Origin: a virus | Taxonomy: Duplodnaviria > Heunggongvirae > Uroviricota > Caudoviricetes | DNA: 8,553 nucleotides | Virus record (IMG/VR): IMGVR_UViG_2617270968_000006 | Reading direction: 5' to 3' (one strand) | Shown: in pieces, positions 1-8,553 of the stretch | Numbering within the stretch: the first letter of the stretch is position 1 | How the letters are laid out: each line of letters begins with the position of its first letter | Made by a program: the position numbers and the translations under genes | The notes under the pieces: model-generated | Told to the model about the DNA's origin: nothing | What the model saw: the letters and a program-made list of their open reading frames with translations, nothing else | Database searches by the model: none

Positions 1-1011
1 TTATAACGTCACTCCGCCTTTTAGTGGATTCAGAGCGACGGCGTTCTGCAGGTAGTCAGGCGCAAGGTGCGCATAGGTCATTGTCTGCTGAATGCTCGCA
101 TGCCCCAGAATCTGTTGCAGTGCAATTATGTTGCCCCCATTCATCATGAAATGGCTTGCGAATGTATGCCGCAGAATGTGGGTTGCCTGATTGGGAGGTA
201 TATCAGGTTTCACTCTGCGTAAAATCCCGCAAAACTTCTCATAATCTACCTTGAACAATTTGGCGCTGGCCTCCTCTTTAACTTTTTTCTCCAGTTCCTC
301 AGAAATCGGCACTGTTCGCTTTTTACCGTTTTTGGTTTTCAGGAAGGTAACCCTGCAACTTGTAATCTGTGCTGGTTTTAGTGTGGCAACTTCCGTCCAC
401 CTTCCTCCAGTGCTCAGACATAAAAGCGCGACAAGTAAGTCATCACCAGTCAAAACATTTAGCAGTTTTTCGATTTCTGCTTTTTCCAGGAACGTCATTT
501 CAGGGTTAGCCTCCGTCAGTGGCGGCAGTCCGTGAATTGGGTGTTGCCCGGAAAATTCATCCAATTGAATTAATTTTGTGAACATGCCGGATAATCGGTA
601 CATGTCGCGGTTTATCGTTGCAGCACTGATGCCATCACGTAGTCGCATGGAGCGATAATCCATCAAAGCCCTTTTGTTCATCCGACTCACTGGTATATCA
701 CCTATGCCGCTGATGGTTTTGAGCAGATGATTAAACTCTTTTGTCCCATGCTCGTGGTTTTGCCCGTGGTATTTCCACCAGATGTCGAGCAATTCTGTCA
801 AAGTTCGGCGGTCTGCTCGCTGGCCTCCCCATTCTTTCTGACTGGCATTGGCGATTGTGTATCGCTCAAATGCTAGTGCTTCAGCTTTTCTTTCAAATTT
901 CCTGCGGATGCGTTTTCCGTCGCGACCGCGAGGTCTAATGTCCACTTCATAGCGACCATCATCGAGCTTCTTAATTGCCATAAGAAAGCCCTCCGGCGCT
1001 GTATTCACCAT
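1..1011 (-). CDS. int: Tyrosine site-specific recombinase (P2-type integrase), 336 aa, complete; stop codon at 1..3
   Basis: ATG at 1009-1011 (minus) to TAA at 1-3. C-terminal region has the HxxR motif (HILRHTF) and a likely catalytic Tyr (TMTYAHL); basic N-terminal arm-binding-like domain. Size matches P2 Int (about 337 aa, from memory). Confidence 0.9.
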   Translation of the reverse strand: MVNTAPEGFLMAIKKLDDGRYEVDIRPRGRDGKRIRRKFERKAEALAFERYTIANASQKEWGGQRADRRTLTELLDIWWKYHGQNHEHGTKEFNHLLKTISGIGDIPVSRMNKRALMDYRSMRLRDGISAATINRDMYRLSGMFTKLIQLDEFSGQHPIHGLPPLTEANPEMTFLEKAEIEKLLNVLTGDDLLVALLCLSTGGRWTEVATLKPAQITSCRVTFLKTKNGKKRTVPISEELEKKVKEEASAKLFKVDYEKFCGILRRVKPDIPPNQATHILRHTFASHFMMNGGNIIALQQILGHASIQQTMTYAHLAPDYLQNAVALNPLKGGVTL

Positions 1012-1050
1012 CTTGGTGGCAAATGGTGAAAATGTAATTTTTATATAGAG

Positions 1051-1344
1051 TTAGCCAATCCTTTTCGCGGAGTGGTTGGATTCTGTTGACTCTGGCCCAC
1101 TGTGCGCGAGAGACGGTGCGATTTGTCCCGCTTCCGGCGCTGTTTTATCTGTCATGAGCCATAGTGTGTATTTTTGGAACTGAGGTGCATTGGTGACCTG
1201 CAACACAACTTGGATGCCAGGGTCTTGATGGCCTCCTTCGTAATTCTTTAGCGTTCCTAACGCTATGCCGCTGATTTCACTGAATTTTGCTTGAGTTAGC
1301 CCTTCCGATTGTCTTATTGCTCTTAATTTCTGTGCGATATTCAT
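1051..1344 (-). CDS. C: P2 C-type immunity repressor homolog, 97 aa (internal start of the 158-aa track ORF)
   Basis: Translation MNIAQKLRAIRQSEGLTQAKFSEISGIALGTLKNYEGG... has an N-terminal HTH and a C-terminal segment (QFQKYTLWLMTDKTAPEAGQIAPSLAHSG) strongly reminiscent of P2 C. Sits immediately upstream of and co-oriented with int, as in P2. Start chosen at ATG 1342-1344 because the longer form would overlap the divergent promoter region. Confidence 0.8.
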   Translation of the reverse strand: MNIAQKLRAIRQSEGLTQAKFSEISGIALGTLKNYEGGHQDPGIQVVLQVTNAPQFQKYTLWLMTDKTAPEAGQIAPSLAHSGPESTESNHSAKRIG

Positions 1345-1374
1345 TTGACATAGTCCTGACTTAATGACTATATT
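1345..1374 (+). promoter_or_regulatory. Candidate early promoter (Pe-like) driving cox-B-A: -35 TTGACA (1345-1350), 18-bp spacer, -10 TATATT (1369-1374)
   Basis: Consensus -35 hexamer and near-consensus -10 read directly from the sequence, positioned between the repressor start and cox. Confidence 0.45.
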
Positions 1375-1409
1375 CCCCGAAAAGGTCATTAATCCAGAAC
1401 CTTTTCGGG
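1361..1409. promoter_or_regulatory. Nested inverted repeats in the switch region: TTAATGAC (1361-1368) / GTCATTAA (1385-1392) flanking the -10, and CCCGAAAAGGT (1376-1386) / ACCTTTTCGGG (1399-1409); candidate operator(s) or leader RNA hairpin
   Basis: Perfect 8-bp and 11-bp inverted repeats seen directly in the sequence, overlapping the candidate Pe -10 and transcript start. Confidence 0.4.
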
Positions 1410-1479
1410 CGTGAGTCCAGCGCCGCTTAAACGGTTCCAAGCGGTTTTTAAGGGGCTGGATCCTATGAGGGTAACATAG

Positions 1480-1752
1480 ATGGAAGTTAATGATTATGTG
1501 ATTAAGTACCCGCTTGATGCGGTACATGCGGAAAAGTTTGCAGATTTATTGGGTAAACCAAAAACCGCAGTTACAGAAATGATAAAGGCTAACAAGCTAC
1601 CGGTTATCGAGCTTCGAGATCCAAATAAGCCGAAGGCCCGCGCCGGTGAGAAATGGGTTTTCATTCCAGAGTTTAATCGCGCTGTACGTGAGGCGTTTTA
1701 TAACCGACCGGTTGAACAGCGTGATGCATGGCTTTTGTGGATGGGGTTGTGA
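1480..1752 (+). CDS. cox: Cox-like excisionase / early repressor of lysogenic promoter, 90 aa
   Basis: First gene of the rightward operon. Translation carries KLPVIEL.DP...RAGEKWVFIPEFN...RDAWLLWMGL, which resembles my recollection of P2 Cox. GAGGG RBS 8 nt upstream of ATG 1480. Confidence 0.75.
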   Translation: MEVNDYVIKYPLDAVHAEKFADLLGKPKTAVTEMIKANKLPVIELRDPNKPKARAGEKWVFIPEFNRAVREAFYNRPVEQRDAWLLWMGL

Positions 1753-1754
1753 TT

Positions 1755-1925
1755 ATGAATGAGCCGCGTTGTATTGCGCAGTTACTGCGTAACGAAAGCC
1801 CCAGGGCGATTGACTTCACCATCACCCACGGGAAGGGACGCAAGGGAATCATTATCCGCACCAAAAAACAGAGTCCGTTAAAAAAGGCTCTGACCTTTCT
1901 GAAAAGCCGGAGGGTATGGAAATGA
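1755..1925 (+). CDS. Small hypothetical protein, 56 aa, in the position of P2 orf78
   Basis: ATG at 1755 three nt after the cox stop; basic small protein; assignment by synteny only. Confidence 0.5.
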   Translation: MNEPRCIAQLLRNESPRAIDFTITHGKGRKGIIIRTKKQSPLKKALTFLKSRRVWK

Positions 1926-2422
1926 CAGTGATGACGCTCAATCTCGTTGAAAAACAGCCAGCAGCTATGCGCCGGATAATTGGTAAGCATCTGGCCGTCC
2001 CTCGCTGGCAGGATACATGTGATTATTATAATCAGATGATGGAGCGCGAACGGCTAACAGTTTGCTTTCATGCGCAGTTAAAACAACGTCACGCAACGAT
2101 GCGTTTTGAAGAAATGAACGACGTCGAACGTGAACGACTGGTATGTGCAATTGATGAATTGCGTGGGGCATTCTCAAAACGCCGTCAGGTTGGCGCAAGT
2201 GAGTATGCATATATTAGTTTTTTAACAGTCAGTCAGCGTCGTACTTTATTTATGCATGCCGGATTGACTGAAAAAGAATTCAACCAGCCATACTGGCGAA
2301 TTAATGAAGAATCATGTTACTGGCGTGATGCTTTATTCCGTGCATTACGTGAATTATTCAGCCTGTTTGAGTATGCACCGACAATTCTGACGTCGGTAAA
2401 ACCAGAGCAATATCTGCATTAA
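1922..2422 (+). CDS. B: P2 B-like replication protein (DnaB helicase loader family), 166 aa
   Basis: Position between cox/orf78 and the small-ORF cluster, and a length equal to P2 B (166 aa when started at ATG 1922, 7 nt after a GGAGGG RBS). Start overlaps the orf78 stop (ATGA). Confidence 0.7.
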   Translation: MTVMTLNLVEKQPAAMRRIIGKHLAVPRWQDTCDYYNQMMERERLTVCFHAQLKQRHATMRFEEMNDVERERLVCAIDELRGAFSKRRQVGASEYAYISFLTVSQRRTLFMHAGLTEKEFNQPYWRINEESCYWRDALFRALRELFSLFEYAPTILTSVKPEQYLH

Positions 2423-2485
2423 GTAATTAACCAGAGTTTTTAACGCACTTAATTGTGCGGGGCTTCTTTTTGCCTGGAGAAAGTC

Positions 2486-2710
2486 ATGCATACAGTTTCT
2501 GAAAATCAGTGCGGTAAATACGCATTACTGCTGCAACAGGCCAGAACCGAAGCACAGGCCGATGCAGCGACGCGCTTTTCTTCTCATCTTGACGCCATGA
2601 TTCGACACATCACAAAGGCGGAGTTATCCCGCGTGGAGATAGTCGAGCTGCTCAGTCAGGAGTCGGAAAAATTTCACAATATCGGATTGTCTCGCGGGGA
2701 GGTGCTTTGA
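2486..2710 (+). CDS. Small hypothetical early protein, 74 aa (P2 orf80 position)
   Basis: GGAGAAAG RBS then ATG at 2486; stop TGA 2708-2710 overlaps the next start (TGATG). Function unknown. Confidence 0.5.
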
Positions 2711-3012
2711 TGTCCTGTTCTCGTTCGGTTGTATTACTGAATAACGCCTTAAAAATCGCCGTTATGAAAAATGGCGATTTATCTCTTATTCAACTTGGTC
2801 TTGATAAAGAAAAACGCGAAATAACTGAGTCTGTTATCGCGATTTATCAGAATGAATTAAATATCCTGTCTGATGTGGTCAATTTACTTGTTAAACGCGC
2901 TGTATTTCACAAGCAAATCTCCTCCGTGGATGAACTGACGAAATTAACGACAGAAATTGCCAGCTATTGCGCTGATGAATTTAAAAAACTTAACGACAAA
3001 AGGAGCTGGTAA
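2710..3012 (+). CDS. Small hypothetical early protein, 100 aa (P2 orf81 position)
   Basis: ATG at 2710 overlapping the upstream stop; stop TAA 3010-3012 overlaps the next ATG (TAATG). No recognisable motif. Confidence 0.5.
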   Translation: MSCSRSVVLLNNALKIAVMKNGDLSLIQLGLDKEKREITESVIAIYQNELNILSDVVNLLVKRAVFHKQISSVDELTKLTTEIASYCADEFKKLNDKRSW

Positions 3013-3236
3013 TGCCGGACAACGTGGATTTTATTCAGGAACAACAGGCTGAATTACTGGAGCGTCAGATTAACGCGGCAAGGGTAAAACATTGCGGTGC
3101 TTCTGCGCTGGTTTGCGAAGAGTGTGACGCGCCAATACCTGCTGCCCGTCGTGCGGCTTATCCGTCAGCCACGCGTTGTGTTTCCTGTCAGTCAGTCTTT
3201 GAAGCAAAAAACAAACATTACCGGAGAACGGCATGA
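3012..3236 (+). CDS. TraR/DksA-family C4 zinc-finger protein, 74 aa (P2 orf82 position)
   Basis: AAAGGAG RBS before ATG 3012. Translation contains CEEC-x17-CVSC, the CxxC-x17-CxxC spacing characteristic of DksA/TraR zinc fingers. Confidence 0.7.
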   Translation: MPDNVDFIQEQQAELLERQINAARVKHCGASALVCEECDAPIPAARRAAYPSATRCVSCQSVFEAKNKHYRRTA

Positions 3237-3508
3237 GTATTCGTATTGAAATTGGCGAACGTTATGTCGTTACCAGTGACAGCTTTCAGTTTATTCTCCA
3301 CGAGAAAAAGAGAGCGGAAAGCGGTAAAAACGCCGGTCAGGAATGGCTGGCGGTGGTTGGTTATTGCCCGAAATTAAGCCAGCTCGTTTCCGGCCTGATG
3401 CATCACGATATTCTGACCGGAAGCGCAAAGTCTTTTGCTGATTTAAACGCGCAGGTTGAGCAACTCAGCAGGCGTTGTTCAGAGGCTTTGGGCTCATATG
3501 GCCGTTAA
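3233..3508 (+). CDS. Small hypothetical early protein, 91 aa (P2 orf83 position)
   Basis: ATG 3233 overlaps the orf82 stop (ATGA); its own stop overlaps the start of A by about 11 nt. Confidence 0.5.
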   Translation: MSIRIEIGERYVVTSDSFQFILHEKKRAESGKNAGQEWLAVVGYCPKLSQLVSGLMHHDILTGSAKSFADLNAQVEQLSRRCSEALGSYGR

Positions 3509-5735
3509 AGCCTCCGGGCGTTTTGTCCCTCCGTCAGCATATGCCGCAGGCACCGGTAAGACGTTTACCGGTGCTTATGCATGGAACGCGCCACGCGAGG
3601 CTGTCGGGCGCGAAAGACCCCTTACACGTGACGAGATGCGTCAGGTGCAAGGTGTTTTATCCACGATTAACCGCCTGCCTTACTTTTTACGCTCGCTGTT
3701 TACTTCACGCTATGACTACATCCGGCGCAATAAAAGCCCGGTGCACGGGTTTTATTTCCTCACATCCACTTTTCAGCGTCGTTTATGGCCGCGCATTGAG
3801 CGTGTGAATCAGCGCCATGAAATGAACACCGACGCGTCGTTGCTGTTTCTGGCAGAGCGTGACCACTATGCGCGCCTGCCGGGAATGAATGACAAGGAGC
3901 TGAAAAAGTTTGCTGCCCGTATCTCATCGCAGCTTTTCATGATGTATGAGGAACTCTGCGATGCCTGGGTTGATGCACATGGCGAAAAAGAATCGCTGTT
4001 TACGGATGAGGCGCAGGCTCACCTCTATGGTCATGTTGCTGGCGCTGCATGTGCTTTCAATATTTCCCCGCTCTACTGGAAAAAATACCGTAAAGGACAG
4101 ATGACCACGAGGCAGGCATATTCTGCCATTGCCCGCCTGTTTAACGATGAGTGGTGGACTCATCAGCTTAAAGGCCAGCGTATGCGCTGGCATGAGGCGT
4201 TACTGATTGCTGTCGGGGAGGTCAATAAAGACCGTTCTCCTTATGCCAGTAAACATGCCATTCGGGATGTGCGTGCACGCCGCCAGGCAAATCTGGAATT
4301 TCTTAAATCGTGTGACCTTGAAAACAGGGAAACCGGCGAGCGCATCGACCTTATCAGTAAGGTGATGGGCAGTATTTCTAATCCTGAAATTCGCCGGATG
4401 GAGCTGATGAACACCATCGCTGGAATTGAGCGTTACGCCGCCGCAGAGGGTGATGTGGGGATGTTTATCACGCTGACCGCGCCGTCAAAGTATCACCCGA
4501 CTCGTCAGGTCAGAAAAGGCGAAAGTAAAACCGTTCAGCTTAATCACGGCTGGAACGATGAGGCATTTAATCCAAAGGATGCGCAGCGTTATCTCTGCCG
4601 TATCTGGAGCCTGATGCGCACGGCATTCAAGGATAATGATTTACAGGTCTACGGTTTGCGTGTCGTCGAGCCACACCACGACGGAACGCCGCACTGGCAT
4701 ATGATGCTTTTTTGTAATCCACGCCAGCGCAACCAGATTATCGAAATCATGCGTCGCTATGCGCTCAAAGAGGATGGCGACGAAAGAGGAGCCGCGCGAA
4801 ACCGTTTTCAGGCAAAACACCTTAACCGGGGCGGTGCTGCGGGATATATCGCGAAATACATTTCAAAAAACATCGACGGCTATGCACTGGATGGTCAGCT
4901 CGATAATGATACCGGTAGGCCGCTGAAAGACACAGCTGCGGCTGTTACCGCATGGGCGTCAACGTGGCGCATTCCGCAATTTAAAACGGTTGGCCTGCCG
5001 ACAATGGGGGCTTACCGTGAACTACGCAAATTGCCTCGCGGCGTCAGCATTGCTGATGAGTTTGACGAGCGCGTCGAGGCTGCACGCGCCGCTGCAGACA
5101 GTGGTGATTTTGCGTTGTATATCAGCGCGCAGGGCGGGGCAAATGTCCCGCGCGATTGTCAGACTGTCAGGGTCGCCCGTAGCCCGTCGGATGACGTTAA
5201 CGAGTACGAGGAAGAAGTCGAGAGAGTGGTCGGCATTTACGCGCCGCATCTCGGCGCGCGTCATATTCATATCACCAGAACGACGGACTGGCGCATTGTG
5301 CCGAAAGTTCCGGTCGTTGAGCCTTTGACTTTAAAAAGCGGCATCGCCGCGCCTCGGAGTCCTGTCAATAACTGTGGAAAGCTCACCGGTGGTGATACTT
5401 CGTTACCGGCTCCCACATCTTCTGAGCACGCCGCAGCAGTGCTAAATCTGGTTGAAGACGGTGTTATCGAATGGAATGACCCGGAGGTCGTGAGGACGCT
5501 CAGGGGTGCATTAAAACACGGCCTGAGAACACCAAATCGTCAGCAAAGAAACGGAATCCCGTTAAAACCGCATGAAATTGCACCATCTGCCAGACTGACC
5601 AGGTCTGAACGATTGCAAATTACCCGTAGCGGATATCGCGCGCGGCGGGATAGAACGAGCGAACGAGCTGGAACACGCCGACACCGAGGCCGGTGGCATC
5701 AATTCCGATGTATTCGACGTTGTATTTTTCGGTGA
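3498..5735 (+). CDS. A: P2 A-like rolling-circle replication initiator (HUH endonuclease), C-terminally disrupted: native sequence appears to end near 5625 and the last ~35 codons read through into antisense terminase DNA
   Basis: Start MAVKASGRFVPP at ATG 3498. HUH motif PHWHMML (HWH codons 4692-4700) and a YIAKYISK double-tyrosine motif (Tyr codons 4845-4847 and 4857-4859), as in phiX174/P2 A proteins. Tail SGYRARRDRTSERAGTRRHRGRW is arginine-rich junk overlapping the minus-strand P fragment. Confidence 0.85.
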   Translation: MAVKASGRFVPPSAYAAGTGKTFTGAYAWNAPREAVGRERPLTRDEMRQVQGVLSTINRLPYFLRSLFTSRYDYIRRNKSPVHGFYFLTSTFQRRLWPRIERVNQRHEMNTDASLLFLAERDHYARLPGMNDKELKKFAARISSQLFMMYEELCDAWVDAHGEKESLFTDEAQAHLYGHVAGAACAFNISPLYWKKYRKGQMTTRQAYSAIARLFNDEWWTHQLKGQRMRWHEALLIAVGEVNKDRSPYASKHAIRDVRARRQANLEFLKSCDLENRETGERIDLISKVMGSISNPEIRRMELMNTIAGIERYAAAEGDVGMFITLTAPSKYHPTRQVRKGESKTVQLNHGWNDEAFNPKDAQRYLCRIWSLMRTAFKDNDLQVYGLRVVEPHHDGTPHWHMMLFCNPRQRNQIIEIMRRYALKEDGDERGAARNRFQAKHLNRGGAAGYIAKYISKNIDGYALDGQLDNDTGRPLKDTAAAVTAWASTWRIPQFKTVGLPTMGAYRELRKLPRGVSIADEFDERVEAARAAADSGDFALYISAQGGANVPRDCQTVRVARSPSDDVNEYEEEVERVVGIYAPHLGARHIHITRTTDWRIVPKVPVVEPLTLKSGIAAPRSPVNNCGKLTGGDTSLPAPTSSEHAAAVLNLVEDGVIEWNDPEVVRTLRGALKHGLRTPNRQQRNGIPLKPHEIAPSARLTRSERLQITRSGYRARRDRTSERAGTRRHRGRWHQFRCIRRCIFR

Positions 5736-6180
5736 GTTTGCGGATGGATTCAGCCTGGGTGGCAAAGTCCATGCCTTTCCACTGGTGACGCTCAAGTATT
5801 CTGAATTTGCCACCGGCCACCACCGGCGGTGCCAGTACCACGCATCCGGCGCTGTCGCCACGGTGTGACGGGTCGTAACCAATCCATACCGGGCGGGATC
5901 CGAACGGATTGGCGGCAAACGGCGCATAGTCTTCCCATTCTTCCAGCGTGTCGACCATGCAGCGTTGCAGCTCCTCGAACGGGAACACCGACGCCTTGTC
6001 GTCAACAAATTCACACATGAACAGGTTTTTAAAATCGTCGGCGCTGTTTTCGCGTTTAAGCTGCTCAATGTCGAACAGCGTGCAGCCACCTTTCAGGGCG
6101 TCCTCAATGGTGACAATCTGCCGCCACTGGCCGTCCGCACAGAGAAGCCCACCGGCAAGGGCGTTATGTCCCGCCGACAC
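5620..6180 (-). pseudogene. Fragment (about 186 codons) of terminase large subunit (P2 gpP-like), nuclease-domain region; N-terminal ATPase portion deleted
   Basis: Translation contains WIGYDPSHRGDSAGCVVLAPP and EYIGIDATGLGVGV, typical acidic-residue motifs of the terminase RNase-H-like nuclease domain. Minus-strand orientation relative to A matches P2, where Q and P are transcribed opposite to A. Far too short for a terminase. Confidence 0.7.
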
Positions 6181-6185
6181 CGGCC

Positions 6186-6746
6186 GTGATGGAATCTGAC
6201 ACCGATTATCGTCTGCGTATTCAGCAGGCCTTTGAAGGTTTAAGCGTCGCCGGGTCGGTGGGTGCCTATCAGTATCATGGTCGCAGTGCTGACGGGCGTG
6301 TCGCGGATATCTCTGTCACCAGTCCGTCTCCGGCCTGCGTCACCATCTCTGTGCTGTCACGTGAAAATAACGGTGTCGCATCCGAAGACCTGCTGGCGGT
6401 GGTGCGTAACGCCCTTAATGGCGAGGACGTCAGGCCGGTGGCCGACCGCGTGACCGTGCAGTCTGCCGCCATCGTTGAATATCAGATAAACGCCACGCTT
6501 TACCTTTACCCTGGTCCCGAAAGCGAACCCATTCGCGCTGCCGCTGTGAAAAAGCTGGAAGCGTATATCACGGCACAGCACCGGCTGGGGCGCGACATCC
6601 GTTTGTCTGCCATTTATGCCGCTTTGCATGTGGAAGGCGTGCAGCGTGTCGAGCTGGCCGCACCACTGGCCGACATTGTGCTCAACAGTACGCAGGCGTC
6701 TTTCTGTACCGAATACCGCGTCGTGACCGGAGGCTCGGATGAGTGA
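6186..6746 (+). pseudogene. C-terminal fragment (about 186 aa) of baseplate assembly protein J-like; 5' part deleted
   Basis: Directly followed by an overlapping ATGAGTGA junction with the gpI start, as for J/I in P2; abuts the terminase fragment with no intervening genes. Confidence 0.65.
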
Positions 6747-6903
6747 TTCGCGACTGCTGCCGACTGGCTCATCACCGCTTGAAGTTGCCGCCGCAAAAGC
6801 CTGTGCGGAAATTGAAAAAACGCCGGTCAGTATTCGTGAGCTGTGGAACCCGGATACCTGCCCGGCAAATCTGCTGCCGTGGCTGGCGTGGTCATTTTCG
6901 GTT
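6739..6903 (+). pseudogene. N-terminal fragment (about 55 aa) of baseplate protein I-like; remainder deleted
   Basis: MSDSRLLPTGSSPLEVAAAKACAEIEKTPVSIRELWNPDTCPANLLPWLAW matches my recollection of the P2 gpI N-terminus; the frame then degenerates and terminates at 6966. Confidence 0.6.
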
Positions 6904-6939
6904 GGCGGAGTTCTCCATCAGCCTGGCTACCGGTCGGGC

Positions 6940-7114
6940 AGATATTTACACGGAAACACCGGTTAAAGTGTCAGGCTTTAAGCGCGTCATAGACGAGCAG
7001 GACTGGACAATCACTAAGGTGACACATTTTCTGAATAATAGCGGCTTCACGACGTCCTTGGAGCTTGAGGTCAGGCTTTCTGATGTGGAGTACGAAACAG
7101 AAGATGATGAGTGA
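6940..7114 (+). pseudogene. C-terminal fragment of tail protein D-like (last ~60 aa), ending with an acidic tail EYETEDDE immediately upstream of ogr
   Basis: Different reading frame from the I fragment; position immediately upstream of ogr matches P2 gene order (D-ogr). Start of homology is approximate. Confidence 0.55.
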
Positions 7115-7195
7115 TGTTTTTGTTTTATCTGTTTGTTTTATAAGGATAAATTAACTAAAATGGCACCATCAACAAAACCGGAAGAGGTGCTCGCG

Positions 7196-7414
7196 ATGTT
7201 TCATTGTCCTTTATGCCAGCATGCCGCACATGCGCGTACAAGCCGCTATATCACTGACACGACAAAAGAGCGTTATCACCAGTGTCAGAACGTGAATTGC
7301 AGCGCCACGTTCATCACCTATGAGTCGGTACAGAGATACATCGTGAAGCCGGGAGAAGTCCACGCCGTAAGGCCGCACCCGTTGCCGTCAGGGCAGCAAA
7401 TTATGTGGATGTGA
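7196..7414 (+). CDS. ogr: Ogr late-gene transcription activator (zinc-finger), 72 aa, intact
   Basis: MFHCPLCQHAAHARTSRYITDTTKERYHQCQNVNCSATFITYESVQRYIVKPGEVHAVRPHPLPSGQQIMWM corresponds to P2 Ogr as I recall it, with Cys4 motif CPLC...CQNVNC. GAAGAGG RBS before ATG 7196. Confidence 0.9.
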   Translation: MFHCPLCQHAAHARTSRYITDTTKERYHQCQNVNCSATFITYESVQRYIVKPGEVHAVRPHPLPSGQQIMWM

Positions 7415-7424
7415 TCACAAAAAT

Positions 7425-7450
7425 AGCCCCTCAGTTGAGGGGCTTTATTT
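7425..7450 (+). terminator. Rho-independent terminator after ogr
   Basis: Stem AGCCCCTC (7425-7432), loop AGTT, GAGGGGCT (7437-7444), followed by TTTATTT. Confidence 0.7.
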
Positions 7451-7457
7451 ATGGTCG

Positions 7458-7476
7458 ATGTGGACGCTATGTGGAC
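7458..7476 (+). repeat. Two direct repeats ATGTGGAC (7458-7465 and 7469-7476); candidate integrase arm-type binding sites of the att P-arm
   Basis: Direct repeats seen in the sequence; they resemble my recollection of the P2 Int arm-site consensus (TGTGGACA-like) and sit where the P arm should be (just after ogr). A third similar copy, ATGTGGAT, lies at the ogr 3' end (7403-7410). Confidence 0.5.
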
Positions 7477-7542
7477 AGCGGTTGACATAAATCCATTTAT
7501 ATCATCAGGTTAGGTGCTTTTTTGTGACACCATCCCTGTCTT

Positions 7543-7569
7543 CCCCCACATGCTGTGGGGGTTTTTTTT
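7543..7569 (+). terminator. Rho-independent terminator-like hairpin; possibly the 3' end of the host gene at the att core
   Basis: Stem CCCCCACA (7543-7550), loop TGC, TGTGGGGG (7554-7561), then T8 (7562-7569). Confidence 0.65.
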
Positions 7570-7597
7570 ATCCTCAATTTGCCTGCTGCTTAATGCA

Positions 7598-7624
7598 TTG
7601 CAGATGATTTGCTTCCGTTATACT
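7598..7624 (+). promoter_or_regulatory. Weak candidate fieF promoter: -35 TTGCAG (7598-7603), -10 TATACT (7619-7624), 15-bp spacer
   Basis: Hexamer matches only; spacer is suboptimal. Confidence 0.3.
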
Positions 7625-7650
7625 AGCGTCAGTTGATAGCGGGAGTATTT

Positions 7651-8553
7651 ATGAATCAATCTTATGGACGGCTGGTCAGTCGGGCGGCGATTGCTGCGAC
7701 GGCGATGGCTTCGCTGCTATTGCTGATTAAAATTTTTGCATGGTGGTATACCGGGTCGGTGAGTATTCTCGCCGCGCTGGTGGATTCGCTGGTGGATATC
7801 GGCGCGTCGTTGACGAATTTATTGGTGGTGCGATATTCCCTGCAACCTGCCGACGATAATCACTCGTTTGGTCACGGTAAAGCTGAGTCCCTCGCGGCGC
7901 TGGCGCAAAGTATGTTTATCTCCGGTTCGGCACTATTCCTGTTTTTGACGGGTATTCAACATCTGATATCTCCAACACCGATGACAGATCCAGGCGTCGG
8001 GGTTATCGTGACAATTGTGGCGCTAATTTGTACGATTATCCTTGTCTCGTTTCAGCGTTGGGTGGTGCGGCGGACGCAAAGCCAGGCGGTGCGGGCTGAT
8101 ATGCTACATTACCAGTCTGATGTTATGATGAACGGCGCAATTCTGCTGGCGCTGGGGTTGTCCTGGTACGGCTGGCATCGCGCCGATGCTCTGTTTGCAT
8201 TGGGAATCGGCATCTATATTTTATATAGCGCGTTACGCATGGGATATGAGGCGGTACAGTCATTACTGGATCGCGCATTGCCTGATGAGGAACGGCAAGA
8301 AATTATTGATATCGTGACTTCCTGGCCGGGTGTTAGCGGCGCTCACGATCTTCGCACGCGGCAGTCAGGGCCGACCCGCTTTATTCAGATTCATTTGGAA
8401 ATGGAAGACTCTCTGCCTTTGGTTCAGGCACATATGGTGGCGGATCAGGTAGAGCAGGCTATTTTACGGCGTTTTCCGGGATCGGATGTAATTATCCATC
8501 AGGACCCCTGTTCCGTCGTACCCAGGGAGGGTAAACGGTCTATGCTTTCATAA
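7651..8553 (+). CDS. fieF: Cation diffusion facilitator family Fe(II)/Zn(II) efflux transporter FieF (YiiP), 300 aa
   Basis: Translation from ATG 7651 ([53 protein letters not shown]...) matches enterobacterial FieF as I recall it, including the HSFGHGKAE motif region and a hydrophobic transmembrane profile. The track start at 7633 is a TTG upstream extension. Confidence 0.95.

Follow-up and report, generated by a model that had tools for sequence, protein, structure and literature searches.

A defective P2-family prophage remnant between cpxP and fieF of Escherichia coli, probably shaped by recent deletions

Decayed P2-like elements are known from E. coli K-12, which carries the ogrK-D' remnant, and from E. 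coli B, whose defective prophage (P2*B) is linked to P2 Hy dis. In both, a functional-looking ogr stands beside a fragment of D, as it does in the element described here, and the E. coli B element resembles ours further in having kept the whole early region, but differs from it in still having a large number of tail genes and an accessory module, the latter with the annotation ABC-three component system. The ogr copies of K-12 and B are reportedly functional, a result said to come from Slettan et al., J Bacteriol 1992. W-phi (NC_005056), on the other hand, is a complete, viable phage, and its prophage Wphi1 lies between cpxP and fieF in E. coli W (PMC3032704). Among 5426 complete E. coli genomes, 788 have a P2-like integrase at this site. 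The P2-like prophages found there include the apparently intact one of E. coli 4/4 (NZ_CP023826), which has its attachment site in common with our element and lacks its deletions.

We analysed a stretch of 8,553 nucleotides (the window), positions 1-7572 of which are a defective P2-family (Peduovirus) prophage remnant of ~7.7 kb, located in the E. coli chromosome between cpxP and fieF (Table 1). BLAST against P2 (NC_001895) and tblastn agree that gene order and identity are of the P2 type, which bears out the preliminary description of the element as a P2-like remnant; the tblastn queries were the proteins of the E. coli 4/4 prophage, a relative at the same site, and those of P2. By BLAST, window 1754-5628 corresponds to P2 26290-30164 (from orf78 to nt 2131 of A; 97.4% identity), 5626-6168 to P2 1500-2042 (an internal piece of P, on the minus strand), 6169-6902 to P2 11623-12356 (J from aa 111 to its end and I aa 1-55), and 6905-7504 to P2 23745-24342 (D from aa 318 to its end, ogr, the terminator and the P arm). 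The P2 early operon order cox-orf78-B-orf80-83-A is present, colinear over 3875 nt and with proteins 95-100% identical.

Table 1. Features of the remnant, with positions in the window
Feature	Position	Strand	Basis or remark
int, tyrosine integrase, W-phi type, 326 aa	1..981	-	Pfam Int_N and Phage_integrase
C, immunity repressor, 97 aa	1051..1344	-	HTH_3; Ala to Ser at nt 1113 in the GQIAPALAH segment
Early promoter Pe candidate, TTGACA/18-nt spacer/TATATT	1345..1374	+	11/12 consensus; abuts the C start codon
cox, excisionase and Pc repressor, 90 aa	1480..1752	+	Pfam Phage_Cox; 100% to 4/4 Cox, 85.7% to W-phi Cox
orf78	1755..1925	+	100% to P2 Orf78
B, replication protein for lagging-strand synthesis	1922..2422	+	99.4% to P2 B, full-length; Pfam Phage_RepB
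orf80	2486-2710	+	orf80-83: 95-100% to P2 proteins, full-length, ungapped
orf81	2710-3012	+	as orf80
orf82, TraR/DksA-type zinc finger	3012-3236	+	as orf80
orf83	3233-3508	+	as orf80
A', truncated replication endonuclease	3498..5735	+	residues 1-710 of A and 35 unrelated codons
Replication origin region, inside A	5316..5396	+	80/81 nt identical to P2 29852-29932
Deletion junction 1	5626-5628		3-bp microhomology GTA
P', internal fragment of terminase large subunit, aa 314-498	5626..6168	-	BLAST/tblastn
Deletion junction 2	6168/6169		zero homology
J', baseplate protein, aa 111 to end	6169-6746	+	BLAST/tblastn
I', aa 1-55	6739-6902	+	BLAST/tblastn
Deletion junction 3	6902-6905		0-2 bp homology
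D', C-terminal 71 aa of tail protein D	6905..7114	+	98.6% to P2 D aa 318-388
ogr promoter equivalent, predicted	~7133-7162	+	P2 annotation and alignment
ogr, late-gene activator, 72 aa	7196..7414	+	100% (aa) to P2 Ogr; Pfam Ogr_Delta
ogr / F-operon terminator hairpin	7425..7444	+	equivalent of P2 terminator 24265-24288
P-arm Int binding sites, predicted, TGTGGAC x2	7459-7465, 7470-7476	+	aligns with P2 P arm
attR core, 47 bp	7526..7572	+	the phage's own copy of the cpxP terminator hairpin; alignment of REL606 empty site, attL and attR

The integration and immunity genes are not of the P2 type, Int, C and Cox being 51, 44 and 46% identical to the P2 proteins at the amino acid level. Int, for which an alternative ATG start at 1011 would give 336 aa, is 100% identical to that of the 4/4 prophage, 96.9% to that of W-phi and 51.5% to that of P2, and C is 99% identical to its 4/4 counterpart, 97% to that of phage P37, 68% to that of W-phi, 47% to that of REL606 and 44% to that of P2. 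The genes for C, a helix-turn-helix (HTH) protein, and Cox lie face to face with the near-consensus Pe candidate between them, at a position that agrees with the P2 Pe annotation, and int lies downstream of C; over int-C-cox the window is 99.7% identical in nucleotides to the isolated Yersinia phage P37. W-phi is close to the window in Int, in the early replication genes (96-99%) and in Ogr (100%), and differs from it in C and in Cox (86%). [quoted passage not shown] The class to which its C belongs is uncommon, occurring in 40 of the 5426 complete E. coli genomes.

Since the window starts at the int stop codon, attL falls outside it, by 116-162 nt (L004 6342-6388). The 47-bp core of the cpxP/fieF attachment site, which is the cpxP terminator itself, flanks the remnant as a direct repeat with one mismatch; attR differs from both attL and attB at a single base, 7553. 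The empty site is visible in REL606, and this bears on an idea raised in the preliminary description, namely that the remnant could be identical with the defective P2-like prophage that gave rise to P2 Hy dis in E. coli B. There is a general resemblance, in that the REL606 prophage has likewise retained int, C, cox, B, A and ogr. However, cpxP directly adjoins fieF in REL606, where the defective prophage lies instead between yegQ and yegR, measures ~22 kb and has other deletions, and its Int, C and Cox are 51, 47 and 50% identical to those of the window. The published account likewise places the REL606 element, under the name P2*B, at cyaR and reports nothing at cpxP-fieF in B (PMC3032704). 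The identification with the E. coli B prophage is thus refuted, and we assign it virtually no probability.

The loss of about 25 kb, cos included, in three deletions was recognised at the outset and agrees with the P2 map, on which the gaps measure 4.9, 9.6 and 11.4 kb (~25.9 kb in total). The deleted genes and sites are the 3' end of A, an accessory hotspot, cos, Q, most of P, O through W, most of J and I, H through U, and most of D. The deletions have taken both accessory-gene hotspots and the four late promoters, together with all genes for lysis and for the virion, and a search of the window for cos or a late promoter found no match. The remaining pieces of P, J, I and D are 98-99% identical at the protein level (tblastn). 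The junctions show 0-3 bp of homology and probably arose by illegitimate recombination. At the first junction, 35 codons read from antisense P' take the place of the conserved C-terminal ~50 aa of A, so that 710 of about 755-761 residues are retained (98.3% identity over residues 1-710, tblastn); the Phage_GPA nuclease domain is complete (aa 133-462), and the missing C-terminal 51 aa include the conserved WELEALARGA motif. The P2 nick site, annotated at 29892, has its equivalent in the window at ~5356.

A pattern of this kind could in principle be produced by an assembly artefact, for instance by the collapse of two P2-like prophages into one, and the locus is indeed hard to assemble, as the region is spread over two overlapping contigs in the sister assembly GCA_000700205.1. 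Yet the window matches perfectly within a 134.8-kb contig reaching from cpxP to fieF, and all three junctions are carried both by a second NCBI assembly and by an independently built Logan contig, which covers window 5354-7552 at 100%. Since each of the three junctions is seen again in assemblies built independently, we do not regard the deletions as artefactual, and consider such an origin very improbable. The remnant was seen only in the draft assemblies GCA_000700185.1 and GCA_000700205.1 and in the sequencing run SRR1186493, in copies 99.95-100% identical, and neither the exact remnant nor any of its junctions was found among the 5426 complete E. coli genomes (0/5426). It is, then, restricted to one rare lineage.

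In the preliminary description int, C, cox, B, the small early ORFs, most of A and ogr were said to appear intact, and, apart from the truncated A, these are indeed full-length in tblastn. With the E. coli 4/4 and P2 queries, the early genes show neither a frameshift nor a premature stop; compared with the 4/4 prophage, identity is 100% for Int, Cox, orf78, B and orf80-82, 99% for C and 98% for orf83, all full-length and ungapped. A further claim, that this pattern points to selective retention rather than random decay, did not find support. Over window 1-5628 the nucleotide sequence differs from that of E. coli 4/4 at 49 of 5628 positions (99.1% identity), 39 of them in A, and over the block from int to orf83 at 10 of 3508, with zero differences in int and cox. 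With so close a match to a prophage that itself seems to be intact, open reading frames in the early block are the null expectation, and the dead fragments P', J', I' and D' (~1.5 kb) are likewise free of stops and frameshifts. A check of synonymous against nonsynonymous change returned tiny divergence, undecayed fragments and one datable post-deletion substitution, a nonsynonymous one in C. This substitution, for which the sister assembly has the ancestral base, turns Ala into Ser within the strictly conserved GQIAPALAH segment (Gly75-His83) described in PMC2995052. Moreover, when three deletions of these sizes are placed at random (Dirichlet placements, a geometric null), int-to-orf83 and ogr are spared in ~10% of cases. 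It is therefore very probable that the early genes owe their intact look to the recency of the decay, rather than to demonstrable selection, and that an ordinary remnant is the best explanation of the element as a whole.

Other independent remnants at cpxP-fieF were found in strains 26561, GmF046, H2 and Res13-Lact-PEB01-20 (Res13). In all four the late morphogenesis and lysis block is gone and ogr is kept, and int through A survives in all but one of them. These remnants differ from the window in having one large deletion, from P/O to D/ogr, that leaves Q, which the window has lost, and none of them shares a junction with the window. Accessory genes persist in three of the four (annotated as a helicase; as a methyltransferase and a restriction enzyme; or as an exonuclease and a HIRAN-domain protein). 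Res13 has lost most of int together with C, cox and B, and its A is truncated too. If REL606 is included, int through orf83 has been kept in five of six independent remnants (the window, 26561, GmF046, H2 and REL606, but not Res13) and ogr in all six. This shared retention could reflect selection; the sample is, however, biased towards the shape of the window, because four of the remnants were found by their similarity to it.

With this in mind, one may speculate that the remnant is domesticated, that is, that purifying selection keeps the control and replication half and ogr for the benefit of the host, be it superinfection immunity, Ogr supplied in trans, or a repressor needed to silence A and the origin. 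Such a reading would account for the intactness of every early ORF and for the retention of the same genes in other independent remnants, and it draws on a geometric null of only ~0.10; Res13, the sole remnant without C, cox and B, also has a truncated A, which fits a rule whereby C is needed for as long as A works. But so little divergence separates the window from its apparently intact relative that intactness carries no information, damage is just as absent from the dead fragments, and the comparison set is biased by the way it was discovered. Furthermore, the remnant is restricted to a single rare lineage, the defence and accessory hotspots that are the usual payoff have both been deleted, the rarity of the immunity class implies that protection would be narrow, and the sole post-deletion change was nonsynonymous and fell on a strictly conserved residue of C. 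Domestication thus seems to us unlikely, although the null is low enough that some selection may be at work, such as selection against the loss of C as long as A and the origin are there.

Even as an ordinary, recently decayed remnant, the element may have retained some activity. C expressed from a putative Pc would keep Pe shut, leaving Cox, B and A' silent, and the resulting immunity would extend only to phages that share this rare immunity class. Because it has retained Int, Cox, attL and attR, the 7.7-kb element can probably still be excised; once excised it would be unpackageable, as cos is gone, and would probably replicate poorly, as A is without its conserved C-terminus. Ogr would have no target inside the element and could act in trans only, on an incoming P2-like phage or P4-like satellite. 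The combination of int, cox, an origin and B with an Ogr/Delta-type activator is itself loosely reminiscent of a P4-type gene set, and the element might accordingly be viewed as a satellite-like mini-element that is packaged and spread by a helper P2-like phage. Against this stand the absence of a cos match, the absence of capsid-size or helper-manipulating genes (all ORFs being P2 genes or their fragments), the 94-100% identity of every part to ordinary P2-like phage DNA, the scars of deletion, and the confinement to one lineage; we hold a satellite to be highly unlikely. A less far-fetched possibility, if still a doubtful one and slightly less probable than domestication, is an active mini-element that excises and re-integrates by means of its own Int and Cox, donates its immunity and integration module to superinfecting P2-like phages, and immunises its host. 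Excision and re-integration could account for the breaking of the sister assembly's two contigs at the att core, and the pick-up of such a module by recombination would parallel the way in which P2 Hy dis arose in E. coli B.

For the P2 family, the significance of an ordinary remnant is mostly one of bookkeeping, as it is a clean case of a P2-like prophage decaying step by step at an attachment site that is very common. It also carries a caution for genome scans, because intact frames in a remnant are no evidence for selection once there is a near-identical intact relative and the dead fragments, too, are undamaged. Should excision or donation of the immunity module prove true, the element would be a convenient natural system for the swapping of immunity and integration modules among P2-like phages, a process already known in principle.

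The window corresponds, at 0/8553 mismatches, to positions 6504-15056 of contig JNMA01000015.1 (L004; assembly GCA_000700185.1), where the remnant is preceded by cpxA-cpxR-cpxP and followed by fieF-pfkA. The fieF gene beside it is 100% identical to that of E. coli, and therefore the host is E. coli. Nucleotide 1 of the window is exactly the int stop codon, so that the left attachment site lies just outside the window. Mapping by BLAST onto P2 (NC_001895) agrees with the preliminary description of a P2-like remnant: its early block is colinear with P2, and its Ogr protein is 100% identical to that of P2 by tblastn (see table).

The loss of cos and the presence of three separate deletions, both proposed from the sequence, were also confirmed. 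In P2 coordinates the gaps measure 4.9, 9.6 and 11.4 kb, ∼25.9 kb in sum. The first took the 3' end of A, the orf91/tin/old accessory hotspot, cos, Q and both ends of P; the second took O through W, including all lysis genes; the third took H, G, the Z/fun hotspot, and FI through U. Sequence searches of the remnant found neither cos nor the late-promoter regions P/O, V and F. Microhomology at the three junctions is 3, 0 and 0-2 bp and no insertion sequence occurs at any of them, a junction signature that points to illegitimate recombination.

Coordinates of the remnant's segments, its attachment sites and related loci
Feature	Location	Counterpart in P2	Remark
orf78, B, orf80-83, A nt 1-2131	window 1754-5628	26290-30164	colinear, 97.4% identity (BLAST)
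P', internal piece of terminase gene P	window 5626-6168	1500-2042	minus strand (BLAST)
J end and I start	window 6169-6902	11623-12356	BLAST
D end, ogr, ogr terminator, P arm	window 6905-7504	23745-24342	BLAST
Predicted Int arm-type repeats, TGTGGAC x2	window 7459-7476		beside ogr; also beside int in attL
ORF of 40 codons across attR core	window 7514-7636		public gene calls
attL core	L004 6342-6388		identical to attB
attR core	window 7526-7572		one loop base differs (window 7553)
Empty cpxP-fieF site, REL606	L007 45804-45951		
Accessory module of REL606 prophage	L023 27707-31398		four genes, beside A
Extra gene beside P arm	P37 (L021) 19260-19767; 26561 (L002) 16006-16647; Res13 (L025) 14041-14682		absent in window (7453/7454)

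Using tblastn, with P2 and a seemingly intact prophage that occupies cpxP-fieF in E. coli 4/4 (L003) as references, we found full-length matches for the early genes and ogr, as their described intactness implied, with A matched only over residues 1-710. Compared with the 4/4 prophage, full-length protein identity is 100% for Int, Cox, orf78, B, orf80, orf81 and orf82, 99% for C and 98% for orf83. The surviving part of A is 98.3% identical and is followed by 35 codons of the antisense P fragment. It holds the complete Pfam Phage_GPA nuclease domain (aa 133-462), and the origin region matches P2 at 80/81 nt around the annotated nick site. Since the lost C-terminal ∼50 residues contain the motif WELEALARGA, which even the divergent A protein of the E. 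coli B strain REL606 has kept, the truncated protein (A') is likely impaired. A candidate early promoter close to consensus (TTGACA, 18-nt spacer, TATATT) abuts the start codon of C, an arrangement like that of P2.

The intact frames had been read as a sign of selective retention, but this reading is not supported, although some selection may have acted; recent decay would suffice to explain them. From int to orf83 only 10/3508 positions differ from the 4/4 prophage, with none in int or cox; over 5628 nt, 39 of the 49 differences fall in A. At this level of divergence, even neutral evolution would be expected to leave every frame open. An internal control is provided by the dead gene fragments P', J', I' and D' (∼1.5 kb in all), which cannot be functional and are equally undamaged: against P2 they contain neither stops nor frameshifts, and their protein identities are 98-99%. 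The choice of surviving segments was compared with a geometric null, in which deletions of the three observed lengths fall at random positions in a 33.6-kb prophage, so that the surviving 7.7 kb is randomly split into four pieces. Under this null, the leftmost piece spans int to orf83 and the rightmost spans ogr with a probability of (1 - 4074/7697)^3, or ∼0.10.

The distribution of the remnant is likewise confined. None of its junctions occurs in 5426 complete E. coli genomes, and the A' and I' fusion ORFs, which are specific to the remnant and served as markers, are limited to GCA_000700185.1, its sister assembly GCA_000700205.1 and one Logan contig from SRR1186493, which are 99.95-100% identical to the window. 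The J' ORF (185 aa) was rejected as a marker, because it is also annotated in many other prophages, whether intact or damaged in different ways. A single change can be dated after the deletions, at window nt 1113 (codon 78 of C), where Ala is replaced by Ser in the segment GQIAPALAH; it is absent from every relative and from the sister assembly, which has the same deletions and the ancestral base. This segment is invariant in six other aligned C proteins and has been called strictly conserved in the C family (PMC2995052). The change points to relaxed rather than purifying constraint, although it is a single event and could be a sequencing error. The dN/dS ratio was rejected as a test of selection, since it would be uninformative: the differences from relatives mostly arose when both lineages were live phages, and only one substitution is later than the deletions.

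In favour of selective retention, five of six independent remnants (those of the window, 26561, GmF046, H2 and REL606) keep int through orf83 and all six keep ogr. The sixth, in Res13-Lact-PEB01-20 (Res13), has lost most of int together with C, cox, B and part of A; since its A is truncated too, it is compatible with a rule whereby a working A and ori require C to be kept. The sample is biased, however: resemblance to the window was what led to four of the five remnants compared with it. Also against retention, both accessory hotspots, reported as what defective P2-like elements retain, are deleted in the window remnant. The cpxP-fieF remnants of 26561, GmF046, Res13 and H2 each carry a single large deletion whose endpoints vary, running from P or O as far as D or ogr, and all four keep Q. 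Three of the four keep accessory genes beside A, annotated as a helicase, as a methyltransferase with a restriction enzyme, and as an exonuclease with a HIRAN-domain protein.

The suggestion that the window might be the defective prophage of E. coli B was refuted. In REL606, fieF directly follows cpxP, and the defective P2-like prophage (∼22 kb) lies between yegQ and yegR. Its deletions, from Q to S and from FII to D, differ from those of the window, and its integrase is 99% identical to that of P2. Consistently, an element named P2*B has been placed at cyaR in strain B, with nothing at cpxP-fieF (PMC3032704). The hotspot beside A, wholly lost in the window remnant, is kept in the REL606 prophage, where its accessory module of four genes has been annotated as ABC-three component system proteins and an AAA ATPase.

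The int-C-cox block of the window is not P2-type, with amino acid identities to P2 of 51, 44 and 46%. Int is 96.9% identical to that of the P2-like phage W-phi, a prophage of which (Wphi1) occupies cpxP-fieF in E. coli W (PMC3032704). As C is only 68% identical to the W-phi protein and 47% to the REL606 repressor, the immunity class is probably distinct from those of P2, Hy dis and W-phi. The block is 99.7% identical to that of the isolated Yersinia phage P37 and was found at ≥99% identity in 40 of the 5426 complete genomes. The cpxP-fieF site is an integration hotspot: 788 of these genomes have a P2-like int next to cpxP, and 611 have ogr adjoining the fieF side. In P37, 26561 and Res13 an extra hypothetical gene of 408-642 nt lies between the ogr terminator and the P arm, an interval that looks like a third small accessory-gene slot of these phages.

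Aligning the empty REL606 site with both ends of the element defined an attachment core of 47 bp, which corresponds to the hairpin that terminates cpxP at its 3' end and serves as the core for this integrase type. Because attL restores the native sequence, the host keeps its cpxP terminator. The ORF called across attR, composed of P-arm flank, terminator hairpin and fieF leader, gave no Pfam match and is most likely spurious. The CpxQ sRNA arises from the cpxP 3' region (PMC4817254), and by position the core probably overlaps its terminator; Rfam at gathering thresholds found nothing in the window, and the CpxQ model matched neither the window nor L004. In the sister assembly the whole remnant lies on two overlapping contigs (observed at L005 1-170 and L006 13926-13985). 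The first extends from cpxP past attL to a point 43 nt short of the attR core; the second has as its first base the exact start of the attL-type core and continues through the remnant to fieF. The Logan contig SRR1186493_84 (window 5354-7552) ends exactly one base before the core mismatch and starts 2 nt from the equivalent of the ori nick position. These contig ends could reflect a tandem copy, reads from an excised circle (attP) or mere assembler behaviour at a short repeat.

The element is thus a new but ordinary cryptic or defective P2-like prophage of a well-known kind. In the behaviour we propose, C expressed from Pc would repress Pe, conferring immunity to a rare homo-immune class and keeping cox, B and A' silent. 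Given intact int and cox, the element appears to have everything known to be needed for excision, and upon derepression Int and Cox would release a 7.7-kb circle that could be neither packaged nor lyse the cell, and would probably replicate poorly. Ogr would find no target within the element, leaving only action in trans; cryptic ogr genes in K-12 and B are reportedly functional (Slettan et al. 1992). In the excised circle the genes would stand in phage order, D'-ogr-attP-int-C-cox-B-A', and an infecting P2-like phage could then acquire the immunity and integration module by double crossover. Such a double-crossover transfer is the origin of P2 Hy dis.

Follow-up and report, generated by a model that had tools for sequence, protein, structure and literature searches.

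Throughout, the window denotes the whole 8,553-nt stretch of DNA that was analysed. In E. coli 4/4, over the sequence examined there, the regulatory module found here is flanked by cpxP on one side and, on the other, by the genes for replication and the earliest of the late genes (portal, terminase and capsid scaffold) of a P2-like prophage. The gene order of this module, int (minus strand), C (minus strand) and cox (plus strand), is that of P2-type modules, and open reading frames and Pfam matches place C at the head of a leftward operon, ahead of int, with cox transcribed divergently from it:

1-1011, minus strand: integrase, 336 aa (mechanical open reading frame; Pfam Int_N and Phage_integrase; 97% identical to WPhi Int and 100% to P37 Int)
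1051-1344, minus strand: C immunity repressor, 97 aa (helix-turn-helix near residues 17-37; Pfam HTH_3; phmmer match to P2 C)
1480-1752, plus strand: Cox, 90 aa (Pfam Phage_Cox, E = 7e-25, 87 bits against a cutoff of 27.5; 100% identical to P37 Cox, 87% to L-413C, 86% to WPhi and 44% to P2)

The cox product is a predicted Cox-family lytic repressor that would open the early operon, as in P2-type switches, and the ORF list holds no cII-like gene between cox and B. Judged from these homologies, positions 1051-1480 hold the switch between lysis and lysogeny of a WPhi-type, P2-like prophage that has decayed. This exact decayed prophage was not found among complete E. coli genomes, none of which covered at least 80% of positions 5400-7700.

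The start of C was set at the ATG at 1344-1342 by homology to WPhi and P2 and by RefSeq annotation, and on the same grounds a longer mechanical ORF reaching 1527 was rejected as the C gene. C matched the P2 C structures (PDB 2XCJ and 2L49; phmmer E = 3e-24 over residues 3-97) and Pfam HTH_3 (28.6 bits, cutoff 23); with its length of about 100 aa, its N-terminal helix-turn-helix and its homology to P2 C, it is by these comparisons a member of the P2-type immunity repressor family. It shares 94/97 residues with P37 C, 66/97 (68%) with WPhi C and 43/97 (44%) with P2 C, and is thus not identical to the P2 protein. An earlier note on this DNA had used P2 as the reference relative, which holds for the family at the above E value, but the nearest characterised relative is WPhi (68% vs 44% for C). 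Its description of a P2-like C-terminal half and a distinct N-terminal half agrees with the identities to P2 C (27/49 and 16/48, respectively), and the KYTLWLMT...GQIAP residues of the C-terminal half are conserved with both P2 and WPhi C, proteins of a family whose members form dimers in solution and bend their operator DNA. The recognition helix reads LGTLKNYEG here and YGTLSYYES in P2, so that three of the five DNA-contact residues of the P2 C helix (placed by PMC2995052) differ; because of these changes, an immunity specificity other than that of P2, as had been suggested, is very likely. Helix 3 equals that of WPhi C at the predicted contact positions, and heteroimmunity to WPhi therefore does not follow from the protein alone. 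If the same predicted helix-3 contacts go together with the different sites proposed below, either other residues would set specificity or the site assignment would be incomplete.

The closest match to the switch was Yersinia phage P37 (an isolated phage; Peduovirus P37, MT239398), whose DNA is identical over 1342-1482 and whose C differs by three C-terminal substitutions (S78, S82 and N90 here are A, I and D in P37). Defining a P37-type immunity class by sequence, as C at least 95% identical together with the same C-cox spacer, we would place the window in it on both counts. The immunity class is therefore not unique to this DNA, as might have been supposed: it equals that of P37, and the P37-class switch occurs in about 42 of 5426 complete E. 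coli genomes (~0.8%). A literature search for phage P37 turned up no paper describing that phage. Immunity classes I-VII of P2-like phages were reportedly distinguished by Karlsson in 2006, and the WPhi switch is said to have been treated by Liu and Haggard-Ljungquist in 1999; the P37-type class may already be among the published classes, with another operator proposed.

Between C and cox lie the following promoter and Cox-related elements:

1345-1374, plus strand: early promoter Pe (-35 TTGACA at 1345-1350, 18-nt spacer, -10 TATATT at 1369-1374; 11/12 of the sigma-70 consensus)
1427-1456, plus strand: three tandem 10-bp repeats read from the sequence, candidate Cox boxes (TTAAACGGTT / CCAAGCGGTT / TTTAAGGGGC)
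1471-1476, minus strand: candidate Pc -10, TGTTAC, aligned to the -10 of the annotated WPhi Pc (AJ245959 1875-1911); its -35 is weak

Pe, already noted as a candidate, was the only promoter match of a consensus scan within 1000-1800; its -35 abuts the C gene, and its position is that of the annotated WPhi Pe (AJ245959 1757-1793), homology to which predicts a start point near 1380-1381. On the minus strand no promoter exceeded the scan threshold within 1000-1800, the candidate Pc lying below it, and a TA(A/G)CA motif at this candidate is conserved in relatives. Homology to the mapped WPhi Pc would put the Pc start near 1463, in agreement with the expectation that Pc lies rightward of 1380 and faces Pe. 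The two predicted transcripts would overlap by about 84 nt, close to the 82 nt of WPhi (PMC1904263). Periodic repeats similar to the candidate Cox boxes occur at the same place in L-413C, WPhi and an Arsenophonus prophage (locus L012), and their assignment draws by analogy on work on P2 Cox and 186 Apl (PMC7498355, PMC3936717).

The same interval holds two perfect inverted repeats, which had been reported over the early promoter and were found there: one of 8 bp (TTAATGAC at 1361-1368 and GTCATTAA at 1385-1392) and one of 11 bp (CCCGAAAAGGT at 1376-1386 and ACCTTTTCGGG at 1399-1409). When 1345-1479 was dinucleotide-shuffled 2000 times, a perfect repeat of 11 bp arose in 2 shuffles, one of 8 bp in 130 and two repeats of at least 8 bp together in only one. 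They are interleaved rather than nested as first described, the right arm of the 8-bp repeat lying inside the loop of the 11-bp repeat and overlapping its left arm by 2 nt. Moreover, the 8-bp repeat extends to 16-nt arms (1353-1368 and 1385-1400, 13/16 complementary), an inverted match to the Pe spacer that was reached in 3/2000 shuffles (p < 0.002). The two repeats are, from their conservation described below, different things: the 8-bp repeat marks a predicted operator pair (O1 and O2), and the 11-bp repeat forms a stem that covaries and surrounds O2. The resulting features are:

1353-1368, plus strand: predicted O1, GTCCTGACTTAATGAC, filling the Pe spacer at the position of WPhi O1
1385-1400, minus strand: predicted O2, GTTCTGGATTAATGAC on that strand, inverted relative to O1 and at the position of WPhi O2
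1376-1409, no strand assigned: stem 1, the two 11-bp arms above with a 12-nt loop, enclosing O2
1416-1460, no strand assigned: stem 2, TCCAGCGCC / GGGGCTGGA, made of inverted repeats I4 and I5, with 27 nt between its arms, and forming in both RNA folds

The centres of O1 and O2 are 32 bp apart and the sites bracket the -10 at 1369-1374; two predicted sites flanking the Pe -10 at two to three helical turns are also the arrangement of the P2-type C family. Their positions are exactly those of the WPhi TATTGGTGAC half-sites, which were experimentally defined (PMC1904268, PMC1904263), and the family site consensus GTYCTGANTYAATGAC has only two matches in the 8.5-kb window, namely O1 and O2. On its minus strand O1 contains the Shine-Dalgarno sequence of C (AGGA, 1354-1357), so the outer half of O1, overlapping the C ribosome-binding site, is under some constraint unrelated to repressor binding. 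One could instead regard the 16-nt inverted repeat as an RNA element, in which 1400-1385 pairs with 1368-1353 in the C mRNA and hides the ribosome-binding site while C binds elsewhere. Indeed, 15/16 positions are pairable on minus-strand RNA (13 Watson-Crick and 2 G-U), and the duplex would cover AGGA at 1357-1354 (forced fold, -18.2 kcal/mol). However, the unconstrained fold (-25.2 kcal/mol) favours stem 1 by 7 kcal/mol and leaves AGGA in a loop, and in eight related classes the second copy occupies the equivalent position but runs in direct orientation, so that it could not pair; among these are L012, whose O1 is the same, and WPhi, whose sites were defined by experiment. Given also that the site sequence tracks the recognition helix of C, we consider an RNA element decidedly unlikely and retain the operator pair.

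We then surveyed 35 related classes (<90% C identity between classes), with the IMG/VR relatives of C sampled as the best 80 of 464 matches. Cognate O1-O2 pairs were more similar than non-cognate pairs (mean 12.2/16 vs 8.1/16), and in 27/35 classes the cognate pair outscored no fewer than 95% of the non-cognate ones. Among the classes sampled, the inverted orientation gave the better match in 24 and the direct orientation in 8, with 3 ties; inverted O1-O2 pairs thus recur at the same coordinates in homologous switches rather than being absent from them. O1 similarity reached 8.6/11 in class pairs with the same helix-3 region vs 4-5/11 otherwise, and O1 dyad symmetry averaged 4.2/8 positions vs 2.1/8 in shuffles. 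A scan of IMG/VR for this O1 family recovered 6 contigs with an inverted O2 and none with a direct O2.

These results bear on the published rule, under which the operator of the P2-type C family consists of two directly repeated half-sites (PMC1904268, PMC2995052); a literature search for inverted-repeat operators of P2-like C repressors likewise gave only direct-repeat papers. Such an operator does not appear to be present here. O1 and O2 are 13/16 identical when inverted and 9/16 when compared directly in register; the best direct match of the Pe spacer within the 42 nt downstream of it is at shuffle level (p ~0.54), and a search of 1300-1500 for direct repeats yielded just one two-copy match (71%, at 1348/1474), which bears no relation to the operator positions. 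C might nevertheless follow the classical rule by binding short direct repeats (either the TGAC repeats or TCCTGA at 1354 paired with TCCAGA at 1393); in that case the inverted repeat would be incidental. Direct repeats have been described for P2, P2 Hy dis and WPhi (PMC1904268, PMC2995052), and a 9/16 direct identity is present. This identity, however, is what the shared dyad frame GTC...GAC leads one to expect, the direct match is at chance level when the inverted one is not, and the inverted arrangement is held at the same coordinates by 24 classes, so we regard binding to short direct repeats as very improbable. As the earlier note proposed, the palindromic elements suggest that the operator is laid out differently from the direct repeats in the literature: the switch would be of an ordinary kind, with an operator arrangement that departs from the direct-repeat rule.

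The 11-bp repeat behaved differently. In 40 related switches, 87% of stem 1 cells pair, and double-sided changes were counted in 35 cells, compared with 11.2 in shuffles (0/500 reach the observed number). Stem 1 is also the dominant element of the minimum free energy fold of the minus-strand RNA (z = -3.7), was the one stem that RNAalifold recovered from the whole Pe-to-Pc overlap, and has wobble pairs of which 13 fit the plus strand and 19 the minus strand. Stem 2 was misaligned by MAFFT, and its compensatory variants in relatives, checked sequence by sequence, include CCAGCC/GGCTGG, CCAGTCC/GGACTGG, CCAGACC/GGTCTGG and CCAACC/GGTTGG. Rfam returned no family for 1000-1800 at E up to 1. A terminator role for the stems was rejected: no T-run follows either of them, whichever strand is read, and the sole terminator-like match lies inside cox.

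Stem 1 could also work in DNA, its AAAAGG/CCTTTT flanks of O2 aiding bending by C, or be left over from O2 flips with no role in RNA. This would suit its inner arms (AAAGGT/ACCTTT), which are more than 90% invariant and hence unusual for a purely structural helix, the strong DNA bending by C proteins (PMC1904263), and the outer 4 bp, which are absent from Pe RNA because they lie upstream of the predicted Pe start. By contrast, 7/11 pairs show double-sided compensatory changes, and distant relatives keep the stem with quite different sequence (ACCTGTAGG/CCATGCAGGT in L012 and GCTTGGTGGT/ACCATCAAGC in locus L016), which is a signature of base pairing. A role at the DNA level seems unlikely to us, and we favour a stem acting in RNA. 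The earlier note had also considered a Cox or host-factor site, and one or both repeats might bind Cox or a factor such as IHF instead of C, given that Cox acts in this intergenic region in P2 and that palindromes often mark protein sites. Yet Cox is 86-87% identical to that of WPhi and L-413C while O1/O2 are unrelated to theirs and the C helix-turn-helix regions differ; Cox-box-like 10-bp tandem repeats are found at 1427-1456 instead; and the outer stem pairs change compensatorily between close relatives, as expected of base pairing but not of a fixed motif for a host protein. As the sites follow the C recognition helix, we hold binding by Cox or a host factor to be extremely unlikely.

Taken together, these data probably describe a WPhi-type switch of the P37 class in which C acts on the predicted O1 and O2 to shut Pe, the 11-bp stem is a separate element and Pc faces Pe. 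C would be made from the leftward operon (C, then int) and repress the rightward Pe by occupying two 16-bp sites, O1 in the Pe spacer and O2 just past the start point, with centres about three helical turns apart and the -10 hexamer between them. Each site is probably bound by one symmetric C dimer, because each ends in GTC...GAC with partial dyad symmetry. This agrees with P2 C, whose symmetric dimer reaches across two successive major grooves, and with WPhi C, which is able to bind a single half-site (PMC2995052, PMC1904263). Since O1 and O2 are mirror images, the 48-bp operator would form one large imperfect palindrome centred near 1376/1377. Stem 1, with O2 in its loop, most likely acts in RNA: of the two transcripts, the leftward one from Pc (the C mRNA leader) would alone carry the complete stem, and the one from Pe would have the inner 7 bp of it at its 5' end. 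Pc is expected next to the cox start codon. As the decayed prophage keeps an intact repressor and a predicted operator, it may still confer immunity to P37-like phages.

A wider reading, which we put forward tentatively and with some doubt, is that direct-repeat recognition is not a property of the family, that orientation is neutral and evolving, that loop inversion flips O2 and that the stems form an RNA layer. Each so-called half-site may be a complete 16-bp site for one symmetric dimer, and evolution may have left the pair inverted in the majority of WPhi-like classes, this one included, but direct in P2, in WPhi and in the Arsenophonus prophage with the same recognition helix; this last locus has an identical helix-turn-helix and an identical O1, and its O2 is direct (14/16 match). 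A conserved inverted repeat always has O2 in its loop, and inverting that loop could therefore reverse the orientation of O2 in a single step. The loops of the window and of L012 are 10/12 identical as reverse complements and 4/12 directly, but shared repressor specificity predicts the same match, and for this reason we treat loop inversion as a hypothesis and not as a proven origin. The overlap of about 84 nt, with two covarying stems, one around O2 and one around the Cox-box repeats, may be an undescribed RNA layer.

P2 C is cited as a rare case of a symmetric helix-turn-helix dimer with direct repeats as its target, and how it recognises them has been called a 'puzzling question' (PMC2995052, PMC4752584). 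The majority of the sampled relatives and the P37 class have predicted mirror-image sites, and a relative with the same helix has direct repeats. If this is borne out experimentally, orientation would not be essential, and the puzzle would shrink to a single dimer on each pseudo-palindromic site. The predicted operators of the P37 class and of the Arsenophonus type offer a natural pair for probing how the C family reads DNA.

Among known systems, P37 shares with the window its Cox and Int (100%), its C (94/97) and its switch DNA; it has been isolated as a complete phage, and what the window contains is a prophage in decay. WPhi (immunity class III) has the same gene order, a Pe -35 abutting the C start codon, a closely related Int (97%) and Cox (86%), two C sites (predicted in the window) bracketing the -10 about three turns apart with O2 in the loop of the same stem, a conserved Pc -10 (TGTTAC, a candidate in the window), a reported or predicted transcript overlap of ~82-84 nt and the same chromosomal site of the prophage, next to cpxP and fieF. 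It differs in its operator (TATTGGTGAC there, predicted as GTCCTGACTTAATGAC here), in the orientation of O2 (direct there, inverted here) and in a 19-nt stretch holding the WPhi Pc -35, which is absent here. C proteins within one immunity class are at least 95% identical (PMC3448106), and the window, with 66/97 identity and no TATTGGTGAC in its switch, falls outside class III. P2 has in common the C family and, as predicted for the window, convergent Pe and Pc, repression of Pe by C and of Pc by Cox, and two C sites flanking the -10; C identity (44%), three of the five helix-3 contact residues, and the sequence, length, spacing and orientation of the sites differ, P2 O1 and O2 being 8-bp direct repeats 22 bp apart. 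The repressor is a 97-aa single-domain P2 C homologue and not a two-domain CI of ~190 aa, which sets the locus apart from 186-type CI switches, themselves marked also by a cII gene and by inverted-repeat operators of the 186 kind. Outside the P2-like phages, the Omega repressor of plasmid pSM19035 provides a precedent for one repressor acting on repeated sites of varying relative orientation, its heptads being direct and inverted in the account cited within PMC4752584; likened by description, it differs in its ribbon-helix-helix fold and contiguous 7-bp heptads. The C.Esp1396I, 434 and P22 c2 repressors, structural neighbours of P2 C (PMC2995052), belong to other families and have shorter inter-site distances (15 bp in C.Esp1396I), but by description they resemble the arrangement proposed here as helix-turn-helix dimers on (pseudo)palindromic sites, with two dimers cooperating on adjacent sites.

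The window carries the early region of a P2-like prophage and, after it, late-gene fragments; the prophage is a remnant, as seen over 3456-8553.

Genes and gene fragments of the window
1-1011, minus strand: int, intact early gene
1051-1344, minus strand: C, the 97-aa immunity repressor gene, intact early gene
1480-1752, plus strand: cox, intact early gene
B and a TraR-type zinc-finger gene: intact early genes
3456-5735: replication gene A, intact early gene, running into the late-gene fragments
5620-6180, minus strand: terminase fragment
6186-6746: baseplate J fragment
6739-6966: tail I fragment
within 7133-7414: ogr, intact
7633-8553: host gene fieF, after ogr

The exact deletion pattern was found in no complete E. 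coli genome of the collection searched. In E. coli 4/4 (L127), the region downstream of cpxP holds a switch 99.9% identical to that of the window, and after it come P2-like replication genes and the first late genes (portal, terminase and capsid scaffold), at which the displayed sequence stops. This prophage with the same switch has a HEPN-domain gene (13810-15132) between gene A and the portal gene, a position at which accessory or defence genes often sit in P2-like phages. WPhi and L-413C share a single chromosomal integration site (PMC3448106), to which the cpxP-fieF position of the window prophage probably corresponds, since its Int is 97% identical to WPhi Int.

We found all the elements that an earlier note had listed for the switch at 1051-1480. 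The early promoter Pe (TTGACA-18-TATATT, 1345-1374; 11 of 12 matches) is the sole promoter-like site in 1000-1800, and its -35 adjoins the C start codon, as in the annotated Pe of WPhi. Both reported inverted repeats are perfect (8 bp, 1361-1368/1385-1392; 11 bp, 1376-1386/1399-1409), and they are interleaved rather than nested as described. Among 2000 dinucleotide shuffles, a perfect 11-bp repeat arose twice and an 8-bp repeat 130 times; a pair of repeats, each ≥ 8 bp, was seen once. The 8-bp repeat forms the core of a longer, 16-nt repeat (GTCCTGACTTAATGAC/GTCATTAATCCAGAAC, 13/16 complementary), whose match to the Pe spacer was equalled in 3 of the 2000 shuffles.

We further compared the C-cox spacers of WPhi, L-413C, SI7 and P2 with those of 121 loci retrieved by C alignment. 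The half-sites of WPhi (TATTGGTGAC) have been experimentally defined and are 34 bp apart (PMC1904268, PMC1904263). One is within the Pe spacer, immediately before the -10, and the other in a hairpin loop immediately downstream, the same two places as the two 16-mers of the window, here the predicted C sites O1 and O2. Across 35 classes (C identity < 90%), with O1 defined as the 16 nt preceding the -10 and O2 as the best 16-mer located 30-35 bp downstream, cognate O1-O2 similarity averaged 12.2/16 versus 8.1/16 with the O2 of other classes, and the cognate pair exceeded at least 95% of non-cognate pairs in 27 of the 35. O2 matched better inverted in 24 classes (17 at ≥ 12/16) and direct in 8 (4 at ≥ 12/16), with 3 tied, which have palindromic sites. 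Class pairs with the same helix-3 region had 8.6 of 11 inner O1 positions in common, compared with 4-5 otherwise, and the correlation of O1 with the helix-turn-helix was twice that with the C-terminal half; the predicted O1 sequence thus follows the recognition helix of C. The whole 8.5-kb window matches the site-family consensus GTYCTGANTYAATGAC at O1 and O2 alone, even at ≤ 3 mismatches.

In the window, O2 matches O1 at 13/16 inverted and 9/16 direct. A prophage of Arsenophonus nasoniae that carries C and cox (L012) has a helix-turn-helix and O1 identical to those of the window, and its second copy (GTTCTGATTTAATGAC) matches at 14/16 direct versus 9/16 inverted. A direct repeat is unable to base-pair; therefore, a function common to these elements must be orientation-independent, which fits binding by a two-fold symmetric protein. 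In the same locus, a 317-aa ORF that is not integrase-like lies on the opposite strand downstream of C (1996-2949), where int is expected; this module is probably also a remnant.

The repressor matches the solved P2 C structure (E 3e-24), and the proposed P2-like C-terminal half and distinct N-terminal half were evident from the identities to P2 C (27/49 vs 16/48). P2 is not its nearest relative: C is closer to those of P37 (97%), Salmonella phage SI7 (76%), WPhi (68%) and L-413C (65%) than to P2 C (44%). The recognition helix of P2 C is helix 3 (Y31-S39), with Y31, T33, S35, Y36 and Y37 positioned for DNA contact (PMC2995052). Helix 3 reads LGTLKNYEG in the window versus YGTLSYYES in P2, with three of the five contact positions different, and the immunity of the window class almost certainly differs from that of P2. 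WPhi helix 3 (LGTVKNYES) has the same residues as the window at each of the five contact positions, so that the protein does not tell whether the two immunities differ. The window Cox is 100% identical to that of P37 and 86% to that of WPhi. At ≥ 95% identity, the class was present in about 42 of 5426 complete E. coli genomes, and also in 9 IMG/VR contigs.

Two annotated starts differ among relatives. The P37 C gene (L001 1552-1890) is annotated 15 codons longer, from an ATG that the GTCATT half of O2 creates within the stem loop (cf. window 1387-1389); the start in homologues and RefSeq is the ATG equivalent to window 1344. For L-413C cox (L002 967-1254), the annotation adds five N-terminal codons (MRVPY). 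The equivalent ATG in the window (1465) is closed by a stop after 4 codons, and thus the shorter cox start is probably the real one in both.

P2 C forms a symmetric dimer, in which the two recognition helices fit into consecutive major grooves; a single "half-site" suffices for WPhi C binding, and footprints point to four monomers on each operator (PMC2995052, PMC1904263). The candidate 16-bp sites are nearly always framed GT(C)...(G)AC and show dyad symmetry at 4.2/8 positions versus 2.1/8 in shuffled controls. On these grounds, we propose that one C dimer may bind each site. Two dimers would then lie about three turns apart on the same helix face, with the -10 and the start point trapped in between. 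In the window class, symmetry about 1376/1377 holds for the outer halves (GTCCTG, GTTCTG) and for the inner ones (GTCATT, twice), and therefore the whole complex could have one two-fold axis. WPhi O1 (L003, AJ245959, ~1765-1780), taken as a 16-mer, is GTAACC-TATT-GGTGAC with halves 5/6 palindromic, and the published 10-bp half-site is only its right part.

The 11-bp repeat (stem 1) is conserved in homologous switches, a stem enclosing O2 being present in nearly all WPhi-like switches with either O2 orientation. When 40 distinct switches were aligned, 87% of the cells paired, 7 of the 11 pairs had double-sided changes, and 35 cells were compensatory versus 11.2 in shuffles; no shuffle and no slid register reached the observed values. 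Distant relatives keep the stem with other sequence (L012, ACCTGTAGG/CCATGCAGGT; L016, GCTTGGTGGT/ACCATCAAGC). Homology to the annotated WPhi Pe predicts a transcription start near 1380-1381, and Pe RNA would therefore begin with the inner 7 bp of stem 1, the covarying outer 4 bp lying upstream of this predicted start. The full stem is contained only in the leftward transcript and dominates the predicted C leader fold (z = -3.7); an alternative fold, in which the operator copies pair and hide the C ribosome-binding site, is 7 kcal/mol worse. Wobble-pair counting did not discriminate between the strands, and an Rfam search of the switch region returned no family match. With low confidence, an RNA role appears most likely for stem 1, as a hairpin either in the C leader or at the 5' end of the early RNA. 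P2 itself (L004, AF063097) has an 8-bp hairpin at 1533-1558 (TTTAGTGC/GCACTAAA). The right arm of this hairpin falls on the start point expected from the annotated Pc -10 (1563-1568), so that the P2 C mRNA may carry a hairpin at its 5' end.

The leftward C/int promoter Pc had been described as lacking a confident assignment but lying rightward of 1380 and facing Pe. A consensus scan of the minus strand indeed yielded no passing site, and alignment to the annotated WPhi Pc puts a candidate -10, TGTTAC, at 1476-1471 with a start near 1463, on the expected side and facing Pe. This start would give an overlap of ~84 nt with Pe RNA; the WPhi transcripts overlap by 82 nt (PMC1904263). The WPhi Pc -35 falls within a 19-nt stretch missing from the window, whose local -35 is poor. 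Further elements lie between the two start points.

Elements associated with stem 2
1416-1424/1452-1460: stem 2, TCCAGCGCC/GGGGCTGGA, between the two start points
1427-1456: three tandem 10-bp repeats, TTAAACGGTT, CCAAGCGGTT, TTTAAGGGGC, inside stem 2

Stem 2 shows clear compensatory variants in relatives. The 10-bp repeats look like Cox and Apl boxes set at one-turn intervals of the helix (PMC7498355), and we infer that they are candidate Cox boxes. With stem 1 around O2 and stem 2 around these repeats, the candidate site set of each repressor would thus lie within its own stem.

Taken together, the switch is an ordinary P2/WPhi-type system, and its immunity class is already in sequence databases. 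Its interest is moderate and lies less in the window itself than in the family-wide pattern and the natural direct/inverted pair. A literature search, whose reach did not extend to the class-defining paper, found no description of inverted sites for P2-like C repressors. That a symmetric dimer should bind direct repeats has been called puzzling (PMC4752584). The departure from the literature would be the operator layout, with a predicted O2 that is inverted, in contrast to the published direct repeats.

Follow-up and report, generated by a model that had tools for sequence, protein, structure and literature searches.

Four small early genes of a deleted P2-like prophage in Escherichia coli correspond to orf80 to orf83 of phage P2 and include a TraR-type protein

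What are the four small open reading frames (ORFs) that lie intact on the + strand between P2-type genes B and A in an 8,553-nucleotide stretch of viral DNA (the window), and why did they survive while the prophage around them lost about 26 kb? A preliminary description, made from the letters and an ORF list, presented them as coupled early ORFs of unknown role and read their retention as a possible sign of usefulness to the host or the element. Here, by sequence, the four ORFs are orf80, orf81, orf82, and orf83 of phage P2, which are already catalogued. The cassette sits in a young, triply deleted prophage located between cpxP and fieF in an E. coli strain. With high confidence, the whole is best explained as a P2-like (Peduovirus) early-operon cassette that is carried unchanged in a recent remnant.

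The arrangement of four small overlapping ORFs with TGATG, TAATG, and ATGA junctions was confirmed by sequence reading and the ORF list (Table 1). The overlap is 1 nt at both the orf80/orf81 junction (TGATG) and the orf81/orf82 junction (TAATG), 4 nt at the orf82/orf83 junction (ATGA), and 11 nt between orf83 and gene A. A Shine-Dalgarno sequence (GGAG, GGAGG, or AGGAG) is placed 6 to 7 nt 5' of each start codon; that of orf80 is GGAG, 6 nt 5' of its ATG. When all four genes were compared with their homologs in other genera, dN/dS was 0.06 to 0.34 where dS could be estimated, values that are rough with dS near saturation, and all four products scored above curated Pfam thresholds. Thus, the four ORFs are, on this comparative evidence, real genes and not chance frames.

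Table 1. Features of the early region and the four-gene cassette, with positions in the window
Feature	Position	Strand	Description and evidence
Immunity repressor	1051..1344	-	C-type HTH protein, 97 aa; gene call and HTH_3/HTH_19 matches on the identical source contig
Early promoter (Pe)-like site	1345..1374	+	TTGACA-18-TATATT; 11/12 consensus match only
cox homolog	1480..1752	+	First early-operon gene; Pfam Phage_Cox, 87 bits; just 39/91 residues identical to P2 Cox
orf78 homolog	1755..1925	+	56 aa; 56/56 identical to P2 Orf78; phrog_273
Gene B	1922..2422	+	Replication, lagging-strand synthesis; one substitution vs P2 gpB; P2 annotation; Phage_RepB
Hairpin (putative)	2444..2471	+	CGCAC-TTAATT-GTGCG then GGGCTTCTTTTT; between B and orf80; terminator scan and P2 annotation
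orf80 homolog	2486..2710	+	74 aa, ATG 2486 to TGA 2710; DUF2732; 73/74 identical to P2 Orf80; phrog_128
orf81 homolog	2710..3012	+	100 aa, ATG 2710 to TAA 3012; DUF5405; 95/100 identical to P2 Orf81
orf82	3012..3236	+	74 aa, ATG 3012 to TGA 3236; TraR-type C4 zinc-finger protein; 74/74 identical to P2 Orf82
orf83 homolog	3233..3508	+	91 aa, ATG 3233 to TAA 3508; second DUF5405 protein; 87/91 identical to P2 Orf83
Gene A, truncated	3498..5735	+	Rolling-circle replication endonuclease, ATG at 3498; Phage_GPA domain; blastn map

The DNA was 97.6% identical to P2 over positions 2423 to 3508, and the coding sequences corresponded one to one. The remnant and P2 (AF063097, positions 27022 to 28044) have in common the gene order, the start/stop overlaps, the upstream hairpin, and the flanking genes B and A. 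The two cassettes differ by a few substitutions, Y45C and F86L of Orf83 among them; the remnant phage is deleted, and its immunity region is not that of P2. The synteny B - hairpin - orf80 - orf81 - orf82 - orf83 - A is that of the P2 (Peduovirus) cassette, and 75 phage records matched it at 90 to 99% identity. P2 orf80 to orf83 are reportedly the subject of a 1993 paper by Liu, Saha and Haggard-Ljungquist in J Mol Biol 231:361. Annotation of these genes in P2 goes back to the 1990s, and the cassette carries little weight as a discovery.

The surroundings of the cassette were mapped by blastn against P2. Window positions 1754 to 5628 were colinear with P2 26290 to 30164 at 97.4% identity, and positions 5626 to 6168 corresponded to P2 1500 to 2042. 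The P2-homologous part of gene A stops at 5628, and a fused fragment of terminase gene P follows. No match to P2 was obtained upstream of 1754, and the immunity type of the remnant differs from that of P2. The Pe-like site is placed relative to C and cox in the same way as the annotated Pe of P2, and in the remnant the C-type repressor is expected to prevent expression of the early operon.

Coupled expression of the cassette from the early promoter had also been proposed, and this held in part. The four genes belong to the early operon, and their geometry is consistent with translational coupling to one another and to A. In contrast, B is not coupled to orf80, and the two are set apart by a 63-nt spacer that contains a hairpin and a T-tract. 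In P2, this hairpin is the feature annotated as a "putative rho-independent terminator" (26980 to 27007). The terminator scan gave a stem of 5 bp with 4 GC pairs, plus GGGCUUCUUUUU. Across 14/14 loci from several genera, 100% of the stem cells were paired, with compensatory changes at 3/5 stem pairs. The covariation score was 0.547, compared with 0.286 after shuffling (0/500), and came out much lower in slid controls; the fold energy of the spacer was unexceptional (z = -1.1). A GC-rich hairpin, an adjoining T-tract, and a conserved structure are the sequence features of an intrinsic terminator, and positions 2444 to 2471 are probably an intrinsic terminator or attenuator. Because this conserved hairpin and T-tract part B from orf80, the coupling of the cassette to the early promoter probably passes via an attenuator.

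A parallel to this hairpin, including the GGGC(A/T)TCTTTT tract, is found in tR1 of phage 186 (NC_001317). The order in 186 is tR1 - DUF2732 gene - DksA-like gene - exonuclease-like gene - DUF5405 gene - orf84 - A. As in the P2 cassette, a terminator is followed by DUF2732, TraR-like, and DUF5405 genes that run with 1- or 4-nt overlaps into an A replicase, and the DUF5405 protein of 186 is 52% identical to Orf83. Unlike P2, phage 186 lacks a second DUF5405 gene of the Orf81 type, carries two extra genes (exonuclease-like and PAPS-reductase-like), and keeps B outside the early operon, with fil and dhr preceding the terminator. The 186 record annotates the homologous genes as "not essential" and remarks that A seems to need translation of the ORF that precedes it. 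No relevant literature was found on antitermination at 186 tR1. The layout of the cassette varies and comprises 80-83 only, 80-82-83, or all four genes.

For one of the four proteins, the label "unknown role" did not hold, as the biochemistry of P2 Orf82 has been published (Gopalkrishnan 2022, PMC9239242). The exact CxxC-x17-CxxC signature of the DksA/TraR family that was noticed at first was found as CEEC-x17-CVSC at residues 35 to 59. Orf82 scored 43.6 bits against PF01258 (cutoff, 24.9) and 78.3 bits against TIGR02419 C4_traR_proteo (cutoff, 59.7; residues 3 to 64), and its residues 14 to 71 aligned to the TraR chains 5w1s_M and 6n57_M. With 74 aa and no long DksA coiled coil, it has the TraR-size architecture and falls in that subfamily. 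The zinc-finger spacing, the conservation of which had been suggested as a check, was kept at x17 in 27/27 TraR homologs from other genera; this count includes L024, for which a spacing of 20 was a regex artefact caused by an extra upstream Cys. D-x-x-D near the N terminus was present in 26/27 homologs, and the exception, L033, is N-terminally frameshifted. In Orf82, the N terminus MPDNVDFI contains D3 and D6, with I8 in place of A8 of the DxxDxA motif, whereas more distant homologs have the full motif (MADAMDLA).

[quoted passage not shown] In the same study, the in vitro activity of Orf82 was 5-fold below that of TraR, and the missing A8 was noted and tied to the lower activity (PMC9239242). 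Overexpression of Orf82 led to growth arrest according to Liu et al. 1993, as that work is cited in PMC9239242. F-plasmid TraR and lambda Orf73 (PDB 5W1S, 6N57) resemble Orf82 in size (about 73 to 74 aa), in the N-terminal helix with D3 and D6, in the C4 finger CxxC-x17-CxxC, and in the C-terminal helix ending in KHY, as well as in secondary-channel binding, ppGpp-free inhibition of rrnB P1, and complementation of a dksA null. Their IC50 is about 50 nM, compared with 250 nM for Orf82 with its I8, and lambda Orf73 differs from Orf82 in the 2- to 4-fold activation of thrABC/argI by the latter. Since the Orf82 of the remnant is identical to the characterised P2 protein, the suggestion that the zinc-finger protein may reprogram host transcription describes an activity that has already been demonstrated.

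When the phage is functional, transcription that starts at Pe would pass through cox, orf78, and B, meet the hairpin and T-tract, where it would probably be attenuated, and continue through the four small genes into replication gene A. The 1-, 1-, 4-, and 11-nt overlaps, each start having its own Shine-Dalgarno sequence, may chain translation into A. The N-terminal helix of Orf82, with D3 and D6, would reach the active site of RNA polymerase via the secondary channel, with the C4 zinc globule at the channel entrance. Promoters of rRNA and ribosomal proteins would be inhibited and amino-acid promoters activated without ppGpp, as shown for the identical P2 protein, and host resources would be diverted during lytic growth. 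In the remnant, the cassette would probably be silent under the intact C repressor, and it is most likely intact because the remnant is recent and not through host selection.

Alternatively, the host might keep the cassette, especially the TraR-like protein, for a benefit to the bacterium or the element, such as a switch of the stringent type that needs no ppGpp. None of the four ORFs is disrupted despite the loss of DNA elsewhere in the prophage, members of the TraR family are able to replace DksA in a dksA null (PMC9239242), and E. coli genomes carry the cassette very commonly: the region was present in 1672/5426 complete genomes (31%), with the same four genes annotated by PGAP. However, the truncated A protein that marks the remnant was found in 3 contigs from 2 assemblies only; the whole window was not contiguous in any of the 5426 complete genomes. 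By blastn against P2, the remnant has three colinear deletions, and the cassette lies inside the single undeleted block 1754 to 5628, in which orf78 and B are, like int, C, and cox, equally intact. When the cassette was compared with that of the intact prophage of strain 4/4, which occupies the same cpxP-fieF site, 4 nt differed in 1023 (99.6% identity), which leaves no time for decay. The sole amino-acid changes, Y45C and F86L in Orf83, fall at positions conserved in >=90% of homologs and are absent from all 35 homologs compared, a pattern that does not point to purifying selection.

In addition, Pe should be kept off by the C repressor, which is intact, the reported growth arrest speaks against a benefit from Orf82, and most E. 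coli copies appear, from flanking annotation and uncounted, to belong to full-length prophages. Thus, the argument from retention to usefulness fails because the remnant is confined to 2 assemblies, the cassette lies in one undeleted block and is nearly identical to that of an intact prophage, and the only protein changes hit conserved sites. With a rare remnant, a 99.6% identical cassette, and equally intact neighbours, the genes do not show the marks of domesticated, host-selected genes, and we regard such domestication as extremely improbable. Survival of the four genes in the remnant corresponds to chance expectation. Disruption in most remnants had been named as an outcome that would count against the earlier view; the cassette was instead intact in most E. 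coli copies, and its conservation reflects selection in functional phages, not in remnants.

With Orf82 accounted for by the P2 cassette, the other three proteins were assigned to families. Orf80 matched PF10809 (DUF2732) with 39.9 bits (cutoff, 25), and both Orf81 (117.4 bits, profile 1-88/88) and Orf83 (41.8 bits, profile 1-84/88) matched PF17399 (DUF5405; cutoff, 21.6), as did 69/85 distant Orf83 relatives. The view that these ORFs have no recognisable motif is therefore true for function, as DUF2732 and DUF5405 are defined by sequence alone and imply none, but not for family membership. Orf81 and Orf83 appear to be distant paralogs on the strength of the Pfam model and of members that match both PHROG families; compared directly, the two gave no BLASTP match, and hhalign of the narrow family alignments gave a probability of 18%. 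The AF2 model of Orf83 (pLDDT 77) has four strands and two helices, while that of Orf81 (pLDDT 56.5), built on a shallow alignment of 85 to 99% identity, was unusable. A Foldseek search against BFVD matched only other uncharacterised DUF5405 proteins, and a PDB profile search returned nothing for Orf80. In the literature searched, DUF5405/DUF2732 and orf80/81/83 appeared only in tables, listed as "unknown."

Could Orf81 and Orf83, perhaps with Orf80, help the A endonuclease at ori as accessory factors of replication initiation? The families phrog_265 and phrog_154 are labelled "replication initiation protein," but this label goes back to unreviewed submitter names, the UniRef entry "Relication initiation protein" and phage phiKT, and it was not substantiated for the phrog_154 and phrog_265 proteins. 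Across many genera, Orf83 of P2-like prophages adjoins A and overlaps it, and the 186 DUF5405 gene lies upstream of A in a common operon. However, the 186 homolog is among the genes marked "not essential," and the DUF5405 homolog of lambdoid phage HK140 lies between a recT-type gene and the point where the early accessory block ends, and no replication gene is annotated within 3 kb of it. DUF5405 homologs also occur in N4-like, T4-like, and SPO1-like phages without an A-type replicase. A marginal profile match linked DUF5405 to the relaxosome accessory factor PcfF (whole-sequence E, 0.004), but the domain i-Evalue was 0.19 over generic helices, and the match was discounted as evidence. No DNA-binding or known initiator fold was recovered in the structure and profile searches. 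A dedicated role in replication initiation is thus quite unlikely.

Somewhat less doubtful, though still unlikely, is that Orf80, Orf81, and Orf83 are anti-defence or other host-takeover factors that inhibit a host protein early in infection. The proteins are small, belong to the early genes, seem dispensable, and vary in their presence; the HK140 homolog has ral and sieB nearby in an early accessory region; and DUF5405 is a wide-ranging family that spans 1019 clusters at 50% identity and unrelated phage types. However, no structural or sequence similarity to characterised inhibitors was found, and NCBIfam and a PADLOC scan, the library of which covers defence and not anti-defence, returned nothing for the three proteins.

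Under the P2-like cassette reading, Orf80, Orf81, and Orf83 are early accessory proteins that purifying selection maintains in phages, most likely of the class of dispensable host-takeover or replication-modulating factors. A very unlikely reading is that they form with Orf82 a coordinated host-takeover module in which each protein targets a host machine, such as replication, transcription termination, or a defence system. On that reading, a widespread family, DUF5405, would have an important target; its members span phages, temperate as well as virulent, that infect Gram-negative and Bacillus hosts. In a weaker variant, leaky expression of the cassette from remnants could alter host physiology by TraR-like, ppGpp-independent reprogramming. 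In any case, three very common early phage proteins without an assigned function (one DUF2732 and two DUF5405) are available in a genetically tractable model phage and are easy targets for screens that look for host-takeover or anti-defence activity among phage accessory genes.

Inside orf81, an 11-bp hairpin was considered as a regulatory element and does not look convincingly selected; Escherichia and Scandinavium keep it, but Kosakonia and Serratia have lost it although their peptide is similar.

The four consecutive plus-strand ORFs between genes B and A were found, in the ORF list and in the sequence, at exactly the coordinates proposed in the preliminary description. This cassette is an accurately described textbook feature of phage P2, orf80 to orf83, and is already known. 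When positions 2423-3508 were compared with phage genomes by megablast, 75 records matched at 90-99% identity, and bacteriophage P2 (AF063097) was 97.6% identical over this stretch. In the P2 record, it is annotated as orf80, orf81, orf82, and orf83, flanked by two essential replication genes, B and A. Residues identical to P2 numbered 73/74 for Orf80, 95/100 for Orf81, 74/74 for Orf82, and 87/91 for Orf83. Of 5426 complete E. coli genomes in RefSeq, 1672 contain the 1023-bp region (1594 with coverage of at least 80%), and there it is annotated as DUF2732, DUF5405 (twice), and a TraR/DksA zinc-finger protein.

Positions of the P2 genes, the spacer hairpin, and the P2-matching blocks
Feature	Position	Strand	Product, sequence, or P2 counterpart	Source or location
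orf80 (first ORF)	2486-2710	+	74 aa	ORF list and sequence reading
orf81 (second ORF)	2710-3012	+	100 aa	ORF list and sequence reading
orf82 (third ORF)	3012-3236	+	74 aa	ORF list and sequence reading
orf83 (fourth ORF)	3233-3508	+	91 aa	ORF list and sequence reading
Hairpin and T-tract	2444-2471	+	CGCAC-TTAATT-GTGCG, then GGGCTTCTTTTT	B-orf80 spacer
orf78, B, orf80-83, A without its last 155 nt	1754-5628		P2 26290-30164	blastn
Piece of terminase gene P	5626-6168		P2 1500-2042	blastn
J 3' end and I 5' end	6169-6902		P2 11623-12356	blastn
D 3' end, ogr, att	6901-7504		P2 23742-24342	blastn

For all four genes, dN/dS against other genera was 0.06-0.34, which marks them as real genes that purifying selection maintains in phages. 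Among the homologous loci, the layouts B-80-81-82-83-A, B-80-83-A, and 80-82-83-(extra gene)-A were found. The cassette was modular across Enterobacterales (loci L015-L020, L036, L040, and L021-L039): in some prophages, the DUF2732 and Orf83-type genes are the only ones separating B from A; in others, the Orf81-type gene is missing, or an additional gene follows the Orf83-type gene ahead of A. The Orf80-type and Orf83-type genes were the constant pair across layouts, in a search that was seeded with Orf83.

Orf82 passed the threshold of the Pfam model zf-dskA_traR (43.6 bits) and that of the curated TraR subfamily model TIGR02419 (78.3 bits versus a cutoff of 59.7), and it aligned to TraR chains from TraR-RNA polymerase structures. 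Its zinc finger, CEEC-x17-CVSC, bears out the DksA/TraR signature that had been noted in the third ORF, and the x17 spacing was kept in 27 of 27 homologs from other enterobacterial genera. D3 and D6 are present in its N-terminus, MPDNVDFI, and the D-x-x-D motif occurred in 26 of the 27 homologs, the exception (L033) being N-terminally frameshifted. The protein is identical to P2 Orf82 at every residue, and P2 Orf82 has been purified (Gopalkrishnan et al., mBio 2022, PMC9239242). [quoted passage not shown] It inhibits rrnB P1 without ppGpp (IC50, 250 nM), activates thrABC and argI 2-4 fold, and, by complementation, restores growth of a dksA null on minimal medium; it lacks the A of DxxDxA and is expressed from the early promoter Pe (PMC9239242). 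Overexpression of Orf82 is cited there as leading to growth arrest (Liu et al. 1993, cited in PMC9239242). Therefore, the secondary-channel role that had been put forward for this protein is established knowledge.

The other three ORFs had been described as having no recognisable motif, which did not hold: Orf80 belongs to the DUF2732 family, and Orf81 and Orf83 both belong to DUF5405 (117 and 41.8 bits, respectively, versus a cutoff of 21.6). Orf81 and Orf83 are too diverged to match each other by BLASTP, and narrow-alignment profiles of the two show almost no mutual match. When 1.84 billion representatives were searched with an Orf83 family profile, 1019 clusters matched. Among 85 sampled members, 69 matched DUF5405, 84 matched phrog_154, and 3 matched the Orf81-type phrog_265; thus, two phrog_265 members besides Orf81 also match phrog_154. 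The AlphaFold2 model of Orf83 (pLDDT 77) consists of four beta strands followed by two helices, and Foldseek against viral models returned only uncharacterised DUF5405 proteins. The Orf81 model was of too low quality for use, and PDB profile searches with Orf80 and DUF5405 gave no credible match. Both families, DUF2732 and DUF5405, have long been recognised.

The PHROG label "replication initiation protein" goes back to submitter names. In conflict with it, the phage 186 record gives the homolog as "unknown function; not essential," and the label also fits poorly with the homolog in phage HK140, which has no annotated replication gene nearby. Further DUF5405 homologs are carried by N4-like, T4-like, and SPO1-like phages. 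In HK140 (L046, 3001-3282), the homolog lies in a lambdoid early accessory block, with ral and a recT-type gene upstream of it. The lambda TraR homolog Orf73 is located in a comparable accessory region between exo and xis. Thus, DUF5405 and TraR-like genes may travel in early accessory regions of a common kind in unrelated phages.

The junctions of orf80-83 (TGATG, TAATG, and ATGA) are overlaps of 1, 1, and 4 nt, and the ATG of gene A, at 3498, lies 11 nt ahead of the orf83 end. Shine-Dalgarno sequences (GGAG, GGAGG, AGGAG, and GGAG) precede the four starts by 6-7 nt. The five genes from orf80 to A are chained through these overlaps with the same geometry in P2 and 186, and according to the 186 record, translation of A apparently needs the upstream ORF to be translated to its end. 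Thus, the proposed coupled expression from the early promoter stood for these five genes but not for B, which is set apart by a 63-nt spacer with a hairpin. A "putative rho-independent terminator" is annotated at this place in the P2 record. All stem positions were paired in 14 of 14 loci from several genera, with compensatory changes in three of the five pairs. The covariation score was 0.547 versus 0.286 in shuffles (0 of 500 reached 0.547), and slid registers scored much worse. The 186 terminator tR1, annotated as anti-terminated in early lytic development, has the same position and a parallel sequence. Together, the conserved hairpin and this parallel suggest that an attenuation point probably lies upstream of orf80-A.

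Within orf81, an 11-bp inverted repeat, AAATCGCCGTT-ATGAAA-AATGGCGATTT, was observed at 2753-2780 (+), enclosing an in-frame ATG and followed by a T-rich run. The repeat is retained in orf81 of Escherichia and Scandinavium, where one G:C pair has changed to A:T in a compensatory manner. Since it was absent from Kosakonia and Serratia, selection on the repeat is doubtful.

In blastn of the window against the whole P2 genome, four colinear blocks were found; thus, three simple deletions removed about 26 kb. The junctions lie at 5626-5628 (A to P), 6168/6169 (P to J), and 6901-6902 (I to D), colinear with the P2 prophage map, and the adjoining blocks overlap by 3, 0, and 2 nt, respectively. The A-P junction creates a fused A protein of 745 aa (3498-5735) that retains the ori nick region. 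Two assemblies, GCA_000700185.1 and GCA_000700205.1, yielded this fused truncated protein, on three contigs in all; one of these contigs includes an exact copy of the window, located between cpxP and fieF. The window was contiguous in none of the 5426 complete E. coli genomes.

Retention of the four ORFs had been taken as a sign of possible usefulness, which these data do not support. The cassette lies inside a single undeleted block, in which int, C, cox, orf78, and B are also intact, and the truncated A protein, the marker of this remnant, was found in two assemblies. Over 1023 bp, the cassette has 4 differences from the prophage of E. coli strain 4/4, which is intact and likewise located at the cpxP-fieF site; at such low divergence, intact genes are what the null hypothesis predicts. 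One difference is synonymous, in orf82. The other three cause Orf83 Y45C (two adjacent changes) and F86L, in codons 45 and 86 at 3365-3367 and 3490. Y45 and F86 are each shared by at least 90% of 36 family members; the other 35 homologs compared had neither substitution. These few changes do not look like purifying selection in the remnant; they could reflect relaxed constraint, two being too few for a test. With an intact C repressor and a Pe-like promoter, the early operon is predicted to be off in the remnant.

From orf78 onward, the window is about 97% P2. Positions 1-1753 (integrase, repressor, and cox) gave no nucleotide match to P2; the immunity type of this int-C-cox region differs, and 39/91 Cox residues are identical to P2 Cox. 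The transition near 1754 is a heteroimmune mosaic joint. At 1345-1374, a strong promoter-like site, TTGACA-18-TATATT, was observed. Between ogr/attR and fieF, a 40-aa ORF at 7514-7636 (+), a called gene without a family match on the source contig, is probably spurious.

Follow-up and report, generated by a model that had tools for sequence, protein, structure and literature searches.

A truncated replication initiator A and its intact origin in a P2-like prophage remnant

The stretch of DNA analysed here (the window; 8,553 nucleotides of the IMG/VR virus record IMGVR_UViG_2617270968_000006) contains the replication module of a P2-like prophage that deletions have reduced to a young, strain-specific remnant. 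The replication initiator encoded in it, A', has kept its catalytic motifs and the origin within its own gene and has lost most of a conserved C-terminal module. In the explanation that we favour overall, with a probability of about 50%, this module of a decayed prophage is repressed, and A' is likely competent for nicking but impaired. The features of the window are collected in Table 1.

Table 1. Features of the prophage remnant in window coordinates
Feature	Position	Strand	Evidence and remarks
Integrase	1-1011	-	336-aa ORF, start of gene callers gives 326 aa; Pfam Phage_integrase
Immunity repressor C, P37-type, not P2-type	1051-1344	-	97 aa, HTH only; Pfam HTH_3/HTH_19 (weak)
Early-promoter-like site TTGACA-18-TATATT	1345-1374	+	Consensus scan, 11/12 matches; at the position of P2 Pe, between C and cox; putative function
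cox	1480-1752	+	90 aa; protein identical to Cox of P37 and 4/4; Pfam Phage_Cox
orf78	1755-1925	+	Open; 0 aa differences from P2
Replication gene B	1922-2422	+	Open; 1 aa difference from P2; Pfam Phage_RepB
orf80	2486-2710	+	Open, P2 length; 1 aa difference
orf81	2710-3012	+	Open, P2 length; 5 aa differences
orf82	3012-3236	+	Open, P2 length; 0 aa differences
orf83	3233-3508	+	Open, P2 length; 4 aa differences
A', truncated replication initiator	3498-5735	+	Native residues 1-710, 3498-5627; foreign tail of 35 aa, 5628-5732; stop 5733-5735
Rolling-circle Rep motif 1, F323-I-T-L-T327	4464-4478	+	Window reads FITLT; T325 and T327 invariant in 104-sequence alignment
HUH metal-binding motif, H399-W-H401	4692-4700	+	Both His invariant in 104-sequence alignment; same position in P2
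Double-tyrosine motif, Y450-I-A-K-Y454	4845-4859	+	Same position in P2
Origin hairpin GCGGC-ATC-GCCGC	5338-5350	.	Comparative, from viral-contig origin segments; identical to P2
Origin core CTCGGAGTCCTGTCAATAACTGT	5353-5375	.	23 nt, nick after G5356 (P2 29892); mapped from P2 GenBank feature; identical to P2
Deletion junction 1 (A / terminase P)	5626-5628	.	GTA microhomology; removes A 3' end, cargo genes, cos, Q and part of P
Terminase gene P, internal fragment	5626-6168	-	P2 1500-2042; 98.3% identical to P2
Baseplate J C-terminal part and I N-terminal part	6169-6902	+	P2 11623-12356; junction 2 at 6168/6169
D C-terminal end (to 7114) and intact ogr (7196-7414)	6905-7414	+	Junction 3 at about 6903
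attR core	7526-7552	.	27 nt; exact direct repeat in contig JNMA01000015; attL core 161 nt left of window start

The remnant of about 7.7 kb is located between cpxP and fieF. With att cores on both sides, an intact integrase, colinear genes and the loss of essential functions, it was identified as a cryptic P2-like prophage. Of the original phage, three illegitimate deletions left only about a quarter; cos, the genes for head, tail and lysis and the final 51 codons of A are among the lost parts. The backbone is 97-98% P2-like and encodes an Ogr protein identical to that of P2, whereas the int/immunity region is that of the viable Yersinia phage P37 (MT239398.1; 99.7% identity over int-C-cox); int, C and cox differ from P2 in their specificity. 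Downstream of A, the P2 genes orf91, tin and old are deleted together with cos. E. coli 4/4 (NZ_CP023826.1) carries an intact sibling prophage, integrated at the same site between cpxP and fieF, that is 99.1% identical over window positions 1-5628. In contrast to the window with its three deletions, A is full-length (755 aa in 4/4) and the set of morphogenetic genes complete in this prophage and in P37.

The truncated A allele was found in three contigs of two draft assemblies only, at least one of them from E. coli 3-105-05_S3_C2. The junction between A and P had no copy in 5,426 complete E. coli genomes, and none of 185,579 species-representative genomes matched it exactly. In the draft assembly GCA_000700205.1 the whole remnant is present on two overlapping contigs that are 2 SNPs apart, one of which begins exactly at the att core. 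In the sister assembly it is a single copy within one 135-kb contig. The two-contig pattern is the sole hint of amplification or instability and is ambiguous, since it is compatible with a tandem duplication and equally explained by redundant draft contigs.

The extent of A' was determined by comparison with P2 (AF063097). A blastn alignment of window 1754-5628 to P2 26290-30164 showed 97.4% identity with zero gaps. According to the GenBank record, P2 A extends from 28034 to 30319 and encodes 761 aa, which places the start of A at window position 3498 and the end of the homology at 5628. Within A, the DNA identity was 97% over 2,131 nt without indels, and 692 of the 710 native residues are identical to P2 gpA (AAD03306.1). 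A' has a characterised orthologue to which it is 97% identical, so a chance match is of no concern. As the first-pass annotation had proposed, the protein is truncated C-terminally: 155 nt or 51 codons are missing at the 3' end and 710 of 761 codons are kept. The position 5630 that it had taken as the end of the gene corresponds to the deletion junction. The reading frame continues for 35 codons through the antisense strand of the terminase-P fragment, yielding a product of 745 aa in which residues 711-761 of gpA are replaced by 35 unrelated, Arg-rich residues.

Compared to 75 intact alleles, only two residues (F15Y, P641S) and four nucleotides are private to A', which argues for a recent truncation. 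The nucleotide changes are three non-synonymous and one synonymous; with n = 4 they are too few to test. Such a ratio fits relaxed constraint, at numbers that are far too small. We also considered the private substitutions as a measure of the decay of A' since its truncation and rejected them, as four changes are too few to judge.

The catalytic core of A' is complete. Pfam PF05840 (Phage_GPA) matched residues 133-462 with 410.8 bits (cut-off 31.4) over the entire profile (positions 1-321 of 321). Motif 1, the HUH motif and the Y-x-x-K-Y motif are all placed as in P2 gpA, in line with the first-pass annotation, which had described the latter two as intact. In the 104-sequence family alignment Y450 is invariant and Y454 nearly so, at least 90% of the sequences share K453 and Y454, and every family-invariant residue is present in A'. 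The predicted fold matches the HUH nucleases, as for the P2 gpA family. In the AlphaFold2 model, the nuclease core with the HUH and double-tyrosine motifs comprises residues ~40-608 with pLDDT values above 90, followed by the disordered segments 609-635 and 676-687. A sequence search against solved structures found no relative of the P2 gpA family. The HUH and Y-x-x-K-Y architecture is shared with the superfamily I initiators of the phiX174 gpA type, whereas A' is much larger and has a long helical N-terminal region. In phiX174, the origin is inside the gene of the initiator, which acts in cis.

An origin inside the coding region of A had likewise been proposed for P2, and this is confirmed by the GenBank record, where the feature 'nick site at ori' at P2 29892 is within the A CDS. 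It maps to window position 5356, which is 272 nt before the deletion and thus upstream of about 5625, the boundary that had been set for a retained origin. The hairpin and the core are at least 250 nt upstream of the deletion and wholly retained, with no difference from P2 throughout window 5326-5417. P2, 186, Yersinia phage 31.17 and 101 viral-contig variants all share one and the same core. In 92 of the 101 distinct viral-contig origin segments, the core follows a perfect hairpin of 5 bp or more at a distance of 0-3 nt, whereas shuffling gave 1.4. Eleven different stem sequences occur among these segments, which points to compensatory change in the hairpin. Single-strand folding of the origin region was no better than shuffles (z = -0.3, -0.6), so the support for the hairpin is purely comparative. 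In distant phages the DNA homology ends at about window 5377-5383, which delimits the origin. A nucleotide-diversity scan of the 75 close alleles found no invariant run of at least 40 nt and did not delimit it. In the predicted structure, the peptide encoded by the origin forms a disordered linker. The full texts searched say nothing about the minimal ori, which strand is nicked or in which direction replication proceeds.

The part of A that was lost appears, judged from its conservation, not to be dispensable junk but a module of its own. In the AlphaFold2 model, residues ~700-745 form a confidently predicted helix-helix-hairpin of ~45 aa. The deletion cuts at R710 inside its first helix (702-716), so A' lacks most of the module and with it the full architecture of the P2 lineage. 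Residues 711-738 are nearly invariant among the 75 close intact alleles, and the motif is kept down to 45% identity beyond a hypervariable linker, which argues that the module matters for P2-lineage phages. In the PDB, Foldseek found no match to the module with E < 1. The module is absent in an Arsenophonus A and in most distant relatives, and many distant A homologues stop just past the origin peptide. Two other alleles of A, P0023 (695 aa) and P0042 (684 aa), have similar ends and are rare singletons. Phage 186 (NC_001317) encodes an A of the same family (26744-28828; 694 aa) that is naturally without the RWELEALARG-type module lost from A'. Its ori at 28576, in the 3' part of the gene, has the same core (TCGGAGTTCTGTCAATAACTGT) preceded by a GC-rich hairpin. 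Phage 186 A shows that replication initiation without the C-terminal module is possible in the family. Of the three findings that had been named as speaking against a functional A', an origin in the deleted part and catalytic mutations were not observed; the third, the loss of an essential C-terminal domain, may apply, as most of a conserved module is removed.

The upstream operon is preserved. Derepression would express A', because the promoter-like site, cox, orf78, B and orf80-83 are all intact; orf83 overlaps the start of A as in P2. With the repressor, the early promoter, cox, B, int and the att sites intact, A' should at present be repressed. The C repressor has 1 residue difference to the 4/4 allele and 3 to that of P37, all in the C-terminal tail, and no Pfam family other than the HTH is on record for it. 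An SOS-responsive element was not recognised in the remnant. Since the repressor consists of the HTH only and nothing SOS-responsive was recognised, mitomycin C, which had been proposed for induction, is an unlikely inducer. The Int protein is identical to Int of P37 and of the 4/4 prophage, and the attR-side and attL-side arms joined together correspond to the P37 attP at 199 of 200 nt. With Int, Cox and both att sites intact, the element might be excised as a circle instead of replicating in situ. Of the parts of an autonomous P2-type replicon, the ori, the promoter-like site and B are intact and A is truncated.

In the favoured reading, the intact C would normally repress the early promoter, A' would not be made, and the element would be replicated passively with the chromosome. 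Once repression is lifted, A' would most likely fold and nick its own origin, as the predicted structure and the module-less relatives suggest. Between the core and the broken module there are two disordered linkers, and relatives without the module are functional, so A' likely still nicks, an activity that we infer purely from the sequence and the model. A' would probably be less able to initiate, to reinitiate or to interact with partners, and rolling-circle replication would start abortively or inefficiently, in the chromosome or on a circle of ~7.7 kb excised by Int and Cox, with no phage output possible. The Arg-rich foreign tail counts against this reading, as it could destabilise the protein or lead to its aggregation. 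The tail and the broken module might even result in an unstable or inactive protein, with an inert origin and a neutral, decaying remnant, retained at most for repressor-mediated superinfection immunity. We regard this as rather unlikely: the cut within a confidently predicted helix, the near-invariance and persistence of the missing segment, the rarity of the short alleles, as expected of defective copies, and the three non-synonymous private changes against one synonymous all fit a dead protein, but the low-confidence linkers set the nuclease core apart from the module, 186 A and many homologues do without the module entirely, and every invariant residue is present.

A fully competent A' would make the remnant a natural P2 mini-replicon that, when derepressed, replicates as a rolling circle in situ, with the cpxP-fieF region amplified or destabilised, or as the ~7.7-kb circle. 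A P2 mini-chromosome has reportedly been constructed (Liu et al. 1993), which speaks for it. This possibility is consistent with the intact ori, A core, B, early operon, int, cox, attL and attR, with a C-terminal module that is not universal in the family and with the two contigs of GCA_000700205.1. It is improbable, however, as the module conserved in the lineage is lost, the intact repressor holds the operon off with nothing SOS-responsive recognised, the two contigs equally fit redundant draft contigs next to a single-copy sister assembly, and rolling-circle firing in the chromosome should be selected against. That these contigs are a footprint of the activity of an excisable natural P2 mini-replicon, for example an Int-mediated tandem duplication, appears very unlikely. 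A precedent is ICEBs1, an element that uses the NicK relaxase and replicates by rolling circle without excision; when it was trapped in the chromosome, replication was real and harmful, and viability fell in dependence on the replication of the non-excisable element (PMC3715440). It models the firing of a nick-initiated origin in situ, whereas element, enzyme family and host are different, so the analogy is one of consequence only.

Taken together, A' is the product of ordinary cryptic-prophage decay and the relic is probably silent. The locus has little significance beyond annotation. Its annotation should read 3'-truncated gpA fused to an antisense terminase fragment, and not a normal 'replication endonuclease'. 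The origin, defined as a covarying hairpin with an invariant 23-nt core, and the lineage-specific C-terminal mini-domain without recognisable fold relatives are possibly useful for work on P2-like replication. If A' is active, the remnant would provide a natural, small-scale case of a rolling-circle origin embedded in the chromosome and kept under repression, which could damage or amplify its neighbourhood when derepressed, similar to a trapped ICE.

The remnant of the P2-like prophage is located between cpxP and fieF on contig JNMA01000015.1, of which the window is an exact substring. When it was compared with P2 by blastn, four colinear blocks were obtained (see the table), and their order in the prophage is, from the alignment, that of three simple deletions, with 0-3 nt of microhomology at the junctions. 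The first deletion takes out the 3' end of the replication initiator gene A, the cargo genes, cos, Q and a part of P. The 1.75 kb at the left, with int, the repressor and cox, is not of the P2 type and is 99.7% identical to the Yersinia phage P37. An intact sibling, the prophage of E. coli 4/4, occupies the same cpxP-fieF site with 99.1% identity over window 1-5628.

Blocks shared with P2, origin elements and catalytic motifs in the window
Feature	Window	P2 AF063097	Match or state
orf78, B, orf80-83, A	1754-5628	26290-30164	97.4%, no gaps
Terminase P, internal piece	5626-6168 (minus strand)	1500-2042	98.3%
End of J and start of I	6169-6902	11623-12356	96.6%
End of D, ogr, att arm	6905-7504	23745-24342	93.9%
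HUH motif H399-W-H401	4692-4700		intact
Double-tyrosine motif Y450-I-A-K-Y454	4845-4859		intact
Origin hairpin	5338-5350		directly upstream of core
Invariant 23-nt origin core	5353-5375		

The A gene starts at window 3498 and its homology ends at 5628 (P2 A is annotated at 28034-30319). The truncated gene, A', keeps 710 of the 761 codons and continues into a foreign tail of 35 codons, antisense to the terminase gene and including 13 for arginine, up to the stop at 5733-5735. The first-pass annotation had proposed that the catalytic signatures survive the C-terminal truncation, and both the HUH and the Y-x-x-K-Y motif were indeed found. In a family alignment of 104 sequences, reaching down to about 30% identity, T325, T327, H399, H401 and Y450 are invariant and Y454 nearly so; all are present in A', and residues 133-462 match the Pfam family Phage_GPA with 410.8 bits. 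The full-length homologues P0022, P0052, P0055 and P0059 are named 'large subunit ribosomal protein L30' by JGI, evidently a misannotation of the source.

The same annotation had made replication in situ depend on an origin within the retained part of A, before about 5625. This position of the origin was confirmed: the P2 feature 'nick site at ori' at 29892, within A, corresponds by the gap-free offset to window 5356, 272 nt ahead of the deletion, and hairpin and core lie there too. Window 5326-5417 does not differ from P2. Distant phages resemble window 5200-5628 in their DNA only up to about 5377-5383, and an Arsenophonus element only at 5330-5380. The sequence CTCGGAGTyCTGTCAATAACTGT is common to P2, 186 and a Yersinia enterocolitica phage, which diverge directly after it; past this core, no conservation was seen downstream in the P2 family. 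In 92 of the 101 distinct viral-contig segments with the core (loci L091-L210), against 1.4 by shuffling, the core is preceded at a distance of 0-3 nt by a perfect hairpin, rich in GC and with at least 5 bp. The stems have 11 different sequences, which indicates compensatory change. By this comparison, all conserved origin features are kept in the window. The GenBank feature is annotated in plain orientation, which hints only weakly at nicking of the A-sense strand; the origin of phiX174 has the layout G-nick-...AATAAC.

The origin encodes residues 609-635 of A (window 5322-5402, …AAPRSPVNNCG…), which the AF2 model places after the folded core and before the C-terminal region, with a pLDDT <50. 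Its strong family-wide conservation may therefore reflect a constraint on the DNA and not on the protein. A 184-nt stretch of the jumbo Aeromonas phage AP1 (254 kb; MT713136.1, 242783-242966), annotated as 'hypothetical protein', is 99.5% identical to window 5200-5383, up to the core; contamination, a chimera made in assembly and recent transfer are possible explanations.

The truncation removes most of a small C-terminal module with helix-helix-beta-hairpin structure (residues ~700-745, P2 30131-30268, …RWELEALARGATVNY…), which the P2 lineage conserves. A is 744-766 residues long in a set of 75 close alleles that are intact, namely those of P2 and the 4/4 prophage and 73 found on viral contigs. 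Residues 711-738 are nearly invariant in this set and the last 10-25 hypervariable, as though the downstream cargo hotspot had its boundary within the 3' end of the gene. In homologues at 75-85% identity, conservation of the protein is lowest at 650-700, and APSaRLT..ER..I..I...L...GI...RWELEAL.ARGA.V.y is kept; the motif is still recognisable at 45-58% identity. AF2 predicted a core at 40-608 (pLDDT >90), two medium-confidence helices after the disordered origin peptide, a disordered segment at 676-687 and a confident mini-domain with helices 702-716 and 724-731 and strands 735-738 and 741-744. The cut after R710 falls into its first helix, so the module is destroyed. Modelled alone, the module had the same topology, and no fold relatives were found in the PDB. 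It is absent from the A proteins of phage 186 (694 residues) and an Arsenophonus element. When 1.84 billion representatives were searched, homology with P2 A mostly stopped at residues 600-640, and several homologues end right after the origin peptide. Hence, from these sequences, the family as a whole does not require the module; the part removed is nevertheless not neutral.

We favour, with a probability of about 0.5, an A' that can nick but is impaired. If expressed, it would probably retain site-specific nicking, since it has the whole nuclease core, disordered linkers set this core apart from the broken module and functional relatives without the module exist. A dead A' is a less likely reading. 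Normal replication is doubtful because the lineage-conserved module is lost and a basic foreign tail added, and full competence is the least likely reading.

Expression depends on the immunity repressor C, which would keep the early operon repressed so that no A' is made. C (97 residues; no Pfam family besides HTH on record) differs from its 4/4 and P37 relatives by 1-3 residues in the tail, and none of the frames of orf78, B and orf80-83 is interrupted. At window 1345-1374, the position of P2 Pe, there is a strong promoter-like site, TTGACA-18-TATATT. Overlapping it at 1346-1373 are three TGAC-containing repeats, TGACATAG, TGACTTAA and TGACTATA, 9-11 nt apart, that may serve the P37-type repressor as operators. 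Induction by mitomycin C is unlikely: no SOS-responsive elements were recognised in the remnant, and P2-type repressors are not known to undergo SOS cleavage. Lifting their repression would take an antirepressor, for example P4 epsilon.

The exact 745-aa product of A' was found on three contigs, which belong to the two assemblies GCA_000700185.1 and GCA_000700205.1 (one source names E. coli 3-105-05_S3_C2), and the A/P junction was spanned in none of 5,426 complete E. coli genomes. Four nucleotides of A' (F15Y, one synonymous change, P641S and D653E) are shared with none of the 75 intact alleles; the deletion in A is recent, and so small a number does not allow a test of relaxed selection. In GCA_000700205.1 the whole ~7.5-kb remnant is on two contigs (L004, JNMB01000027.1; L005, JNMB01000023.1) that differ by 2 SNPs, at window 122 and 199; one starts exactly with the att core's first base and the other stops 44 nt short of the attR core. 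The sister assembly has a single copy inside a 135-kb contig. The two contigs are either a tandem duplication or redundant in the draft assembly.

Replication in situ is possible, and harm from such rolling-circle type events has a precedent in ICEBs1 (PMC3715440). The alternative outcome, with Int, Cox and att sites intact, would be excision as a ~7.7-kb circle. The remnant seems able to excise: Int (window 1-1011) and Cox (1480-1752) do not differ from those of the viable P37 or the 4/4 prophage, 27-nt att cores flank it (one at window 7526-7552, the other within locus L003 6342-6503), and its joined arms equal the P37 attP at 199 of 200 nt. We consider the remnant most likely a silent, young relic, and A' is an ordinary cryptic-prophage gene fragment. 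If its A-sense strand were nicked, synthesis would go rightward, to attR and fieF. The late-gene activator Ogr (window 7196-7414) is intact and identical to the P2 protein while almost all late genes are gone, and could in principle act on the late promoters of a co-resident P2-like phage or P4-like satellite.

Follow-up and report, generated by a model that had tools for sequence, protein, structure and literature searches.

Sequence comparison of the window (the whole 8,553-nucleotide stretch of DNA that was analysed) revealed a defective P2-like (Peduovirus) prophage located between cpxP and fieF of Escherichia coli, which has been cut to approximately 7.7 kb by three internal deletions. 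We conclude with high confidence that the feature under study is an ordinary deletion scar in this decayed P2-type prophage, in which the terminal part of replication gene A directly abuts a residual piece of the terminase gene P, the A-to-Q cargo, cos, and the portal gene Q are lost, and RecA-independent illegitimate recombination is the likeliest origin. The scar was placed by BLAST against P2 (NC_001895) and by base-level comparison:

5626–5628, no strand: deletion junction 1, a GTA common to both parental flanks, the breakpoint lying somewhere within it (base-level comparison and BLAST boundaries)

On the A side, positions 1754–5628 of the window correspond to P2 26290–30164 with 97.4% identity and comprise orf78, B, orf80–83, and A up to its base 2131. 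On the P side, positions 5626–6168 correspond to P2 1500–2042 with 98.3% identity and in the same orientation as the A-side match, so that the two P2 matches overlap by 3 bases. Searches of phage records and of complete E. coli genomes likewise ended the A-side match at 5628 and began the P-side match at 5626. In a base-by-base comparison, all four references used (P2, E. coli 4/4, 26561, and AST46) placed the breakpoint in the GTA with no filler bases. The parental A side reads ...ACCCGTA followed by TCCG..., the parental P side reads ...GCGTGTA followed by GCGG..., and the window reads ...ACCCGTAGCGG... The initial annotation had put the junction near 5620–5630 and had proposed an alignment to P2 A and P together with an inspection of the breakpoint for microhomology; the alignment narrowed the position to within 5626–5628, and the inspection revealed the shared 3-base GTA.

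The flanks of the joint are colinear with the parent and in the same orientation, no filler separates them, and a few bases are shared, as is characteristic of an illegitimate deletion. Since at least three shared bases would be expected by chance at about 5% of random junctions, the 3-base microhomology fits microhomology-guided joining and is suggestive of it, without being strong evidence for such joining.

Relative to P2, 4,931 bp are missing at this junction (30165–33593 plus 1–1502). In the P2 annotation, the interval between the breakpoints holds the last 51 codons of A, orf91, tin, old, cos, Q, and P codons 499–590, which bears out the content assigned to it at first reading (orf91, tin, old, cos, and Q) and adds to that list the codons of P. 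Relative to the E. coli 4/4 prophage, 3,188 bp are missing, comprising the 3′ end of A, a HEPN-domain gene, cos (position 10313 of locus L005), Q, and the 3′ end of P. The HEPN gene is the cargo of 4/4 itself; close relatives differ at the hotspot, and the direct ancestor may have carried another.

The A-to-Q interval is documented as a hotspot for defence cargo in P2-like phages (Rousset et al. 2022, PMC9122126). In support of this notion, and of the earlier remark that variable anti-phage cargo is common at this position, relatives integrated at the same cpxP–fieF site carry HEPN, DEAD/DEAH helicase, HIRAN, reverse-transcriptase, or hypothetical genes between A and Q. The site itself is used by many E. 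coli P2-like prophages, whose backbones are 95–99% identical and whose varying A-to-Q cargo includes three hypothetical genes.

In the window, A is joined directly to P with no intervening DNA, and no accessory gene lies between A and cos/Q. A cos-like 19-mer was not found in the window within 4 mismatches, nor was the 19-base cos found in the 22-kb source locus within 2 mismatches; the same 19-base sequence is present in three relatives. With nothing between the flanks and no cos-like 19-mer, the interval is wholly absent and no defence cargo survives, as the initial annotation had claimed. Furthermore, the other two accessory positions of P2, orf30 and fun(Z), fall within the two other deletions of the remnant (deletions 2 and 3, described below), which therefore leaves it without any cargo position.

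A single break-and-join event accounts for this arrangement: it linked base 2131 of A to the end of P codon 498 at the GTA microhomology. Lost with it were the 3′ end of A, the whole A-to-Q hotspot, and cos, as well as Q, which encodes the portal, and the 3′-terminal quarter of P. RecA-independent illegitimate recombination, either by microhomology-guided end joining or by replication slippage, is the most likely route. A more specific version of this explanation is that the terminase itself triggered the deletion, whereby abortive in situ cleavage at cos would have produced a chromosomal double-strand break, both ends would have been resected, and the ends would have been rejoined at the microhomology. 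Such a trigger is compatible with the lost interval, which encloses cos, with the 3-base microhomology at the joint, and with the similar arms around cos on the closest intact relative (approximately 1,684 bp towards A and 1,485 bp towards Q/P). However, this apparent centring may be accidental, as the ancestor's cargo may have differed in length and the arms measured against P2 are 3,429 and 1,502 bp. The two other deletions in the remnant, moreover, are unrelated to cos. On balance, we consider a terminase trigger unlikely, and illegitimate recombination in its general form remains our preferred reading.

The remainder of the window delineates the other deletions and the boundaries of the element:

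1–3508, no strand given: intact early region with int (1–1011, minus strand), C (1051–1344, minus strand), cox, orf78, B, and orf80–83

6168–6169, no strand given: deletion junction 2, blunt, P2 2042 joined to 11623, P codon 318 joined to J codon 111

6902–6905, no strand given: deletion junction 3, P2 12356 joined to 23745, I codon 55 joined to the 3′ end of D, with two ambiguous bases

7526–7572, plus strand: attR with the 47-bp att core, followed by the host gene fieF

Beyond junction 2, positions 6169–6902 correspond to P2 11623–12356 and run from J codon 111 to the end of J and into the start of I, and beyond junction 3, positions 6905–7504 correspond to P2 23745–24342 and hold the 3′ end of D, ogr, the ogr terminator, and the P arm of att. 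Deletion 2 removed the 5′ part of P, O through S, orf30, V, W, and J codons 1–110, and deletion 3 removed most of I, then H, G, fun(Z), FI through U, and most of D. The order of a P2 prophage is kept (int ... A ... P ... J, I ... D, ogr) in four colinear, same-strand blocks of 94–98% identity plus a diverged int. Since all blocks retain P2 prophage order and orientation, the remnant is explained by three internal deletions without rearrangement.

The early region contains no indels and no internal stops in comparison with the intact E. coli 4/4 prophage. Its int shares 72–81% identity with P2 int, and BLAST found no DNA match to P2 in the C/cox switch region. At the right boundary, attR forms a direct repeat in host DNA with a second copy of the att core (attL) that lies just left of the window after cpxP and carries 1 mismatch; in the source locus (L006), the two cores occupy 6342–6388 and 14029–14075. 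The 47-bp core (GACACCATCCCTGTCTTCCCCCACATGCTGTGGGGGTTTTTTTTATC) contains a G+C hairpin and then a T run, and is located immediately downstream of cpxP; it seems that the phage integrates into the cpxP terminator and rebuilds it.

The consequences for packaging and morphogenesis are straightforward. The remnant has no cos; Q, O through S, V, W, H, G, and FI through U are absent; and P, J, I, and D persist as fragments. Lacking cos, a portal, and a functional terminase, the element cannot be packaged, and it also encodes no capsid or tail.

At the left flank of junction 1, the deletion has altered the replication gene as follows:

3498–5735, plus strand: A′, a truncated replication gene A with a foreign tail attached, 745 codons and a stop, with codons 1–710 native gpA and codons 711–745 antisense terminase

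5629–5735, plus strand: arginine-rich, out-of-context tail of A′, 35 codons plus TGA, the codon spanning 5626–5628 contributing to residues 710/711

5356, plus strand: equivalent of the P2 ori nick site (P2 29892, NC_001895 annotation), retained inside A

The frame starts at the ATG at 3498 and ends at the TGA at 5733–5735, yielding 745 amino acids, and 692 of the first 710 residues are identical to P2 A. The tail (SGYRARRDRTSERAGTRRHRGRWHQFRCIRRCIFR) is translated from antisense P DNA and includes 13 arginines among its 35 residues, in agreement with the initial annotation, which had read an arginine-rich tail from about 5628 as the antisense of the terminase fragment. The C-terminus is neither native nor full length, as residues 711–761 (P2 numbering) are replaced by these 35 unrelated residues. 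The P2 record confirmed the length of 761 aa that had been given for P2 A; compared with it, A′ lacks 51 residues, close to the 50 or so estimated earlier, and compared with the A of the closest relative (755 aa), it lacks 45.

The catalytic portion of the protein, by contrast with its C-terminus, is preserved. The Pfam profile PF05840 (Phage_GPA) is matched over all of its positions (1–321 of 321) at A′ residues 133–462, and A′ keeps the HUH-type motif PHWHMM at 398 and Y450/Y454 (within GYIAKYISK at 449), at the same positions as in P2 A. We take Y450 and Y454 to be the active-site tyrosines of gpA. In addition, the 61 bases around window position 5356 are identical to the P2 ori nick region. 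In place of gene A there is thus a 745-aa fusion in which the catalytic core and ori are preserved but 45–51 conserved C-terminal residues are missing.

Several comparisons bear on the importance of the lost residues. Residues 711–754 of A can still be aligned in peduoviruses of Yersinia enterocolitica at 43–45% identity, and the last 122 residues are covered to at least 80% in 83 of the 85 phage records. These patterns suggest that the lost tail is under constraint and probably needed. Because the missing residues are conserved across peduoviruses, the A′ fusion is probably impaired or inactive. A search for solved structures related to gpA in the PDB found none.

At the right flank of junction 1, the remaining terminase sequence and the open reading frame that surrounds it are as follows:

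5626–6168, minus strand: internal fragment of the large terminase gene P, codons 318–498 of 590, in which the greater part of the ATPase domain and the latter half of the nuclease domain are missing

5620–6180, minus strand: mechanical open reading frame around the P fragment, made of 4 J-side codons (GTG start), 181 P codons, 1 A-side codon, and a stop

All 181 codons at 5626–6168 encode residues identical to residues 318–498 of P2 gpP (181/181). The Pfam search recovered only positions 167–215 of 215 (the last 49) of Terminase_6N and positions 1–86 of 155 of Terminase_6C, and thus neither the ATPase domain (Terminase_6N) nor the nuclease domain (Terminase_6C) of gpP is complete. The partial domains and the identity to P residues 318–498 alone uphold the earlier description of the frame at 5620–6180 as a terminase fragment and rule out that it is a complete small gene, the possibility that the initial annotation had named as its refutation. 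The gene callers used in the source assemblies made no call for this frame. All points of the initial annotation that were checked proved correct.

P2 has its genes in the same order and orientation as the window to either side of the junction, with 97–98% DNA identity, whereas the int, C, and cox types differ and the site of the window is cpxP–fieF. The closest intact relative is the E. coli 4/4 prophage (NZ_CP023826), which occupies the same cpxP–fieF site and is 99.1% identical without gaps over window positions 1–5628 and 98.5% identical over the P fragment. Unlike the window, it keeps a 755-aa A, its HEPN-domain cargo gene, cos, Q, a full-length P, and the late genes. The int–C–cox module (window 1–1760) is 99.7% identical to that of Yersinia phage P37 (NC_070907), which has the same immunity and integrase type, and only about 89% identical to that of most other peduoviruses. 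This P37-type module, together with the lack of a DNA match to P2 C/cox, indicates that the immunity and integration type differ from those of P2. P37, unlike the window, is a complete phage; its replication region differs, with an additional gene of the PAPS-reductase family, and it carries cargo of its own beyond A.

A second defective P2-like remnant occupies the same cpxP–fieF site in E. coli 26561. As in the window, P is truncated, internal deletions fuse truncated phage genes, and int and ogr stay at the ends. However, in the 26561 remnant A is full length, and a DEAD/DEAH helicase cargo gene, cos, and Q are kept; its one large deletion runs from P to D, and none of its junctions matches those of the window. 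Between ogr and attR (L004 13399–14160) it also contains an additional gene of roughly 640 bp that encodes a hypothetical protein and that the window lacks (7446–7456); this spot may represent a further variable site for cargo, adjacent to att. Escherichia coli K-12 likewise harbours a defective P2 remnant, the ogrK/D-fragment element. Defective P2-like elements that retain defence genes have been described (PMC13586616). Defective P2-like prophages with internal deletions are thus well known, and the present scar, previously undescribed, differs only in the loss of every cargo position.

The integrity of the early genes raises the question of residual function. Because int, cox, C, B, ogr, and ori are intact and A′ is catalytically complete by sequence, the remnant might excise, reintegrate, or amplify, and might make its host immune through the C repressor or hamper P2-type helpers and P4-type satellites; the doubled remnant of one sister assembly, described below, is compatible with an att-to-att tandem duplication after the deletions. 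Nevertheless, we regard it as distinctly improbable that the element is anything other than inert.

It is more doubtful still that the A′-tail fusion or the whole retained early region serves a selected, domesticated function, such as a C-repressor immunity module or a dominant-negative or altered initiator that interferes with P2-like phages or P4 satellites. Although int, C, cox, orf78, B, orf80–83, and ogr are all free of indels and stops and the catalytic core of A′ and ori are intact, the remnant is 99.1% identical to a complete prophage, which leaves too little time for gene decay. Given this near-identity to a working prophage, the early genes are intact because the remnant is young and not because they were selected. 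Moreover, the tail is antisense P sequence without independent conservation, the lineage is rare (two assemblies and 0 of 5,426 complete genomes), and the deletion of all three P2 cargo positions is the opposite of keeping genes for defence (compare PMC13586616). We therefore consider domestication highly unlikely and favour recent, ordinary decay by deletion.

Junction 1 is real and recurs in separate sequence records. Two NCBI draft assemblies contain exactly this 745-aa fusion protein; their accessions are adjacent and they may be close relatives, which limits the independence of the records. GCA_000700185.1 contains the window exactly, and GCA_000700205.1 carries the remnant on two contigs, which differ from the window by 4 and 2 bases. 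In IMG/VR, a junction 28-mer with two degenerate positions gave one match, IMGVR_UViG_2617270952_000008, a provirus cut-out of the same remnant that shares its two SNPs with one of the GCA_000700205.1 contigs. The exact junction 28-mer had no match in GTDB species representatives or in JGI metagenome contigs. Junctions 1 and 2 were both absent from 5,426 complete E. coli genomes, and junction 3 was not found in any complete E. coli genome searched. The lineage that carries the deletion is rare.

The two contigs of GCA_000700205.1 (JNMB01000027 and JNMB01000023; L007 1–170 and L008 13926–13985) hold the whole remnant twice (window 1–7482). One stops 44 bases before the attR core, and the other begins exactly at an att core (an attL-type variant) and extends past int as far as fieF; SNPs at window positions 122, 199, 7562, and 7570 distinguish the copies. 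This arrangement could reflect a post-deletion att-to-att tandem duplication, an assembly overlap, or a mixture of strains.

We give almost no credence to an assembly chimera, in which reads from A and P, possibly from a second P2-like prophage in the same genome, were misjoined: although the source records are draft assemblies, one of which had some trouble with the remnant (held on two overlapping contigs), and although the junction is missing from the complete genomes, its identical recurrence on three contigs of two assemblies with SNP differences, as well as in the IMG/VR entry, and the sharing of only 3 bases at the join (0–3 at the junctions of the remnant), where graph misjoins need a shared k-mer of tens of bases, both argue against it, and the remnant sits between the correct attL and attR cores and single-copy host genes. 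An assembly artefact was rejected on these two grounds of recurrence with SNP differences and the 3-base share.

Beyond correct annotation, the significance of the scar is small, and it represents ordinary prophage decay. The 745-aa "replication endonuclease" at 3498–5735 is a truncated fusion that should be flagged as a pseudogene, the open reading frame at 5620–6180 is a terminase fragment that should be marked likewise, and the prophage should not be counted as a carrier of A-to-Q cargo. The remnant provides a clean, nucleotide-resolved case in which all cargo positions were lost while the early region was kept, in contrast to the elements described in PMC13586616.

Follow-up and report, generated by a model that had tools for sequence, protein, structure and literature searches.

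Layout of the remnant prophage

The stretch of DNA analysed here (the window, 8,553 nucleotides) holds a P2-like prophage between cpxP and fieF of Escherichia coli, which three internal deletions have reduced to ~7.5 kb. BLAST of the window against P2 yields four collinear blocks, while the left 1.75 kb, comprising the integrase, a 97-aa HTH repressor and cox, is of non-P2 type. The main features of the element and its right flank are as follows:

1-1011, minus strand: integrase (Pfam Int_N and Phage_integrase), 326 aa in the source contigs
1051-1344, minus strand: immunity repressor, a 97-aa HTH protein with an HTH_3 match, apparently intact
1345-1374, plus strand: early-promoter candidate (Pe-like), TTGACA-18-TATATT, 11/12 consensus positions, the best in the window
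1480-1752, plus strand: cox (excisionase/early regulator), Pfam Phage_Cox, E=7e-25
1754-5628, plus strand: block 1 (P2 26290-30164), orf78, B, orf80-83 and A', 97.4% identity
5626-6168, minus strand: block 2 (P2 1500-2042), P', an internal, promoterless 543-nt piece of the large terminase gene P
6169-6902, plus strand: block 3 (P2 11623-12356), J' and I', the 3' 578 nt of baseplate gene J and the 5' 164 nt of I
6905-7504, plus strand: block 4 (P2 23745-24342), D', Pogr, ogr, its terminator and the P arm
6905-7114, plus strand: D', the last 210 nt of tail gene D
7458-7504, plus strand: phage P-arm of attR; ATGTGGAC occurs here twice in direct orientation (probable Int arm sites)
7526-7572, plus strand: attR core and right end of the prophage; it repeats the cpxP 3'UTR (CpxQ) terminator, the other copy of which lies at attL
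7651-8553, plus strand: host fieF (CDF metal efflux; Cation_efflux and ZT_dimer), outside the element, 99.8% identity to E. coli

The integrase is not of the P2 type, as its nucleotide identity to P2 int (72-81%) is confined to its two ends, and it is specific for an att site in the terminator of cpxP/CpxQ; the CpxQ sRNA derives from the cpxP 3'UTR (PMC4817254). The repressor belongs to an immunity class different from that of P2 C, and its 97-aa gene is called in L008 and annotated in strain 26561. Judging from its position, the early-promoter candidate is putatively Pe of the cox-B-A' operon. A' lacks the last 155 nt of A, and its ORF continues out of frame to 5735; it matches Phage_GPA (E=5e-123) and keeps the ori nick site at 5356 in a context identical to P2. 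P' matches Terminase_6C/6N in Pfam, and the J'I' segment, from which the pV promoter is absent, matches Baseplate_J and Tail_P2_I. The ATGTGGAC repeats are probably Int arm sites, by analogy with the P-arm annotation of P2 Int. The attL and attR repeats share 27 nt exactly and 47 nt at 98%, and the attR core folds into a hairpin of -16.5 kcal/mol; ogr lies ~110 bp from this core, at the phage-host junction. No Rfam family reached its gathering score anywhere in the window. Under permissive settings, minus-strand Hrs1 was placed at the cpxP 3'UTR with 28.7 bits at attR and 44.5 bits at attL, below its gathering score of 56.4.

The deletions and the reality of the arrangement

Microhomology at the three junctions amounts to 3, 0-1 and 0-2 nt, with GTA shared at the A/P junction, and the I/D junction may carry a 2-nt filler; these traits point to illegitimate recombination. 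Two candidate deletion makers were rejected: the remnant's own Int, since the six endpoints resemble the cpxP-type core no more closely than background sequence does, and the A nickase acting at pseudo-ori sites, since CGCCTCG/GAGTCC is unlike the junctions and no junction lies at ori.

A patchwork of A', P', J'I' and D'-ogr might also result from mis-joined reads of a normal prophage, the more so as the source genomes are drafts, two contigs of one of them overlap across the whole remnant, and the exact arrangement is absent from the complete E. coli genomes searched. However, three contigs, drawn from two E. coli draft assemblies (GCA_000700185.1 and GCA_000700205.1), show the identical arrangement and run without a gap into host DNA on either side, which excludes a simple mis-join. 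The short microhomologies are typical of real deletions, and analogous remnants occur in finished genomes. An assembly artefact or chimera is thus extremely unlikely.

The ogr gene and its product

The right end of the element carries a complete transcription unit:

7133-7161, plus strand: sigma-70 promoter of ogr (Pogr), -35 TTGTTT at 7133-7138, 17-nt spacer, -10 TAAAAT at 7156-7161
7183-7187, plus strand: ribosome-binding site (RBS) AGAGG, 8 nt before the ogr ATG
7196-7414, plus strand: ogr, a 219-nt ORF from ATG to TGA, 72 aa, encoding a C4 zinc-finger late-gene activator
7425-7451, plus strand: rho-independent terminator of ogr, 8-bp GC-rich stem, 4-nt loop and U-rich tail

An earlier note on this DNA had described ogr as complete, which is borne out by the full 219-nt ORF, by a match of the product to positions 1-47/47 of Pfam PF04606 Ogr_Delta (E=1.1e-21; 76.9 bits, cutoff 26.3) and by its identity to P2 Ogr over 72/72 aa. 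At the DNA level, the gene differs from P2 at seven positions, six of them synonymous and one changing the stop codon from TAA to TGA. In the ORF list of the window, ogr is nested in a longer TTG-started ORF, and the automatic gene call of the source contig gives an 84-aa ogr product from an ATG at 7160. This ATG overlaps the -10 element, so that a transcript from Pogr would not contain it; the 72-aa P2-style annotation is the correct one, not that of 84 aa.

All four cysteines of the CX2CX22CX4C motif (C4, C7, C30 and C35) are present in the translation. The residue tied to contact with the RNA polymerase alpha subunit through rpoA109 suppression, which we take to be Tyr42, is wild type, the Ogr of the window being that of P2. 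Suppression of rpoA109, a mutation of the alpha subunit, by ogr mutations is mentioned in PMC11434276 where it cites King et al. 1992, and the CX2CX22CX4C zinc finger together with four late promoters carrying TGT-N12-ACA constitutes the mechanism of the Ogr family (PMC3931495). Given the identity with P2 Ogr, the window protein would be expected to activate late promoters through TGT-N12-ACA-type sites as well.

Expression signals of ogr

Pogr represents the -35 (TTG, 7133-7135) and -10 signals that are annotated for P2 ogr, transferred onto the window from the P2 record. Promoter, RBS and start codon are invariant across seven aligned sequences (the window, P2, the K-12-type remnant and four other remnants). 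The hairpin at 7425-7444 with its U-tract has a folding energy of -17.8 kcal/mol (z=-3.5 against shuffles) and is the annotated ogr/F-operon terminator of P2 (P2 24265-24288). The RBS and the downstream terminator that the earlier note had assigned to ogr are therefore both in place, and the gene also keeps its own promoter, a point absent from that note. Between A' and ogr, no convincing terminator-grade hairpin was found on the plus strand; a terminator-like match at 6876-6892 was rejected as a terminator, because the fold of 6865-6905 is no better than shuffled sequence (z=+0.6).

In the literature, ogrK is sometimes listed in the SOS regulon with a "potential SOS box" (PMC6590174). Control of ogr by LexA was rejected here: 7085-7200 contains no CTG-N10-CAG, and no convincing box lies at Pogr. 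Compared with the LexA box sequence TACTGTATATATATACAGTA, the best 20-mers match at 12/20 positions, lack the CTG/CAG anchors and are no better than the background maximum of the window.

The question of expression is relevant, as ogr could be intact and yet effectively silent, without activity even in trans, either because Pogr needs a phage function that has been lost or because the resident repressor or chromatin silences the gene. The -35 element (TTGTTT) is indeed weak and matches the consensus at 3/6 bases only, so that a strict consensus scan passed over Pogr and gave no promoter upstream of ogr. The remnant also still encodes its repressor, and Slettan et al. are said to have found in 1992 that a P2 lysogen makes less ogr transcript than the cryptic copies of K-12 and B do. 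Since the intact repressor, cox and int are kept here, unlike in the K-12 cryptic prophage PR-X, expression from the remnant could be correspondingly lower. However, the promoter elements are the same as those of P2 ogr and K-12 ogrK, and no operator-like or LexA-like site overlapping Pogr was found. In K-12, the yegZ-ogrK spacer is recognised by RNA polymerase holoenzyme on its own (PMC3946193), and ogrK mRNA has been detected in a condition-dependent manner, with a 6.6-fold increase in the presence of glutathione (PMC5811628). We consider a silent ogr quite unlikely.

Loss of all Ogr targets in cis

What survives of the late region is limited to the promoterless P' (543 nt), J' (578 nt), I' (164 nt) and D' (210 nt) fragments, such that the earlier claim of a deletion of all late operons is right in substance. 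Its corollary, that no late promoters are left in cis, is supported by the activator-binding regions annotated in P2: 3057-3087 (PP/PO), 10239-10266 (PV) and 17555-17583 (PF) all lie within the deleted parts. A single TGT-N12-ACA occurs in the window, at 7470-7487 inside the ATGTGGAC Int arm repeats. It was rejected as a residual cis target of Ogr, as it is followed by the CpxQ terminator copy and ~2 chance matches are expected in 8.5 kb. The gene is thus an orphan: the element has kept ogr but no Ogr-dependent late promoter and no complete late gene, and ogr adjoins a P2-family attR junction with host DNA in an element flanked by cpxP and fieF.

A probably active activator without cis targets

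The likely explanation of these observations is that ogr encodes an active, probably weakly constitutive activator without cis targets, which was left behind by its position in a gutted P2-like prophage. A P2-like prophage inserted itself into the terminator of cpxP (CpxQ), upstream of fieF, and was then hollowed out by three internal deletions, all ending upstream of ogr, so that the whole unit of promoter, RBS, 72 codons and terminator survived. The product is expected to fold as a CX2CX22CX4C zinc protein, as suggested by its identity with P2 Ogr and by knowledge of the family. At P2-family late promoters, it would bind the TGT-N12-ACA-type element around -55 and bring in RNA polymerase by way of its alpha subunit. 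Pogr would probably provide a low, constitutive level of Ogr. Derepression of the early operon may provide additional Ogr through transcripts that run on from the early promoter, because no convincing terminator lies between A' and ogr.

With no promoter in cis, Ogr has no role inside the element and can act only in trans. A P2-like phage that superinfects the cell or already resides in it could offer its late promoters, and a P4-like satellite its Psid/PLL-type promoters; an expressed orphan Ogr could complement ogr-defective P2-like phages. Because the protein is identical to P2 Ogr, such activity in trans is very likely, and as far as sequence can tell, ogr is very probably active and probably expressed. 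According to the statement in PMC8628076 that cites Halling & Calendar 1990, Ogr and P4 delta both drive the late genes of P2 and P4, and the same source describes P4-like satellites as very common in Enterobacterales (PMC8628076). Action in trans and the status of an unselected leftover, which the earlier note had both left open, are not mutually exclusive.

Abundance of stranded ogr genes

The earlier note had named an orphan ogrK in E. coli K-12 as a precedent, and this is confirmed by the annotated cryptic prophage PR-X, which consists of yegZ (D') and ogrK. Among 5426 complete E. coli genomes, the Pogr-ogr-terminator unit is present in 2074, some D together with ogr in 2115, full-length D with ogr in 1583 and the P2 P/Q segment in 1634. 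By difference, ogr is present but the set of late genes incomplete in ~440-530 genomes (8-10%). PR-X of the K-12 type, together with its flanks, is found in 360 genomes, many of them from lab strains. The NCBI pipeline routinely names the gene ogrK. Six independent remnants were mapped (those of the window, 26561, BA22372, H1827/12, 1218KP and the K-12 type), all with an intact ogr; their junctions differ, which indicates independent events. Besides the window and the K-12 type, these are:

cpxP-fieF: remnant of strain 26561, P'/D' junction, no activator sites, early region intact (int through A)
cpxP-fieF: remnant of BA22372, FI'/D' junction, keeps the pF site
cyaR/trhP: remnant of H1827/12, J'/D' junction, keeps the pV site with V and W
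cyaR/trhP: remnant of 1218KP, intact ogrK at the attR end

All four resemble the window: their internal deletions show short microhomology, and the ogrK next to attR is intact. Strain 26561 is also like the window in lacking any activator site; in this strain, an additional ORF of 642 nt separates ogr from attR. H1827/12 and BA22372 are unlike the window in that they keep the pV and the pF site, respectively. Stranded ogr genes have been known since 1992 and are common, which makes the present case more ordinary than the earlier note allowed.

Selection or leftover?

The orphan Ogr might alternatively be a domesticated regulator that is kept by selection because it benefits the cell. It could prime or sabotage incoming P2-like phages, activate a P4-like satellite (with its defence cargo) independently of a helper, or act on a host promoter. 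A domesticated case within the Ogr family is Serratia NucC, a homologue of Ogr that is encoded by a cryptic prophage and governs nuclease and bacteriocin genes of its host. At first sight, the remnants are in line with this idea: many independent ones at two att sites have retained an intact Pogr-ogr-terminator unit, their cuts in D lie at P2 23191, 23453, 23485, 23745 (twice) and 23917 with none inside the ogr unit, and 5-7 silent changes in the DNA have left the protein invariant. However, the argument from retention is circular, as all remnants examined were found via ogr or D, a route that does not directly sample ogr-less remnants; universal retention in such a set proves nothing. Likewise, silent-only divergence is what selection in live ancestral phages would be expected to leave, and is uninformative on the remnant phase.

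A more direct comparison is provided by the two ends of the element. The cpxP-attL-int joint occurs in 787 genomes and the ogr-attR-fieF joint in 691; these counts ignore phylogeny, and the latter can miss cases with cargo between ogr and attR, as in strain 26561. The int end is thus kept at least as often, there is no excess retention of ogr, and the counts provide no evidence of selection for the gene. No host target for the window ogr is evident, nor does the window contain an Ogr-type site with a plausible promoter, as the lone TGT-N12-ACA faces a terminator.

Data from other systems point in both directions. P4-like satellites are very common in Enterobacterales (PMC8628076), Ogr-family genes are kept in the domesticated P2-type tailocin loci of Xenorhabdus (PMC13280938), and a K-12 ogrK deletion grew slightly less with glutathione (PMC5811628). 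In K-12 chemostats, however, deletion of ogrK-yegR-yegS was beneficial, and the gain was attributed to yegS alone (PMC3708739). On balance, domestication is unlikely. The persistence of ogr would be explained most simply by its place beside the host junction, its small target size and the young age of the remnant, rather than by host benefit, which accords with the preferred reading of an active, positional leftover.

Recurring deletion endpoints

Some endpoints recur between remnants. Among 19 deletion endpoints in P2 coordinates, two pairs coincide within 1 nt, the probability of which is ~0.0013 if endpoints are uniform. In the first pair, the P' of the window begins at P2 1503 and that of 1218KP ends at 1502; the two remnants have kept different sides of this point and hence do not represent one shared event. 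In the second, the D' fragments of the window and of K-12 both start at GC(G/A)GAGTTCTCC, P2 23745, in sequences that are ~4% diverged and have different loci and Int arms. Wider sampling around P2 ~1502 returned 33 genomes with a truncated best match, and the only two sampled are cut at P2 1262 and 1138.

The breakpoints GGCGTGTA/GCGGAT in gene P and GGGGCGTT/GCGGAG in D resemble the P2 att core CCCGTGTA/AGGGAG. Aligned in register, the P site GGCGTGTA/GCGGATAT matches the core CCCGTGTA/AGGGAGAT at 11/16 positions, within the top 0.03% of P2 positions, and the D site does so at 8/16. In K-12, the att core itself forms the left side of the junction, consistent with recombination by Int between this core and a pseudo-site in D. 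In the window, neither side of a junction is an att site, and the Int has a different specificity, with a core unlike the endpoints.

Pure chance does not comfortably explain a D' start at the same nucleotide, which might hint at something beyond random decay. A bolder version of this idea would be that sequence-specific breakpoints trim P2-like prophages time and again, and at different chromosomal sites, to the same D'-ogr stub, and that the orphan Ogr, constitutively expressed, is kept because it alters the outcome of infection by P2 or P4 satellites. We regard this scenario as very unlikely. If it were true, orphan ogr would count not as debris but as a functional module of the host that arises again and again. 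Recurring endpoints, if confirmed, would point to a specific mechanism of prophage decay and would matter more than the orphan ogr.

Implications

A stranded functional ogr shapes P2/P4 genetics in a host-specific manner, as ogr-defective phages grow on such strains, and it could in principle influence the widespread P4-like satellites. By itself, the present case matters little, and its practical value lies in annotation. The element is best described as a ~7.5-kb non-viable P2-like remnant in the CpxQ/cpxP terminator, with immunity probably retained and excision possible. Its ogr should be called as 72 aa, with the knowledge that ~8-10% of complete E. coli genomes hold ogr without the full late set.

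Comparison with known systems

The closest known counterpart is PR-X of K-12 MG1655, a 629-bp element that consists of yegZ (a pseudogene of the 3' part of D, b2083) and ogrK (b2082) and abuts the sRNA gene cyaR. Like the window, it comprises a 3' fragment of D, Pogr, an intact ogr, the terminator and attR without late genes; promoter, RBS and start codon are identical, and in both cases the att site overlaps the 3' end of an sRNA (cyaR in K-12, CpxQ here). PR-X differs in its chromosomal site and its Int/att specificity, and the left junction of D' is the att core in PR-X and gene I in the window. In addition, PR-X has lost int, the repressor and the early region, whereas the ~7.5-kb remnant keeps int, the repressor, cox, B and A'. 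The K-12 Ogr carries A57V relative to P2 Ogr, with which the window Ogr is identical; this substitution, as computed here, agrees with what Slettan et al. reportedly described in 1992. Presumably, E. coli B holds a cryptic ogr copy equivalent to that of PR-X. In the same work, both K-12 and B are said to support growth of ogr-deleted P2 through their cryptic ogr genes, which were reportedly transcribed constitutively.

The intact P2 prophage shares with the window the Ogr protein, the promoter core, the RBS, the terminator and the place of ogr between D and att. In P2, ogr is accompanied by four late promoters in cis (PP, PO, PV and PF) and by the transcript of the F operon, all of which are deleted in the window. 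Sp13 of O157 Sakai is similar in being a P2-like prophage with most morphogenetic genes missing and regulatory functions kept; it carries a P4 epsilon-like gene, the ogr homologue of Sakai resides on the P4-like Sp2, and Sp13 was excised and packaged experimentally (PMC2669165). Finally, P4 delta, 186 B and Serratia NucC share with the window Ogr the Pfam family, the zinc-finger architecture and cross-activation of P2/P4 late promoters (PMC8628076, PMC3931495), but they are diverged paralogues or orthologues with targets of their own.

Composition of the element and the start of ogr

The element is a mosaic, in which window positions 1-1752 and 1754-7504 differ in their relation to P2. The first part, comprising int, repressor, and cox, is of a non-P2 class: the integrase gene aligns with that of P2 only at its ends (72-81% identity), while the remainder is unalignable. 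From orf78 onward, i.e., throughout the second part, identity to P2 amounts to 94-98%. Automatic annotation assigns ogr a product of 84 aa (window 7160-7414; 13663-13917 in L008, one of the source contigs carrying this arrangement), the ATG of which overlaps the -10 element of ogr's own promoter, Pogr. The experimentally based annotation in the P2 record gives 72 aa, and the longer call is probably a systematic over-call.

Transcription, excision, and replication

Two features of the early region bear on the residual functions of the remnant:

1345-1374, + strand: candidate promoter of the early operon
3498-5735: A', which lacks the last 155 nt of replication gene A and ends with 35 out-of-frame codons overlapping the P' fragment

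In the deleted arrangement, no convincing terminator was found on the + strand between the early operon and ogr (window 1345-7196), and, judged from the sequence, derepression could thus yield one RNA spanning A', antisense P', J', I', D', and ogr. The sequence surrounding the ori nick at window 5356 is identical to P2, and int, cox, attL, and attR are intact in appearance. Since these four appear intact and A is truncated, the remnant may still be capable of excision, and it should not replicate autonomously.

Recurring deletion endpoints and related loci

Independent remnants share deletion endpoints (window 5626-5630 and 6902-6906; position 2696 of L007 and 1500 of L004, two of the compared loci). 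P2 position 1503 is the start of P' in the window, and 1502 is the end of P' in E. coli 1218KP, which carries another decayed P2-like prophage; likewise, P2 23745 is the first nucleotide of D' both in the window and in the cryptic K-12 prophage PR-X. Under a uniform null, the probability of such coinciding endpoints is ~0.0013. The P2 att core and the breakpoint in P are alike, in register, at 11 of 16 positions, and "TA" is present in 7/10 junctions. A junction of the A|P type also occurs in the complete genome of strain 41 (H286, NZ_CP076285.1 2209117-2209855), where a terminase fragment directly adjoins a replication endonuclease gene, but the cut lies at P2 ~1262, compared to 1500 in the window.

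In strain 26561, the terminator of ogr is separated from the Int arm sites at attR by an inserted 642-nt ORF (L002 13506-14147) that neither the window nor P2 carries; this position may be a slot for cargo (moron) genes. In the draft GCA_000700205.1, contigs 27 and 23 (L009, L010) overlap over the entire remnant: one of them stops within the P arm of attR, and its partner begins just inside attL. Either redundancy in the assembly or a repeat, e.g., another P2-like element, could account for the overlap.

Attachment sites in sRNA terminators

The window-type Int integrates in the cpxP 3'UTR/terminator (window 7526-7572; L008 6313-6385), from which the sRNA CpxQ originates (PMC4817254). The prophage brings a near-perfect replacement copy of this terminator, with 1 nt different in the hairpin loop at attL. 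PR-X of K-12 overlaps the 3' end of cyaR (L003 7184-7201) and thus resembles the window element in having its att site at the 3' end of an sRNA gene, cyaR in one case and CpxQ in the other, which places both P2-family att sites in sRNA terminators.

Follow-up and report, generated by a model that had tools for sequence, protein, structure and literature searches.

The window analysed here (the whole stretch of 8,553 bp) contains a phage gene, ogr, followed shortly by a host gene, fieF, and the interval between them (nt 7415–7650) raises the question of where the prophage ends and what host sequence it has used as its attachment site. A preliminary description had read this interval as an attR-like end lying in an intergenic terminator region directly upstream of fieF, and not in a tRNA gene. 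The comparisons described below make it very probable that nt 7415–7650 represent the attR of a defective, WΦ-type, P2-like (Peduovirus) prophage at the published cpxP/fieF attachment site of WΦ. The phage family, the element and the chromosomal location have all been described previously, and the junction is ordinary apart from its overlap with the gene for the small RNA (sRNA) CpxQ. In E. coli W, the prophage 'Wphi1 (P2)' is listed at 'cpxP-fieF' (PMC3032704), and Nilsson et al. placed WΦ and L-413C at MG1655 coordinate 4104392, with one common core (PMC3448106).

The opposite (attL) end of the prophage is marked by int (nt 1–981, minus strand; Pfam Int_N and Phage_integrase), which specifies a WΦ-type heterobivalent tyrosine recombinase. 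Position 1 of the window is the int stop codon, and the annotated int of strain 26561 has the same coordinates. The predicted Int is 97% identical to that of WΦ and 52% identical to that of P2, and alignment shows its arm-binding N-terminus to be nearly identical to that of P2 Int. The last phage gene before attR is the late-gene activator ogr (nt 7196–7414, plus strand; Pfam Ogr_Delta, E = 1e-21), and in strain WEM25 ogrK is annotated at the equivalent position. Beyond the junction, fieF (nt 7651–8553, plus strand; Pfam Cation_efflux and ZT_dimer) encodes a host cation-diffusion-facilitator exporter, and is annotated as fieF in all genomes compared. The best-matching complete E. coli genome covers 91% of the window.

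The prophage itself is a remnant of about 7.5 kb (nt 1–7572). Its int, HTH repressor, cox, early genes and gene A (nt 3456–5735) look intact, and are followed by a fragment of the terminase large subunit (nt 5623–6180, minus strand), a baseplate-J fragment (nt 6186–6743), a short C-terminal fragment of gpD (nt 6743–7114) and then ogr. Several successive deletions have removed nearly all of the structural genes, and a related prophage in strain 26561 carries different deletions. With a prophage reduced to this extent, the att site may be a fossil.

The limits of the junction were located by a megablast comparison of nt 7415–7650 with 5426 complete E. coli genomes. Every genome (5426/5426) matches the region, 787 of them over at least 80% of its length. 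In most of the remainder, K-12 derivatives included, the match begins only at query position 112, i.e., nt 7526 of the window. From the phage side, the match to WΦ (AY135739) and to about 70 other Peduovirus records runs from ogr to nt 7572 and then stops. With a left limit from the empty sites and a right limit from the phage genomes, the attR therefore consists of a P arm, a core and a host flank. The phage-derived P arm (nt 7415–7525, plus strand) is absent from empty sites and present in the WΦ genome. The core (nt 7526–7572, plus strand; GACACCATCCCTGTCTTCCCCCACATG[C]TGTGGGGGTTTTTTTTATC) is 47 bp long and common to attP, attB, attL and attR, its right limit being given by the attL of lysogens as well as by WΦ. 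The native B′ flank upstream of fieF (nt 7573–7650, plus strand) is identical to the empty sites of MG1655, HS and O157. The attR-like character of this end is borne out by both the empty-site and the WΦ comparisons, and the phage/host boundary falls at nt 7526–7572, not near nt 7570–7650 as first suggested.

The empty K-12 site reads cpxP-TAA-accctgTTTTCCTTGCCATA / GACACCATCC...TTTTTTTTATC / CTCAATTTGCC...fieF, and over the 47 bp the cores of WΦ attP and K-12 attB are alike apart from one polymorphic base in a hairpin loop. The cpxP side and attL were read in related lysogens, the window's own attL being beyond the window edge. In strains 26561, AR435 and E-ge-1, attL lies just past cpxP and shows the same 47 bp, then the P′ arm, then the int stop codon, and the P′ arm carries TGTGGACA twice. 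The attL of the window prophage would by analogy run from the cpxP stop through TTTTCCTTGCCATA to the 47 bp core with A in the loop, then to the P′ arm (TGTGGACA twice) and int. One genome, strain EPSSH018 (NZ_CP125889.1, nt 3286372–3286450), matches only from nt 7572 of the window rightwards, exactly the right edge of the core, which suggests that another element, or a rearrangement, borders on this junction there.

The core lies within an annotated RNA gene. In the MG1655 RefSeq record, the ncRNA gene cpxQ (b4716; 58 nt, TTTTCCTTGCCATAGACACC...GGGGGTTTTTTTT) begins 9 nt past the stop codon of cpxP. CpxQ has a reported length of 58 nt, and a seed at its 5′ end acts on nhaB and cfa (PMC6755755). 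The 47 bp core begins at nt 15 of CpxQ and ends 3 bp beyond its end (44 nt plus 3 bp), so that attB overlaps the 3′ three-quarters of this gene and the attP of WΦ carries a copy of that part. In the window, nt 7526–7569 (plus strand) are a 5′-truncated copy of CpxQ (nt 15–58 of 58) without the 5′ seed, as judged by identity to MG1655 cpxQ. They include the Rho-independent terminator of cpxP/CpxQ (nt 7543–7569, plus strand), which was found by both terminator scan and folding: a hairpin at nt 7543–7561 (CCCCCACATGCTGTGGGGG, or CCCCCACA-TGC-TGTGGGGG) followed by T8 (nt 7562–7569). By sequence identity, then, the attB of WΦ is an sRNA gene, or equally the 3′UTR of cpxP with its terminator, and not anonymous intergenic DNA. 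The earlier placement of the target directly upstream of fieF, and outside any tRNA, was correct, but its description as an intergenic region has to be replaced by the 3′ part of cpxQ. Similarly, the 'host-type' terminator is indeed native host sequence, but it lies in the core common to attP and attB and is the terminator of cpxP/CpxQ.

At the attL of strain 26561, the full 58 nt CpxQ is present, made up of host nt 1–14 and the core. The predicted fold of this hybrid is identical to that of the wild type, and the C-to-A change in the loop leaves fold and energy unchanged. The copy at attR fails as a functional CpxQ gene, with nt 1–14 missing and phage DNA rather than cpxP before it. A literature search found no paper linking CpxQ to a phage attachment site. 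The WΦ site was described earlier than CpxQ was discovered. The overlap with CpxQ is an annotation-level addition rather than a new kind of system.

An Rfam scan of the window gave no family at gathering score, and Rfam has no family by the name of CpxQ. The top match was to RF02628 ('Hrs1', from Erwinia amylovora), on the minus strand; this model matches the cpxQ locus on that strand with 41 bits in MG1655 (L007, nt 816–888) and 29 bits at the attR copy (window nt 7503–7569). Hrs1 has been reported between cpxP and fieF, on the strand of cpxP (PMC4070566), and the RF02628 model appears to be the reverse complement of the CpxQ homologue. The match was set aside as independent support, since the model describes the CpxQ locus read from the other strand.

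The elements previously noted between ogr and fieF (a terminator after ogr, two direct repeats, an IHF-like match at nt 7500–7512, and the hairpin with T8) were all found at the positions given for them. The Rho-independent terminator of ogr (nt 7425–7453, plus strand; terminator scan, fold z = −3.6) has a stem-loop at nt 7425–7444 and a T-rich tail that is interrupted (TTTATTTAT). The P2 feature described as 'rho-independent terminator for ogr transcript and F operon' aligns with nt 7425–7444. Further downstream are two direct repeats (nt 7458–7477, plus strand), with ATGTGGAC at nt 7458–7465 and nt 7469–7476, a spacing of 11 bp; the second repeat reads TGTGGACA. There are exactly two copies of ATGTGGAC in the 8553 bp window, above the 0.29 expected by chance, and only 4/200 shuffled windows had at least two. 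The arm consensus of P2-type integrases is tgTGGaCa (PMC3448106), which the repeats fit, and in an alignment of P2, WΦ and the window, nt 7455–7480 line up in register with the Int P-arm site annotated for P2. They are predicted to be arm-type Int-binding sites, as had been proposed, in agreement with both the P2 alignment and the conservation described below.

The putative equivalent of the IHF site (nt 7485–7518, plus strand) consists of TATCATCAGGTTA at nt 7500–7512, one mismatch from the IHF consensus WATCAANNNNTTR, with an A/T-rich tract before it. Taken alone, the match is not above chance, since five one-mismatch matches occur in the window and 7.9 are expected. It is rescued because nt 7485–7518 coincide in the alignment with the IHF site that P2 attP carries as an annotated protein_bind feature, and because the specified bases of the consensus are conserved across P arms while its N positions vary. 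The earlier suggestion of an IHF-like site therefore holds to the extent that the element appears homologous to the IHF site of P2.

Conservation was assessed in 33 P arms (25 distinct) collected from IMG/VR contigs, E. coli genomes and species representatives. The sequences upstream of these arms differ, and fall into at least three unrelated terminator or cargo contexts. Across the 25 distinct arms, ATGTGGACG-TATGTGGAC is invariant and every position of both arm repeats is kept, while ATAAATCCATT-ATATCA is kept at all but one position (one arm has a C at the gap). It is in this same set that the N positions of the IHF consensus vary and its specified bases do not. The pattern is as expected for real protein-binding sites. 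Four features typical of P2 att sites are found, i.e., two tgTGGaCa-type repeats, an IHF-site equivalent between these and the core, a core shared by attP and attB, and a cognate Int at the other end.

Two further features of the P arm may be mentioned. A perfect −35 hexamer, TTGACA, is found at nt 7482–7487, between the arm repeats and the IHF site. A promoter at this position, driving the truncated CpxQ, was considered and rejected: the hexamer has no −10 partner at 16–18 bp, WΦ and the majority of other P arms have TTGATA in its place, and a consensus scan of nt 7000–7800 found no sigma-70-like promoter. It is probably fortuitous. The empty scan also agrees with the earlier remark that only a weak promoter candidate precedes fieF. 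In strains 26561 and AR435, the space between the ogr terminator and the arm repeats holds a 642 bp ORF (hypothetical protein WP_000416606.1) with its own terminator, and in AR435 an IS150 copy as well. This cargo (moron) slot adjoining the P arm (L003, nt 14506–15147; L062, nt 42385–44540) is absent from the window.

The polymorphic base of the core (core position 28, window nt 7553, in the hairpin loop) provides information on where strands are exchanged. The window attR has C. The attP of WΦ has A, as do all 25 attL junctions from IMG/VR (25/25), the empty sites of HS, ST131 and O157, and the empty sites of 100/100 species representatives (Klebsiella, Citrobacter, Enterobacter, Salmonella subspecies, Erwinia, Pantoea, Edwardsiella and others). 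The C allele was read directly in MG1655 and DH5alpha, and empty sites identical to K-12 over an 84 bp query were found in about 10 of 60 evenly sampled E. coli genomes. C in the terminator loop is, then, a K-12-type minority allele, and with C at its attR, the host of the window prophage therefore belongs to a K-12-like allele group. A use of C versus A as a universal phage/host marker was rejected, as most E. coli and 100/100 of the other Enterobacterales have A at their empty sites; the marker is informative in K-12-type (C) hosts only. In three E. coli lysogens with this allele, attR has C and attL has A (3/3), although these are perhaps not independent integrations, as 26561 and AR435 share cargo genes. 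The loop base of attL comes from the phage and that of attR from the host, and exchange therefore probably takes place to the left of nt 7553. A consequence is that lysogeny turns the functional CpxQ copy, at attL, into the A allele.

Within the left part of the core there is a candidate region for strand exchange (nt 7526–7540, no strand assigned), in which an inverted repeat, GACA/TGTC, surrounds a 7 bp spacer, CCATCCC (nt 7530–7536). An inverted repeat around a 7 bp spacer is the classical arrangement of core-type sites flanking an overlap region, and exchange may possibly occur at CCATCCC, between GACA and TGTC.

These features suggest the following course of integration. The phage attP would bring its own copy of the last 44 nt of CpxQ plus 3 bp. 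Int would bridge arm and core sites, the two arm-type sites on the P arm being one helical turn apart, with IHF assisting by bending the DNA, and strands would be exchanged in the left part of the core, left of nt 7553. At attL, a full-length CpxQ with the cpxP terminator would be rebuilt from a host 5′ part and a phage 3′ part. The attR would be left with a 5′-truncated copy lacking the seed, which would still place a terminator ahead of the unaltered upstream region of fieF. Binding by Int and IHF, and the precise point of exchange, are the steps we infer from alignment with known sites.

Other explanations of the junction have been considered. If the repeats and the hairpin were all native host sequence, the prophage boundary would lie elsewhere. 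The hairpin with T8, and everything to the right of nt 7526, do occur in prophage-free genomes, but nt 7415–7525, with the repeats and the IHF site, are missing from empty sites and contiguous with ogr in free phage genomes, and the boundary is bracketed from both sides at nt 7526–7572. Of what had been proposed as native, then, the hairpin is and the repeats are not, and a boundary outside this bracket is so improbable that it can practically be dismissed. It could also be supposed that strands are exchanged in the terminator hairpin or further to its right, the palindrome itself being the recombination site. The terminator is a near-perfect palindrome and could be read as two inverted core-type sites, e.g., with the stem arms CCCCCA and TGGGGG as core-type Int sites and a 7 bp overlap containing the loop; moreover, the loop base is A in most hosts, as in the phage, so that no heterology would arise there. 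This is improbable given the C-allele hosts, where attL has A and attR has C in all three lysogens, the opposite of what an exchange to the right of the loop predicts. An attL with C was seen in 0/25 IMG/VR junctions, and an overlap that included the mismatch would predict mixed outcomes and impaired recombination. Exchange to the left of the loop is the reading retained here.

A regulatory effect of the junction is another alternative, whether by read-through from ogr or the late operon into fieF, or by a transcribed, Hfq-binding truncated CpxQ (the attR copy, or the attP copy of the free phage) that perturbs the Cpx response. The attR copy retains the terminator hairpin, the U8 tail and an upstream stem-loop, it lies on the same strand as ogr, 112 bp downstream of it, and the ogr terminator has the interrupted T tail noted above (TTTATTTAT). 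Against this, a transcript from ogr would meet two terminators in tandem before reaching fieF, and the last 125 bp ahead of the fieF ATG, with the terminator they contain, do not differ from the empty K-12 site. The cpxP terminator is the one that normally shields fieF from cpxP transcription. With 125 bp of native upstream DNA, including that terminator, an effect on fieF is therefore unlikely; the displacement of native fieF upstream elements envisaged in the preliminary description is contradicted, and the read-through from ogr that it also envisaged is unsupported and appears unlikely. As for the RNA, the attR copy lacks nt 1–14 of CpxQ, i.e., the 5′ seed for nhaB and cfa (PMC6755755), no promoter-like site is present in nt 7000–7800, and the −35 hexamer at nt 7482–7487 lacks a −10 partner and reads TTGATA in WΦ. 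A regulatory effect in either form is accordingly given little credence, about as little as exchange at the hairpin, and we infer that insertion would be neutral for the expression of CpxQ and fieF.

One specific form of this idea deserves a separate comment, even if it is a long shot. The phage fragment of CpxQ (stem-loop 1, terminator and U-tail) follows ogr in free phage DNA and is found at attR once a lysogen has formed. The captured 3′ 44 nt of CpxQ could conceivably be more than a homology handle, if read-through of a leaky ogr terminator produced a seedless, Hfq-binding mimic that competes with CpxQ or for Hfq. If true, the mimic might modulate the envelope-stress response in lytic growth or in lysogeny.

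Comparison with known systems shows how closely the junction follows its relatives. The closest is WΦ (Peduovirus Wphi, AY135739), which has the same site and the same layout, with near-identical sequence all the way from ogr to the core (terminator, repeats and IHF element included). The window copy differs from WΦ attP in being a recombined attR with host DNA on its right and C rather than A in the loop, and in belonging to a heavily deleted prophage. In the P2 record (NC_001895), ogr is followed by a Rho-independent terminator and then by experimentally annotated sites, namely the Int P-arm, IHF, attP core, Cox and Int P′-arm sites. The window shows the same succession of elements, its arm repeats and IHF site are homologous, and its Int is likewise heterobivalent with a conserved arm-binding N-terminus. 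P2 differs in its core sequence and target, in the length of the core (27 bp in P2, 47 bp here) and in its Int, with the 52% identity given above. The target of P2 is likewise listed as an sRNA locus, P2-type prophages being listed at 'cyaR RNA' and 'rybB ncRNA' (PMC3032704). Other P2-like phages use tRNA or tmRNA genes, 186 integrating in tRNA-Ile, and Fels-2 and SopEΦ in ssrA (PMC3448106). These resemble the WΦ type in that attP includes the 3′ portion of an RNA gene of the host, the intact gene is regenerated at the int-side junction, and the identity blocks are long. They differ in that the RNA here is a 3′UTR-derived, Hfq-dependent sRNA and not tRNA-like, and in that the arm sites are of the P2 type and not the 186 type. 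With respect to CpxQ itself (b4716; Hrs1 in Erwinia amylovora), nt 7526–7569 are identical to nt 15–58, including the terminator, but the attR copy lacks nt 1–14, has neither the context for RNase E processing nor the cpxP promoter that depends on CpxR, and arose as a by-product of recombination.

Among complete E. coli genomes, 787/5426 (14.5%) have the attR sequence. Outside this set, junctions with arm repeats were found in Yokenella regensburgei, Citrobacter meridianamericanus, a Kluyvera sp., Erwinia aeris and an Escherichia sp., and the B′ flank of one IMG/VR attR matches the reverse complement of a cpxP-fieF primer for Salmonella Infantis. The interval of that primer, cpxP-fieF, holds a 31.7 kb insert in Salmonella Infantis (bioRxiv 10.64898/2026.03.17.712176). 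By exact pattern match, the 44 nt CpxQ segment is conserved without change in at least 100 species representatives across the Enterobacterales, and conservation of CpxQ on this scale, across more than 100 species representatives, makes it an unusually broad-range attB. The 5′ 14 nt of CpxQ are conserved in 105/108 loci, and genera in which the whole of CpxQ is conserved include Klebsiella, Enterobacter, Citrobacter, Salmonella (subspecies), Kluyvera, Erwinia, Pantoea, Mixta and Edwardsiella.

The preliminary description is routine annotation and correctly marks the right end of a P2-family prophage; to this the comparisons add an exact P arm (nt 7415–7525) and core (nt 7526–7572), and the base in the terminator loop is a natural single-base marker that locates strand exchange. 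The position of WΦ attB within cpxQ adds this gene to the sRNA loci used by P2-like phages, beside cyaR and rybB (PMC3032704). In about 14% of complete E. coli genomes, CpxQ is a hybrid with a phage-derived 3′ part and is accompanied by a second, truncated copy, and these hybrid and truncated copies matter for read mapping and for sRNA annotation.
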